A DNA stretch of 47,319 nt, taken from positions 1-47,319 of the forward strand of contig CAYRIH010000002.1 of assembly GCA_964424375.1 (NCBI GenBank), in the 5' to 3' direction. Shown in pieces: positions 1 to 47,319 of this stretch. Position numbers and translations under genes: made by a program. How positions within the stretch are numbered: the stretch's first letter is position 1; the number at the start of each line of letters is the position of its first letter. The stretch is from an uncultured Candidatus Saccharibacteria bacterium (lineage in GTDB: Bacteria > Patescibacteriota > Kazan-3B-28 > UBA10110). The notes under the pieces are model-generated. The model did no database searches. It was not told the origin of the DNA and worked only from the letters and a program-made list of their open reading frames with translations.

Positions 1-116
1 TCGAAAGTCAGGGGCGCCCGAAACTCCCTTTTGGGAACTAAGGTGAAACTGATGATTGGGGTGAAGTCGTAACAAGGTATCCGTACGGGAACGTGCGGAT
101 GGAACACCTCCTTTCT
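1..116 (+). rRNA. rrs: 16S rRNA, 3'-terminal fragment (gene begins upstream of window)
   Basis: Universal 16S 3' end GTGAAGTCGTAACAAGGTATCCGTACGGGAACGTGCGGATGGAACACCTCCTTTCT with anti-SD CCTCC; terminus placed by analogy with the E. coli 3' end. Confidence 0.9.
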
Positions 117-129
117 AGGGAGACTATTG

Positions 130-230
130 AACATTTGTCAGATTAATCTAACAAATGTTTAAATTTTTGCTTTTAGGCAAAATAGACCGGTCTATATATT
201 AATTTATCTTGAGATAAATTAATATATAGA
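130..230. repeat. Three consecutive hairpins immediately 3' of 16S: 130-159 (AACATTTGT/ACAAATGTT), 165-182 (TTTTGC/GCAAAA), 191-230 (perfect 40-nt AT palindrome)
   Basis: Inverted repeats read directly; 191-230 = TCTATATATTAATTTATCT TG AGATAAATTAATATATAGA. Confidence 0.7.
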
Positions 231-426
231 AAACAGCGTCACTATTTAATTACCCTCTAAGTTGTTGAGGAAAAGGATAACATAAAACTACTTAGTAGTT
301 GCTTTTAGTATTAAGCAATATCTCTACAGTTGATACATTGACCTTTTAGGTATTTTATAATATAAAAACACTTCATAGTATTGTTTTGTTTTTTTAATAA
401 GATTTTTTCTAAAGAATAGATTTTGG

Positions 427-502
427 TGGTGGACCCGGGCGGACTCGAACCGCCTACCTCCGCATTGCAAATGCGATGTTCTACCAGATGAACTACGGGC
501 CC
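427..502 (-). tRNA. tRNA-Ala (UGC)
   Basis: Reverse complement GGGCCCGTAGTTCATCTGGTAGAACATCGCATTTGCAATGCGGAGGTAGGCGGTTCGAGTCCGCCCGGGTCCACCA; 7-bp acceptor with G3:U70, anticodon loop TTTGCAA, T-loop GGTTCGAGTCC, encoded CCA. Confidence 0.9.
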
Positions 503-556
503 TAATTAGGAATTGATTATTATAAAGTTGTTATTTGTTTTGGTATTATTTTAAGG

Positions 557-586
557 GATTTCTAACGGGGCTAGCCCTTAGAAATC
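557..586. repeat. Compact copy of the CCCGTTAGA-family inverted repeat (GATTTCTAAcGGGG CTAG CCCTTAGAAATC)
   Basis: 12-bp stem with one bulged C, overlapping the stop codon of the 578..790 ORF; no U-tract on either strand. Confidence 0.6.
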
Positions 587-790
587 TATTGGTATCCAGC
601 CTGATATGATTAAAAGTCCTATAATTACCGCAGCCAATCCGAACAATATATGTGCAATGTAAGTTCCACCTGAACCAAAATATTTTTCGGCCCAACCAAT
701 CCGCAAATTAACCATTTCAACGATCTTGCGGTGATAGACAACATATAAGGTTCCGCCGAAAAATAGTAGTATAAATAAAAAGAATCTCAT
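578..790 (-). CDS. Small hydrophobic membrane protein (70 aa), hypothetical
   Basis: ORF with two hydrophobic segments; ATG lies 2 nt after the stop of the upstream ORF (operon-like); weak AGGA upstream. Confidence 0.5.
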   Translation of the reverse strand: MRFFLFILLFFGGTLYVVYHRKIVEMVNLRIGWAEKYFGSGGTYIAHILFGLAAVIIGLLIISGWIPIDF

Positions 791-792
791 AG

Positions 793-1284
793 TTAATCCT
801 GTTCTGTTTTAGTTTCTATTTCAGTTGGTATGTCTCCTTCAGGTGTTTTTTTAGATAACTGCCTAAACAATTCACCATCTCTTTTCCCCATGTTTATTAA
901 TATTTCATTTCGCCGATCATTGGCTTCTTCTGCTTGTTGATATAGTTCCTGGCAGGCTTGGCAACTAATGTTGTCTGTAGAAGAGAGTGGTTTGTCGAGT
1001 TCCTTTTCAATCAATTTGATTTGACGTTCCATAATTTCAGCTGTTCCTAATAGACCAGCAATTTTGCGAGTTAGGCATCGTACCATTAATAAATCAAATT
1101 CGTTTTCACTACAGATATCATTTTTTGTTAAATATTCTCGCTTTGACTCTAAATGTTCATCTCTACCTGATTCTGCCCAAAATTCAGCATGCTCATATTT
1201 TTCCTCAAATTTTTGGGATATCCCTGATTCTATATCATTAGAAGTTGATTCACTTTGATGTCCTTGTGACTCTTTGTCTTCCAT
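793..1284 (-). CDS. Acidic hypothetical protein (163 aa)
   Basis: Long ORF rich in E/D/K; no recognisable motif and no clear SD; lies between tRNA-Ile and tRNA-Ala. Confidence 0.45.
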   Translation of the reverse strand: MEDKESQGHQSESTSNDIESGISQKFEEKYEHAEFWAESGRDEHLESKREYLTKNDICSENEFDLLMVRCLTRKIAGLLGTAEIMERQIKLIEKELDKPLSSTDNISCQACQELYQQAEEANDRRNEILINMGKRDGELFRQLSKKTPEGDIPTEIETKTEQD

Positions 1285-1317
1285 AGCTGTTTAAATATTT
1301 TAGGTGGTATTATTCTA

Positions 1318-1393
1318 TGGTGGGTGAGGGAGGATTTGAACCTCCGACCCCTGTCTTATCAGGACAGTGCTCTAACCCCTGAGCTACTCACCC
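1318..1393 (-). tRNA. tRNA-Ile (GAU)
   Basis: Reverse complement GGGTGAGTAGCTCAGGGGTTAGAGCACTGTCCTGATAAGACAGGGGTCGGAGGTTCAAATCCTCCCTCACCCACCA; anticodon loop CTGATAA; encoded CCA. Confidence 0.9.
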
Positions 1394-1507
1394 ATGATTG
1401 AAAATTTTAAAGCAATAGACATAGTTTTTATTAGCTCTACACCTAGTAAAATAGCAGTTATCTTGGGTTTTGACAATCTAGAATTATGCTTTTGATAGAA
1501 TAGTAGT

Positions 1508-2266
1508 ATGGCTGTAATTAAAACCAAAGGCATTATCATAAAGCGAATTAATCTAGGTGAGGCAGATAAGATAATTACCATCATTACTCAGAATAGAGGA
1601 AAGATTCGTGTTGTAGCTAAGGGCGTAAGAAAACCCCGTGCAAGATTGAGCGGTTTTTTAGAGATGTTTCATTATAATGAATATCTGCTGGCTGAAGGCA
1701 GGAATCTGGATATTGTCACAGGAGCTAATACTTTAGATACTCTACATGGCATAAGCAGAGGCTTAAAGCCGATTGCTTTAGCATATTATGTGGCTGAAAT
1801 AGTAGATAAGTTAATTGAAGAGACTCAAGACCCAGGTAATATATTTGATTTAATCTATTCTACATTTAAGGAAATCAGTAAAGGCAATATCAAACTAAAT
1901 GTAATTAAAAGTTTTTTTGAAATTAATATATTAAATATATTGGGTTTTAAGCCAGAGCTATATAAATGTGTAGAATGTGGTCAGTCGATTGTGTCAAATG
2001 GGCATTTCAGTTTTAATCTGGGAGGGTTGTTAGATGACCAGCACCGATTGAAAGATGTTGCGGCTATTAGTATCAGCAATGAAGAAATAAATATCCTGCG
2101 CCGATTATTAATTGTTGATATTAGCAATTTAGATATTGATACAAATATGTTGGATTTAAATGATGATTCGAAGTTGACCCAAATATGTTCAGGTTTTTTA
2201 AATCACATTGTTGGGAAACGTATTCAATCTAAAGAGTTTTGGCAAAAGATGGTTAATTTTTCTTGA
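1508..2266 (+). CDS. recO: DNA repair protein RecO
   Basis: N-terminal OB-fold pattern (KGIIIKRINLGEADKIITIIT..GKIRVVAKG) and a YKCVECGQ zinc-finger-like motif typical of RecO. Confidence 0.8.
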   Translation: MAVIKTKGIIIKRINLGEADKIITIITQNRGKIRVVAKGVRKPRARLSGFLEMFHYNEYLLAEGRNLDIVTGANTLDTLHGISRGLKPIALAYYVAEIVDKLIEETQDPGNIFDLIYSTFKEISKGNIKLNVIKSFFEINILNILGFKPELYKCVECGQSIVSNGHFSFNLGGLLDDQHRLKDVAAISISNEEINILRRLLIVDISNLDIDTNMLDLNDDSKLTQICSGFLNHIVGKRIQSKEFWQKMVNFS

Positions 2267-3203
2267 CTTTGCCTTGTCGGTTGTGAAAAGCTTTGTGCAC
2301 CTCTCTCAATTGTTTATCTGTTAAGTGGGTATAGATTTGAGTTGTAGTGATAGAAGAATGCCCCAACATAGCCTGAACTGATCTAATATCAGCTCCGTTG
2401 ATTAGTAAATCTGTAGCGAAGGAATGGCGTAAAACATGAGGAGTAACTTTTTTAACAATCCCAGCTTTTTTAGCATATTTTTCTACTATTCTTTGAATAC
2501 TCCTAGGACCTAAAGCAGTGTGTTTACTAGCGCCCTTATGGGCAATAAATGCTGATGAAGAATTATCTGTTCTTTGTGAAAAATATGTATTTAAAAGTTG
2601 TTTGGCTTCTTCTGATAGAAATACCACTCTGGGTTTATCACCCTTGCCTTTAACCATAAATTCACCGCGTTTTATGTTAATATCTCTTTTGTTGAGATTG
2701 GTTAACTCAGAGACTCGCAATCCTGTAGAGAATAAAACAGTTAAAATAGCTAGATTTCTTAAGTCTTCTATTTTATTACTTTTAGGTATAGCTTTAAAAA
2801 TTCTATTAAGCTCATCTAAAGCTAGAAAGTCTATTTGGCGTTTTGACATCTTGCCTAGCTCAATTTTTTCCGCTGGAAGCGATTTTATATCCTGTTTAGC
2901 TAAAAATTTCAAAAAAGCCCTCAGGGCGATAGTATGATAATTTTGAGTAATGGTTTTGAGTGATCTTCCATTATTGTCATGGAATCGATTGAGAAATAAG
3001 CGATATTTTCTAACTAACGGCAGGGTGATTTGGCCAGGCTTTATATCTCTCTTGAATTCTGCTTCAGTAAATTGTGCAAACCGACCCAAGTAGTGGGCAT
3101 AGTTTTGGCGGGTGTACTGGCTTCTATTTTTTTCGATCTCCAAATGATCTAAAAAATCATCAATTAGATATAGTAAAGTAACCATATTTATATTGTGCGA
3201 CAT
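2253..3203 (-). CDS. Tyrosine site-specific recombinase, XerC/XerD-like
   Basis: C-terminal catalytic motifs HVLRHSFATDLL...GADIRSVQAMLGHSSITTTQIYTH; N-terminal SAM-like core-binding region. Confidence 0.85.
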   Translation of the reverse strand: MSHNINMVTLLYLIDDFLDHLEIEKNRSQYTRQNYAHYLGRFAQFTEAEFKRDIKPGQITLPLVRKYRLFLNRFHDNNGRSLKTITQNYHTIALRAFLKFLAKQDIKSLPAEKIELGKMSKRQIDFLALDELNRIFKAIPKSNKIEDLRNLAILTVLFSTGLRVSELTNLNKRDINIKRGEFMVKGKGDKPRVVFLSEEAKQLLNTYFSQRTDNSSSAFIAHKGASKHTALGPRSIQRIVEKYAKKAGIVKKVTPHVLRHSFATDLLINGADIRSVQAMLGHSSITTTQIYTHLTDKQLREVHKAFHNRQGKVKKN

Positions 3204-3277
3204 AAATACAGCTATGGCAAAACCTAACCTATTACTCTTTAAGATATTTTAGTAGTGGTAATAAGTTGATTTATAGT

Positions 3278-4390
3278 TTATCGAGGCAGATAGCTTAAGG
3301 GGTTTAGCGGGACACCGTTTTGACGAATCTCAAAGTGAAGATGAGGACCAGTAGAACGACCAGTATTGCCCATAATTCCAACTAATTGACCTTGTTCGAC
3401 ATATTGACCGGGTTGGACTTTATATTCGCTTAAGTGAGCATAGTATGTGCTCCAGCCATTGCCATGGTTGATGATAATTAGATTACCATAACCACCTCTA
3501 ACAGTTCTGGTCTGAATAATGCCCGGCGCACTGGCATAGATGCCCCATCCGTTAGTTCGCGGCAGATCAATAGCTCTGTGCCATAGACGATATCCTTGTG
3601 ATAGGTAATGAGTAGGGCTGGATGTTGGCCAGACGAATTTGCCAGAATATGGTACAGGGTTAAAGTTAGGTACGCTAATATTGCCAGATTTGCTGTAAGT
3701 TGGACTGCTAGATGCGGATACAATTGCACCTGGGATAAGCAATTCATTGCCAGCAAATATAGGATCGTCTTTAGATATATTATTATATTTAATAATATCA
3801 TCAACTTTAACATGATAACGATTGGCGATAGTGCTTAAGGCATCATTGCGTTCAACAGTAACAAACAAACCATCAATTGGTGGAATCCTAAGTTCTTGAC
3901 CAACTTTCAAAGTGTTGCTGGATAGATTATTAGCATGTTTGATGGTAAGAGTTGTAAGACCAAAATCTGTTCCTAAGCCATTGATTGATTCACCTGGTCT
4001 GACTATATATTTTATAGTTTCCCGGCGAGCACTGCGACTGATGATGGTTTCTGTTTGCACTGTTTTAAACAAATATTCGCCGTCATTATCTATACGAGTA
4101 GTATGTTCCTCATTATTGTATATAGGATTACCTAGTTCAGCTAAGGTAGCGGTTGAGGCAATTTCTGCTATAGTCCTATAACGTATATTTCCATTACTGG
4201 GTCCGCCTATATCCATGGGTACGGAAGAATTAAAATTAGATAAAATTACAATAATGGCTAAAATAACTAAACTCCAGTGTTTAGAAGAAGAACTAAATGA
4301 GCGGCTGATATTTTTGATATTTAAAAACTGCTTAGTAGTTTGCCCTTGACTAAGGTTAATAGTTTTAAGATTTGACTTTCTACTCTTCAA
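3278..4390 (-). CDS. LysM-domain M23 family metallopeptidase (peptidoglycan hydrolase)
   Basis: Two LysM-like segments (YIVRPGESINGL..., VTVERNDALSTIANRY...) and M23 motifs HRAIDL...GNTGRSTGPHLHFEIR; N-terminal TM segment. Confidence 0.85.
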   Translation of the reverse strand: MKSRKSNLKTINLSQGQTTKQFLNIKNISRSFSSSSKHWSLVILAIIVILSNFNSSVPMDIGGPSNGNIRYRTIAEIASTATLAELGNPIYNNEEHTTRIDNDGEYLFKTVQTETIISRSARRETIKYIVRPGESINGLGTDFGLTTLTIKHANNLSSNTLKVGQELRIPPIDGLFVTVERNDALSTIANRYHVKVDDIIKYNNISKDDPIFAGNELLIPGAIVSASSSPTYSKSGNISVPNFNPVPYSGKFVWPTSSPTHYLSQGYRLWHRAIDLPRTNGWGIYASAPGIIQTRTVRGGYGNLIIINHGNGWSTYYAHLSEYKVQPGQYVEQGQLVGIMGNTGRSTGPHLHFEIRQNGVPLNPLSYLPR

Positions 4391-4541
4391 CTGATTAAGC
4401 CGAGTGATTAACAGTTTGGCTACTTTCGTATCTTTGAACTTCTCAGATTGATGAGGTTTATTATTTAGCGGATTGAATGAGGTATTAATCTTTAGCTCCT
4501 TGTATTTAAGGATATAATTTGTGACTATTACCTATATTTTT

Positions 4542-4575
4542 AAATTAAAAAGTTTCCAATATAGCTTTTGGAAAC
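4542..4575 (-). terminator. Intrinsic terminator downstream of the 4636..5685 gene
   Basis: Hairpin AGTTTCCAA/TTGGAAACT (4551-4575) followed on the minus strand by a T-rich run (plus-strand AAATTAAAA, 4542-4550). Confidence 0.55.
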
Positions 4576-4635
4576 TAGAGTTATAATATCAATTAGATTG
4601 TCTTTTGTCAAGGTTATTTTTATCTATCTTAGTTT

Positions 4636-5685
4636 CTATTTGACTGTCAGAGAAATGATGTTTTCGGCTAATGTATTGTCGTTGCCACTGTTGGTTATTA
4701 TAGCAGATAATCGATATAAACCAGGGGTTTTGGGGGCACGGATAGCCCCACTAAATATACTGGATTGATTCTTGTCTTCAAGTAGCCAGTTAGTATTTTC
4801 TAGGATTATAGTCACTGCAGTAGTATCAGCAGATGCAGGAATAAATATATAAAATACTTCTCCTGCTTCAACTAAATCAGGCCGTAACCTGATATTGCCT
4901 AAATCAATTTTTGGGTCAGGGGTATTTATATTGATGTAAATTGGGCTGCTTGGATAACTGTGTATCCCATATTTATTAAGTGATTTAATATACAATTTAT
5001 GTTTACCTCGGCTTATAGCCTGTTCTAAAGCTATATTAAACAAACCAGACTTATCGGTTTCAGTAATTGTGTTAAATTCATCGTCTATATATATTTCTAC
5101 TTCGGATCCTATTGATGCTTGTCCTGATATTATAGGAGTAGCAGTCGAAAATATGGTGTCGGTTTTAGGGGCTGATATTGCTGGAGTAACAGGTGGAGTT
5201 GGATCAAATGCTTCTAAAGTTAATGTCTGACTTATTCCCTTGAAATTGAAATTTAGAATTATGTAGCCAGATTGCAGTGGTCCGCTAGCAATAAATCGTT
5301 TAGATACACCTGCAGGTGGATGTGGGTCAATGGCAATATCTATAGCTCCTTTTACAATAGTAGCTGTGGTTTCCTGGCCGTCCAGAAGCTGACCTTTTTT
5401 ATTTTTGATTATAGCATCTATATATTTTTGGTTGTTGCCATCTAAAGGAATGAATGTATTATCATATATCAACTCCAAACTAAAAGCTGGTTTAAATATG
5501 TTTAACCAGTTACTTTGCAAAGTTTTTAATCCATTTGAGTAAAAGAATGATATCGTCCCAACAACTATTAGTAATATAGCTAGCCCAAAAGCTAGAATTG
5601 ACGGTCTTTGCCAGCTAGCAGGTGACATTTTATCTTCTTGCTCGTCTCGCATTGACTTTTTGGAGTTATAGATATTCTTTATCAT
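4636..5685 (-). CDS. Membrane-anchored hypothetical protein with Ig-like beta-rich repeats
   Basis: N-terminal TM (ILAFGLAILLIVVGTISFFY); segment PIISGQASIGSEVEIYIDDEF...KHKLYIKS resembles bacterial Ig-like domains. Confidence 0.6.
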   Translation of the reverse strand: MIKNIYNSKKSMRDEQEDKMSPASWQRPSILAFGLAILLIVVGTISFFYSNGLKTLQSNWLNIFKPAFSLELIYDNTFIPLDGNNQKYIDAIIKNKKGQLLDGQETTATIVKGAIDIAIDPHPPAGVSKRFIASGPLQSGYIILNFNFKGISQTLTLEAFDPTPPVTPAISAPKTDTIFSTATPIISGQASIGSEVEIYIDDEFNTITETDKSGLFNIALEQAISRGKHKLYIKSLNKYGIHSYPSSPIYININTPDPKIDLGNIRLRPDLVEAGEVFYIFIPASADTTAVTIILENTNWLLEDKNQSSIFSGAIRAPKTPGLYRLSAIITNSGNDNTLAENIISLTVK

Positions 5686-5782
5686 TGTCTAGGCTCTTTG
5701 GCTTGTTTGTCAATTTCCCCCTGTTCCAGTATGTTATATTAGTAATAGTATTTATTTAAAATTTAAAGTTTGAGGGGGAAAC

Positions 5783-7186
5783 GTGGTAAGAAGAAAAAGC
5801 ATCAAGATATCCAAGAAAGAAATAAATGATATAAATCTGCCAACTGATGAAAAATTGATTCCATCTGAAGGGAGTAGACTGCATCGTATTAAAAAACGTA
5901 GTAGCGTAAAACAAGTAATGGGGATTAGTTTGGTGGTGCTAGTTTTGTTATTAGGTGGATGGTTTACTACTAAATTAGCTATTGGTGGTTGGAATATATC
6001 TAGTAATACAATTTGGAAAGATTTTTTTAGTTTAAGTAGTGTTAAATTAATTGGCGAAGAAAGTGGTCGAATTAATATGCTCTTGCTAGGAAACCCTGGC
6101 GTTGCCAATGACATAGATGGACCTTATTTAACTGATACAGTTATGGTAGCCAGTATCTCGACGGAAGATAATACTGGCCTACTTTTCTCTTTGCCCCGTG
6201 ATTTATATGTCAAAATACCTGGATACGGAAACTCTAAGTTAAATGCTGTTTACAAGATAGGTGACAGCCAGAATGATGCCGGTGGCCAAACTTTAGCTGC
6301 GATAGCTAGTGATATTCTAGGACTGGATATCCCATACTATATGAAGATTGATTTTACTGGTTTTGAACAGTTAATTGATGAATTAGGGGGGGTTACGATT
6401 GAAGTAGAAAAAGATCTATATGATGATGAATATCCTACTTCTTCTAAAGGTTATGAGATATTGGATATTAAAGCAGGTACATATACTATGGATGGCGCTA
6501 TGGCTTTGAAATATGCCCGGTCACGTCAAAGCACTTCGGATTTTGATAGGGCCAGGCGCCAGCAGAAATTACTTGTAGCCATTAGAGATAAATCTTTATC
6601 GCTTAATTTGCTTAGTCAGTCAAGTAAAGCCTTAGCAATTATAGATGTACTAAATGATAGTTTTGAAACTAATTTGACTTTGGCTGAGACGAAGAGAATG
6701 TTTGATTTAATGAAAGATTTTGATTTAGCTACATTGACCACTAAAGTCTTTGATGATTCAATCACTGGATTGTTATATGGTACTAGAGTCAACGAATTGT
6801 ATGTATTGCGTCCAGTAGGTGATGATTTTAAAGTCATCTCTGATTATGTAGCTAAGATTGTATCAGGAGAAGCTACGGTAGAAGAGATAGAAAGTGATAT
6901 TATTACAGAGCCACTTAAAGTAGAAGTGTTCAATGGAACCAATATTACTGGTCTAGCTAGCAAGATTGCTGCTCGTTTGCGAGCTGATGGTTATGAAGTA
7001 ATTTTAGTTGGAAATAATGCTGTTAGAGGATTTACAAAATCCATTGTTTATGACCTTAGTGACGGTGATCGTATCTTGGAGGCCAGAAGATTAGCCTCTA
7101 GTTTGTCAGCTAACATTGGTGAAGATGAAATTATCTCTACTAGTGGAGCGCAGGTAAGAATAGTATTAGGGAGTGAGGCCAACTAA
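5783..7186 (+). CDS. LytR-CpsA-Psr (LCP) family cell-envelope transferase with LytR_C domain
   Basis: INMLLLG...LTDTVMVASI...LFSLPRDLYVKIPGYGNSKLNAVY core; C-terminal KVEVFNGTNITGLASKIAARL; GTG start preceded by GAGGGGG. Confidence 0.85.
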   Translation: MVRRKSIKISKKEINDINLPTDEKLIPSEGSRLHRIKKRSSVKQVMGISLVVLVLLLGGWFTTKLAIGGWNISSNTIWKDFFSLSSVKLIGEESGRINMLLLGNPGVANDIDGPYLTDTVMVASISTEDNTGLLFSLPRDLYVKIPGYGNSKLNAVYKIGDSQNDAGGQTLAAIASDILGLDIPYYMKIDFTGFEQLIDELGGVTIEVEKDLYDDEYPTSSKGYEILDIKAGTYTMDGAMALKYARSRQSTSDFDRARRQQKLLVAIRDKSLSLNLLSQSSKALAIIDVLNDSFETNLTLAETKRMFDLMKDFDLATLTTKVFDDSITGLLYGTRVNELYVLRPVGDDFKVISDYVAKIVSGEATVEEIESDIITEPLKVEVFNGTNITGLASKIAARLRADGYEVILVGNNAVRGFTKSIVYDLSDGDRILEARRLASSLSANIGEDEIISTSGAQVRIVLGSEAN

Positions 7187-7188
7187 AC

Positions 7189-7989
7189 TTGAATAAACCT
7201 GCTATATTAGACTGGTTGTGGCATTATCGTAAGCTTTTATTATTAGGGCTAGGTTTACTGTTATTATTGGAATTATTGTATTTCATTCCAGGTTTACTGG
7301 GTTGGTGGGTTTTGATTATATTTAGCCTGGTCACTGTATTTAGTTGGTGGATTAGCAATTTGACCTTTAACAAAGCAATGTGGTTATTTATGGGGGAGTT
7401 GTCGTGGATTATTCTTGGCGGTATTGGATTTTTATCTCTCTCGCTGCTGCCTATGTTATGGCAGGCACAATTGGTTATTTTTATGATTATTATAATAAGC
7501 TGGTTAATAGCTTATTGGCATCAAAATCATATTGATTATAGCCAGTGGAGTCTAGTTGCCATTAATTGGCTTGGATTAATTGATTTAGTGGCTTTATTTG
7601 TAGCTACAGTCGCATTACTATTAGCTGTCCAATTTTACAGTCTAGGTGTCTTTTGGCTAGTTACTGGAGTTGCTTTGCAGTTAGTTTTGGCTCTCTATTT
7701 ACTTTTTTGGAGACGAGGATTATCATTCAAAAAATTTTGGCTTTATGCATTAGTACTAGCTTTATTGGGTCAGCAATTAGTTTGGATTACATACGCTTGG
7801 CATAAAAGTATATATTTTAAAGCCTTTTTGCTATTGATTATGTATTACTTGTATTCTGATTTTGTGGCCTATTATCTTAAGGGCAATTTGACAGTTAAAA
7901 TAATTTGGGAATATATTGCCATTGCAGTTTTTTTGGTTTTAGTCTTATTCTTTTTTGACTTCATATTTTTATTTATTTTTAATATCTAG
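7189..7989 (+). CDS. Polytopic membrane protein, hypothetical (start uncertain, TTG in track)
   Basis: About 8 hydrophobic segments rich in W/L/F; no motif recognised. Confidence 0.5.
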   Translation: MNKPAILDWLWHYRKLLLLGLGLLLLLELLYFIPGLLGWWVLIIFSLVTVFSWWISNLTFNKAMWLFMGELSWIILGGIGFLSLSLLPMLWQAQLVIFMIIIISWLIAYWHQNHIDYSQWSLVAINWLGLIDLVALFVATVALLLAVQFYSLGVFWLVTGVALQLVLALYLLFWRRGLSFKKFWLYALVLALLGQQLVWITYAWHKSIYFKAFLLLIMYYLYSDFVAYYLKGNLTVKIIWEYIAIAVFLVLVLFFFDFIFLFIFNI

Positions 7990-8057
7990 TGTTGTAAATT
8001 TAATATCAAAAAACCTATTCTTGAATAGAATAGGTTTTTTGATAAGTAATTTCGATG

Positions 8058-8753
8058 TTAATCCTTATGTTTCATTTCTTTTAAAACATCACTTAGGGTA
8101 TCAGAGGCAGTTTTCTGTCCACCTAAACCGAAAGCTAAACCACCAGCTATAGCCAGCATAAAGAATATGGCAGTAATTAAACGATCGATAATAACGGCAG
8201 CAATCCCTAATTGATTAAAGACTATCAGGGCAGTAAAGATCCAAATAATCCATTTAGTAGTCGCGGCTAGGAAATTAGCGGATTTTACTCTAGCTGCTCC
8301 AACACTTCCGCGAACAACATGGGCGAAGAAATTGGCAGCCAACATACCCATAAGCAGGATAGCAACGGCCACAAAGACATTAGGAATATAATTAAGGATC
8401 TGATTCAAAAAGTCAGTAACTTTTGCCAGACCCAGCACATCAGAAGCTGCTAAGAAGGAAATTAGAAGAATAGTCCATTTGACTAATCCCCCGATAAAAT
8501 CTGAGGCTTCAAAATCTACTCCAGCTTTTCTGAACATTGTCTTGGCACCAATTCGATTTAGCACAACGTCCAATTTAAATTGTTTCAGAATTTGAGTTAC
8601 CAGTCTGTCTAAACCAATGGCTACTAGCCATCCAATAAATAGGATTAGCAATGCGCCGACTAAGTTTGGCAGAAAGATTAAAAATCTGAACCAAATATTC
8701 TGAAGAGGATTGAGCACAGCTTGACCCCAGGTATTAAGAAGAGTGTCTTGCAT
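8058..8753 (-). CDS. Membrane protein with repeated conserved-TM-helix segments (MscS N-terminal-like)
   Basis: Repeated hydrophobic helices with the pattern ...LILFIGWLVA..., ...ILLMGMLAANF...; assignment by resemblance only. Confidence 0.45.
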   Translation of the reverse strand: MQDTLLNTWGQAVLNPLQNIWFRFLIFLPNLVGALLILFIGWLVAIGLDRLVTQILKQFKLDVVLNRIGAKTMFRKAGVDFEASDFIGGLVKWTILLISFLAASDVLGLAKVTDFLNQILNYIPNVFVAVAILLMGMLAANFFAHVVRGSVGAARVKSANFLAATTKWIIWIFTALIVFNQLGIAAVIIDRLITAIFFMLAIAGGLAFGLGGQKTASDTLSDVLKEMKHKD

Positions 8754-8905
8754 TTTCTGCTCCTTACTCTTAATTAATAATATAATGACTTTCTAATCTC
8801 TAAGGTAGTATAAAATATAAAATCCCCCAGAGATTCTTAATTTTTAAGGTTCATTGTTATTTTCATAATGTATTATAACCAAAAATTGCCAAACCCGCAA
8901 TCTGA

Positions 8906-8992
8906 TGGTGGGCGGGAGAGGACTCGAACCTCCACGGGATTGCTCCCACTAGGTCCTAAACCTAGCGCGTCTACCAATTCCGCCACCCGCCC
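8906..8992 (-). tRNA. tRNA-Leu (UAG)
   Basis: Reverse complement GGGCGGGTGGCGGAATTGGTAGACGCGCTAGGTTTAGGACCTAGTGGGAGCAATCCCGTGGAGGTTCGAGTCCTCTCCCGCCCACCA; long variable arm; anticodon loop TTTAGGA; encoded CCA. Confidence 0.9.
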
Positions 8993-9033
8993 AATTTAAC
9001 TTTTAGCTTATTTTTTTTAATCTGACAAGAAGA

Positions 9034-9594
9034 TTATTGTATAGTAATTAAATCCTTAAGTTTATTGTACTTAGAAGTGCTAATACCCTCTACTTTCATT
9101 AAATCTTCTTTACGTTGATATTGTCCTTTATTTTCTCGATATTCTATAATTCTCTCAGCTGTAATAGGGCCAATCCCAGGCAAAATATCTAAAAGTTTAT
9201 TGTCGGCTGTATTGATATTAATTAAATTAGATTGATTTTGATTAGATTGTTCTGACTGATCATCATCTTTTACATTTTCTATAGATGGAATATAAATCTT
9301 GCCATGGTTTTGCAGTAGAGCTGCTCGATTGATAGTTTTATAAATCAAGTCCATATCTGCTTGATCTGTAAATCCACCAGCTGCTTTTATAGCATCTTCT
9401 ACGATAGCTTCCTGATTGAATGTGTAAATATCAGGATTATTAATTGCTCCTGCTACATCAATAATTAGTTTATTGTTAGATAAATTAACATCTTGCTTAT
9501 CAGTTTTATTTATTATAAAGTAGGCGCCAACAACTAGGCCAATGATTAAGATTAGTCCAATCGGAAGAGCAAATTTGTCTAAAAAGTTGTTCAT
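9034..9594 (-). CDS. comEA: Competence protein ComEA (SLBB + helix-hairpin-helix DNA-binding)
   Basis: N-terminal TM, then C-terminal INTADNKLLDILPGIGPITAERIIEYRENKG...LMKVEGIS HhH pair. Confidence 0.8.
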   Translation of the reverse strand: MNNFLDKFALPIGLILIIGLVVGAYFIINKTDKQDVNLSNNKLIIDVAGAINNPDIYTFNQEAIVEDAIKAAGGFTDQADMDLIYKTINRAALLQNHGKIYIPSIENVKDDDQSEQSNQNQSNLININTADNKLLDILPGIGPITAERIIEYRENKGQYQRKEDLMKVEGISTSKYNKLKDLITIQ

Positions 9595-9724
9595 CCCGTT
9601 AGAAACCCTCGGCGAAAAATACAGAAGTATTTTTACGCGTAGTTATTAGTATAGATGTATGTAATATATTCATTTTCTTTATTATTAATACCTTTATTAT
9701 ATTAAGGCTGGTTTCTAACGGGAT
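9593..9724. repeat. CCCGTTAGA-family inverted repeat: perfect 15-bp arms (9593-9607 ATCCCGTTAGAAACC; 9710-9724 GGTTTCTAACGGGAT) around a 102-nt AT-rich spacer
   Basis: Arms read directly. The element fills the gap between the recG stop (9725) and the comEA ATG (9594), and one arm includes the AT of the comEA start codon. Confidence 0.8.
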
Positions 9725-11761
9725 CTATTCAGCGTGAGTTAAGTAATTCCATTGAATTTGATCTTTAAAATGAGGGAAGTTTTTTAAATCAGGATTTAAT
9801 TCAAACACATCATTAGCTAATTTTCTGGATTCTTGAATAAGCTTAATGTTGGTTAGATTAGTTAATTTTAATTTAGTAAATCCAGATTGTTGTTCACTAA
9901 AGAATACCCCGGGGCCTCTTAGTTTTAAATCTATCTCGGCTAATTCGGTTCCATTTTTTATCTTAACCAAAGCTTCCAATCGTTCTAAAGTTGTAGGGTC
10001 GTTAGAGTCAGATTCGATTAGGCAGTATGATTGGATGTTACTTCGTCCAACTCTACCTCTCATTTGATGTAATTGGGCTAAACCAAAACTCTCGGCATTT
10101 TTTATCCAAATAACTGTAGCGCTGGGGATATCTATACCAACTTCTATAACAGAAGTAGCTATTAATATATCAGTTTTATTGTTTTTTATTTGATTCATAA
10201 TTTTTAACTTATCTTCAGATTTCATTTTGCCATGCAGGGTAGCTATTCTAGCATCAGGTAAAAGTTTAGCCATTTTAACTTTTTCGGTTGCTACAGAAGT
10301 TTTGCTGTCCAATCTAGTATTTTCTTTAATTAAAGGAGCAATGAGGAATATCTTATGCTTTTTATTTATTTCTTGATTAATTAGTTTTTTAATATTTAAG
10401 ATATTATCTTTGCTTGTAATTAATTTAGTCATTATAGGTAATCTGCCCTGAGGTAAACTATCTAGCCACGATATATCTAAATCTTGAAGTAATCCCAAAA
10501 AAATGGTGCGGGGGATTGGAGTAGCACTTAAGCTAAGAAAATGAGGGGCAAAATCTAGATTTTTGTTTTTTAAAGCTTTGCGTTGTCCAACCCCAAAGCG
10601 ATGTTGTTCATCTATGATAATTAGATTGATGTCTTTAAATTTGGCAGTTTTTTGGATCAAGGCATGGGTGCCAATGATTACATCAACTTTTTTATTAGCA
10701 ATTTCCTGCCAGTTATTTAATTTAATACTGCCGGTAAGTAGAGTAGTTTTGATACCCCATTTATTTAGAAGGGGTTTAAGACTAGCATAATGCTGGGTAG
10801 CCAATATTTCAGTAGGAGCCATTAAAACTGCCTGAAACCCATTTTTTACCGTAGCTATAATAGCTCCAGCAGCTACTATAGTTTTACCCGAACCCACATC
10901 ACCCATTAAAAGTCGATTCATGGGATTTGGCCTTTTTAGATCATTAACTATTTGTTTAAGGGCAGTTTTTTGACTAACAGTAAGTTTAAAATCTAATTGA
11001 GAAGTAAAATCTAAGAAAAAATTATCAGCTATTTTATTAACTCGTCCTGTTTGTTTTCCCCATAAGTGTTTATTTAAGATGATGCTTAGATGAATAGGAA
11101 TCAGTTCTTCAATACTGAGTCTTTTCTTGGCTTGGGTTAGTGTTTTAGGTGAGGTAGGAAAATGAATATTTTCCATGGCTTTGGCAAGAGAAATAAGCTG
11201 GTATTTTTTAAGTAATTGATTAGAAAGAGTTTCGGGAATATGTCGAATAGTTCTAATTAAATACGCAAGGCTTTTTCTAAATAACTTAGATGTAATTCCT
11301 TCAGTTAGAGGATAAATAGAAACAATTCTGCCTGAATGTAGATTAGGACTTATCAGCGACTCGACAATAGGGTTTGTAAGAGTCAAATGATTTTTATATT
11401 TTTTAGTTGTGCCACTGAGTAAGTAAGTTTTTTGTTGTTCGAGCGTTTTGGCTAGATAGGATTGATTAAACCAAGTTACTTGCAAGTGACCGCTGGCATC
11501 TTGAAATAGGGCATTGATGACATCTAGCTTTTTATAAAATGATCGAAACTGATGCAGGCTAACCAACTTTGCCTTAATTGTGATCTTTTCTTTGTCTATT
11601 AGTTTAGATATGGGTTTGATTTGGCTAAAATCTTCCCATCTTTTGGGGTAATAATGAATCAGATCATCGATATTGAATATGTTCAGTTTGTTAAATCTTT
11701 GGGCTGATTTTGGCCCAATTCCAGGCAGGGAAGTTGTAGAGTCTTTAAGGGGAAAAAACAC
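9725..11761 (-). CDS. recG: ATP-dependent DNA helicase RecG
   Basis: Wedge/OB N-terminus, Walker A GDVGSGKT, DEQHRFG (DEAH-type) box, QLHQMRGRVGRS motif VI. Confidence 0.9.
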   Translation of the reverse strand: MFFPLKDSTTSLPGIGPKSAQRFNKLNIFNIDDLIHYYPKRWEDFSQIKPISKLIDKEKITIKAKLVSLHQFRSFYKKLDVINALFQDASGHLQVTWFNQSYLAKTLEQQKTYLLSGTTKKYKNHLTLTNPIVESLISPNLHSGRIVSIYPLTEGITSKLFRKSLAYLIRTIRHIPETLSNQLLKKYQLISLAKAMENIHFPTSPKTLTQAKKRLSIEELIPIHLSIILNKHLWGKQTGRVNKIADNFFLDFTSQLDFKLTVSQKTALKQIVNDLKRPNPMNRLLMGDVGSGKTIVAAGAIIATVKNGFQAVLMAPTEILATQHYASLKPLLNKWGIKTTLLTGSIKLNNWQEIANKKVDVIIGTHALIQKTAKFKDINLIIIDEQHRFGVGQRKALKNKNLDFAPHFLSLSATPIPRTIFLGLLQDLDISWLDSLPQGRLPIMTKLITSKDNILNIKKLINQEINKKHKIFLIAPLIKENTRLDSKTSVATEKVKMAKLLPDARIATLHGKMKSEDKLKIMNQIKNNKTDILIATSVIEVGIDIPSATVIWIKNAESFGLAQLHQMRGRVGRSNIQSYCLIESDSNDPTTLERLEALVKIKNGTELAEIDLKLRGPGVFFSEQQSGFTKLKLTNLTNIKLIQESRKLANDVFELNPDLKNFPHFKDQIQWNYLTHAE

Positions 11762-11867
11762 GATTTATATGCTCTAGGAGCTAAAAATCCTTGATTTAAT
11801 TTAAAAAATATGATACAATATAATAGTTGAGAAAAAGGAGGGTTAAATATATTTAATTTAACCCAAT

Positions 11868-12032
11868 ATGGAAAAAAAGCCGATTATCAATTTTGAGGGC
11901 ATGCAGTTTAGAACTGACAGAAGGGCTAGATTGCCGCGTGGTAAACAATGGCAAGTTAGGCGGTATAGTAGAAGCCGAATGGGTTTTTCAAAAGGCTTGA
12001 GAAATGTTTTAAGTCAATTTTTAAGTCATTAA
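11868..12032 (+). CDS. Small basic hypothetical protein (54 aa), not in ORF track
   Basis: ATG...TAA ORF MEKKPIINFEGMQFRTDRRARLPRGKQWQVRRYSRSRMGFSKGLRNVLSQFLSH. AAGGAGG lies about 25 nt upstream, partly inside hairpin GGGTTAAAT/ATTTAACCC. Confidence 0.3.
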   Translation: MEKKPIINFEGMQFRTDRRARLPRGKQWQVRRYSRSRMGFSKGLRNVLSQFLSH

Positions 12033-12077
12033 AATCAGATATTGAATAAGAAATTTACCTTCACATTAAGTGAAGTT

Positions 12078-13274
12078 TTATTTTATTTTAATAAATCGGC
12101 GTTTGCCTACTTGAACTACGACTCCAGAGGCGATGGTTATTTGCCAATGGGGGTCTTGGATTAATTCTTGATTGACTCGGACAGCTCTTTGCATTAACAT
12201 TCTGCGCGCTTCGGATTTGGAACCAACCAGTTTACTAGTTATTAGAAAATCTACGATGCCAATCTTTTGCCCAGATAATTTAATAGAAGGAATATCTTTA
12301 GGTATTTCTTTTTTTTGGAATATGGCTTTAAAGCGATTGGCGGCGAAATCAGCTGCGGCCTTACCATGATAAATACTTACTATAGCTCTTCCTAATTCTA
12401 TTTTTATATCCTTTGGATTAGTATTTTTTCGTTTAAGCAATTTAGAAATTTCATTGATTTCTTTTTTTGACTTGTTGGTAGCCAGTTCCCAGTAATGCAT
12501 TATCAGATTGTCTGGGAGAGACATAATTTTACCAAATTGGCTTTCAGCGGATTCGGTAATTAAAATATCATTACCCAAGCTTTGACTCATCTTGTTTTTC
12601 CCATCTAAACCTATAAGCAGGGGTACAGTAACAATGTCTTGAGGGGCTTGTTTAAAATCTCTTTGGAGATCGCGGCCGCGCATTTCGTTGAATAACTGAT
12701 CAGTTCCAATTACTGTAATATCGCTTTTTAATATTACAGAATCATAACCTTGCAAGACTGGGTAAACAGGTTCGTGTAAACCAATTTCTTGTTTTTGTTT
12801 GACCCTTTTTTTAAACATATCTCGTCCTATCATCTGAGCGTATGTAAATTTACTCATTAGTTGCAACAATTCTTCAGCGCTCATTTTGTCGTACCATTCG
12901 CTGTTATAGCGAATTTCTGTTTTTTTAGGGTCTAGGATTTTTAAAGCCTGATTAATATAATTTTTGGCCATTTTTTCAACTGATGTTTTGTCGCGTAATT
13001 TTCTGGTAGATTTTTTATCTGTTGGGTCACCGAATCTGCCCGTGAATCCTCCGATTAAAAATACAACTGTGTGCCCCATATCTTGCAGGGCTCTAAGTTT
13101 ATGGTAAACTACAGCATAGCCTAAATGTAAATCAGAGGTAGTCGGGTCTACACCATGTTTAATAATTAATTTTTTGCCAGACTTTAGTTTAGCTAATAGG
13201 CTTTTTTTGTTGATTATCTGCTCGATTCGACCATCCAAAAAATTGTTTATCAGCCTGGTTTTAGATTGATTCAT
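12078..13274 (-). CDS. tyrS: Tyrosyl-tRNA synthetase with C-terminal S4-like domain
   Basis: HIGH-type HLGY, KMSKS-type KMSQSLG, C-terminal S4-like SKSEARRMLMQRAVRVN. Start moved from the track GTG (13289) to ATG at 13274 (MNQSK...). Confidence 0.85.
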   Translation of the reverse strand: MNQSKTRLINNFLDGRIEQIINKKSLLAKLKSGKKLIIKHGVDPTTSDLHLGYAVVYHKLRALQDMGHTVVFLIGGFTGRFGDPTDKKSTRKLRDKTSVEKMAKNYINQALKILDPKKTEIRYNSEWYDKMSAEELLQLMSKFTYAQMIGRDMFKKRVKQKQEIGLHEPVYPVLQGYDSVILKSDITVIGTDQLFNEMRGRDLQRDFKQAPQDIVTVPLLIGLDGKNKMSQSLGNDILITESAESQFGKIMSLPDNLIMHYWELATNKSKKEINEISKLLKRKNTNPKDIKIELGRAIVSIYHGKAAADFAANRFKAIFQKKEIPKDIPSIKLSGQKIGIVDFLITSKLVGSKSEARRMLMQRAVRVNQELIQDPHWQITIASGVVVQVGKRRFIKIK

Positions 13275-13460
13275 CCCGTTAGAGTCCACGATAATTAAGT
13301 CTTTTATAATTAATGTTTGTTGTTATCTTTTGATTATTCATCCCGTTAGAGATAAGAAGCATTAATGCTTCTGTATTATAAATATGCTTGTAATTATTGG
13401 TCATTATATCTTATTTAGTAGTTTATATGTTTTTTATTAATTAGGTTATCTCTAACAGGA
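13268..13460. repeat. Cluster of CCCGTTAGA-family repeats in the tyrS 5' region: direct copies at 13268-13284 and 13336-13355, inverted partner at 13446-13460 (14/15 match), internal 16-nt palindrome GAAGCATTAATGCTTC (13356-13371)
   Basis: Read directly from sequence. Confidence 0.75.
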
Positions 13461-13624
13461 TTCATAAGTATAGTCAATTTCTTCTGAAAGTTTTAATGGG
13501 ATTCATTACTTTTTTATTATAACTTTTTTAGCCTTGGTGAGTAAGTTGAAGATGTAGTATAGTGTTAACTTTTTTATTCGTTTGTGCGTAGTATATAATA
13601 AGCATTGTTAAATATGTTTTATAT

Positions 13625-16441
13625 ATGAGTAATAATCTACTTCCATTAAGGGATCATGATGTTCTGCGAAAGAAATGGCATCGTCGCGCAGTCTTAAGAA
13701 AAAATAAGAGGGTTGTATTTAACATATTGAAGCGATACGGCATAGATAATTTGCCACGGCTGGTTTTAGGTATAATTATAACTATTATATTTATATTATC
13801 ATTTTCTACGGCAGTCTTGAGTATTGGGTTGCCAGATCCAACCCAATTATCTGTTCAAAGACAATTGGAATCCACTAAAGTACTAGATCGTAATGGAGTG
13901 GTTTTATTTGATATCTTTGGTGAAAAACGTCGCGCCAATATTCCTTTGACTGATATTCCAGAACACCTTAAGCAAGCCACCATTGCGGCTGAAGATAGTG
14001 ATTTTTATACTCACAAAGGATTTGATATTAAGGGTTTGATTAGGGGGGTAATTATTAAGCCCTTATCTGGTCAAAGAGCACAAGGGGGCAGTACGATTAC
14101 CCAGCAGTTAGTCAAAAACAGTTTTTTATCATCCAAACGCTCGCTAGATAGAAAGATTAAAGAACTCATTTTAGCTGTAGAAATAGAAAGAATTTATACT
14201 AAAGACAAGATATTAGAACTGTATTTAAATGAAATACCATATGGTGGTCGGTCTTATGGAGTAGAATCAGCTTCCCAAATATATTTTGGCACTCCAGCTG
14301 ACGAATTGACTATGGCTCAAGCTGCAGTTCTGGCGGCTCTACCTCAATCACCAACTTATTATTCACCTTATGGCCAGCATCCTGATGAGCTTCTAGCTCG
14401 CAAGGATTGGGTATTAAAGAGGATGTTTGAGGAAGGCTATGTTACTGATCAACAGATGCGAGAGGCTCAGGATGAAGAGATAGAATTTAAACCCCGAAAG
14501 GACAGTATTAGGGCCCCTCATTTTGTAATGTATGTCAAAGAAATTTTGGCGGATCGCTACGGTGAAAAATTATTGGAAGAAGGGGGATTGAAAATTACCA
14601 CTACTTTGGACTGGGAGTTGCAACAAACAGCAGAGGAAGTTATTTCTCAAAGAGCAGAGACGAATCAAGAGCGTTACAATGCTGGAAATGCTGCTCTGGT
14701 AACTATCGACCCAAATACTGGAGAAATTTTGGCTATGGTGGGGAGTAAAGATTACTTTGATTTGGAAGCTGATGGAAATGTCAATGTTACTATTTGTGAT
14801 CGGCAGCCAGGATCAGCAATCAAACCAATAATTTATGCTACAACTTTTAATAAAAACTTTGGGCCAGCCACTATGCTTTTAGATGTTAAAACCGATTTTG
14901 GTAGTGGGTATGCACCCAACAATTACGATGGGGAATTCAGGGGACCGGTGTCTGTAAGAGAAGCATTGCAAGGATCTATTAATGTTCCAGCGGTTAAAGC
15001 TTTGGCTTATGGAGGAGTAAATGAAACCATAAATTTGGCTCACAAAATGGGTATTACTACTCTTAATGAGCCAGAGAGATATGGATTATCTTTGGTTTTA
15101 GGGGGTGGCGAAGTTAAACTTTTGGATTTGACGGCTGCTTATGGAGTATTTGCTACTGGCGGGAATAAAGCACCACTTTTATCAGTGTTAAAAATTGAAG
15201 ATGCTAAGGGTAGAATTTTAGAAGAGAATTCTTTCAAATCTCCTAAACGAGTATTAGATCCGGAAACTGCTTATTTAATTAATAATATATTAAGTGATGA
15301 TGTAACTCGGGCTCCTTTCTTCGGCGGCGGTGGTCCTTTGACTTTGCCGGGGCGGGTAGTGGCTGCTAAAACTGGCACAACTGATTTATATCGAGATGGC
15401 TGGACTATTGGTTATACCCCAGATTTAGTTACTGGTGTTTGGGTAGGTAATAATTGGGGGGAATCAATGAAAAATGGAGCTGGCTTATCAGTAGCCGCTC
15501 CGATTTGGCACCAATATATGAAAAATATTTTAGCTGGTAAGCCTAGTAGTAGTTTTACTATTCCGTCTGGTATCAGAACTGTAATAGTCGATAGTTTGTC
15601 AGGTAAATTACCTAGTGATGCTACTCCTGAAACCAAGACAGAAATTTTTTCTAGCTGGGGAATACCTCAAGAAACCGATGATGTTCACCAAAAAGTTAAA
15701 GTTGTAAGCGTAGCACCAGATAGATTGCCTCCCCCTGGCTTTCCAGAAAATTTGATAGAAGAGAGAATTTTTGCAGAACTTCACTCGGAACGACCTAATA
15801 ATTCGGCTTGGGAAAATCCAGTAATAGCCTGGGCTGAAGATAATGGTTACAACAATGTGCCCCGGCAAGTGTATGATGGTTCGTCTGGGAATAATAAAAA
15901 TCTAAAGATAATTAGTCCCGCTAATGGAGCAATTATTGATGGAAATTTTATTATTACTGCCCAGATAGCTGATGAATCTAATATAGATGAATTATTTTTC
16001 TATTATGATGACAACTTGATTAACCGCTTACAATCAGCACCATGGCGTGTTTCGATTAACAACCCTGATCTTGATGGCAACTCTCATCCGGTTAAAGTTA
16101 AATTAGTTAAAAATAGCGGCGAATCGGAGGAAAGTGTGGTTTATATAACAGCGGGGAGCCAAATTAATCAGATAGTTATTACTATGCAAGATATGTCATC
16201 CTCGTTTTATCCAATTAATTTAACTGCTGAATTAACTGATCAAAGCGAGCAATTAAATATAGATAAGATAGAGATGTATTTCGATGGGATAATGCAGGAA
16301 ACATTCCTGCCTAATAGTACGGGTCAATATATTACAGTAATTAATAGTGGTATTAAAGGTCAGCATACAGCCTGGGCAGTTGTAATAGATAAAACTAGCC
16401 AGCGGTATACTAGTAATAAAATTAACTTTACAACCATATGA
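13625..16441 (+). CDS. Class A penicillin-binding protein (glycosyltransferase GT51 + transpeptidase) with long C-terminal extension
   Basis: EDSDFYTHKGFD and GSTITQQL (GT51); SAIK (SxxK), SIN (SxN), KTGT (transpeptidase); N-terminal TM. Confidence 0.9.
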   Translation: MSNNLLPLRDHDVLRKKWHRRAVLRKNKRVVFNILKRYGIDNLPRLVLGIIITIIFILSFSTAVLSIGLPDPTQLSVQRQLESTKVLDRNGVVLFDIFGEKRRANIPLTDIPEHLKQATIAAEDSDFYTHKGFDIKGLIRGVIIKPLSGQRAQGGSTITQQLVKNSFLSSKRSLDRKIKELILAVEIERIYTKDKILELYLNEIPYGGRSYGVESASQIYFGTPADELTMAQAAVLAALPQSPTYYSPYGQHPDELLARKDWVLKRMFEEGYVTDQQMREAQDEEIEFKPRKDSIRAPHFVMYVKEILADRYGEKLLEEGGLKITTTLDWELQQTAEEVISQRAETNQERYNAGNAALVTIDPNTGEILAMVGSKDYFDLEADGNVNVTICDRQPGSAIKPIIYATTFNKNFGPATMLLDVKTDFGSGYAPNNYDGEFRGPVSVREALQGSINVPAVKALAYGGVNETINLAHKMGITTLNEPERYGLSLVLGGGEVKLLDLTAAYGVFATGGNKAPLLSVLKIEDAKGRILEENSFKSPKRVLDPETAYLINNILSDDVTRAPFFGGGGPLTLPGRVVAAKTGTTDLYRDGWTIGYTPDLVTGVWVGNNWGESMKNGAGLSVAAPIWHQYMKNILAGKPSSSFTIPSGIRTVIVDSLSGKLPSDATPETKTEIFSSWGIPQETDDVHQKVKVVSVAPDRLPPPGFPENLIEERIFAELHSERPNNSAWENPVIAWAEDNGYNNVPRQVYDGSSGNNKNLKIISPANGAIIDGNFIITAQIADESNIDELFFYYDDNLINRLQSAPWRVSINNPDLDGNSHPVKVKLVKNSGESEESVVYITAGSQINQIVITMQDMSSSFYPINLTAELTDQSEQLNIDKIEMYFDGIMQETFLPNSTGQYITVINSGIKGQHTAWAVVIDKTSQRYTSNKINFTTI

Positions 16442-17718
16442 AGACATCTATAAACAAGGATCAATCTAAGGTAATTATAGAAATTGAACTTGAAAATTCG
16501 GAGTGGCAAGAAACGTTAAAACAAGCAGCAATAAAAATTTCTAAATCAGTCGAAATTAAAGGATTTAGGTCTGGTCAAGCGCCTTTAGATATAGTGATAA
16601 GTCAAGTTGGAGAAGCTAAGGTAATTAATGAAGCGGCAGATACAGCAGTAGCTAAGTTTTACTCTCTGGCCATACAGCAGCACAATTTAATTCCAGTAAT
16701 CCAGCCTAAAATCTCTATTAATAAAGTTAATGTAAGTCAGCCCCTCTCTTTCAAAATAGAGGTTATAGTGATGCCGGAAGTAGTCTTAGGTGATTATAAA
16801 AAAATTAGAGTTAAAAGCGAACCTATTAAAATGGATAAATCACAAATAGACAAAGCACTTGGCGATATTCAACGTCGACAGGCTGTATTTAAAGAAGTAG
16901 AGCGGGCCAGCAAAGAAGGAGACTGGGTGGAGATTGACTTTCTTGGCAAATTAAAAGGGGAACCTTTTGATGGTGGCAAGAGCCAACATCATCCTTTGAT
17001 TATTGGTGATGGTGTATTTTTACCTGACTTTGAAAAGGCATTAATTGGTTTAATACCAGAAGAAAATAAGACTTTTAGCGTAAATTTTCCAGAAAACTAT
17101 CACCAAAAAAACTTGGCTGGGCAAAAAGTAGAATTTGAGGTTAAACTGCACCAAGTAAAAGAGGTGATTATGCCGCCAATTGATGATGAATTGGCCAAGC
17201 AGATAGGCAAATTTGAGACTCTTGAAGATTTACGTCTGGATATAGAGAAGTGGCTTCAGAAAGATGCTCAGAAAAAGGAAAAATCTAGACAGCAGGAAGA
17301 GGCCATGAATCAACTAATTAAATTAGCCAAAGTTGATATCCCAGATGAATTAATCAATCAAGAATTGATGTCTATGATTCAAGATTTATCTCATCAATTA
17401 TCTCAGCAGCAAATGACTTTAGAAGACTATTTTAAAAAACAGAATACTACTGAAGAAAAGATTAAAGAACAATGGAGAGATATGGCTAAACAGCGAGTAT
17501 TAGCTGGATTAGCTTTAGATGCTTTCAAAAAACGGGAAGGGATTAAGGCTACTAATCAGGAGGTAGATCAAGATATTGAACGGATGAAAATAATGCATCC
17601 AGACCAAAAAGACAAGCTAGACGAAAAATACAAAAGTGACTTAGAAAAGAAGCGTTTGGGTCATATGTTGGCCGGTCAAAAAGCCTTGAAACATCTTTGG
17701 GAGCTAGCTGTTAAGTAA
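16438..17718 (+). CDS. tig: Trigger factor
   Basis: N-terminal ribosome-binding region with GFRSGQAP, central FKBP-like region (GDWVEIDF..GKLKGEPFDGG), helical C-terminus; ATGA overlap with the PBP stop. Confidence 0.85.
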   Translation: MKTSINKDQSKVIIEIELENSEWQETLKQAAIKISKSVEIKGFRSGQAPLDIVISQVGEAKVINEAADTAVAKFYSLAIQQHNLIPVIQPKISINKVNVSQPLSFKIEVIVMPEVVLGDYKKIRVKSEPIKMDKSQIDKALGDIQRRQAVFKEVERASKEGDWVEIDFLGKLKGEPFDGGKSQHHPLIIGDGVFLPDFEKALIGLIPEENKTFSVNFPENYHQKNLAGQKVEFEVKLHQVKEVIMPPIDDELAKQIGKFETLEDLRLDIEKWLQKDAQKKEKSRQQEEAMNQLIKLAKVDIPDELINQELMSMIQDLSHQLSQQQMTLEDYFKKQNTTEEKIKEQWRDMAKQRVLAGLALDAFKKREGIKATNQEVDQDIERMKIMHPDQKDKLDEKYKSDLEKKRLGHMLAGQKALKHLWELAVK

Positions 17719-17762
17719 TTTGATATAATAATAGATGATTTATTCTTAAATTTTAAAAGACT

Positions 17763-18347
17763 ATGAATTTAGTACCTATGGTTGTAGAAAAATCATCATT
17801 AGGTGAAAGAGCCTATGATATTTATTCTAGACTTCTTAAAGATCGGGTTATTTTTATTGGTATGCCAATTGATGACACCGTAGCTAATTTAGTTATTGCT
17901 CAGCTGCTGTTTTTGGAAAGCGAGAATCCTAAGAAAGATGTATTTCTATATATTAATAGTCCGGGCGGATCAGTTAGTGCAGGGTTAGCGGTTTATGACA
18001 CCATGCAGTATATCAAATGCGATGTTACTACTATGTGTGTGGGGATGGCTGCTTCTATGGCGGCAGTATTATTGGCCGGTGGCGCCAAGGGCAAAAGATT
18101 TGCCTTGCCGCATTCTCGGATTCTAATTCATCAATTAATGGGTGGTGTGCAAGGACAAGCTACTGATATTGATATTCAGGCTAAGGAAATTTTGCGAATA
18201 AAAGAAATTCTTAACGAGATTTTAGCTAGCCATACTGGTCAGCCTGTAAGAAAAGTTGATAAGGATACAGATAGAGATTATTATATGTCACCAGAAGAGG
18301 CCAAAAAATATGGCTTGATTGATAAGGTGCTAGATAAAACTAAATAG
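17763..18347 (+). CDS. clpP: ATP-dependent Clp protease proteolytic subunit
   Basis: [37 protein letters not shown], catalytic-Ser context [17 protein letters not shown]. Confidence 0.95.
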
Positions 18348-18435
18348 TTCTGCTAACTTAATTAGATTTAAGTTTATTTTAATAGAATGGGCAGATGTCT
18401 TTAGGTTTTGTTATGATATTTTTAGAAAGGCGTCT

Positions 18436-19389
18436 ATGAATTGTTTAGGATTGTTAACTAAAAATTTATCTGTTGTTAAGGGTCACGATTTAGCTAAAGA
18501 TTTATTGATTAAAGCTTCTACTAGAGGTCGATGTGCAGTTTATTTATTGGTAGGCCCGCCCCATGTAGGTAAAAGCCTCCTAGCTAGAATTTTAGCGGCT
18601 AGCATTCATGAAAATAAAGATGTGAATAAGCCTCATATCGACACCTTATGGTTTGATGAGGTATTACAAGCGAATTCTGAAGGGCAAAAGGGTGAAGAGA
18701 CGAAGCGCTGGAAAAAGTCTGTTGATAGTTTAATTCATTTTATTAATCTTTCGCCGGCTAGATCAAATTTTAAGATAGCTATTATTGAAGATATTGATAG
18801 ATTAAGTTCACAAGCTGCTAATGCTTTACTCAAAACTTTGGAGGAACCGCCTGAAAGAGCGGTAATTATTATTACAGCTCAGGATGTAAATTCAGTTTTG
18901 TCGACTATTAGATCCCGCTCTCAGATTATTCGATTGAATTATTTGTCAGATAATCAAATCAGAGATTATATTAAAACTAAAATATCATCAGATATTGATG
19001 AAATAGTTTTATTAGCCAACGGAGCCTTGGGTGTAGCCAATGTTTTGATAGATAATCCTGAATTATTACAAAGTAAGATGCTTCAAATAGAAGCTTTTAA
19101 GAAAGTGTTAACTGGCCGGATGCCTGATAGCTTGAACTTGGTAAATATCAAAAACAGAGATGATGCCCTTGATTTACTGCAAGTTTGGCTTAATTTGTCC
19201 AGAAGGTTGCTTTTGGCGGATATACACAGTAAGTTTAGTCCAGTATTAAAACCTTTTTGTGGCTTGTTTGCCAGAAAAAAATTATTTAATTTTATTAGTC
19301 AGCTTAAAGATGCAATTGAATCGTTGCATTCAGGAGCCAACCCACGGATTGCGTTAGAATCGATTGTATTGAGGTGGATATGGAGTTAG
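18436..19389 (+). CDS. holB: DNA polymerase III delta' subunit
   Basis: Walker-A-like GPPHVGKS and the clamp-loader signature ANALLKTLEEPPERAVIIITA. Confidence 0.75.
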   Translation: MNCLGLLTKNLSVVKGHDLAKDLLIKASTRGRCAVYLLVGPPHVGKSLLARILAASIHENKDVNKPHIDTLWFDEVLQANSEGQKGEETKRWKKSVDSLIHFINLSPARSNFKIAIIEDIDRLSSQAANALLKTLEEPPERAVIIITAQDVNSVLSTIRSRSQIIRLNYLSDNQIRDYIKTKISSDIDEIVLLANGALGVANVLIDNPELLQSKMLQIEAFKKVLTGRMPDSLNLVNIKNRDDALDLLQVWLNLSRRLLLADIHSKFSPVLKPFCGLFARKKLFNFISQLKDAIESLHSGANPRIALESIVLRWIWS

Positions 19390-19464
19390 ATGACTAATAT
19401 GGTTATAATCTGGTTTTAAAAAAGGTATAATCAGTTTGTTAATTTCTTAAACTTTTTAATAGCT

Positions 19465-20064
19465 ATGTTGGAACTTATTATTTTTACTGCCACAATAGTC
19501 CTATTGATTATCGTCTTGCGAAAACTGCCTGTAGAGCAAGATGTAATCAAAAAGATAAATCATGAAGCCCATCAGCTTGAAGGAGATGAGAATAAAAATA
19601 TCAGTGCAACTGATGATTTGTTGGATAAAGCTGATAATTTAGCTCAAATTGGTCAATATGGTAGGGCTGAAAAAATTTATTTACAATTGGTAACCAGCAA
19701 TCCACAAGATGCCAGTTTGTATAATAAATTAGCTTTGGTTTATTTAGGTAAAAAAGAATTTAAAGATGCCGCTAAAGCTTTAGATCAGGCCTTAACCTTA
19801 GAGCCAGATAATGATACTTTTTATAATAATTTAGGATTATTGTTGTATCAGCAAGGCAAGTATGATGAAGCAGTTGAGAGTTATGAAAGGTCGATAGAAA
19901 TTAATAATAAAGTAGCTTCTAGGTTTATGAATTTGGGTCTTGCTTATTTTATGTCAAAAAAGTATCGTAAAGCCGCTGATGCTTATGAGAAAGCTCTTAT
20001 TTTAGAGCCCAATAATGAAGAATTTAAACGATTATTAGCGGAAGCAGAAGAAAAAGTAGAATAA
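19465..20064 (+). CDS. TPR-repeat protein with N-terminal TM segment
   Basis: Three to four 34-aa TPR-like units (AEKIYLQLV..., AAKALDQALTLEPDN..., AVESYERSIEIN..., AADAYEKALILEPNN). Confidence 0.75.
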   Translation: MLELIIFTATIVLLIIVLRKLPVEQDVIKKINHEAHQLEGDENKNISATDDLLDKADNLAQIGQYGRAEKIYLQLVTSNPQDASLYNKLALVYLGKKEFKDAAKALDQALTLEPDNDTFYNNLGLLLYQQGKYDEAVESYERSIEINNKVASRFMNLGLAYFMSKKYRKAADAYEKALILEPNNEEFKRLLAEAEEKVE

Positions 20065-20082
20065 TTTTGACAATTTTGTTTT

Positions 20083-20168
20083 GTCGGGGTACCGAAGTGG
20101 TCAAACGGAGCGGTCTGTAAAACCGTTGGCTTATGCCTTCGTAGGTTCGAATCCTGCCCCCGGCACCA
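20083..20168 (+). tRNA. tRNA-Tyr (GUA)
   Basis: GTCGGGG...CCCCGGCACCA acceptor, anticodon loop CTGTAAA, long variable arm, T-loop GGTTCGAATCC, encoded CCA. Confidence 0.85.
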
Positions 20169-20194
20169 CATTGTAATAAATTTAACTTTGATGT

Positions 20195-20269
20195 GCCAGC
20201 TTAGCTCAGTGGTAGAGCAACTGTTTTGTAAACAGTAGGTCGTCGGTTCAAATCCGTCAGCTGGCTCCA
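20195..20269 (+). tRNA. tRNA-Thr (UGU)
   Basis: Acceptor GCCAGCT/AGCTGGC, anticodon stem-loop ACTGT TTTGTAA ACAGT, T-loop GGTTCAAATCC, encoded CCA. Confidence 0.85.
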
Positions 20270-20345
20270 GCCGAGGTAGCTCAGTTGGTAGAGCAACCCC
20301 ATGGTAAGGGGTAGGTCGTGGGTTCGAATCCCATCCTCGGCTCCA
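20270..20345 (+). tRNA. tRNA-Thr (GGU)
   Basis: Acceptor GCCGAGG/CCTCGGC, anticodon stem-loop ACCCC ATGGTAA GGGGT, T-loop GGTTCGAATCC, encoded CCA; starts at the base after the CCA of the preceding tRNA. Confidence 0.8.
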
Positions 20346-20429
20346 CCTTCTCATCGCAACAAATTCCACCTAATCATTGTGCCAGTTATTTATCTTGACA
20401 GGAATAATTATGTATTAAATACTTTTACT

Positions 20430-20870
20430 ATGGCTAAGAAGATATTAACTAAAGTTAAGTTGCAGTGTGAAGCTGGGAAGGCTAATCCAGCTCCGCCTGT
20501 AGGAACCGCTTTGGGTCCTCATGGGATTCAAATTATGGATTTTTGCAATCAATTTAACGCCAAAACCAAAGAAATGGCGGGGAATGTTATTCCAACAGTC
20601 ATTACTATCTATGCAGACAGATCTTTTGATTTTATTATTAAACAACCGCCAGCATCTGGATTGATTAAAAAAGCAGCTGGTATTGATAAAGGATCGAGTG
20701 TACCAAACAAGGAAAAGGTGGGCAGATTAACTAAAGCCCAAGTTAAGGAAATTGCCGAGCAGAAAATGCCTGATTTAAATGCTAATGATATTGAATCAGC
20801 TATGAAAATTATCGAAGGCACAGCTGCTAATATGGGGGTTGAAATTATTAACGGCTCTAACGGCAAATAA
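20430..20870 (+). CDS. rplK: 50S ribosomal protein L11
   Basis: [43 protein letters not shown]. The track ORF start (20301) runs through the tRNA, so the start was moved to ATG 20430. Confidence 0.9.
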
Positions 20871-20891
20871 TTTATATCTATAATTGTGGGA

Positions 20892-20909
20892 CTCTGCTGT
20901 CCAGCAGAG
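20892..20909 (+). promoter_or_regulatory. Stem-loop in the rplK-rplA spacer (possible L1 autoregulatory site)
   Basis: GGGA CTCTGCT GTCC AGCAGAG with no U-tract, 24 nt upstream of the rplA GTG; the functional assignment is inference. Confidence 0.3.
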
Positions 20910-20932
20910 GTTAGTACCACGAGGAGGTAATT

Positions 20933-21715
20933 GTGTCAGAGAAAAAGAAAGTAATTAAGTCTGCTAGTCAATCTAAAACTAAATCGGTTGCTAAAAAGCA
21001 GCGCAAAATTTCACCAGTTAAAAAACTTGGTAGGGGTAAACGATATATTGAATCAGCTAAGTTGGTGGATAAATCTAAGTTATACGATTTGGATACAGCT
21101 ATAGATTTATTAATTAAAACATCGACAACTAAGTTTGATGCAGCGGCCGAAACGCATATTCAAACTGGTTTAGATCCCAAGCAGGCTGAACAAAACATTA
21201 GGGGTACGGTACTATTGCCAGCTGGGTCTGGCAAAAGTATCAAAATCTTAGTCTTTGCTGAAGGGGAAGAAGCCACAGCTGCCAAAAAGGCAGGAGCAGA
21301 TTTTATTGGCAGTGATGATTTGTTAGATAAAATTAATTCTGGTTGGTTGGGTTTTGATGTAGCTATTTCTACACCAGATTTAATGGCCAAGGTTGGTAAA
21401 TTAGGTAAAACTTTAGGCACCAAAGGCCTGATGCCTAATCCTAAAAGTGGAACTGTGACTAAAGATGCAGCCAAGGCAGTGGAAGAATTTAAAAAAGGTA
21501 AGATTGAATTTAAATTAGATAAAGAAGCTATTGTCCATATAGCATTCGGTAAAGCATCGTTGAGTAAAGTAGCGATACATAATAATTTTAAAGTTTTATA
21601 CAAAGCTATTCTAAATGCTAAACCAGCTTCTATTAAAGGAACATATATTAAGAAGATTTCATTATCTTCTAGTATGGGACCAGGGGTTAAACTAGATTTA
21701 AATTCTTTAGAATAG
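20933..21715 (+). CDS. rplA: 50S ribosomal protein L1 with Lys-rich N-terminal extension
   Basis: GTG start behind GAGGAGG; the canonical L1 N-terminus (GRGKRYIESAKLVDKSKLYDLDTAIDLL) begins about 32 aa in. Confidence 0.9.
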   Translation: MSEKKKVIKSASQSKTKSVAKKQRKISPVKKLGRGKRYIESAKLVDKSKLYDLDTAIDLLIKTSTTKFDAAAETHIQTGLDPKQAEQNIRGTVLLPAGSGKSIKILVFAEGEEATAAKKAGADFIGSDDLLDKINSGWLGFDVAISTPDLMAKVGKLGKTLGTKGLMPNPKSGTVTKDAAKAVEEFKKGKIEFKLDKEAIVHIAFGKASLSKVAIHNNFKVLYKAILNAKPASIKGTYIKKISLSSSMGPGVKLDLNSLE

Positions 21716-21716
21716 G

Positions 21717-22154
21717 ATGAAGGTTAAAATTAAACGAATTGATAAAACATTGCCGTTACCGACCTACAAAACATCTGGTGCCGTAGCGTTCGATTTAATT
21801 TTACGAGAAAGCGCAACAATACAGCCAGGGGAATCTATAAGGATACCTTGTAATGTCATTGTCGAAATACCAGAGGGCTATATGTTGCATGTTGTTCCAC
21901 GTAGCAGTTTCCCCTTTAAAAAACCAGGGCTTATTCAGGGCAACCATGCTGGTGTGATTGATCAGGATTATTGTGGACCTAATGACGAATTAATGTTTCC
22001 AGTTTATAACACCACAGATAAGCCAATTAGTTTAGAACGAGGTGAAGCATATTGTCAGGCAGTTTTTGTAAAAATTAGTAAAGCAGAATTCGAAGAAGTA
22101 AGTGAAATGTCTACCCCTGATCGGGATGGTTTTGGGAGTACTGATGAAAGGTAA
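21717..22154 (+). CDS. dut: dUTP diphosphatase
   Basis: Trimeric dUTPase motifs AVAFDL, PRSS, GVIDQDYCG, GFGSTD. Confidence 0.85.
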   Translation: MKVKIKRIDKTLPLPTYKTSGAVAFDLILRESATIQPGESIRIPCNVIVEIPEGYMLHVVPRSSFPFKKPGLIQGNHAGVIDQDYCGPNDELMFPVYNTTDKPISLERGEAYCQAVFVKISKAEFEEVSEMSTPDRDGFGSTDER

Positions 22155-22746
22155 ATTTATTGTTTTTGAAGGAGTAGATGGATCAGGCCAAAATACTCAG
22201 GCGGAACTTTTAGTAAGATATTTAAAGACAAAAGGTTTTGATGTTTTAGAAACCTATGAGCCAACAGATAGTTATATTGGTGCTAGAATTCGTAAGATTT
22301 TAAGTGGCGATGTAACAAGTTCTGGCGGCGCGCTTGGCTTGCAAATGTTGATGATTAGAGATAGGAAATTGCATCTTCAGGATGTTATACAGCCGCACTT
22401 AAATAAAGGAGGTGTGGTTGTATGTGTGCGGTATTTGTATTCTACTCTGGCGTACGGACAGGCTGATGGTTTGGGTTATGATAAATTGTGGCAGATGAAT
22501 AAAGATTTTCTTCTACCAGATTTAACAATATATTTAGATTTAAATCCGGAAATATCATTAGAGAGGGTAGAGAAACGGGCTCAAGAAACCGGAAAACCTT
22601 TAGATATCTTCGAAAAGAAAAGCACTCTTACAAGAGTGAGAGAAAATTTTTTGGAGTTGTTGAAAAACTTTCCAGAGATGGTTAAAGTAGATGCTTTGGG
22701 CACACCAGATGAAGTTCATCAAAGAGTATTGCGGCATCTAAATTAG
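22144..22746 (+). CDS. tmk: Thymidylate kinase
   Basis: MKGKFIVFEGVDGSGQNTQ P-loop; start moved from the track (22102) to ATG 22144, overlapping the dut stop. Confidence 0.85.
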   Translation: MKGKFIVFEGVDGSGQNTQAELLVRYLKTKGFDVLETYEPTDSYIGARIRKILSGDVTSSGGALGLQMLMIRDRKLHLQDVIQPHLNKGGVVVCVRYLYSTLAYGQADGLGYDKLWQMNKDFLLPDLTIYLDLNPEISLERVEKRAQETGKPLDIFEKKSTLTRVRENFLELLKNFPEMVKVDALGTPDEVHQRVLRHLN

Positions 22747-22760
22747 TATTCATAGTTAAC

Positions 22761-22796
22761 AAAAAACCCGGGATTAAATCCCGGGTGATTTTTTCG
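22761..22796. terminator. Bidirectional intrinsic terminator between convergent tmk and the thyX-like gene
   Basis: AAAAAA ACCCGGGAT TAA ATCCCGGGT GATTTTTT. Confidence 0.8.
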
Positions 22797-22804
22797 TTGT
22801 AAAT

Positions 22805-24187
22805 CTAAACCAATCTTACAGGGAAGAACTGATCCAGGGGAATTGTTGAATCGCGGCCACAATAACGTTTGCCTTCAGCACATTGTCCACATTGGTAACA
22901 TTTTGGAGACAACATGTTTAAAAGTTGAACTGAGTGTTGTCCAGAGCTTTTTGGGAGTATGGCTTCACGCAATAGTCGAGATAGGTTATAAATCTCTTCC
23001 TGTGTGCACCAACACAGTCTTTTATCTTGCTCGTGAAGTACGGTGTTTAAAGTGCCCTTTTTGATGTAACGTACCATGGCTCCGTAAGGTGATAAAAATC
23101 TAAACAGTGCAGGGTGCACGTTTGTAGAAAGGGTTAACCACATTTCGGCGATTTGCATTAACTCCTTATTGATATTTAATTCTCTAACAATAGGAGGGTG
23201 GTAAAATCCGCCAGTAAAATCGAACGGGCCCCTGTTAATTCGCCGGTGGCGCTGATCCTGCCCCATGGTAGCTACCGATATTTCAATTTGGGTTTTGATA
23301 TCGATAACGTTATTAGGCATAAATTTGGGGTTAAAGTGTAATGTGTCTACCGGATGGGTATCGGTAGGTTCTGGATAAACAGCACTGTCTAAATTATCTA
23401 TCGATAATAATTTTAGCTTAGGGCTGTTTTCTAAATTACAGGCGCTAGGGACAGTGATGGTAAGATCGAGAGGACTAATATCAGTTGATGATTTTTCCTC
23501 TCTTTTAAACATATACTGTAATTCTGGATAAAGTTTCAGCACTTCCTGGGCCATTAAATCTGTTACATAGTACATAGGTGAATCCCAGGCTGATCGGTAC
23601 AGGGCTACCAGAGCTGATAAGTTAACAGTATAAGTCAAAGCGGTTGGGAATATTGTTGGGATTAATACTCGAAGTTGTTCTTGTCCAAACTTACGAGCAT
23701 TTTGTTTTATATACTTAGTTGTGGCTTTGGGTCGTTCTTTGGCAATAAACTTTTCAGCTACTTTAGTAGCAGGGTCGATGTTCTGGTTAAACAACTCCTG
23801 GCTAAAATTGATATAGTTTTCAATCCCCCTGATAGTTTTAGTATCAGTTTGAGGAAAGAAATATTTAACATAATCAATAATGCCCTGGGCAATATCTGGG
23901 TCGGAGAACATACCAAAACAGAATCTTCCCGAGCGCTGACTAGTAGTGTAAAAGGGTGAGTTTAGGTGTAATCCAAAAGTTACATTACTAATGGCTACAC
24001 CTTCGATAAAGAATGTAAATTCAGAACTTTGTAATACTGTATGATGTACAGTATTGAATATACTTTTTTCGATGTTAATCGATTTGCCCCATATGGGTTC
24101 CGAATCATCGTAACAGGTACGGGCAGAAAAGGACATTAGAGATGGAGCATCCTTATTAGTGTGACTAATAAGTTTTGCGGTTATCAT
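22805..24187 (-). CDS. Elongated ThyX-like (flavin-dependent thymidylate synthase-like) protein with C-terminal Cys cluster
   Basis: HHTVLQSSEFTFFIEGVAISNVTFGLH...TSQRSGRF resembles the ThyX core (H..VLEH..FTF.I.G.SR....L.RHR..S....SQRY). An RHR triplet occurs only later (QDQRHRRINRG). Convergent with dut-tmk. Confidence 0.5.
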   Translation of the reverse strand: MITAKLISHTNKDAPSLMSFSARTCYDDSEPIWGKSINIEKSIFNTVHHTVLQSSEFTFFIEGVAISNVTFGLHLNSPFYTTSQRSGRFCFGMFSDPDIAQGIIDYVKYFFPQTDTKTIRGIENYINFSQELFNQNIDPATKVAEKFIAKERPKATTKYIKQNARKFGQEQLRVLIPTIFPTALTYTVNLSALVALYRSAWDSPMYYVTDLMAQEVLKLYPELQYMFKREEKSSTDISPLDLTITVPSACNLENSPKLKLLSIDNLDSAVYPEPTDTHPVDTLHFNPKFMPNNVIDIKTQIEISVATMGQDQRHRRINRGPFDFTGGFYHPPIVRELNINKELMQIAEMWLTLSTNVHPALFRFLSPYGAMVRYIKKGTLNTVLHEQDKRLCWCTQEEIYNLSRLLREAILPKSSGQHSVQLLNMLSPKCYQCGQCAEGKRYCGRDSTIPLDQFFPVRLV

Positions 24188-24373
24188 GATTAAGAAACCT
24201 CCAATTGTTTTCTAGTTTTTATATCAAAGTACATTGATTTTTGATTTTTCATTATACACTAATATTTATTGACTTTTAAAAACAGTTTTACTAGAATGCT
24301 TGTATAACCTTTATAGACAGTAGGTATATCAATAAATCCTACCGAGAAGGCTCACAATTTTGTTTTAATTGTG

Positions 24374-24401
24374 TTTCTGATTGGTAGATCAGAAATTTTT
24401 T
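24374..24401 (+). promoter_or_regulatory. Terminator-like hairpin in the rplJ leader (candidate L10/L12 attenuator)
   Basis: TTTCTGAT TGGTAG ATCAGAAA followed by TTTTTT, ending 6 nt before the rplJ ATG; further hairpins upstream (CACAATT/AATTGTG, GTAGG/CCTAC). Confidence 0.4.
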
Positions 24402-24406
24402 ATATC

Positions 24407-24931
24407 ATGCCCAAGACTAAAGCACAAAAAGCAGAGCAAATTAAACAGCTTACGGATAAACTGCAGACTAACCCAACTGTGGTTATAACTGAGTTTACTG
24501 GTTTAACTATGGAAGATTTAACTGATTTTCGAAAAGTAGCACGGGAAAAAGGAGTGACTTTTCAGATTGTTAAAAATACTTTACTCACTAAGGCGGCTGA
24601 AAAAGCTGGGATAAAAGGTCTAGATGTTGATAAAGTAGCTCGTCAGTTAGCCATATCTACTGGTGATGCTGATGAAGCAACTATGTCTAAATTGGTATAT
24701 GAATTTGTAAAAAGTAGTGCCGAAAAAGTAAAAATATACTCAGGTATCTTAGAGAGCAAAATTGTGCCCGTCGAAACTATTATTCAATTAGCTCAATTGC
24801 CTAGCAGGGAAGAGTTATTAACTAGAGTAGTTGGCAGTATCAGTGCTCCAGCTAGAGGGTTTGTTAGAGTGTTAAATGGTCCATTACAAGGATTTTATAA
24901 TATTGTTAAAGCTTTAAGTGAAACTAAATAA
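24407..24931 (+). CDS. rplJ: 50S ribosomal protein L10
   Basis: [19 protein letters not shown]...[19 protein letters not shown]; start moved from the track GTG 24371 to ATG 24407. Confidence 0.9.
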
Positions 24932-24975
24932 TCAGAATCAATAAATTAAATAATTTTTTAAAGAAAGGAGCTATA

Positions 24976-26690
<1,715 letters not shown>

Positions 26691-26694
26691 TGTT

Positions 26695-26946
26695 ATGGAC
26701 AAATAGATAGTTTCTGATATGTTGTATCTGGCATGTTTTAGGCTTTGGAAGCTAAAAACATGACTACTTTGACAAAGGAGTAATAAAAATGCGCAGGAAG
26801 CCATTAATTATCTTGCTGTTAGTAATGCTTGGTTTGGCTTTTGTCATAACCATTGCTGGTTGTGGGAAAATCAAAAAGATAATCCAGAGTTCAGGTCCAT
26901 CTGGACCTGGTCAGCATATTGATATTGGGTATGGCTGGGATCAGGG
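26695..26946 (+). repeat. 252-nt direct repeat, copy 1 (5' UTR + signal peptide + first ~52 codons of the lipoprotein gene)
   Basis: Ungapped hand alignment to 28229..28480 gives 8 mismatches; similarity collapses right after GGCTGGGATCAGGG. Confidence 0.9.
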
Positions 26947-27334
26947 TCTTGGACCTGGGTGGCAATCGCGACGATCAGACCTCTGTATTATAGGGGGGAA
27001 TATATATGGGGTTTCACCTGGGGAGATAGATCCTTATATAATTCAGCTTGGTTCAGATACGATTCATTATCGTTACAATCTATCTCCAAGCGAGAAGCAA
27101 ATGAGTGGGCTAGCGGCCTTTGCTACGGATTTTATGGGACTGTCTGAACTTGAAGTCATGAGCACTAGAGGCTATGAAGGAAACTATGAGGAAGGAAGTA
27201 GATTAGGAAGCTCAATAGACAAGTCTGATTATGAGAGGGGTTATATCCTGTTTGAGTTTCAAGTTCCTTTCTCATCAACGGGTCTCTATGTTTTTGAAGG
27301 TATGGAAGACAATTTCCTTATCCTTAGGCAGTGA
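26789..27334 (+). CDS. Lipoprotein, paralog A (181 aa)
   Basis: Signal peptide MRRKPLIILLLVMLGLAFVITIAGC with lipobox IAGC; AAGGAG SD 8 nt upstream. Confidence 0.8.
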   Translation: MRRKPLIILLLVMLGLAFVITIAGCGKIKKIIQSSGPSGPGQHIDIGYGWDQGLGPGWQSRRSDLCIIGGNIYGVSPGEIDPYIIQLGSDTIHYRYNLSPSEKQMSGLAAFATDFMGLSELEVMSTRGYEGNYEEGSRLGSSIDKSDYERGYILFEFQVPFSSTGLYVFEGMEDNFLILRQ

Positions 27335-27478
27335 GATAATAAAAAGATTGATTGACTTGCTCGAGGAAGATATTCTTGCTGCTGAATCTATATGAGGAAC
27401 TAGGGTTGGCGCTGATTTTTTAGCACGTCTGTTTATAGGCGTTTGATATAAATGTTAGAGAACCTTTGAAGAATCCTT

Positions 27479-27540
27479 CATGACTACTTTGATAAAGGAA
27501 GTGATGCGATTCATTCTGTTGTTAGTGCTAATTATTACGC
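27479..27540 (+). pseudogene. Degenerate third copy of the lipoprotein 5' module (UTR motif + truncated signal-peptide-like start)
   Basis: CATGACTACTTTGATAAAGGAAG then ATGCGATTCATTCTGTTGTTAGTGCTAATT, versus CATGACTACTTTGACAAAGGAG...ATGCGCAGGAAGCCATTAATTATCTTGCTGTTAGTAATGCTT in the intact copies. Confidence 0.4.
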
Positions 27541-27574
27541 AGAGGTATGTAATAAATTTAAAAGGAGGTCTTCC

Positions 27575-28075
27575 ATGGGAGACAATGATAATGGGATTGA
27601 TCCTAAAGTGGAAGATGGGGATAAACAGCTTACAGATAAAGAGCTGGAAGAGCTGAGGGTACGGGAGCGCTTTGGTCACATTTTGCTAAGTATTCGCAAA
27701 ATACTAGGGATGAGTATTGAGGAGCTTGCCCGTGCAGCAGAAATGGATGCAGGGTATATTTCTCGACTCGAGAACGGCCATAGAAGTCCACCCTCGGCCA
27801 AGATTCTCCGGCGACTTGCTGATGTACTAAAGGTAAATGTAATGCTCTTTTTCATGGCAGCAGATTATCTAAGAATTGATGAACGAGGTAATTCGGTTAC
27901 TAAAGAGCTTCTTGATCTTCGTGTCGTGGCTGAGGTTACTGGTACTCATCCTGTTGTGGATGTGAATTCAGAGTTTGCTGAGGTTATTGCTTTATTGAAA
28001 GAGGGAATTGAATCTTTAAAAGATATCAAGTTCCTCTTGACGACGGCGGTGCGGGAGAACAAGGAGAAGAATTAA
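27575..28075 (+). CDS. XRE-family helix-turn-helix transcriptional regulator (166 aa)
   Basis: HTH LGMSIEELARAAEMDAGYISRLENGHRSPSAKILRRLADVL; AAAGGAGG SD upstream. Confidence 0.8.
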   Translation: MGDNDNGIDPKVEDGDKQLTDKELEELRVRERFGHILLSIRKILGMSIEELARAAEMDAGYISRLENGHRSPPSAKILRRLADVLKVNVMLFFMAADYLRIDERGNSVTKELLDLRVVAEVTGTHPVVDVNSEFAEVIALLKEGIESLKDIKFLLTTAVRENKEKN

Positions 28076-28090
28076 GTAAAGTTTGGAGGT

Positions 28091-28120
28091 AACCGACCAC
28101 TTCTGTGGTCGGTTTTTTTT
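28091..28120 (+). terminator. Intrinsic terminator after the XRE gene
   Basis: AACCGACCAC TTCT GTGGTCGGTT followed by TTTTTT. Confidence 0.85.
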
Positions 28121-28228
28121 ATCTTATTTACTGAATAAACTGCATATACTCTAGAGCGTATATAGTAGGGAGTGGTTGTAATTGGAGGGGTTATCTTTAG
28201 TAGTTTTAGTAATGGATTAGTAATAGGA

Positions 28229-28480
28229 ATGGACAAATAAATAGTTTCTGATATGTTGTATCTGGCATGTTTTAGGCTTTGGAAGCTAAAAACATGACTA
28301 CTTTGACAAAGGAGTAATAAAAATGCGCAGGAAGCCATTAGTTATCTTGCTGTTAGTAATGCTTGGTTTGGCTTTTGTCGTAACCATTGCTGGTTGTGGG
28401 AAAATCAAAAAGATAATCCAGAGTTCGGGTCCGTCTGGACCTGGTCAGCATATTGACATTGGATACGGCTGGGATCAGGG
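28229..28480 (+). repeat. 252-nt direct repeat, copy 2
   Basis: See 26695..26946; offset 1534 nt. Confidence 0.9.
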
Positions 28481-28892
28481 GATAGATGGTGGTTGGCGAG
28501 AAGATTTAGCTACGTCTATCAATTCGGGTCTTGCTTTAGATAAGGCCAATGTAGATCCTTATATAAATCAGATGACAGCCGGTAACAAGATTCTGTATCA
28601 ATATAATTTTTCTCCTGTAGAACAGGAGCAAAAGGGTCTTATCGGTTTGGCAATGAAGTCATCAATCAAAATAATTGAATTAAAATTACCTACGATAGAC
28701 ATCCCGGTTTATGTTTATGATAGGACTATGGGTGTTTTTGCCATACCTATGCTGGGTGTGGTTTGCACAGACAAGTCAGATCTCGATGCAGGGTTAGGTT
28801 ATGCTCGCTTTGAGTACGAGATACCTGATTCTGCCGGCGATTTACTTGTCTTCGTTGCGGAAGATGCATTGGTGCTATCTAGATCTAGATAA
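28323..28892 (+). CDS. Lipoprotein, paralog B (189 aa)
   Basis: The first ~52 aa match paralog A with two substitutions (I7V, I20V). The remainder is only weakly similar (DPYI.Q...Y.YN.SP.E....GL; final ...F.......L.VF...). Confidence 0.8.
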   Translation: MRRKPLVILLLVMLGLAFVVTIAGCGKIKKIIQSSGPSGPGQHIDIGYGWDQGIDGGWREDLATSINSGLALDKANVDPYINQMTAGNKILYQYNFSPVEQEQKGLIGLAMKSSIKIIELKLPTIDIPVYVYDRTMGVFAIPMLGVVCTDKSDLDAGLGYARFEYEIPDSAGDLLVFVAEDALVLSRSR

Positions 28893-29016
28893 CCAAATAG
28901 TAAATTTTAAAATCTCCCAAAGATTTAACATCTGAGGGAGTTTTTTTAAAAAAGAAAAAGCGATAGTCAGGTTTGTATTAGGGTACTAATTTTTGGCTGT
29001 TAGGAGCAATTTTTTA

Positions 29017-29856
29017 TTAGATGTTGACTATCATAGATGATAGTAAATTAGTTCCACTTATCTGAGCTCCAATTATAGTTGTACCTGATTGAATGGCAGT
29101 AACTATGCCGTTTTGGTTAACGCTAGCCACATTAGGATTAGTAGAAGTCCATTCCAATGATACATTTGATCTGGAAATGATTTTTTTATTTTGATCCTGG
29201 ATTAGAGGAATAGGGGAGAAATATGACCCAATATGCATTTTGTATTGAAAAGGTATGAGATTTAAGGTAGCTGGTGTTTGAGTGAATAAAATAGAGTTTA
29301 TTACATCTAAATAACTGGTTTTATCTAGGCCAGTTGTGTTAATTTCCCAAAGTTGAGAATTAGTATCAAACTTAATTGTCAGATTGTTATTAGCTACAGT
29401 AACCCATCCACCTTTAGTGGTTTGGTAGCTACCTATTTGATAAATAGTATCATTAATAGTTAAAGTGCCAATGGCTGTGATATATAACCTCCAAATACCA
29501 TTGGTAATCCCATTGATAGTTACCTGAGTGGGGGCAGTGGCCATTAAACTAGTTCCGAAGTTAGCTATACTTCTGGGGTTAGTCCAGGTTTCCATAGAAC
29601 TATTAACACCTTTGATGTCATAACCGAAGTTGATTTTTGATTTTCCGTTAAATATAGAAATACCCTGAGCTTCATTGCTAGATAGAGATTCTATGGCTGA
29701 AGTAGTTATATAAGTGTTAGCTTGCTGATCAATGGGAGCTGCTTGGGATTGACTAAAAACAAACACTAAAACTACAGCCACAGCCATTACAGCTAAAAGC
29801 TCTCTTTCTAAAAGATTAAGACATTGTTTTGCTAGGTGATTTAAAGATTTTTTCAT
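29017..29856 (-). CDS. Secreted protein with C-terminal bacterial Ig-like (Big_2) domain
   Basis: LEWTSTNPNVASVNQNGIVTAIQSGTTIIGAQISG is Big_2-like; signal-like N-terminus. Start moved from the track GTG 29901 (inside a GC-rich hairpin) to ATG 29856; no clear SD. Confidence 0.65.
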   Translation of the reverse strand: MKKSLNHLAKQCLNLLERELLAVMAVAVVLVFVFSQSQAAPIDQQANTYITTSAIESLSSNEAQGISIFNGKSKINFGYDIKGVNSSMETWTNPRSIANFGTSLMATAPTQVTINGITNGIWRLYITAIGTLTINDTIYQIGSYQTTKGGWVTVANNNLTIKFDTNSQLWEINTTGLDKTSYLDVINSILFTQTPATLNLIPFQYKMHIGSYFSPIPLIQDQNKKIISRSNVSLEWTSTNPNVASVNQNGIVTAIQSGTTIIGAQISGTNLLSSMIVNI

Positions 29857-29871
29857 TTGTTTTTGTTTTTT

Positions 29872-29909
29872 GCCTGCCCGCGGGCTGTGCTCGCGAAGCA
29901 CGGCCAGGG
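29872..29909. repeat. GC-rich palindromic element (GCCCGCGGGC at 29876-29885 and GTGCT CGCGA AGCAC at 29887-29901) in an AT-rich spacer
   Basis: Read directly; strongly atypical composition for this genome. Confidence 0.6.
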
Positions 29910-29984
29910 AATCTCATGTATAGATAAAGGTCTACCTATTATTTCATTATATCATAAAATTCTATTTTTGTCAAAGGATTTACC

Positions 29985-30542
29985 TTAATCAAGCTGGTGT
30001 TGAGATAGTAAGGTATATATTGGTCCATGGGAAGTGAGTTGGCTGGCCATCAAGTCAATTGATTCAATTTTGTTAGTTATTTGTTCATTATTTAATTTGT
30101 AACAGCTTTGCAGTTGAGTGTTTTGAATATTAGATAAGGGCGATTTGATTCGGGCCAGTGTAATATGTGAAGAAAACGACTTGGCATCTAAATTAGTTAT
30201 AATCTTTTCTAATTCTTGTCTAATGTGAAGCTGTATCTTAGGAAGTTTAGGAGAGTTAACGCCAATCCAAATAATTCTGGGATTTTGAAGATTGGGGAAG
30301 GATCTAACTTGACCAAGGGTAATGTGAAAAGGTTTGTAGAGGGGAGCTATTTTATTGAGAGTATTTTGTATTTCGGGGATAATGTCTTCATCAACATTTC
30401 CTATAAACTGTAAAGTTAGATGCAGATTATCTATTTTTGTTTTTTTAATATCTTTATCATTAGGCAAACAGTTTAAAACTTGCCCAATTTTTAATTTGGT
30501 TTCATTACTAAGATTTAATGCTATAAATAGTCGTTTTTTCAT
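29985..30542 (-). CDS. thpR: RNA 2',3'-cyclic phosphodiesterase / 2'-5' RNA ligase family (2H)
   Basis: Two HxT motifs: HLTLQFIG and HITLARI. Confidence 0.8.
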   Translation of the reverse strand: MKKRLFIALNLSNETKLKIGQVLNCLPNDKDIKKTKIDNLHLTLQFIGNVDEDIIPEIQNTLNKIAPLYKPFHITLGQVRSFPNLQNPRIIWIGVNSPKLPKIQLHIRQELEKIITNLDAKSFSSHITLARIKSPLSNIQNTQLQSCYKLNNEQITNKIESIDLMASQLTSHGPIYTLLSQHQLD

Positions 30543-30740
30543 AGAAGTAGAAAAGATGTTTATGCCATATATATAAAATGTAACAGAAGCACGAATAATT
30601 TATATATGTTAATTAAATAAAAAGACAGTCATAATGAGTTCTAGAAAATTGATTTCACAGATTAAAGCAAAAAAGATGACACAGTATCTGTAATAATATA
30701 AGCTAATAAAGTAAAGTATCCCTAAAAATTGTTATTATAG

Positions 30741-32063
30741 ATGATTTTCAAAAAAACCGGTTGGTTATTTTTATTGGTTATAGTCGTATTATTAGCTGCT
30801 CTGATAATCGATGTTCCAGCTTTGGCCAAGTTTGTTGGCTTTAAAGATGGTTGGTCAATACATAAAGGATTGGATCTTCAAGGGGGTGCCCATTTGGTTT
30901 ATCAGACAGATTTAAGCAAAATTGAACCCGGTGAAGAAAATGATGCTGTAACTGGTGTTGTAGATGTAATTAGAAGAAGAATTGATGCGTTGGGAGTAGC
31001 AGAGCCAGTTATTCAAAAAACTCATGATAATTCTCGAGTGATTGTGGAATTGCCAGGCATTCAGAATATTAACGAAGCAATTAATTTAATTGGTGAAACG
31101 GCTCAATTAGAATTTAGAGCTGGAATTAAAGATAAAAGTTTAGACGAGAATAATCAATCTAAATCATATAACTATGAAGATTGGGTAGATATTGGTCTAA
31201 CTGGAGCTTATTTTAAGCGAGCTGAAGTATTTATTGATCAAAGTGGTACTTCTATAGTCCGTCGACCTCAAATATCCATTGAATTTGATTCCGAAGGAGC
31301 TAATATTTTTGCTGAGGCCACTAAAGCTAACATTAAAAAGCCTTTGGCTATATTTTTGGACAAAACTTTGCTGTCAGCTCCAATAGTGCAGGATGAAATT
31401 ACTGATGGTAATGCTATCATCAGTGGAGATTTTACATTAGAATCTGCCAGAAAATTAGCAATCCAGCTCAATGCTGGTGCTTTGCCAGTGCCGATTGCTT
31501 TGATTTCTCAAAGTAATATAGGAGCTACTTTAGGTCAGGAATCTGTGGATAAAAGTATAATAGCTGGTGTATTAGGATTACTGTTAGTGTTGTTGTTTAT
31601 GATAATCTATTATCGCTTGCCTGGGCTTATTGCTGCCGTGGCTTTGATTATGTATACCATCATTACCTTGGCAATTTATATTTATATTCCTGTTACTTTA
31701 ACCTTGGCTGGAATTGCTGGGTTTATTATTTCAATTGGTATGGCTATTGATGCTAACATTCTTATATTTGAACGTATGAAAGAAGAATTAAGAGAGGATA
31801 GAAGTGTTGTGGCGGCAGTGGATGCTGGTTTTACCCGGGCTTGGAATTCAATTAGAGATTCTAATGTAGCCACTATAATTACTTGTATAATTCTTTATTA
31901 TTTTGGCTCAGGGCTGATTCGTGGTTTTGCCTTAACTTTGGGCATAGGTGTAATTGTTAGTATGTTTAGTGCCATTACTATTACACATACCTTATTGCGG
32001 TTGGTGGCTGCTACTGGATTAGCGCACAGATTTAAATTATGGGGAGTACGAAAGACAGGATGA
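30741..32063 (+). CDS. secD: Protein translocase subunit SecD
   Basis: KGLDLQGGAHLVYQ, periplasmic domain, C-terminal 6-TM RND-like region. Confidence 0.9.
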   Translation: MIFKKTGWLFLLVIVVLLAALIIDVPALAKFVGFKDGWSIHKGLDLQGGAHLVYQTDLSKIEPGEENDAVTGVVDVIRRRIDALGVAEPVIQKTHDNSRVIVELPGIQNINEAINLIGETAQLEFRAGIKDKSLDENNQSKSYNYEDWVDIGLTGAYFKRAEVFIDQSGTSIVRRPQISIEFDSEGANIFAEATKANIKKPLAIFLDKTLLSAPIVQDEITDGNAIISGDFTLESARKLAIQLNAGALPVPIALISQSNIGATLGQESVDKSIIAGVLGLLLVLLFMIIYYRLPGLIAAVALIMYTIITLAIYIYIPVTLTLAGIAGFIISIGMAIDANILIFERMKEELREDRSVVAAVDAGFTRAWNSIRDSNVATIITCIILYYFGSGLIRGFALTLGIGVIVSMFSAITITHTLLRLVAATGLAHRFKLWGVRKTG

Positions 32064-32956
32064 ATATACTAGGTGTTCGTAAAATTTGGTTTAGTATATC
32101 TTTATTTGTAATAATTATTGGAATTTTAGCTATGAGTTTCTATGGTTATCGTACTGGTATAGATTTTGCTGGCGGAACTATTTTAGAAATACAGATAGAG
32201 ACTTCAAATGATGATTTAAATCATAAACAATTAATAATTGATAGTTATAAAGAAGTGGTTAGTTTAGATGTAGCCGCAGTGACGGTTGATCATAATCGAT
32301 ATATGGTTCGGAGCAAACAAATTGTTAATGACCAGAAAAATGAAATTATAGCTCATTTATTGCAGTATTTTGATAAAGTAGACGAATTAAGATTTGAAAG
32401 TGTTGATCCTAGTATTGGTTATGATGTAATTCGTAAAGCAATTATCGCTGTCATTCTGGCGGTAGTTGGAATCTTGCTATATATAGCTTATTCTTTTAGG
32501 CGCATGTCAGGATCCCTGAATTCATGGCGGTTTAGTATGGCCGCTATAATAGCCTTAGTCCATGATATGTTAATTCTTCTAGGTTTATATGCTATTATAG
32601 GCAAGTTTTTTGGAGCCGAAATTGATGGTATGTTTATTACGGCTGTGCTTACGCTATTAGGTTTTTCGGTGCACGATACCATTGTGACTTTTGATCGAGT
32701 GCGGGAAAATTTGCGGCGCCGGGCTGGTGAAGATATCGAAACAATCATCAATGATAGTATAGTTGAAACAGTAGTGCGCTCTATTAACACTTCTTTTACA
32801 TTACTTTTGGTGTTAGTGGCAATGTTCTTCTTTGGCGGGAGTACACTTAAGTTCTTTGTCCTAGCTTTGATTATAGGTGTAATAGTGGGGACATATTCTT
32901 CTATATTTATTGCCGCCCCCATGCTTTTATGGGGTAGGCAATCAAAACGTAGCTAA
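32060..32956 (+). CDS. secF: Protein translocase subunit SecF
   Basis: MNILGVRKIWFSISL..., GIDFAGGT; ATGA overlap with the secD stop. The track start 32039 lies inside secD. Confidence 0.85.
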   Translation: MNILGVRKIWFSISLFVIIIGILAMSFYGYRTGIDFAGGTILEIQIETSNDDLNHKQLIIDSYKEVVSLDVAAVTVDHNRYMVRSKQIVNDQKNEIIAHLLQYFDKVDELRFESVDPSIGYDVIRKAIIAVILAVVGILLYIAYSFRRMSGSLNSWRFSMAAIIALVHDMLILLGLYAIIGKFFGAEIDGMFITAVLTLLGFSVHDTIVTFDRVRENLRRRAGEDIETIINDSIVETVVRSINTSFTLLLVLVAMFFFGGSTLKFFVLALIIGVIVGTYSSIFIAAPMLLWGRQSKRS

Positions 32957-32975
32957 TAGTTTAAATTTGGTTTAA

Positions 32976-34280
32976 ATGTCTGCTAAACAGAAAATTCAAA
33001 TTCCCAGGGGACTAAAAGATGTTCTTCCCGACGAACAAAAGTATTGGTTTTGGCTGGAAAACAATTTTTATAGTGTTGCTTCTACAGCTGGATTTGAGCG
33101 TATAATTTTGCCAACTTTTGAATCAACTAACCTATTTAAACGTAGCGTAGGAGAATTTACAGATATTGTTAGAAAGGAAATGTATGTTATCAAAGATAAA
33201 AGCGGAAAGAGTATGTCATTGCGGCCAGAAGGTACGGCTAGTGTAGTCAGAGCATATATCGAGCATGGCATGCACACCTTGCCTCAGCCAATTAAATTGT
33301 TTTATTGGGGACCAATGTTTAGATATGACCGTCCACAAGCTGGACGTTTTAGAGAATTTTGGCAATTTGGTTTGGAGGTTTTGGGTGATTCAAATCCACT
33401 TGGGGATGCTTTGTTAATTCAAACAGTGGTTAAATATCATTCAAAGCTTGGACTAAAAGATGTAGTGGTTAAAATTAATAGTTTGGGGACTACTAAATCC
33501 CGAACTAAAATGATATCAGCTTTAACTCGTTTTTTGTCTAAACATAAAAAAGATTTATGTGCTAATTGCCAGCGAAGATTAAAAAATAATCCTTTAAGGG
33601 TACTAGATTGTAAGGTTTCTAATTGTCGATCTATAACGGAAGAAACTGGCACGGTTTTGATAGATAATTTAGATGAAGTTTCTAAGAAACGCTTTACTAA
33701 GGTTTTGGAATACTTGGATGATATGCAAATTAATTATGAGTTAGACCCTAGTTTAGTTCGGGGTTTGGATTACTATACTCACACTTTGTTTGAGGTGGTT
33801 GTCAGAGGGCATGAAGATTTAGCTATTGGTGGCGGAGGTAGATATGATGGTTTAGTTAAACAATTGGGTGGGCCGGATGTTTCATGTATTGGATATGCTG
33901 GTGGAGTTGAAAGAACTATTAATGCATTGAAAAAACAGGCAGTTGATGTACCAAATATGGTTCAATCTGATGTGTTTGTTATACAGCTTAGTGCAAAGGC
34001 TAAGATTAAGTCTATAAAAGTTATTGATGATTTGGATCAAGTTGGTCTTCGAGTATCAAGTTCTATGGGCAGTATCCAAGCTCAATTAAGAGAGGCTAAC
34101 AAAATGAATACTCCATTGGCAATTATTATTGGTGAGCAAGAAGTATATGATAAGAATGTAATTTTGAGAGATATGGAAGATCGTTCCCAGGAGATAGTAT
34201 TAGATCGTAATTTAGTTAAAAAGGTTATTAAAAAATTAGAGGAAAAAGGTATAAATGTGAAAATATTGTCTCATGATTGA
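32976..34280 (+). CDS. hisS: Histidyl-tRNA synthetase
   Basis: Class II motifs: LRPEGTASVVRAY, FRYDRPQAGRFREFWQ, RGLDYYT, GGGRYDGL; anticodon-binding C-terminus. Confidence 0.9.
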   Translation: MSAKQKIQIPRGLKDVLPDEQKYWFWLENNFYSVASTAGFERIILPTFESTNLFKRSVGEFTDIVRKEMYVIKDKSGKSMSLRPEGTASVVRAYIEHGMHTLPQPIKLFYWGPMFRYDRPQAGRFREFWQFGLEVLGDSNPLGDALLIQTVVKYHSKLGLKDVVVKINSLGTTKSRTKMISALTRFLSKHKKDLCANCQRRLKNNPLRVLDCKVSNCRSITEETGTVLIDNLDEVSKKRFTKVLEYLDDMQINYELDPSLVRGLDYYTHTLFEVVVRGHEDLAIGGGGRYDGLVKQLGGPDVSCIGYAGGVERTINALKKQAVDVPNMVQSDVFVIQLSAKAKIKSIKVIDDLDQVGLRVSSSMGSIQAQLREANKMNTPLAIIIGEQEVYDKNVILRDMEDRSQEIVLDRNLVKKVIKKLEEKGINVKILSHD

Positions 34281-34587
34281 TGATCGCTGGGGGGAAATTT
34301 TAGACAAAATTCAAGCTACATTCAATGTGGTGGATCATACTAATACTAAAGATGGCGTTGAAGATATAGAAGCTATAATATTTGACGGACCGGTTGGTCG
34401 AATTAAGCTGATTCGGACAACTCGGCCAGTAATTATTGATAAAAAGATAATAGGTGCTCATAGGAAAGGCAAAAGCAAGGCTCAGTATGAGTATATTTAT
34501 TCTGATACCGAGAAAGTGAGTAGAGTAAGTGCATTTAAGGAAGTTGATGGCCAGTGGCAGGATATTGAAGCTGATAATTTTATCTAA
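34273..34587 (+). CDS. Hypothetical protein (104 aa)
   Basis: ORF overlapping the hisS stop by 8 nt; no motif recognised. Confidence 0.5.
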   Translation: MIDDRWGEILDKIQATFNVVDHTNTKDGVEDIEAIIFDGPVGRIKLIRTTRPVIIDKKIIGAHRKGKSKAQYEYIYSDTEKVSRVSAFKEVDGQWQDIEADNFI

Positions 34588-34608
34588 TTAAATAATTAAT
34601 CTTACTTG

Positions 34609-34671
34609 TCCCGTTAGAAATTTAAATGACGGGAACCAGCAAAACACATTTAACAATAATTTCTAACGGGA
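34609..34671. repeat. CCCGTTAGA-family inverted repeat: perfect 14-bp arms (34609-34622 TCCCGTTAGAAATT; 34658-34671 AATTTCTAACGGGA), 35-nt spacer
   Basis: Read directly; the 3' arm ends on the A of the HIT gene ATG (34671). Confidence 0.8.
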
Positions 34672-35087
34672 TGAACGAAAAGAAAAAGATTAACACTAAA
34701 GACTGTGTATTTTGCCAAATTGTAACTGGTAAGTTGGCTCCTCCCTGTATTAGATATGAAGATGAAGATATTATGGCCTTTGATGATATTAACCCCATTG
34801 CCCCCATACATGTGCAAGTGATTACTAAGAAACATATTGAAAGCTTAGATCAAATTACTAAAAAAGATGAAAAACTGATGGGTAAAGCATTATATGTATG
34901 CAAAGTGCTGGCTCAAAAGTTAGGTATTGCCAAAAATGGATACAGAGTGGTAACTAATATAGGTAAGTGGGGAGCTCAAGTAATACCTCATATCCATTTT
35001 CATCTGATTGGCGGTGTGCCCTTAACTGAAGATTTTGCTATGTATGCAGAAGCTAAAATAGATATTTTGAGCACTAAAAGAATTTGA
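34671..35087 (+). CDS. HIT (histidine triad) family nucleotide hydrolase
   Basis: CVFCQIV N-terminus and HIHFHLIGG triad; start moved from the track (34626) to ATG 34671 (MNEKKK...). Confidence 0.8.
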   Translation: MNEKKKINTKDCVFCQIVTGKLAPPCIRYEDEDIMAFDDINPIAPIHVQVITKKHIESLDQITKKDEKLMGKALYVCKVLAQKLGIAKNGYRVVTNIGKWGAQVIPHIHFHLIGGVPLTEDFAMYAEAKIDILSTKRI

Positions 35088-35118
35088 CTAACAATCTTTA
35101 TCTAGGTATTATTTTGCT

Positions 35119-35322
35119 ATGTCTAGTTATGTAAAAAGAAAAGAAAAAGAAAGTTTTGAAGCTATGATGCGTCGATTTAGACGCATGGTGGTTATGAGTA
35201 AAATTTTAACAGAAGCTAAAGATCGTCGGTTTAAGGTTAAACCGCCCAGTAAAAAGCAATTGCGATTAGCAGCTGTTAGAAAAGAAAAAATTAAGAAGCA
35301 AAGAAAAAAAGATCTTTATTAA
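35119..35322 (+). CDS. rpsU: 30S ribosomal protein S21
   Basis: VKRKEKESFEAMMRRFRRMVVMSKILTEAKDRRFKVKPPSKK pattern. Confidence 0.85.
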   Translation: MSSYVKRKEKESFEAMMRRFRRMVVMSKILTEAKDRRFKVKPPSKKQLRLAAVRKEKIKKQRKKDLY

Positions 35323-35765
35323 TGGATTTTTTAACCAATCTTCAATCAGAAATTACTCAAGCCCTTAAAAACAGGGAGAGTATTAAGTTGCAAACTTTGA
35401 GACTATTGAGCAGTGCTTTACATAATGAAAAAATTACTCAAGGTAAAGAACTGTCTGAGGATGCAATTTGGGCAGTGATTAAACGTGAGGCTAAAAAAAG
35501 AAAAGAGGCTTTTGTCAGTTTTAAAGCAGCTGGTCGAGATGAATCTGCTAGAAAAGAGGAAGCTGAATTAAAGATATTAGAAGCTTATTTACCAGAGATG
35601 ATGAGTGAAGCGGATATTATCAAGTTAGTTGAGAAAACAATAGCTGATCATCCAGAAGCTAATACTGGTCAGATTATTAGTACAGTTATGAAGCAGGCAG
35701 CTGGTCAAGCTGATGGGAGTTTGGTGGCCCAAATTGTTAATAAAAAAATATCCCAAAATAATTAG
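35322..35765 (+). CDS. GatB/YqeY domain protein
   Basis: L...I..ALK.RE..KL.TLRLL.SAL.NE..., typical YqeY; classic rpsU-yqeY linkage. Confidence 0.8.
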   Translation: MDFLTNLQSEITQALKNRESIKLQTLRLLSSALHNEKITQGKELSEDAIWAVIKREAKKRKEAFVSFKAAGRDESARKEEAELKILEAYLPEMMSEADIIKLVEKTIADHPEANTGQIISTVMKQAAGQADGSLVAQIVNKKISQNN

Positions 35766-36215
35766 ATGGCAAGAGTTTTAGTAGGCTATGACACTTATGG
35801 AATAGAAGGGGTGGATAGTGATTTTATCCATTTTATTTTTGACATGGCTTTATCTCATGCGGCTAGTCCTTCGGATTGCGAGGTAGGATTAATCATCACA
35901 TCGGATAAACATATTCAGGAGCTCAACTATCAATATCGTGGAAAAAATCAGCCTACAAATGTTTTATCGTTTCCTGACGAAGATATTGAAGATTCATCGT
36001 TTGCAGAACCCTCAAATAATTATCTGGGCGATATTTATATTTCATTTAGGCACTTAAATCGAGAAGCTAGTAAATTAAATATCTCTTTAAAAGAGCGCTT
36101 TGCGCAATTATTTGTCCATGGCATTTTGCATTTAGTTGGTTTTGACCATCAGGACGACCAAGATGCCAGAGTAATGGAGCATATGGAAAGCAGGATAATT
36201 CAGGCAATTTTATAA
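35766..36215 (+). CDS. ybeY: rRNA maturation endoribonuclease YbeY
   Basis: Metal site HGILHLVGFDH; TNVLSFP motif. Confidence 0.9.
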   Translation: MARVLVGYDTYGIEGVDSDFIHFIFDMALSHAASPSDCEVGLIITSDKHIQELNYQYRGKNQPTNVLSFPDEDIEDSSFAEPSNNYLGDIYISFRHLNREASKLNISLKERFAQLFVHGILHLVGFDHQDDQDARVMEHMESRIIQAIL

Positions 36216-36287
36216 CTTATTTTATCCAGCAATTTGTCTTAATAAGATACCTTACCATATAATGGATTCAGGATTTAGAAAACATAT

Positions 36288-37505
36288 ATGAAGGAAAAAA
36301 TTACTGTTGGTATTGATATAGGTAGTTCAGAGGTGGTGGCTATTATTGGTCATCGTCACGAAGGAGAAACTCATCCCAATATTATTGGTGTAGGAGTACG
36401 TGAAGGTAGTGGCTTACGCAAAGGGGTAGTTACAGATGTAGAAGAAACTGTAACTGCCATTGTTACTTCCTTAGAAGAAGCTGAACGAATGGCTGGGGTT
36501 CCCATAGATAATGTTTATATCAGTATCAATGGTGAACATATTCAAGCATCTAATACTCGGGGTTTAGTTTCAATTGCGGCTCGAGGCGAAATTGTCAACG
36601 ATGATGTTTTACGGGCTATTGAAAGTGCTCAGACAGTAGCTTTACCAGCTAATAGAGAAATTATTCATGTTATCCCGAGAATGTTTATAGTCGATGGTCA
36701 GGAAGGTATTAAAGACCCAGTCGGGATGACCGGAACCAGATTAGAAGTAGATGCCCATGTTATTACTGGTTCCATACCATTTATTAAAAATCTACAAAGG
36801 ACTGCAGAGCAAGCAGGAGTACAAATTGCTAATTTTGTCCTCTCGCCTTTGGCAGCTAGCACAGCAGTATTGTCTAAAAAACAAAAAGAACTAGGTGTAG
36901 TAGTAATTGATATTGGTGCTGGCACAACTGGAATGGTAGTTTTTGAAGAAGGTGATGTATATCATTCTGCAGTTTTACCTATAGGCTCGGGGCATATTAC
37001 AGCGGATATTGCTATTGGTTTGCGAACTTCACTGGATGTGGCAGAAAAAGTAAAGGTGGAATATGGTATGGCTACTCCAGTAACTTTATCAGACAAAGAT
37101 ACTATTGATTTATCTAAGTTTGATAAGTCAGAAGATCAAGTGGCCTCGCGTCGATATATAGCTGAGATTATTGAAGCTCGTCTAATGGAAATCTTTTTGA
37201 TGATTAAGACAGAGTTAAGAAAAGTGGGTCGTGATGGATTGTTACCCGCTGGGGTGGTTTTAGTTGGTGGCGGGTCTAAATTGCCAGGCATTGTAGATAC
37301 AGCTAAAGACTGTTTAGGTTTACCAGCTCAAATTGGTTTTCCAATAGAGTTAAGGGGCATGGTTGATCGGTTAGACGATCCTCGATACGCAACTGCTATA
37401 GGATTAATGATGTGGGGGATGAACGAAGCAAGTGTAATGTCTGCTTATTCTAACAAACCAGACTTTGGTCCTATGCTGGTTCGTATTAGAAATTGGTTTA
37501 AATAG
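36288..37505 (+). CDS. ftsA: Cell division protein FtsA
   Basis: Actin-fold motifs VGIDIGSSEV, VVIDIGAGTT, VLVGGGSKLPG. Confidence 0.9.
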   Translation: MKEKITVGIDIGSSEVVAIIGHRHEGETHPNIIGVGVREGSGLRKGVVTDVEETVTAIVTSLEEAERMAGVPIDNVYISINGEHIQASNTRGLVSIAARGEIVNDDVLRAIESAQTVALPANREIIHVIPRMFIVDGQEGIKDPVGMTGTRLEVDAHVITGSIPFIKNLQRTAEQAGVQIANFVLSPLAASTAVLSKKQKELGVVVIDIGAGTTGMVVFEEGDVYHSAVLPIGSGHITADIAIGLRTSLDVAEKVKVEYGMATPVTLSDKDTIDLSKFDKSEDQVASRRYIAEIIEARLMEIFLMIKTELRKVGRDGLLPAGVVLVGGGSKLPGIVDTAKDCLGLPAQIGFPIELRGMVDRLDDPRYATAIGLMMWGMNEASVMSAYSNKPDFGPMLVRIRNWFK

Positions 37506-37514
37506 ATTTTGGTT

Positions 37515-37549
37515 AAAAGCAAAATTAGCATCAGTAGTTTTGCTTTTTT
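37515..37549 (+). terminator. Intrinsic terminator/attenuator after ftsA
   Basis: AAAAGCAAAA (13-nt loop) TTTTGCTTTT followed by TT. Confidence 0.55.
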
Positions 37550-37769
37550 AATCGTAAATTAACTAAGTTATCCACATTTTTGTAGAGAGCTTATTAAGTG
37601 GTTATAGTGAATTTTTATTGTCTAGCAAGGAAAAATTAGCTAAATTTGGTTTTTTTTGACTTTCTTTATAACCATGGATATAATGATAAGTCGATTAGGT
37701 GGATAAATTGGGGAATAAGTGTGGATTATTATATTTAATTTTTTAATACTTAAACACTTTGGAGGAGAG

Positions 37770-38864
37770 ATGTCAGCAGCAAAAAAAGATATTGATTTTA
37801 TGCAAGATGGAGTATTTGCCCGCATTAAAGTAGTGGGCGTAGGGGGAGGTGGTTCCCATGCAATTAACCGCATGCTTGAATCTAAGATTAAGGGAGTAGA
37901 GTTTGTAGCTATTAATACTGATGCTCAAGATTTGCATCATTGTGATGCCCCCATTAAGGTTCATATTGGAGAAACTACTACTCGTGGACTTGGGGCTGGA
38001 TCAGACCCAGATTTAGGTAAAAAGTCGGCCGAAGAGAACAAAGAAGAAATTTATAATGCTCTTAAGGACGCTGACATGGTTTTTGTAACTTATGGTGCAG
38101 GAGGTGGTACTGGAACAGGTGCTGGTCCAATAGTAGCTGAAATTGCTAGAGAATTAGGGGCACTGACAATTGCAGTAGTTACCAAGCCGTTTTCATTTGA
38201 AGGTTTACGTAGAAAGAAAGTAGCTGAGGAAGGAATTGAAGAGCTGCGAAATAAAGTCGATACACTAATTATTATTCCCAATGATAGACTATTACAGGTA
38301 ATTGATAAAAAGACATCACTGTTTGATGCTTTTTCAGTGGTTGATGATGTTCTGCGCCAAGGTATTCAAGGTATATCTGACTTAATAACTCAGCATGGTA
38401 TGATCAATGTTGATTTTGCTGATGTTAAATCTATTATGGCTAATTCTGGTTCTGCTCTTATGGGTATTGGCCGGGGCACTGGAGACAGTAGAACGTTAGA
38501 GGCTGCTAAACAAGCCATTGATAGTCCTTTATTGGAGTTATCTATAGATGGAGCTAAAGGGATTCTGTTTAATATCACTGGCGGCCCTGATTTAGGCATG
38601 TATGAGATTGATGAAGCAGCTAGAATTATCACTGAGGCGGCTGATCCAGATGCTAACATTATATTTGGTGCTGTAATTGATGAAGCTATGCAGGGAGAAG
38701 TTAAAATTACAGTAGTGGCTACTGGTTTTGATGAAGTAGTTCTTGGTGCTGTGGCTGCACGCAGAAAATCTGAACAACAGCGAAAGGCTGCTGCTACATC
38801 TGAAGAGGATAAAGAAGAAGAGCTAGATGTTCCAGCTTTTATCCGTAAAAAAATAAAAAGCTAA
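37770..38864 (+). CDS. ftsZ: Cell division protein FtsZ
   Basis: [13 protein letters not shown], tubulin signature [11 protein letters not shown]-terminal [10 protein letters not shown]; GGAGGAG SD before ATG 37770 (track start 37719 rejected). Confidence 0.95.
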
Positions 38865-38947
38865 CGACATTTTTCATCGCGTCGTCATTCTGGCTTGTCT
38901 GCCCTGAGCTTATCGAATGGATCCAGAATCTATTACAATTCTATAAA

Positions 38948-38973
38948 AGAGCCTGTATATACAGGCTCTTTTA
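38948..38973 (+). terminator. Intrinsic terminator after ftsZ
   Basis: AGAGCCTGT ATAT ACAGGCTCT followed by TTTT. Confidence 0.8.
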
Positions 38974-39031
38974 AAATACTTTTAAATAAGTTTGATGTTT
39001 TTTGTTTGAGATTAAGATTTTTTAACTGATT

Positions 39032-39060
39032 TTGTAGACCACAATATATTGTGTTACATT
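39032..39060 (+). promoter_or_regulatory. Putative nrdJ promoter (TTGTAG-N17-TACATT) with an NrdR-box-like palindrome CACAATATATTGTG (39040-39053) in the spacer
   Basis: The 14-nt perfect palindrome matches the core of the NrdR-box consensus (acaCwAtATaTwGtgt); hexamer spacing counted by hand. Confidence 0.55.
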
Positions 39061-39100
39061 GGACAGTGCATCACAAAATAATTAAATCTTAGGAGGATTT

Positions 39101-41902
39101 ATGGCAATTACCAAAGCTGGCGATCAGTTAGTGACCCGTTTTTTTACTAAAGAGGGAGAGGATGTTTTTGATACGATTAAATGGGAAAAGCGTAGAGCTT
39201 ATATTTATGATGCTAAAGTAGATAAAGCTCTAATTGATTTAGAGGTAGAAGCGCCAGATTTTTGGTCTGATACTGCCATTAATATAGCTGCCTATAAATA
39301 TCTTCGCAAAAAAGGGGTACCAGTCCCAGAGGGTCGCGAGACTAGCATTAGACAGTTAATTGATAGAGTTGCGTCAACTATCACTCAGGCTGGTGAAGAA
39401 TTAGGTTATTTTGAAGGTCTGGAAGAATCTAAGATATTTAAAGACGAACTTACTCATATTCTGCTTTATCAAAAAGGAGCATTTAATTCTCCAGTTTGGT
39501 TTAATGTTGGCTTATATCATGCTTATGGCATAGAACATCATACCGAGAATTTTTTCTATAATCCTGAGACTCAGAATGTAGAACCAGCACTGGATGCTTA
39601 TAAACATCCTCAATGTAGTGCTTGTTTTATTCAGTCGATTGAAGATTCATTAGAAAGTATTTTTGAGTTGGTAAAAAAAGAATCTAGATTGTTTAAACAT
39701 GGTTCCGGTACTGGAACTAATTTTTCATCACTTCGTTCTAAGCATGAACGTATTTCTGGCGGAGGATTATCGTCAGGCTTAATATCATTCTTAAAAGTAT
39801 TTGATGCTGGTGCTGGCGCTACAAAATCTGGTGGGACAACTAGGCGGGCCGCTAAAATGATAATCGTCGACATAGATCATCCTGAAATTGAAGATTTTAT
39901 TAAATGGAAAGCTCAAGAAGAAAACAAAGCCTTGGCTTTGATTAGAGAGGGTTATGATTCAGATTTTAATGGTGAAGCATATCATACTATTGCTGGTCAA
40001 AATGCTAATAATTCAGTTCGGGTTACTGATGAATTTATGCAGGCTTATCTTAATAACAGTTCTTGGCAAACTAAGTTTCGTACTACCAATGAGGTTCATA
40101 AAACCTATCAGGCTGTTGATTTAATGCGCATGATTGCTGAATCAACTTGGCGCTGTGCTGATCCAGGCATGCAATACGATACTATTATTAATCGTTGGCA
40201 TACTTGTAAGAATTCCGGCAGAATTAATGCCAGTAATCCTTGCTCGGAGTTTATGTTCTTAGATGAAACAGCTTGTAATTTAGCCTCGATTAATTTGGTT
40301 AAATTTGTTGATAACGATAACAATTTTGATGTTGAAGCATTTCGACAAGCCATTAAAATATTTATTTTAGCCCAAGAAATTATTGTAGATTTTGCTTCAT
40401 ATCCTTCTCGTGAGATGGTGGTTAATGCACACGATTTTCGCACTTTGGGTTTAGGGTACGCTAATTTAGGTGCATATTTAATGAGACATGGATTAGCTTA
40501 TGATAGTGATGAAGGTCGTGGTATTACGGCGGCTATTACAGCTATTCTTACAGGTCATGCCTATGCTGTTTCTGCTATGTTAGCTGAAAGGCTGGGAGCT
40601 TTTCCTAAATATAAGTTTAATGAGCAGAGCATGTTAGAAATTATTAATATGCATAAAGATGCTGCAAATAATCTTAAAAATGTGCCTGAATATCTTAAGC
40701 AGGCAATTGCAGAAGATTGGGCAGAAGCCCAAACTAAAGGGCAACAGTATGGTTATCGCAATGCGCAAGTTTCTCTATTGGCTCCGACTGGAACCATTGG
40801 TCCTTTGATGGATGTAGATACTACTGGTCTTGAGCCTGATTTTGCCTTGGTTAAATATAAAAAACTAGCTGGCGGTGGAGGTTATTTGATTGTAAATCAA
40901 TCTGTGGAGTCAACGCTTAAATATCTAGGCTATAGTCCAGAAAAAGTTAAAATTATTAAGCAGTATGTTTTAGATAATGGAAAAATTGAAGATGCGCCAG
41001 GGCTTAAAGATGAACACTTACCAATTTTTGATTGTGCTAACCGGTGTGGAGATGGAAAAAGATTTATTCGTCCGATGGCTCATATAGAGATGATGACTGT
41101 AGTCCAGCCACTACTTTCTGGGGCTATTTCTAAGACTGTTAATATGCCTGAAGAAGCCACGGTCGAGGAAATTGAAGAAATGTATGTGACAGCTTGGAAA
41201 AAGGGAATTAAGGCTTTAGCTATCTATCGTGATGGGAGTAAGGCATCACAGCCTTTGAGTACTAAAAAGGGTGATAAGGATAGTCCTTTGGCTGTAACAA
41301 CCAACCGTCAAGAGATGCCTAAAACTCGAGAAGGGATTACTCATAAATTTTCTATCGGTGGCTATAAAGTATATGTTACAGCTAATCGGTTTGAGAATGG
41401 AAATTTAGGAGAAGTTTTCATCATAGCTGGTAAAGAGGGATCAATAGTTAGTGGTCTTTTAGGAGCCATTGCTCGGCTTTGTTCAAAGACATTACAAGAA
41501 GGAGCCCCGGCTGAGTCTATTGTTGATTCATTATTAAACTTAAGATTTGATCCTTGGGGTGCCACTGATAATCCAGATATCCCTATGGCTAAATCCATTG
41601 CTGATTATATTGGACGGTGGATAGGAAAGAATTTTTTGCCATTAGATAAACAGATTGCCTTTGGGATTGTTGGTGAACAAGTTCAAAAGATTGATGAGAA
41701 TGGTGCAGAAGAGATGTTGGAAAAGGAAAAAGTATCGGAGGAAGCAACAGAACAACCAGTGCTGTCTATAATTACCGAAGAGAGCAAGGCTTCTGGTGGA
41801 TATAAATATGCGCCTCCTTGCCCAACCTGTGGTGCATTGATGATACAAAATGGAACTTGTTTTGCTTGTGGGGAATGTGGGACGACCACCGGGTGCTCTT
41901 AA
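39101..41902 (+). CDS. nrdJ: Ribonucleotide reductase, class II (adenosylcobalamin-dependent)
   Basis: Single long chain with no nrdB nearby; NPCSEF active-site Cys loop, LLAPTGTIG, C-terminal CPTC...CFACGEC tail; GGAGG SD. Confidence 0.85.
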   Translation: MAITKAGDQLVTRFFTKEGEDVFDTIKWEKRRAYIYDAKVDKALIDLEVEAPDFWSDTAINIAAYKYLRKKGVPVPEGRETSIRQLIDRVASTITQAGEELGYFEGLEESKIFKDELTHILLYQKGAFNSPVWFNVGLYHAYGIEHHTENFFYNPETQNVEPALDAYKHPQCSACFIQSIEDSLESIFELVKKESRLFKHGSGTGTNFSSLRSKHERISGGGLSSGLISFLKVFDAGAGATKSGGTTRRAAKMIIVDIDHPEIEDFIKWKAQEENKALALIREGYDSDFNGEAYHTIAGQNANNSVRVTDEFMQAYLNNSSWQTKFRTTNEVHKTYQAVDLMRMIAESTWRCADPGMQYDTIINRWHTCKNSGRINASNPCSEFMFLDETACNLASINLVKFVDNDNNFDVEAFRQAIKIFILAQEIIVDFASYPSREMVVNAHDFRTLGLGYANLGAYLMRHGLAYDSDEGRGITAAITAILTGHAYAVSAMLAERLGAFPKYKFNEQSMLEIINMHKDAANNLKNVPEYLKQAIAEDWAEAQTKGQQYGYRNAQVSLLAPTGTIGPLMDVDTTGLEPDFALVKYKKLAGGGGYLIVNQSVESTLKYLGYSPEKVKIIKQYVLDNGKIEDAPGLKDEHLPIFDCANRCGDGKRFIRPMAHIEMMTVVQPLLSGAISKTVNMPEEATVEEIEEMYVTAWKKGIKALAIYRDGSKASQPLSTKKGDKDSPLAVTTNRQEMPKTREGITHKFSIGGYKVYVTANRFENGNLGEVFIIAGKEGSIVSGLLGAIARLCSKTLQEGAPAESIVDSLLNLRFDPWGATDNPDIPMAKSIADYIGRWIGKNFLPLDKQIAFGIVGEQVQKIDENGAEEMLEKEKVSEEATEQPVLSIITEESKASGGYKYAPPCPTCGALMIQNGTCFACGECGTTTGCS

Positions 41903-41929
41903 GCCACCATTCCTCAAACAATTAAACTT

Positions 41930-42000
41930 CAATGGCTCAACGCCGTTGAGCCATTGAAAATAAGATAAAAATTTAACGGCTCATGAATGAGCCGTTAAAG
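41930..42000 (+). repeat. Double-hairpin module, copy A (CAATGGCTCAAC GCC GTTGAGCCATTG ... TTTAACGGCTCA TGAA TGAGCCGTTAAA)
   Basis: Two stems sharing the GGCTCA/TGAGCC core; 64/71 positions identical to 46437..46507 in an ungapped hand alignment; no U-tracts. Confidence 0.85.
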
Positions 42001-42027
42001 AAATGGGATAAAAATAGCTCTGAAAGT
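41999..42027 (+). repeat. 29-nt direct repeat, copy 1 (AGAAATGGGATAAAAATAGCTCTGAAAGT)
   Basis: Differs at one position from 42384..42412. Confidence 0.85.
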
Positions 42028-42096
42028 TAGTTTTTAATTTAGGGTATAATTTGGGTATGTTTAGTAATGAAATAACAAATTTATCAGGAGGTGTAG

Positions 42097-42396
42097 ATGT
42101 TTTATATAGATTTTGAAGAGGATTATAAAGAGTTGGAGCCTGGCCCTGCTAATGCTTGGTCTAAGCGAGTTGAGGTATTCAATTTTCCCCATAATTTAAC
42201 ACAGGCTAAACAACTTATTCTCGATGAATTTAAAAAACTGGATAGGGTCGGGATATGTGCATCGACTATACTTTTTACAATATCTACTGACGGTAACAAC
42301 ACTAATGTTGCTGATGGGGCTATAGATATTCCCGATTTAAATGTGAGATTTGGTCACCGCAATGGTGAGTTTTTAGATGTTGAAGAAATAGGATAA
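42097..42396 (+). CDS. Hypothetical protein (99 aa)
   Basis: CAGGAGG SD 6 nt upstream; TATAAT at 42045-42050. Contains ILFTISTDGNN, resembling IIYIISTDGDF of the downstream vWA-like protein. Confidence 0.55.
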   Translation: MFYIDFEEDYKELEPGPANAWSKRVEVFNFPHNLTQAKQLILDEFKKLDRVGICASTILFTISTDGNNTNVADGAIDIPDLNVRFGHRNGEFLDVEEIG

Positions 42397-42412
42397 AAAT
42401 AGCTCTGAAAGT
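42384..42412 (+). repeat. 29-nt direct repeat, copy 2 (AGAAATAGGATAAAAATAGCTCTGAAAGT), overlapping the stop of the 99-aa ORF
   Basis: See 41999..42027. Confidence 0.85.
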
Positions 42413-42508
42413 AGAAAAAGCTTGATATATTTTAATTTATATGCTATTTTTCGTGTATATTAATTTTAAGAGATATGTGATGGTTTTTCAATCAATAATC
42501 TTTATCCA

Positions 42509-43759
42509 ATGGATGAGAACAACAATTTAGATCAATCAGAGCAGCAATCTCAGTTACAGAAAAATGATGAAAATTTAGGGGAATCTGCCGGTTTTCCTGA
42601 GCAACAGCCTAAATCGTACCAAGAGAATTCCAATTTAAATTTAGTGGTCGCAGAGAAACTGACCAAGGGGCAGACGCGAGGGTTGGTCTTAGGTACGATT
42701 ATTGTGCTTGGGCTATTTGGTACAATGGTCGCGTGGGTCATAACTCACACCCCTCCACCAACCGACAGTCTTAACATCAGTCAGTCGTGCTCCTGGGGTT
42801 TCTGGTGCGCAGGAGACCTTAAAATCTCGCTCGACAGAGAAGATTATAAGATATCCTATCTTAATGCGGCCGGCGAAGAAGAGTCGTTCTATATTGCTCA
42901 ATCTGGTAAGGAATCACCCGAAAGTGACCCCCTGACGCTCGCATTAATTAGACATGCAAAAACATCGTCTTCCCCTAAATTAGATTCTCCCTTTAGTGGG
43001 GTTGACGGGGGGCACAAAATCATCAGTCTGACTTTGGATGTGTCTTTATCTACGAGAAACCTTATTAATGTAAAAGACGGATACTACAGAGAATTGTTGA
43101 ATGAGATGCAAACAATGTTAACCGATAGCGAGGTTAATCTTCGACCAGGCGATGAAATTAGAGTTGGATTTTTAGGCAGGAAGTGGAATACTGGTTCCGG
43201 TTTCAAAACGATAGATTTCGCAGGGCCTAACTTTGATAATGATTTCGAGTTTACATCCAGAAGGCAGATTAGTGTGTTATCAATAAAAAATCCCGTCATA
43301 CCTGAACCTGAGTTTGATATCGATCAAAATAGACTGAAAGCATATTCTATAGCCGATGTTATGGAGGCCGTACATCTAGTTTATTCATCAGAATTGGAAA
43401 ATAATAAAAATATCCAAGATGGTACTTTTCTGATTAGTGGTCTAGAAGACCTGTCTCGTGTCCTCGTAGATAAGAAAAAATTCAGCTCAATTATTTATAT
43501 TATTTCTACAGATGGTGATTTTCATATTCGCTCAACAAGGGATTATTGTTGGATTAACACCTATCCCGAATGTCACGCACGTATTCTTAGAAAATATAAA
43601 GATGTGCCAATCCTGCAAACTCTGTCTGCTGAATTGGATAGAGCTTATGTGGTTGGGGTTGAATGGTACAACAACGATGCCTATAGAGAATCTTTGGATA
43701 ACGTGTTCAAGACCTTGCTTCAACCGATACCCGAGGAAAGAATAAAAATAATTAACTAA
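42509..43759 (+). CDS. Membrane-anchored protein with vWA-like domain (MIDAS-like DxSxS...T...DG pattern)
   Basis: Q/N/E-rich N-terminus, single TM (LVLGTIIVLGLFGTMVAWVI), then KIISLTLDVSLST (DxSxS), GDEIRVGFLG, DGTFLISGLEDL, SSIIYIISTDGDF, AYVVGVEW in the order expected for a vWA Rossmann fold. Confidence 0.5.
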   Translation: MDENNNLDQSEQQSQLQKNDENLGESAGFPEQQPKSYQENSNLNLVVAEKLTKGQTRGLVLGTIIVLGLFGTMVAWVITHTPPPTDSLNISQSCSWGFWCAGDLKISLDREDYKISYLNAAGEEESFYIAQSGKESPESDPLTLALIRHAKTSSSPKLDSPFSGVDGGHKIISLTLDVSLSTRNLINVKDGYYRELLNEMQTMLTDSEVNLRPGDEIRVGFLGRKWNTGSGFKTIDFAGPNFDNDFEFTSRRQISVLSIKNPVIPEPEFDIDQNRLKAYSIADVMEAVHLVYSSELENNKNIQDGTFLISGLEDLSRVLVDKKKFSSIIYIISTDGDFHIRSTRDYCWINTYPECHARILRKYKDVPILQTLSAELDRAYVVGVEWYNNDAYRESLDNVFKTLLQPIPEERIKIIN

Positions 43760-43766
43760 GAATATC

Positions 43767-45170
43767 ATGATGTTAACACCCTTGGTTTATTTGATAGTTG
43801 GTCTTGCCGCGACTATGTTGGTAGGTTATATGATCTATAGTCAAACTAACATCTATTTTAAACGAGGACGTAAAAAGGCCTATCAGTGGGTGGCCAGAGG
43901 ATTAATCACAGTCGATGAGCAGATTGCTCAGAAGTTAGACAATATGAAGCAGTTGCGTGATCAAGTGTTCAAAGTTGCCTTAGAGGCGGACCAATTAGCG
44001 CTTCACCAGTCGATTGATGCCTTTGACAAAAGGATCCAAGAAATAAATGCAAGGAATGCCAAGTTGATAGACAAAAGAGACGCTTTGGCTGAAAAGCCTA
44101 TTGAATCAACCATGGTGATAGATGATGGTTATTATGTTGGTGCTGAAGATGCGGTCAAAGACAAATTGGCTGAGATAGACAAGGAGTTGAAAGAATTGGG
44201 CGATGAATTATCACAACTCCAAGAGCGTACAACAGAGGCTATGTCAGAGAGCGTAGGGCCTTGGGTTGCTAGCACGCAGAAGTGGTTTCAGAGTATCTTG
44301 CACAATCTGTCAGTCTGGTCAAAAGAAGTCTCCAATAAGCTGCTAGTTTTGTTTCTGTGGGCTGTTGAATTTTCTATTGGTCTGTATCTATTTAAGGAAT
44401 TGTTTTTAGCCTACTTCCCTGATGTAATGGCCTATGTAGTTGCCGGCGGTCTCACACTATCCTTGGTCGTTGTGGCTCATACTGTTTATAGTCATCTTCG
44501 TTCTATTGTAGCGGGCCGATTCTTAGTCAACCTTGTAATCCCGGGTATTTTGCTACTTTTAACCATACTTCTTGTGCTATATGTGCAATTATTTAGCGAC
44601 AGCATCGCTATACCAAGAGTACTAATGTGGACTGTATTCGTTGGTCTTATCCACTATGTTGCGTTACGGAGTACTGACACTAGAAACCCATTTGAGGTAG
44701 CAATGTTAATAAGAGCCCCTCTGTTATTGCTAATTAACACTCTTGTTATAATCCCCGCTGCGATAATTTTAGCTACTGAAAAGGGAATATATTTGTTGGT
44801 TAATATATTCAGGTCTAGTCCGATATCTGAAAGAGAGCGCTCCATTAAGAATCGTATTGCCGAACTTGGGTCAGATAAAGATAGGCAAAACAAAGAAATG
44901 AACGATCTGCGCGCACAGTGCAGCACATTTAGAAAAGGAGAGGTCTCAAGGATGCGACAAGAAGGAGTAGACAAAATAAAGCTCGAAAGCCAAGCCATGG
45001 ATACTCAAATAGAAAGTTACAACAAAAGCGTGGGGCAGTTAAGAAGTCAACGACAGATTTTTGTGACTAATCTAGACAATTTGCGTCTTGGTTCAGATGC
45101 CGGAACGGATGCTGGTGTAGTTGTTGTTATGAACAGGCGTGCTGCAGCAGTAAAAAAAGATAAAAAGTAG
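43767..45170 (+). CDS. Polytopic membrane protein with N- and C-terminal coiled-coil regions, hypothetical
   Basis: N-terminal TM, ~150 aa heptad-like E/K/L/Q region, ~6 hydrophobic helices (aa ~195-345), second charged helical region, basic tail; 7-nt gap from the upstream gene. Confidence 0.6.
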   Translation: MMLTPLVYLIVGLAATMLVGYMIYSQTNIYFKRGRKKAYQWVARGLITVDEQIAQKLDNMKQLRDQVFKVALEADQLALHQSIDAFDKRIQEINARNAKLIDKRDALAEKPIESTMVIDDGYYVGAEDAVKDKLAEIDKELKELGDELSQLQERTTEAMSESVGPWVASTQKWFQSILHNLSVWSKEVSNKLLVLFLWAVEFSIGLYLFKELFLAYFPDVMAYVVAGGLTLSLVVVAHTVYSHLRSIVAGRFLVNLVIPGILLLLTILLVLYVQLFSDSIAIPRVLMWTVFVGLIHYVALRSTDTRNPFEVAMLIRAPLLLLINTLVIIPAAIILATEKGIYLLVNIFRSSPISERERSIKNRIAELGSDKDRQNKEMNDLRAQCSTFRKGEVSRMRQEGVDKIKLESQAMDTQIESYNKSVGQLRSQRQIFVTNLDNLRLGSDAGTDAGVVVVMNRRAAAVKKDKK

Positions 45171-45172
45171 AG

Positions 45173-45847
45173 ATGGATATTAAAAGGCGGTTTTATCTAA
45201 TATCCTTGGTGGGATTAATCCTTCTTGGGCTGGTTTTTCCGTTGGGGATGGTTGTTGCTCAGGGAGAGGAAGCACAAAAACAAATTGAAATTGTTGTTCC
45301 GACGAAGCCCATTGACGGGCTTCGTTCTGTTTTTGTTGAAAGGGTGATTGATGGAGACACTATTATTACTGATGATGAGGAGCGGATTCGGTATATTGGG
45401 ATGAATACTCCAGAGACAGTACATCCGTCGAAGCCGGTAGAGTTTTTTGGTGAAGAAGCGAGTGATAAAAATACAGAATTAGTTGAAGGACAGATTGTTG
45501 AGTTAGAATTTGATATTGAAAAAATAGATCAATATGGACGGACCTTGGCTTATATTTGGTTGGATGATGAAATGATTAATGCCAAATTACTTGCGGAAGG
45601 GTATGCCCAGGTTGCGACTTATCCGCCAAATATAAAATATGTTGATTATTTTCTATTTCTCCAAGAAGAAGCAAGAATAAATGAAATGGGGTTGTGGGTC
45701 GTTGAAGGTGATAAAATTATAATTACTGGATTAGACGAAGATGTTGAAACTGAATCAATTCCATCTAATTATAATTGGTTTTGGTGGCTCGGAGGTTTTG
45801 GTATAGTTGTTTTTTGGGTGTATAAATGGGTTGGAAGTAAATATTAG
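45173..45847 (+). CDS. Staphylococcal-nuclease (SNase/thermonuclease) family nuclease with N-terminal signal/TM and C-terminal TM anchor
   Basis: VERVIDGDTI...IRYIGMNTPET...FGEEAS...DQYGRTLAYIWL...NAKLLAEGYAQV...GLW; C-terminal WFWWLGGFGIVVFWVY. Confidence 0.8.
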   Translation: MDIKRRFYLISLVGLILLGLVFPLGMVVAQGEEAQKQIEIVVPTKPIDGLRSVFVERVIDGDTIITDDEERIRYIGMNTPETVHPSKPVEFFGEEASDKNTELVEGQIVELEFDIEKIDQYGRTLAYIWLDDEMINAKLLAEGYAQVATYPPNIKYVDYFLFLQEEARINEMGLWVVEGDKIIITGLDEDVETESIPSNYNWFWWLGGFGIVVFWVYKWVGSKY

Positions 45848-45854
45848 CCAATTT

Positions 45855-46082
45855 ATGCATAGAACAATAGAAGATCTGAATGCAACATGGTGGTATAGAT
45901 TATTGAAGGTGATCTTTATTATTTTATTTGTGAGTAATTTGTTATTGTGGGGAGCAGTTCTTTGGGATGCTGTAGGTGTATTATTATGGCTATCAATTAT
46001 TATTGGGATCGCATTATTATTCTGGTTAATATCAAGAATATTTTTCTATATTGTTTTAGGTGAGTTTTTACCAAGGAGATAG
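45855..46082 (+). CDS. Small two-TM membrane protein (75 aa), hypothetical
   Basis: ATG 45855, in frame with track ORF 45807; two hydrophobic helices; 7-nt gap after the nuclease stop. Confidence 0.5.
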   Translation: MHRTIEDLNATWWYRLLKVIFIILFVSNLLLWGAVLWDAVGVLLWLSIIIGIALLFWLISRIFFYIVLGEFLPRR

Positions 46083-46085
46083 AGA

Positions 46086-46406
46086 ATGAGGATTGGACAC
46101 AATACAATTAGCGTAGTACCAGCAATTATAGTAATTATTATGTCATTACTGGCACTTTTTGCTTGGCCGTATGCATATTATATTTTTCTTAAGTTTATAG
46201 TAATTGGAACGGCTGCCTATTATGCTTATTATCTATATCAGGCCAATGGGTTGAATAGTATTTGGTTTTGGATATTCATCTTTATAGCCATTCTATTTAA
46301 TCCATTCATGCCAATTTATTTGGGAGACAGAAGCTTGTGGTCAGTGATTGATATAGGATTAGTAATTATAGTGGGTATATTTTTAGGTGTCAGTCGACAG
46401 CAGTAG
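46086..46406 (+). CDS. Small multi-TM membrane protein (106 aa), hypothetical
   Basis: Three to four hydrophobic helices rich in Y/F/I; AGGAGA just upstream; 3-nt gap from the preceding gene. Confidence 0.55.
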   Translation: MRIGHNTISVVPAIIVIIMSLLALFAWPYAYYIFLKFIVIGTAAYYAYYLYQANGLNSIWFWIFIFIAILFNPFMPIYLGDRSLWSVIDIGLVIIVGIFLGVSRQQ

Positions 46407-46436
46407 ATGAAAAGTATGTTGGGTATATAGATTTTT

Positions 46437-46507
46437 CAACGGCTCAACAGCGTTGAGCCATTAAAAATAAGATAAAACTTTAACGGCTCATGAATGAGCC
46501 GTTGAAA
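46437..46507 (+). repeat. Double-hairpin module, copy B
   Basis: CAACGGCTCAAC AGC GTTGAGCCATT ... TTTAACGGCTCA TGAA TGAGCCGTTGAAA; see 41930..42000. Confidence 0.85.
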
Positions 46508-46510
46508 ATA

Positions 46511-46539
46511 TTGACTAGAGGCTGGTTTTTTAATATATT
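46511..46539 (+). promoter_or_regulatory. Sigma70-like promoter TTGACT-N17-TATATT for the tandem-repeat gene
   Basis: Hexamers and 17-nt spacer counted by hand; about 40 nt upstream of ATG 46579. Confidence 0.45.
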
Positions 46540-46578
46540 TAAATATCTTTGACATCATAGAAAAAGGAGGGAGAAAGT

Positions 46579-47319
46579 ATGTCTAAAGGGTTAGTCGAAT
46601 TGAAGGAGCTCGCTCAAAAGCTATTAGAGGCTTTGCCACAAGAAGAACCTCTTACAGCCGAAGAGATTGCTGCCGTCTCTGACTGGGGTACACTAATGAA
46701 GATGTGGGAGCAGGCTCTATCTAACTCCAAGTCAGAAGGGCTGATTGAAGCCAGAATGACTGAGATCTTACCCGACCTGTTGCCTGCCATCTCTGACTGG
46801 GATGTACTGATGAAGATGCGGAGGAGCACTTTATCTGGCTCCAAGCCCAGGGAGCTGATTGAAGTCAGGATGAATGAGACACTCTCTGCCATCTCTGACT
46901 GGGATGCACTAATGGAAATGCAGACGAGTACTTTATCTGACTCCAAACTCAGAGAACTGATTAAAGCCAGAATGAATGAGGTACTCTCTACCATCTCTGA
47001 CTGGGATACACTGAGGAAGATGTATGAGCAGGCTCTATCTATCTCCAAGCCCGAAGGGCTGATTGTAGCCAGAATGGCTGAGATCTTACCCGACCTGCTG
47101 CCTACCATCTCTGACTGGAATATACTGATGGGGATGCGGCAGAGCTTTTCATCTGATTCCAAGTCCCAAAGGCTGGTTGGAGTCAGGATGAGTGAACTGG
47201 TAGAGTCGACAGACATCGCTAATCTGCCAAACTGGGTGTTGCAAGGTTTGAAAAACCCAAACAGGGTTAAATCCTTTCTCTGGGTATCTTTCATCCATCT
47301 GGCCAAAAGGATTATAGCA
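46579..47319 (+). CDS. Tandem-repeat protein (5 units of 38/34 aa), 3'-partial, runs off the window
   Basis: GGAGG SD 8 nt before the ATG; hand translation is open for 247 codons to the window end. Unit pattern ISDW(D/G/N)xLxKMxxxxLSxSKxxxLIxxRMxE, with or without ILPDLLP. Confidence 0.6.
   Translation, partial: MSKGLVELKELAQKLLEALPQEEPLTAEEIAAVSDWGTLMKMWEQALSNSKSEGLIEARMTEILPDLLPAISDWDVLMKMRRSTLSGSKPRELIEVRMNETLSAISDWDALMEMQTSTLSDSKLRELIKARMNEVLSTISDWDTLRKMYEQALSISKPEGLIVARMAEILPDLLPTISDWNILMGMRQSFSSDSKSQRLVGVRMSELVESTDIANLPNWVLQGLKNPNRVKSFLWVSFIHLAKRIIA

Follow-up and report, generated by a model that had tools for sequence, protein, structure and literature searches.

The two lipoprotein genes at positions 26695-28892 of the window (the whole 47,319-nucleotide stretch of DNA that we analysed) are probably tandem cassettes whose common 5' module is homogenised by recombination while their mature domains diverge, with selection acting as well on the promoter and the 5' untranslated region (UTR). 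Both genes are on the plus strand. Gene A (26789-27334) encodes 181 amino acids and gene B (28323-28892) encodes 189 amino acids.

An ungapped comparison at an offset of 1534 nt identified two direct repeats, 26695-26946 and 28229-28480, which are 252 nt long and 96.8% identical. The eight mismatches are at 26706, 26807, 26846, 26893, 26899, 26923, 26929, and 26932. Both edges of the block are sharp, with identity at the background level beyond them. The tgt reading frame ends at 26690, copy A starts at the fifth base past its stop codon, and the first bases of the repeat coincide exactly with a -35-like box. In order, the block contains a promoter-like site, a UTR with two predicted hairpins, a Shine-Dalgarno sequence (AAAGGAG), the start codon (ATG at 26789 or 28323), a signal peptide ending in TIAGC, and the first 27 mature codons, through GYGWDQG. 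The promoter-like sites (26696-26723 in copy A and the equivalent 28230-28257 in copy B, both on the plus strand) are matches to the consensus: TGGACA, 16 nt, and an extended -10 box (TG-n-TATGTT), with AATAGATAGTTTCTGA as the spacer. Transcription is predicted to start near 26730 and 28264. Past the block, the mature parts of A and B are about 30% identical, and they share the motifs DPYI, YxYNxSP, and DKSD. The original prediction had described the repeat, its contents (apart from the promoter-like site and the hairpins), and the abrupt drop in similarity to scattered motifs, and all of these held up. It had also noticed by eye that the locus is GC-rich. This is correct, although the excess is modest: the GC content is 0.404, versus a mean of 0.363 for the window (standard deviation 0.019 across windows of the same size), and 0.7% of such windows reach this value. 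The three genes of the locus have GC contents of 0.42-0.44, versus 0.36 for tgt and for the downstream neighbour described below.

Synonymous divergence between A and B is not uniform along the genes. In codons 1-52, dS is 0.155 and dN is 0.017; in the remaining codons, synonymous sites are saturated (pS = 0.746) and dN is 0.79. This contrast implies that A and B did not arise by a recent simple duplication. Within the signal peptide, there are no synonymous differences between A and B in about 19 synonymous sites. Between lineages, the same codons have a dS of 0.96 (B from the window versus the related locus L001) or 0.49 (versus L004), with many amino acid changes, so the signal-peptide DNA is not constrained in itself.

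We also compared the window to four to five related loci in public data, all of them from metagenome assemblies, and recombinants are present at the population level. First, the window and L003 have 22 differences in 20,546 nt (99.89% identity), and nine of these lie within 26807-26869, in the signal peptide of copy A. (Copy B is unchanged in L003.) A from the window has the B state at eight of these nine sites, while A from L003 has the L001/L004 states at six of them (26831, 26834, 26836, 26837, 26843, and 26866). Position 26846, within this "converted" patch, has a non-B state, and the patch is also identical to the gene in the second slot of L002, so import from another strain and conversion within the genome are indistinguishable here, and neither donor nor direction can be fixed. 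Second, two sites appear to have evolved in concert: 26821 is A in both paralogs of the window and in A from L003, and is G in both paralogs of L002 and in L001 and L004; 26877 is C in both paralogs of L002 and A in all others. Also, A from L002 has the B state at all five synonymous sites in 26893-26932, even though L002 has no B gene. Third, in a four-gamete test on the block, 90 of 300 pairs from 25 informative sites were incompatible (permutation P = 0.0074, from our own implementation of a PHI-like test on six sequences). Fourth, the content of the locus varies, with one, two, or three copies per strain. In L002, the second slot holds a third type of mature domain (type C, P0005), which is 35% identical to B and 42% identical to A, and whose gene shares only 26715-26876 of the module (at 96% identity). 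In L001, a B-type gene with its module lies directly after tgt and is followed by the flank of B. Fifth, the architecture recurs with a different block sequence in a separate lineage. There, L011 has one gene between rplL and the flank, and L010 has three units ahead of the same flank. Their promoter, UTR, and signal peptide (about 250 nt, starting at TAGACA-17 nt-TATTGT) are near-identical, with one mismatch (in the codon for the lipobox cysteine), and then diverge abruptly. A caveat is that metagenome consensus sequences can mix haplotypes, so some of the mosaic patterns could have been created or blurred. Overall, the contrast in dS, the concerted sites, and the four-gamete test support gene conversion or recombination, as originally proposed, although only the middle ~100 nt of the block need it. 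The two conditions under which the original prediction would fail (uniform synonymous divergence, and two copies only with no recombinants in the population) are both contradicted.

Could the module instead have been transplanted once, ahead of an unrelated or old paralog, with eight mismatches since then and no continuing exchange? Two copies at 3% divergence would fit one event, and the mismatches are few, though they are unevenly spread. Nevertheless, we consider this improbable. The breakpoints differ by cassette (A and B match up to 26946, type C only up to 26876), the patches differ between genomes that are 99.9% identical, and the derived states common to both paralogs are particular to each genome. 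The B-type synonymous states in a genome with no B gene, and the same phenomenon with another block sequence in another lineage, also speak against a single event.

Nor do we think it likely that purifying selection alone, acting separately on the promoter, a regulatory RNA, and an optimal signal peptide, accounts for the whole block without any exchange between copies. This explanation fares differently in different parts of the block. For 26695-26788, it stands: the promoter and UTR diverge from L001 and L004 by about 6%, versus a dS of 0.27 for tgt, and this conservation across lineages reflects purifying selection. The UTR hairpins are also maintained. Hairpin 1 (26732-26762 in copy A and 28266-28296 in copy B, plus strand) is predicted in every copy as CAUGUUUU-A-GGCUU-UGG-AAGCU-A-AAAACAUG. 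Its apical part, GCUYUGGAAGCU, is invariant in two lineages. The outer stem has another sequence in L010/L011, with complementarity retained, and changes in the 3' arm in both paralogs of L002 and in L004 lead to G-U pairs. Hairpin 2 (26765-26782 and 28299-28316, plus strand) is a weak prediction in which UACUUU and GGAGUA pair and the Shine-Dalgarno sequence is occupied; L010/L011 have UAUUUU and AAAAUA at the same relative place. (The folding z-score for the whole UTR is only -2.0, and there is no match to an Rfam family within the locus.) For 26893-26946, selection alone is likely, as these last ~54 nt have five synonymous mismatches and no amino acid changes, and encode a family-wide motif. 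For 26789-26892, selection alone is largely refuted by the signal-peptide dS of 0.49-0.96 between lineages versus no synonymous differences within the genome, by the derived states that are common to both paralogs of a genome, and by four-gamete failures that are not random along the block. The block is composite, and recent conversion is required only for its middle ~100 nt.

Both proteins have the features of lipoproteins: an n-region (MRRK), an h-region (PLIILLLVMLGLAFVITI), and a lipobox (IAG-C, fitting the pattern [LVI][ASTVI][GAS]C; the cysteine is Cys25 in A). We predict that both are lipidated and displayed at the surface. At E ≤ 1e-3, the family has 25 proteins among 1.84 billion representatives, and a profile search of a 5.8-billion-protein index found just one further member. 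The lipobox cysteine is invariant in all 21 of the family members that we aligned, and all 17 of the small members that we retrieved (163-202 amino acids, plus one of 361 amino acids) have a cysteine at this aligned position. (A few giant repeat proteins also matched the family search and were left out of this count.) Paralog A and its family do not match Pfam, NCBIfam, PHROG, or PADLOC; comparing the 21 members to Pfam, NCBIfam, and PDB also gave no match, and they have no sequence homology to Erp, Elp, or Mlp. AlphaFold predicts a structure for A with confidence (pLDDT of 86.1, from an alignment of 21 sequences); an earlier model built on six sequences was poor (pLDDT of 56). When we compared the confident model to PDB and BFVD with Foldseek, there were no hits at E < 0.001, and TM-scores normalised by the query were below 0.3. 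This appears to be a rare and new family of lipoproteins, with no match in any library searched. Distant members come from metagenome contigs of groundwater, and T4SS-pilin genes lie on one of these contigs.

The vsp/vpma and vlp loci of Mycoplasma are typified by divergent lipoproteins with a 5' UTR and signal peptide in common (PMC2268961), so we considered a programmed phase or antigenic switch, by promoter inversion (as in vsp/vpma) or by homopolymer slippage (as in vlp), with one cassette expressed at a time. The locus resembles Vsp of Mycoplasma bovis and Vpma of M. agalactiae in being a lipoprotein gene cluster within a very small genome. However, variation of Vsp and Vpma depends on inversions that Xer1 catalyses at specific sites around one promoter, and their mature parts consist of tandem repeats. 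In the window, both copies have the same orientation and a full promoter-like site, the mature parts lack internal repeats (Tandem Repeats Finder reported a single weak 22-nt array, within gene A), and there is no recombinase or integrase within 10 kb on either side, judging by the genes and Pfam domains listed for L003, which is 99.9% identical. The genes resemble those for Vlp of M. hyorhinis in having separate promoters and conserved 5' ends that encode a lipoprotein signal peptide. Vlp switches by means of a poly(A) tract between the -35 and -10 boxes (PMC2268961), but there is no such tract here, and no homopolymer or short tandem repeat in either the promoter spacer or the coding regions. 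Promoterless silent cassettes are absent as well: the window has just two family members, the protein search ties only two to the 626-kb contig, and the sole slot that lacks a -35 box is the second slot of L002. Since neither an inversion nor a recombinase, a homopolymer tract, or a silent cassette was found at the locus, a programmed switch is very unlikely.

Between A and B lies a gene for an XRE-family helix-turn-helix (HTH) regulator (27575-28075, plus strand, 166 amino acids), followed by an intrinsic terminator (28091-28114, plus strand; a 10-bp stem with 6 GC pairs, and a T-run), as the original prediction had it. The protein matches HTH_3 (PF01381; E = 2e-12, 47.4 bits versus a cut-off of 23). 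The HTH is at residues ~30-90, with a C-terminal extension of ~75 amino acids, and the relatives in PDB (ClgR, SinR, and C.BclI) match over the HTH only. We found one homologue, in L002 (81% identity). The two differ by 31 non-synonymous and 6 synonymous changes, for a dN/dS of 1.58, which is not significantly above neutral (P = 0.22), so we do not claim positive selection. L002 has a deletion that takes out the terminator's second arm along with the -35 box of the slot-2 gene and fuses that gene to the XRE transcript. We also rejected a recurrent association of the family with XRE genes, as the HTH gene that adjoins the family member P0016 (on three contigs) encodes a short HigA-like protein, accompanied by a GNAT gene, that is unrelated to the XRE protein of the window. 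The HigA-like/GNAT pair looks like a toxin-antitoxin pair. B is followed by a terminator-like hairpin (28914-28947, plus strand; CTCCC..AGAT..ATCT..GGGAG and a T-run), which we read from the sequence as its loop is too long for the scan. Similar CTCCC/GGGAG terminators close every unit in L010/L011. The next gene, outside the repeat and convergent, encodes a Big-like (Ig-like) secreted protein (29017-29901, minus strand; Big_2, 24.0 bits versus a cut-off of 22.8). This neighbour is conserved in L002, L003, and the distant genome L012. L012 keeps the synteny with rplL and the Big_2 protein, and it has tandem lipoproteins without a DNA repeat, so homogenisation does not extend to the whole family.

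A further alternative is that the locus is the remnant of a prophage or other mobile element, with an XRE repressor flanked by horizontally acquired lipoproteins of the superinfection-exclusion or defence type, which would explain the GC content. The locus is indeed the GC-richest ~2.2 kb of the window, and the XRE protein matches phage repressor families, though generically. Temperate phages do have small lipoproteins beside their repressors, such as Ltp of phage TP-J34. However, the lipoproteins match nothing in PHROG or PADLOC, have no relative in 2.9 million viral contigs, and have no viral fold match; nor is there an integrase, att-like flank, or tRNA at the borders. Also, a distant lineage has the family at the same chromosomal site (with rplL and the Big_2 gene), which marks the family as a long-standing resident, and we consider a mobile origin more doubtful still than a programmed switch. 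Finally, although all of the data are from metagenome assemblies, and contigs L001, L004, L010, and L011 end at or near the module (which indicates that the repeat troubles assemblers), misassembly of repeats from mixed strains is hardly credible as the source of the near-identical copies or of the differences between assemblies, given that the two-copy arrangement and the same 8 (or 15) distinguishing sites are found in three independent scaffolds of 607-626 kb from different samples, with 1.5 kb of unique sequence between the copies and unique flanks.

How might the cassettes be regulated? A 21-nt motif, CATGACTACTTTGAYAAAGGA, lies upstream of all three genes. It occurs three times in a search of both strands, always on the plus strand: at 26759-26779 (CATGACTACTTTGACAAAGGA), at 27479-27499 (CATGACTACTTTGATAAAGGA, 76 nt upstream of the XRE start codon and conserved in L002), and at 28293-28313. 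There are no inverted copies. The chance expectation is 0.01 occurrences, and none of 100 shuffles reached three. The motif, or else the inverted repeat of hairpin 1 or a CATGTTTT...AAAACATG dyad, may be an operator for the XRE protein, which would then control the lipoprotein genes. The indirect evidence points both ways: the motif precedes all three genes, but L001 retains it equally although tgt and the lipoprotein gene of that locus have no XRE gene between them. A hairpin of equivalent structure is also found in the L010/L011 lineage, with no XRE gene seen on its two short recovered contigs. The region after the second copy of the motif resembled a decayed third module (with MRFILLLV... 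as a relic signal peptide), but we rejected this: similarity to the module outside of the motif is not significant in local alignments against shuffled sequences (P = 0.25 downstream and P = 0.11 upstream). An open reading frame in this region (27504-27656, 50 codons) overlaps the XRE start; its counterpart in L002 has 24 codons and ends in ATGA on the XRE start. Scans for ATGACTACTTTGAYAAAGGA in JGI metagenome contigs and GTDB species genomes gave single chance matches in unrelated bacteria only. The real relatives were all obtained by exact-protein look-ups in ENA and NCBI assemblies.

A close architectural parallel is in Borrelia burgdorferi, where the Erp (OspE/F-related and Elp) genes share an "upstream homology box" (UHB). 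In both systems, upstream DNA and the leader are near-identical while the mature parts diverge, each gene has its own promoter with no on/off switch in the DNA, and recombination is implicated (among the Erp copies it was proposed as the origin of the arrangement; here it probably maintains the identity). In Borrelia, the conserved DNA is bound by dedicated regulators (BpaB, EbfC, and BpuR). The likeness is in architecture only: the Erp genes are multi-copy on cp32 prophage plasmids, whereas here two chromosomal copies of an unrelated protein family lie in a housekeeping neighbourhood, in a different organism. The Vmp system (vsp/vlp) of relapsing-fever Borrelia offers a second parallel. There, a conserved stretch with the ribosome binding site and signal peptide, together with a downstream stretch, provides the homology arms for replacing the mature cassette. 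The replacement of B by C in L002, between the module and the downstream flank, resembles this conversion of the expression site. However, Vmp conversion copies a silent archive into one expression site within one cell lineage at a high rate, whereas at this locus we found no archive, and replacements are evident between strains only. By analogy to these systems, the locus may be one of surface variation. The layout is already known from the lipoproteins of Borrelia and Mycoplasma; the protein family itself is new.

If tandem cassettes with a homogenised module are the correct explanation, then the locus would be a small lipoprotein array at a conserved site downstream of rplJL and tgt, with an Ig-like surface protein encoded convergently. 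Every gene would be a self-contained cassette with a promoter (-35-like and extended -10 boxes), a 5' UTR structured by a stem-loop near its 5' end and by a small hairpin pairing with the Shine-Dalgarno sequence, a type II signal peptide, a flexible Gly/Ser/Pro tether that ends in G-x-H-x-D-x-G-Y-G-W, and an alpha/beta domain of ~125 residues. The 252-nt modules, in direct orientation, would serve as homology for recombination. Non-reciprocal exchange (gene conversion) would keep the signal-peptide DNA identical between the paralogs of one genome, which would be concerted evolution. Crossing-over between modules would change the number of genes (one, two, or three by strain). And the left module, together with the conserved right flank, would allow a divergent allele from another strain to replace an entire mature-domain cassette. 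With purifying selection also fixing the promoter and UTR, the cassettes would be expressed and exported uniformly while the displayed domain varies. (Use of the promoters, function of the RNA hairpins, and selection by hosts or phages are presumed in this scheme.)

The genomes of this group probably belong to the Candidate Phyla Radiation (Patescibacteria), judging by scaffold sizes of 607-626 kb, a 16S gene that lacks an adjacent 23S gene, and the distant family members on groundwater contigs, one with T4SS-pilin genes. More speculatively, the site downstream of rplJL and tgt might serve, throughout these ultra-small genomes, as a locus dedicated to exchanging cassettes of a surface lipoprotein of unseen fold. 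A promoter and UTR "socket" that is kept by selection, with a converted signal peptide, would allow strains to exchange, duplicate, or lose the displayed domain, which could be a main determinant of interactions with host cells (or phages). The XRE gene, which has the same 21-nt leader element, would be co-controlled at the RNA level by the hairpin that pairs with the Shine-Dalgarno sequence, rather than encoding a classical repressor.

The locus offers several objects for study: an unannotated family of about 20-25 clusters, a confident structural model without a match, a conserved UTR with two hairpins, and a dedicated HTH protein that evolves fast. The Borrelia and Mycoplasma lipoproteins have a "shared leader, variable body" layout, which appears to have arisen independently in another reduced lineage, without the switching machinery. 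These genomes are ~0.6 Mb and have few spare genes, which makes a locus that retains two or three lipoprotein paralogs, homogenises their expression and export signals, and exchanges their displayed domains among close strains a good candidate for contact with hosts, phages, or the surroundings.

The 252-nt repeat is a single block with sharp edges. In an ungapped comparison at an offset of 1534 nt, copy A (26695-26946, just downstream of the end of the tgt ORF at 26690) and copy B (28229-28480) differ at eight positions (26706, 26807, 26846, 26893, 26899, 26923, 26929, and 26932), and directly outside the block, on either side, the two regions are no more similar than background. This bears out the original prediction, as does the block's content. 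Its first bases hold a sigma-70-like promoter site on the + strand (TGGACA, a 16-nt spacer, and TATGTT with TG before it). A leader of about 65 nt follows, then the SD sequence AAAGGAG, the start codon, and the signal peptide MRRKPL(I/V)ILLLVMLGLAFV(I/V)TIAG/C (the slash precedes the lipobox cysteine). Another 27 codons end in GYGWDQG. (The locus had also been described as GC-richer than its surroundings, and it is: 0.404 versus 0.363 in the window, in the top 0.7% among equal-size windows.)

Beyond the block, similarity is lost as abruptly as had been claimed. Lipoproteins A (26789-27334, 181 amino acids) and B (28323-28892, 189 amino acids), both on the + strand, are only about 30% identical there, albeit still alignable. 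If the pair were a recent simple duplication, synonymous divergence would be uniform across the genes. Instead, by the Nei-Gojobori method, codons 1-52 have a dS of 0.155 and a dN of 0.017, while in the remaining codons synonymous differences are saturated (pS = 0.746) and dN is 0.79. Judging from these rates, this is not a recent duplication. The mismatches within the block fall into three layers: one in the promoter and UTR (26695-26788); two in the signal peptide and tether (26789-26892), both I/V replacements and neither synonymous; and five in 26893-26946, all five synonymous. This last layer encodes GPSGPGQHIDIGYGWDQG, a motif kept across the wider lipoprotein family.

A search with paralog B against 5.8 billion proteins gave only 5 clusters, whose DNA was obtained by exact-protein look-ups. 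A 626-kb scaffold (L003/L005) is 99.89% identical to the window across 20.5 kb. A 607-kb scaffold from a different sample (L002) has the window's gene order (tgt, lipoprotein A, XRE, lipoprotein, Big-like, LigT) and is 95-99% identical in most genes. On a 6-kb contig with about 85% identity (L001), tgt is followed directly by a B-type gene and then by B's own downstream flank; the A and XRE genes are both absent from this contig. A 1-kb contig (L004) carries another B-type allele. The ends of four related contigs (L001, L004, and L010 and L011 from a second lineage) fall within about 50-120 nt of a module or cassette. This suggests that the repeat regularly breaks short-read assemblies, so that public data may under-represent the family.

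We have several pieces of evidence that recombination maintains the shared 5' end of these old paralogs, as predicted. First, the 22 differences that separate the window from L003 are grouped in four tight clusters, and 9 of them fall inside the signal peptide of copy A (26807-26869). The window's A agrees with B at eight of these nine sites, and L003's A agrees with L001 and L004 at six of them. (Across this patch, the signal peptide reads GLAFV...K in the window and CLTFI...N in L003.) Second, the A gene of L002 matches that of the window at 95% identity, yet it has B's state at all five synonymous sites in 26893-26932. L002's genome has no B gene. Third, derived states are common to both paralogs of one genome. 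Both window copies and the near-identical L003 have A at position 26821, where L002, L001, and L004 have G; 26877 is C in both L002 copies and nowhere else. Fourth, among 25 informative sites in six module copies, 90 of 300 site pairs are incompatible by the four-gamete test. Incompatibility between neighboring sites is below that in permutations (p = 0.0074, in-house implementation of a PHI-type test on the six copies).

Part of the module's conservation is due to selection. The promoter and UTR differ from those of L001 and L004 by just 6% or so, against a dS of 0.27 for tgt, and by this comparison they are conserved by selection. Between lineages, the signal-peptide codons have a dS of 0.49-0.96 and many amino-acid differences. 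These codons are thus under no intrinsic constraint, and their identity within a genome requires homogenisation. Overall, the recombination account is well supported by the sequence data.

An entire mature domain has also been replaced. The second lipoprotein slot of L002 holds a third mature-domain type (family protein P0005), with 35% identity to B and 42% to A. Its gene shares with the module only the equivalent of 26715-26876, from the -10 region to four codons beyond the lipobox cysteine. In L002, a deletion has cut the XRE terminator after its first arm and fused it to this -10 region (ctgtgg/tatgttg), so the slot-2 gene has lost its -35 box; it should be co-transcribed with the XRE gene. 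For the B-type alleles (window, L001, and L004), the mature part has a dS of 0.5-0.6 and a dN/dS of 0.3-0.5. Both exceed the values for tgt (0.27 and 0.09, window versus L001), so the alleles predate the genomes that carry them and their proteins evolve faster. This divergence fits the exchange of old alleles, and the rates are not proof of positive selection.

Other parts of the window are mosaic as well. The remaining window-L003 clusters are of 5, 2, and 6 substitutions, at 21559-21579 (rplA), 25119-25126 (rplL), and 33173-33216 (hisS). In all three, L003 has the state of the more distant L002 and the window deviates; these resemble very short imports or local switches in haplotype. Divergence from L002 is uneven (21717-24931 and 29985-30700 deviate), with dut-tmk-thyX-rplJ only 75-86% identical. 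In L002, LigT is replaced by an allele 49% identical to the window's, and there is an extra NTP_transferase gene between LigT and secD. Allele replacement is therefore common in the population and not peculiar to the lipoprotein locus. (The window starts with the 3' end of a 16S rRNA gene, at 1-114, and tRNA-Ala and tRNA-Ile genes on the opposite strand, at 427-502 and 1318-1393. No 23S gene adjoins them, so the rRNA genes are unlinked, as is common among reduced genomes.)

The second lineage has its own version of the repeat. Family proteins P0009 and P0014 have the same signal peptide and divergent bodies. Their contigs, L010 and L011, are near-identical for about 250 nt, from TAGACA-17 nt-TATTGT across the whole leader and up to the lipobox, with one mismatch (in the lipobox cysteine codon), and then diverge abruptly. 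The sequence of this block is unlike the window's, but the architecture is equal, including a leader hairpin. L011 has rplL, a single lipoprotein gene, and a flank. L010 has the end of L011's gene, a split paralog, P0009, and then L011's flank, so the copy number at this site is one in L011 and three in L010. The middle unit of L010 (250-882) consists of two ORFs of 87 and 120 amino acids, broken by a stop at 513, and looks like a pseudogenised paralog within an array. An 18-nt inverted repeat in the window's rplL/tgt gap (25549-25587; 94% complementary, 3-nt loop) is conserved in the distant L011, also behind rplL, with the lipoprotein gene directly after it and no tgt between. It is probably the rplJL terminator.

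A distant metagenome-assembled genome (L012, GCA_001772255.1) has rplL, a 315-amino-acid lipoprotein, family member P0012, a 1478-amino-acid protein with no recorded Pfam match in our look-up, and a convergent Big_2 protein. (The 315-amino-acid lipoprotein, within 5022-11295 of L012, has the same GYGW motif and a larger body.) This synteny implies that the family and its chromosomal position are old. The DNA repeat is absent from the L012 locus, so homogenisation of the 5' end is limited to some lineages.

In a profile search, 25 of 1.84 billion representatives scored E ≤ 1e-3. We retrieved 17 small ones; the matches also include a few giant repeat proteins. The retrieved members have 163-202 amino acids (plus one of 361), a cysteine at the lipobox position in every case, and the common motifs GxHxDxGYGW, (R/N)LxPSEK, and DKSDYxxGY. 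None of 21 aligned members matches Pfam, and the lipoproteins have no match in Pfam, NCBIfam, PHROGs, PADLOC, or PDB sequences, nor did we find relatives in viral contigs. From 21 sequences, AlphaFold modelled paralog A with confidence (pLDDT 86.1, pTM 0.73). In this model, the signal helix is followed by a disordered tether at residues 26-33 and then by a compact domain of about nine strands and 2-3 helices. Foldseek found nothing similar in PDB or BFVD (E < 0.001 or TMq > 0.3). We infer the function of the locus, like its regulation: the lipobox, the tether, and the variability between strains suggest a membrane-tethered binding domain displayed externally.

Between the paralogs lies an HTH_3/XRE gene (27575-28075, + strand) with a strong terminator, as anticipated. 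The only homolog found is in L002 (81% identity). The two differ by 31 non-synonymous and 6 synonymous changes, a dN/dS of 1.58, which far exceeds that of neighboring genes (0.03-0.38) but is not significantly above 1 (p = 0.22). The HTH resembles those of ClgR, SinR/SlrR, and restriction-modification controller (C) proteins, with no match reaching its family cut-off.

A 21-nt motif occurs once in each module (26759-26779 and 28293-28313) and once 76 nt 5' of the XRE start (27479-27499), all on the + strand; the chance expectation is 0.01. (A decayed module was rejected as the origin of the XRE-proximal copy, which is a discrete conserved element.) The motif could be an operator for the XRE protein, but it is just as well preserved in L001, where no XRE gene separates tgt from the lipoprotein gene. 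Also, the L010/L011 lineage has a structurally equivalent hairpin, and its two short contigs have no XRE gene. An mRNA leader element common to the three genes is therefore more likely. In the first predicted hairpin, the apical GCUYUGGAAGCU is invariant between the two lineages, and the outer stem, CAUGUUUU/AAAACAUG in the window's lineage, is AUAUC/GAUAU in L010/L011. Within the window's lineage, three 3'-arm substitutions (in the slot-1 and slot-2 genes of L002 and in L004) produce G-U pairs, which fits RNA rather than DNA structure. In a small second hairpin, UACUUU would pair with GGAGUA of the SD; L010/L011 have UAUUUU/AAAAUA at this position. Taken as a whole, the UTR shows a modest excess of stability (z = -2.0).

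Two other ORFs lie nearby. The ATG after the XRE-proximal motif and AAAGGAAGTG starts a 50-codon ORF, MRFILLLVL... (27504-27656, + strand), which overlaps the XRE start. Its equivalent in L002 (9343-9417) has 24 codons and ends with ATGA on the XRE start codon. ORF length thus varies between the two genomes, and XRE translation may be coupled to this upstream ORF. An antisense ORF beginning MASCAFLLLLCQSSHVFSFQSLKHARYNISETIYLSI crosses the start codon and UTR of each module (26607-26804 and 28072-28338, - strand) and is retained in L004 (326-457, - strand). Most likely, it is a side effect of the module being conserved.

The closest analog is the Erp/Elp group of Borrelia burgdorferi, in which the genes share an upstream homology box and a leader peptide, the mature lipoproteins are divergent or unrelated, each gene has its own promoter, and there is no DNA switch (PMC12018966). 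The window's locus would work like such an Erp/UHB-type family, without homology to it. The vsp/vpma genes of Mycoplasma also have a conserved 5' UTR and signal peptide in common, but are switched by Xer1 inversions, and Vlp genes are switched via a poly(A) spacer (PMC2268961). In contrast, the window's copies are in direct orientation, each with its own promoter-like site. There is no recombinase within 10 kb on either side, and there are no repeat tracts at the locus. By these features, it is not a phase-variation locus. A full-text literature search, partly aimed at ultra-small/CPR organisms, found no account of the family or of such a locus there. The locus thus adds a new case to a familiar evolutionary pattern, in a protein family without annotation and probably in a lineage whose surface biology is poorly known.

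Follow-up and report, generated by a model that had tools for sequence, protein, structure and literature searches.

A rare five-gene envelope operon built around a paired vWA/MIDAS protein and coiled-coil membrane protein lies in a strain-variable hotspot of a Patescibacteria genome

Several described systems share features with the locus studied here. Extracytoplasmic vWA domains that carry a MIDAS and extra β elements are found in surface adhesins of Gram-positive bacteria, such as the pilus-tip protein SpaC, and in eukaryotic MIDAS receptors (the integrin I domains and CMG2). Staphylococcal nuclease (Nuc, NucI) typifies the SNase domain of secreted or membrane-bound thermonucleases. In BatA/BatB, MoxR-vWA, and TerY, a vWA protein has dedicated partners in an accessory locus; the description of the MoxR-vWA conflict elements is due to Aravind and colleagues (cited in PMC13622651). 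Zorya combines ZorA, a polytopic membrane protein with a long coiled-coil tail, with single-pass ZorB, whose domain is extracytoplasmic, and a nuclease effector. REP/BIME and attC elements are paired short palindromes. The window (the whole 47,319-nt stretch of DNA that was analyzed) very probably contains a strain-variable hotspot and, within it, a conserved but rare cluster of envelope genes.

Two direct copies of a double-hairpin module bracket six ORFs on the + strand (Table 1). The last five, encoding proteins of 416 (X), 467 (Y), 224, 75, and 106 amino acids, are separated by gaps of 7, 2, 7, and 3 nt, in agreement with the gaps given in an earlier note on this DNA, and such short gaps (2–7 nt) indicate one transcription unit. 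These genes make up a rare, undescribed five-gene envelope operon. The 99-aa ORF is outside any conserved cluster. It has background composition and is absent from the sister strain, and no homologue of it was seen in the X-Y loci. The repeat-protein gene is a further hotspot unit outside the operon, and it too is absent from the sister strain. It encodes 34-aa repeats (102-nt repeat family D1 in the DNA; full length taken from L002) and is the strongest compositional outlier in the window (GC3 0.563, z = 6.4).

Table 1. Positions of genes and repeated intergenic elements in the window
Feature	Position	Strand	Description
Double-hairpin module A	41928..42004	.	HP1 41928-41958, A-rich spacer, HP2 41972-41999; direct repeat D3, inverted repeats I15/I2
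J-seq copy 1	41994..42027	.	GTTAAAGAAATGGGATAAAAATAGCTCTGAAAGT; direct repeat D5
TATAAT box	42045-42050		Downstream of J-seq copy 1, upstream of 99-aa ORF
99-aa ORF	42097..42396	+	Strong AGGAGG RBS; lacks TM segments and family matches
J-seq copy 2	42379..42412	.	Overlaps 99-aa ORF stop codon
Promoter-like TTGATA-17-TATTTT	42422-42450		Between J-seq copy 2 and X
X, 416 aa	42509..43759	+	One TM and vWA domain with complete MIDAS
Y, 467 aa	43767..45170	+	1+5 TM, two coiled coils
SNase-family thermonuclease, 224 aa	45173..45847	+	PF00565
75-aa two-TM protein	45855..46082	+	Hydrophobic segments; L032 homologue
106-aa DUF6804 membrane protein	46086..46406	+	PF20619
Double-hairpin module B	46435..46511	.	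HP1 46433-46465, HP2 46478-46506
Promoter-like TTGACT-17-TATATT (P2)	46511..46539	+	Drives next hotspot unit
Repeat-protein gene	46579..47319	+	249 aa in full; 9 nt extend beyond window end

X consists of a cytoplasmic tail, one transmembrane (TM) segment (residues about 56–82), an extracytoplasmic β-domain (about 87–130), and the vWA domain, which is predicted to be extracytoplasmic. Positively charged residues precede the TM segment. The MIDAS is complete (D177, S179, S181, T306, and D335), and its pattern (DVSLS at 177–181, T306, and D335-G336) is near-invariant across the family. In Foldseek, every top PDB match of the AF2 model (pLDDT 84, pTM 0.77) is a vWA domain, with E from 2e-5 to 1e-3 and prob about 1.0. 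X has no Pfam, NCBIfam, PADLOC, or PHROG match, and a Pfam VWA match is absent even at E = 10. Only 22 relatives of X occur among 1.84 billion (1.84e9) representatives; six of the 22 have an N-terminal zinc ribbon.

Y has an N-terminal TM segment, a ~150-aa coiled coil, a 5-TM core, and a C-terminal coiled coil of ~110 aa. The first coiled coil is predicted to be cytoplasmic and the second to lie outside, as judged from hydropathy, loop charges, and the positive-inside rule only. An alignment of seven homologues reveals a conserved intramembrane E201 (or D) and an invariant P318 in the core, and the conserved end motif [LI][RKQ]xG[SC][DNT] is present in 8/8 sequences. Y has no family match beyond coiled-coil noise. 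Profile-profile comparison with MotA/ExbB/TolQ was negative (probability 0.2%), and the single PADLOC ZorA3 match covers the coiled-coil tail only.

The nuclease contains an SNase domain at residues 71–175 (PF00565, E = 2e-23, above the Pfam cut-off) and resembles NucI (E = 5e-38), though it falls under the equivalog cut-off (130 vs 250 bits). Its catalytic motif is DGDT...R...NTPE...YGRTLAY, in which R35, E43, R87, and the Ca ligand D21 are kept. The Ca ligand D40 is N here, a point against the mechanism proposed below. The N-terminus (hydrophobic 5–32, ...VVAQGEE) resembles a cleavable signal peptide, and an anchor is plausibly provided at the C-terminus by the conserved aromatic segment WFWWLGGFGIVVFWVYKWV, although this is below the hydropathy threshold used. 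Thus, of the two anchors proposed earlier, the C-terminal one is plausible, while the N-terminal one looks cleavable. Homologues have either a C-terminal anchor or Excalibur, a domain that binds Ca outside the cell, and from its sequence the nuclease is predicted to be secreted or surface-anchored. The 75-aa protein has a homologue in L032 at the same position (63% identical), which also backs the ATG at 45855 as its true start, and the 106-aa protein is a DUF6804 member (PF20619, E = 3e-21).

The same neighbors recur elsewhere. A Y-type gene directly follows X in 10/10 loci, an SNase gene adjoins X-Y in six of the 10 (with none within reach at L034 and L035), and DUF6804 in four of the 10, including L001, L033, and L156. 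The X-Y adjacency persists at 20–50% identity, and the SNase and DUF6804 linkage recurs with varying gene order; the usual companions of the pair are thus a Ca-dependent extracellular nuclease of the SNase family and a DUF6804 membrane protein. These data show the genes to be a real conserved cluster. The earlier note had described X as a single-pass vWA/MIDAS protein, Y as polytopic with two flanking coiled-coil regions, and the nuclease as SNase-family, which the near-invariant MIDAS with the AF2 and Foldseek results, the homologue alignment with hydropathy, and the PF00565 match, respectively, bear out; as that note had stated, our searches found no known defense, secretion, or ATPase hallmark.

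X and Y co-vary, and the two have been swapped together, independently of the genes for the nuclease and DUF6804. Between the window and L001 (GC 43%), identity is 47% for X, 53% for Y, 57% for SNase, and 38% for DUF6804. Between the window and L032/L033, X and Y are only 27–30% and 24% identical, whereas SNase is 68–69%, DUF6804 66%, and the 75-aa protein 63% identical. Over 15 locus pairs, X and Y identities correlate (Pearson 0.84, driven by two close pairs; Spearman 0.36) and X and SNase identities do not (Pearson -0.03). X and Y were suspected to be GC-richer than their surroundings, and they are modestly so (GC3 0.388, z = 2.4, and 0.404, z = 2.75, respectively; 39 upstream genes, 0.284 +/- 0.044), with the nuclease and small genes at background level.

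In this small-genome, Patescibacteria-type bacterium the cluster lies between nrdJ, a ribonucleotide reductase gene, and cobA in a strain-variable hotspot, as follows from comparison with a sister genome (L161) that has 1.5 kb here in place of 6.7 kb. The flanks are 95–97% identical between the two genomes, and L002 9404–16084 (6.68 kb) is replaced by L161 12811–14339 (1.53 kb), which holds HP1, a small ORF, HP2, the junction sequence (J-seq), a promoter, and His_Phos_1, with J-seq and the promoter upstream of His_Phos_1. Far from forming a core set inherited vertically beside nrdJ, the genes are strain-variable, and the insertion or exchange suggested earlier finds its empty site in the sister strain. 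The exchanged unit is not the proposed hairpin-to-hairpin segment, however, since the whole 6.7 kb differs between the strains and, within the operon, X-Y has a history different from that of SNase and DUF6804.

We infer that the operon encodes a variable complex for binding at the cell surface, which is coupled to an extracellular nuclease and serves scavenging or interaction with a host. This placement is supported by the positive charge before the X TM segment, the zinc ribbons, the nuclease signal peptide, the Excalibur domain or anchor of homologues, and the loop charges of Y. Tentatively, we propose that X and Y assemble into a complex at the cell surface and that a tethered nuclease acts beside it, for attachment and nucleic-acid scavenging. 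The X MIDAS would bind an acidic ligand, which may be a molecule on the target surface or the acidic motif conserved at the C-terminus of Y; the coiled coils of Y may connect the complex across the membrane. The nuclease, tethered to that surface, would break down DNA or RNA outside the cell. Such a role could suit a nucleotide-auxotrophic, probably host-attached Patescibacterium, with X-Y as a fast-evolving, swappable specificity module. Patescibacteria lack nucleotide synthesis, and epibiotic growth needs several adhesins (PMC10633639); the ability of Southlakia to grow without ComEC DNA uptake counts against scavenging (PMC10633639). The rarity of the cluster and its absence from the sister strain argue against a core nutritional function.

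Being accessory, rare, and strain-variable, the operon could instead be a conflict system of the envelope, directed against phages, plasmids, or transformation or excluding superinfection, and possibly carried by integrative elements. The X MIDAS would then sense a surface event, Y would relay it across the membrane or perturb the membrane, and the nuclease would destroy incoming or released nucleic acid. We consider this main rival rather unlikely. In its favor, fast divergence and swapping of a sensor-like pair are typical of loci in arms races, and the nuclease matches the PADLOC candidate family C3a212 'SNc+LTD' (6e-31). Defense- or mobile-type neighbors at other loci, namely large serine recombinases (L001 and L156), DUF3800 (L031), an EVE-PD-(D/E)XK nuclease (L035), and a weak TerB match (L034), fit a conflict role as well or better. 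However, these neighbors are few and differ from locus to locus, X and Y match no PADLOC model (the Y matches are all coiled-coil noise, including the one to ZorA3, which covers only the ZorA tail region), and no relatives were found in phage collections. The operon itself has no ATPase or cytoplasmic effector, and an extracellular nuclease cannot reach phage DNA injected into the cytoplasm.

The hairpin modules are local intergenic repeats of the hotspot and not the borders of a mobile cassette, as had been supposed. Module A directly follows the nrdJ stop (41902). The copies are 77 nt long and 69/77 identical (90%) without gaps; the 64/71 identity reported earlier refers to the same repeat, slightly trimmed. 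Each module has two hairpins, with stems of 14 and 12 bp, and folds stably in prediction (MFE -37.7 kcal/mol, z = -9.1 for copy A; -32 kcal/mol, z = -7.1 for copy B). The core GGCTCA...TGAGCC occurs four times in the window, always within the two modules (0.03 expected by chance). Six such hairpins were seen, all in the one 6.7-kb hotspot, in a census of about 53 kb of the 626-kb scaffold. Two further HP2 copies, which the earlier note did not mention, lie just past the window end.

The units of the hotspot are separated by a few repeated pieces: a 28–31-nt palindromic hairpin, the junction sequence, and a promoter. A hairpin marks four consecutive boundaries, after nrdJ, DUF6804, the 249-aa gene, and the 177-aa gene. 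J-seq, a 34-nt direct repeat also missing from the earlier note, flanks the 99-aa ORF (94% identity between copies) and follows other hotspot units as well. Near-identical copies of P2 precede the paralogous 177-aa gene and a small ORF of the sister strain. The hairpins thus occur at boundaries of unrelated genes throughout nrdJ-cobA and in the cassette-free sister strain, and at none of the nine other X-Y loci (0/9).

That nothing more is present than ordinary terminators and six unrelated neighboring genes seems very improbable to us. Consistent with it, the hairpins lie at gene 3' ends, another Patescibacteria genome has similar ones beside polA and fpg, which are unrelated housekeeping genes, metagenomes commonly contain the stem AACGGCTCA...TGAGCCGTT whatever their GC content, and the 99-aa ORF belongs to no conserved cluster. 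As noted before, though, neither hairpin is followed by a T-run on the + strand (a terminator scan calls them on the - strand only), and a canonical terminator stands just upstream of the hairpin after the 249-aa and 177-aa genes, so the hairpins are not simply terminators; the other 42 kb of the window has none. For the genes, synteny far beyond chance largely refutes this explanation, and the single transcription unit also speaks against it. The hairpins may be 3'-end RNA hairpins or REP-like elements, and recombination between the short homologies they offer could reshuffle the hotspot.

The consensus of the attC cores is RYYYAAC/GTTRRRY, and we take the HP2 flanks ATTTAAC ... GTTAAAG to resemble its R''/R' cores. 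It is nevertheless hardly credible that the hairpins serve site-specific recombination, as integron attC-like or REP/RAYT-type sites, and delimit mobile cassettes. In favor of this reading, every hotspot unit ends in a hairpin, the units all have the same orientation, one long imperfect hairpin can also form from the four arms of a module (the copy B MFE structure), and a 22-mer is shared with another Patescibacteria genome. Against it, neither an integron integrase nor a RAYT is nearby (the window has a single tyrosine recombinase, XerC/D-like and adjoining recO, 39 kb away), the short perfect palindromes are without the extrahelical bases that typify attC, J-seq with no hairpin bounds the 99-aa unit, the other nine X-Y loci do without the hairpins, and the units have their own promoters, two with a terminator before the hairpin, unlike integron cassettes.

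Compared with known systems, the hairpins share with REP/BIME and attC elements their pairing, intergenic 3' positions, local repetition, and sequence conservation between genomes, but number six in one hotspot of self-promoted units in which no RAYT or IntI was identified. The parallel to Zorya is superficial, as the X TM segment lacks a conserved Asp and the operon nuclease is extracellular. As in BatA/BatB, MoxR-vWA, and TerY, X has a dedicated partner in an accessory locus, and one locus has a weak TerB-like neighbor; however, no MoxR AAA+ ATPase, kinase, phosphatase, or FHA protein occurs in or beside the 10 loci, and the X vWA domain is outside the cell. The nuclease shares with Nuc and NucI the SNase domain, R35, E43, R87, D21, and a signal peptide, and differs from them in its score below the NucI cut-off, the D40 to N change, the plausible C-terminal aromatic anchor, and its X-Y operon. 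SpaC, the integrin I domains, and CMG2 are the best matches to the predicted fold of X (residues about 169–416), and like them X has a complete MIDAS (DxSxS, T, D) in an extracytoplasmic domain with inserted β elements. Unlike them, X escapes the Pfam VWA model, is held by an N-terminal TM segment and cytoplasmic tail (with a zinc ribbon in some relatives) in place of the pilin or sortase signals of the adhesins, and has a coiled-coil membrane protein as its partner at every locus.

The 77-nt module downstream of nrdJ occurs twice as an ungapped direct repeat with 90% identity, and its two copies bracket six ORFs on the + strand. Each copy forms two strong hairpins, HP1 and HP2 (folding against shuffles, z = -9.1 and -7.1), and the core GGCTCA...TGAGCC is confined to the two copies within the whole window, in which 0.03 occurrences are expected. 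The sequence 3' of the stems is A-rich on the coding (+) strand. The first ORF (99 aa) is followed by a five-gene operon, with gaps of 7, 2, 7, and 3 nt, that encodes protein X (416 aa), protein Y (467 aa), a 224-aa SNase-family nuclease, a 75-aa protein, and a 106-aa DUF6804 protein. The earlier note had described the duplicated module, the absence of a U-tract, and the ORFs with their spacing, and its observation as a whole is borne out. Its interpretation stands in part: the gene cluster is supported more strongly than that reader could know, while the role it gave the hairpins as borders of a cassette is not supported.

Coordinates of the features discussed in the text, each numbered on the sequence named. 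L002 is the window's own scaffold, read beyond the end of the window (L002 coordinate + 32508 = window coordinate); L161 is the sister strain; L007 and L024 are other hairpin-bearing genomes.
Feature	Sequence	Position	Strand
3' end of 16S rRNA gene	window	1-114	+
tRNA-Ala, tRNA-Ile	window	427-502, 1318-1393	-
XerC/D-like tyrosine recombinase	window	2253-3203	
ThyX-like ORF	window	22805-24187	-
ftsZ-nrdJ site lacking the 226-aa gene	window	38865-39100	
Double-hairpin module, copies A and B	window	41928-42004, 46435-46511	
AACGGCTCATGAATGAGCCGTT palindrome	window	41972-41999, 46478-46506	
AACGGCTCATGAATGAGCCGTT palindrome	L024	1597-1675, 4753-4774	
224-aa SNase-family nuclease gene	window	45173-45847	+
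ATG of the 75-aa ORF (fifth ORF)	window	45855	+
249-aa repeat-protein gene	window	46579-47319 (to L002 14820)	
177-aa repeat-protein gene	L002	15423-15956	
cobA locus with preceding hairpin and promoter	L002	16014-16606	
ftsZ-nrdJ site carrying the 226-aa gene	L161	8826-9929	
His_Phos_1-cobA locus	L161	13733-14861	
Variant hairpin pair	L007	7584-7677	

The operon was compared with the contexts of nine further X relatives. In all nine, a gene for a Y-type protein (455-510 aa), or its start at a contig end, lies directly after X. An SNase gene adjoins the X-Y pair, before or after it, in the window and at loci L001, L031, L032, L033, and L160, and its accessory parts differ by locus (a C-terminal anchor, an Excalibur domain, or a Cys-rich tail). 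DUF6804 occurs in the window, L001, L033, and L156. Locus L035 has an EVE-PD-(D/E)XK nuclease upstream instead, and L034 a weak TerB-like neighbor. Large serine recombinases are present on L001 and L156, and DUF3800 on L031; MoxR, kinase, phosphatase, sortase, and pilin partners are absent from the surveyed loci. The searchable literature holds no description of a vWA-SNase cluster in Patescibacteria or of this gene combination, no paper on DUF6804, and only three incidental mentions of DUF4407. The cluster is undescribed as a system; its constituent domains, vWA and SNase, are known folds, and hairpin repeats are of a familiar kind. The locus defines two families that have no curated model, a very divergent extracellular vWA/MIDAS protein and a membrane partner with two coiled coils; the linkage between the two is constant, and a surface nuclease usually accompanies them.

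Protein X has no match in Pfam, NCBIfam, PADLOC, or PHROGs, and its isolated domain has none in Pfam at E ≤ 10. A word-indexed search returned a single homologue, and an exhaustive HMM search of 1.84 billion representatives returned 22, one of which matches PF00092 weakly (E = 0.068). In the alignment of these 22 sequences, the near-invariant positions are exactly those of a MIDAS: D177, S179, S181, and T306, each kept in at least 90% of the family, and the invariant D335-G336. AlphaFold2 modeling on this alignment gave a pLDDT of 84 and a pTM of 0.77 (an earlier model from a two-sequence alignment, with a pLDDT of 34, was unusable). The top Foldseek matches of the model in the PDB are all vWA domains (SpaC, PTMP1, CMG2, integrin I domains, factor B, Ku80, and TFIIH p44; E = 2e-5 to 1e-3), and its matches in a viral structure library are vWA as well. 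Since the curated Pfam VWA models do not recognize X, it is the fold and the motif, and not the sequence, that assign it to the vWA class, of which it is a highly divergent member. X has a single TM segment (residues 56-82) preceded by K/R residues, and six of the 22 relatives carry an N-terminal zinc ribbon; on both grounds, the vWA domain should be located outside the cell.

Protein Y gives only coiled-coil noise in Pfam, NCBIfam, PADLOC, and PHROGs, and searches of PDB sequences with profiles of the two proteins gave no meaningful match. Seven to eight homologues share a common plan consisting of an N-terminal TM segment, a coiled coil of ~150 residues, five hydrophobic helices, a second coiled coil of ~110 residues, and an end motif, [LI][RKQ]xG[SC][DNT]. 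A basic stretch with an invariant R33 follows the first TM segment, which is missing in the L034 homologue. The charges of the loops alternate, with the b-c and d-e loops basic and the a-c-side loops acidic or neutral. This pattern would put the first coiled coil on the cytoplasmic side; given the five helices, the second would lie outside. Y belongs to none of the families tested. For Zorya ZorA, the ZorA3 match is restricted to tail positions 376-559, and the TM segment of the partner X has no conserved acidic residue. DUF4407 (PF14362) matched one of seven homologues at E = 0.025 and did not match the Y of the window. As for a MotA/ExbB/TolQ stator, hhalign against E. coli TolQ, ExbB, and MotA gave a probability of 0.2%, with sensitivity limited by a template of only three sequences.

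The nuclease (PF00565, 83.3 bits against a cut-off of 21) and the DUF6804 protein (PF20619, 75.8 bits against a cut-off of 27) are ordinary members of their families. The nuclease has a signal peptide, a conserved aromatic C-terminal segment, and the motif DGDT...R..IGMNTPE...YGRTLAY; of the SNase residues D21, R35, D40, E43, and R87, all are present except the Ca ligand D40. This position is N in the window (protein residue 78, within GMNTPE), whereas each of the five homologues with coverage of the motif has D; the change may reduce activity or alter metal preference. Two TM segments are present in the 75-aa protein, and a 63%-identical homologue at L032 confirms the reading of its ORF from the ATG.

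Pairwise identities between loci are incongruent between X-Y and SNase/DUF6804. Compared with L001, the window has identities of 47% for X, 53% for Y, 57% for SNase, and 38% for DUF6804; compared with L032 and L033, these are 27-30% for X, 24% for Y, 68-69% for SNase, and 66% for DUF6804. Likewise, the X and Y of L033 are closest to those of L031 (39% and 33%), which has a nuclease of another subtype (37%). Across 15 pairs of loci, X identity follows Y identity with a Pearson coefficient of 0.84 and a Spearman coefficient of 0.36, and SNase identity is uncorrelated with either. The X and Y genes, noted earlier as GC-richer by eye, indeed have a GC3 of 0.39-0.40 against a background of 0.284 ± 0.044; the genes for SNase, the 75-aa protein, and DUF6804 are at background. 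The L001 source genome has 43% GC. The incongruent identities and the composition together indicate that X and Y have been replaced jointly, by exchange between lineages, within an operon whose other genes are resident. Such replacement argues that X and Y work together and would constitute the variable, specificity-bearing part of the operon.

The operon also varies between strains. The window belongs to a 626-kb metagenomic scaffold of 36% GC (ENA ERZ23486238, BAEC19-1_SAMN10404973 scaffold_4) with the housekeeping genes of a small genome (secDF, hisS, ybeY, ftsA, ftsZ, nrdJ, cobA, and ileS). The source is taken to be of Patescibacteria type, given the small scaffold and the recurrence of its hairpin in two genomes with Saccharibacteria and Patescibacteria labels in GTDB. 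The nrdJ cluster pointed to a 607-kb scaffold of a sister strain (ERZ23498918 scaffold_1), whose flanks are 95-97% identical in DNA; cobA and the next gene diverge more (89% identity). The nrdJ-cobA interval measures 6.68 kb here and accommodates the 99-aa ORF, all five genes of the operon, and a pair of repeat-protein genes. In the sister strain it measures 1.53 kb, and HP1 is followed by a small ORF that has a terminator, then by HP2, then by half a hairpin joined to the junction sequence and promoter, and last by His_Phos_1. This is the empty-site comparison that the earlier note had called for: the operon is absent from the sister strain, and the interval is a strain-variable hotspot. The paralogous repeat-protein genes (249 and 177 aa), both absent from the sister strain, encode 34-aa 'ISDWDxLxxM' repeats without a family match and share 3' ends, terminators, and hairpins; in composition, the copy in the window stands out far more than any other gene (GC 47.6%, GC3 0.56, z = 6.4). 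The sister strain's His_Phos_1 (CobC-like) gene overlaps cobA and lies directly downstream of the B12-dependent nrdJ, and the three look like a small B12-related cluster; the window genome has no phosphatase gene at this locus, and a hairpin and promoter precede cobA. Between ftsZ and nrdJ, the sister strain also carries a 226-aa gene that the window genome lacks, so that another small indel site adjoins the hotspot.

Hairpins occur at four consecutive unit boundaries from nrdJ to cobA. Two further copies of the second hairpin, TTTAACGGCTCATGGATGAGCCGTTAAA, lie past the end of the window, 3' of the 249-aa gene and 3' of its 177-aa paralogue, which brings the tally to six hairpins at four sites within 6.7 kb, plus two in the sister strain. 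They are accompanied by a junction sequence, GGATAAAAATAGCTCTGAAAGT, in three copies (two of them forming a 34-nt repeat around the 99-aa ORF), and by two copies of a promoter-like site, TTGACT-17-TATATT. Hairpins, junction sequence, and promoter are present in the sister strain as well, without the cassette. The remaining 42 kb of the window and the L002 and L161 flanks outside the hotspot are free of the hairpin, and none accompanies the operon at the other loci (0/9). Logan assemblies made independently from this strain or from sister strains (L003, 4173 nt; L004; L162) are broken at or near these pieces: L003 and L004 begin 8 nt upstream of the junction core, L003 ends 48-54 nt beyond module B, and L162 ends ~30 nt before the HP1 position of the sister strain. 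These breaks fit the pieces being repeats in those populations.

Elsewhere, the 22-mer AACGGCTCATGAATGAGCCGTT recurs identically in L024, a Patescibacteria MAG, as a pair before polA and a single copy after fpg/mutM, near recF and dnaN. The members of this pair are ~42 nt apart and are followed by AAATGGG, as in the window. A variant pair occurs in L007, a Saccharibacteria MAG. These two genomes, labelled Saccharibacteria and Patescibacteria in GTDB, were the only relevant ones among 26 loci found there with the double-hairpin pattern; the other 24 are unrelated, and those examined are outside Patescibacteria, several in high-GC taxa. A metagenome scan with AACGGCTCA-N3-7-TGAGCCGTT had contigs of 31-70% GC among the matches listed and is uninformative about a conserved element, as the 9-nt stem is a common hairpin stem. 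L007 and L024 have no nucleotide similarity to the window other than the hairpins, so the palindrome seems conserved or mobile. Being found at hotspot boundaries, in a cassette-less sister strain, and beside polA and fpg, the hairpins belong to the host's intergenic repertoire and the nrdJ-cobA hotspot, not to the cassette.

Their role is possibly that of an RNA 3' hairpin, a REP- or MITE-like element, or a protein-binding palindrome. REP/BIME elements are found as many dispersed intergenic copies with an associated RAYT transposase. Rfam has no family matching the hairpins. An intrinsic (Rho-independent) terminator does not fit, as the stems lack a U-run on the + strand, the strand of all flanking genes, and a terminator scan calls them on the - strand only. 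A textbook terminator, CCACCCACTTGTGGGTGG-TTTTTT, is located upstream of each of the two extra copies, so at two of the four boundaries the hairpin is clearly not the terminator. An integron comprises an IntI integrase with attI beside an array of promoterless cassettes, each of which ends in an attC. Integron cassettes are very unlikely here, since no integrase was found and the units bear promoter-like sites of their own; the sole tyrosine recombinase among the L002 hotspot-region genes and ten large upstream window ORFs searched with Pfam is XerC/D-like and lies 39 kb away. An operator is rejected because the distance from hairpin to promoter varies, and a DNA uptake sequence by density; the hairpin also seems unlike the NrdR box.

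Two other features of the window were observed. The window opens with the 3' end of a 16S rRNA gene on the + strand, and the tRNA-Ala and tRNA-Ile genes after it have the opposite orientation, which departs from the usual spacer of an rRNA operon. The ThyX-like ORF encodes 460 aa, about twice the usual length, and its Thy1 domain spans residues 5-219 only, which leaves the C-terminal half unassigned.

As to function, X and Y would form a surface complex in which the MIDAS binds an acidic ligand, either a surface molecule of the target or Y's own C-terminal motif, and the tethered nuclease would act at the same surface. Patescibacteria lack nucleotide synthesis, and their epibiotic growth depends on adhesins (PMC10633639). 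For these reasons, attachment plus nucleic-acid scavenging is ranked first, with a confidence that stops a little short of even. An envelope conflict system comes second and strikes us as unlikely: rarity, strain variability, and neighbors of defense or mobile type would suit it, but the nuclease is extracellular and there is no known defense component. PADLOC-DB v2 gave nothing for the X, 99-aa, 75-aa, and DUF6804 proteins, coiled-coil-type matches only for Y (E ≥ 0.01), and for the nuclease a candidate SNc+LTD family through the SNase domain only, in keeping with the lack of a defense hallmark remarked on earlier. A phage origin is rejected, as IMG/VR and GenBank phages contain no relatives of X or Y.

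The hotspot is an accessory site of a streamlined genome of 0.6 Mb. Recurring pieces (hairpin, junction, and promoter) join its units, and this build bears on gene gain and loss in such small genomes. Patescibacteria account for much of the diversity of uncultured bacteria, and little is known about their means of attaching to and feeding on hosts. The locus raises the questions of what the MIDAS binds, whether X-Y positions or controls the nuclease, and whether the module sets host range or resistance to phage or DNA. Most speculatively, and in our estimate improbably, X-Y(-SNase-DUF6804) could be an unrecognized class of envelope machinery in ultra-small bacteria. It would then be a modular surface receptor, with a vWA/MIDAS head carried by its transmembrane coiled-coil partner, and would turn a tethered nuclease against whatever it has bound, be it a host or prey cell, a phage, or foreign DNA. 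The specificity pair would be swapped horizontally, like a tail-fiber or toxin-immunity module, and the whole would amount to a novel type of system for host interaction or immunity.
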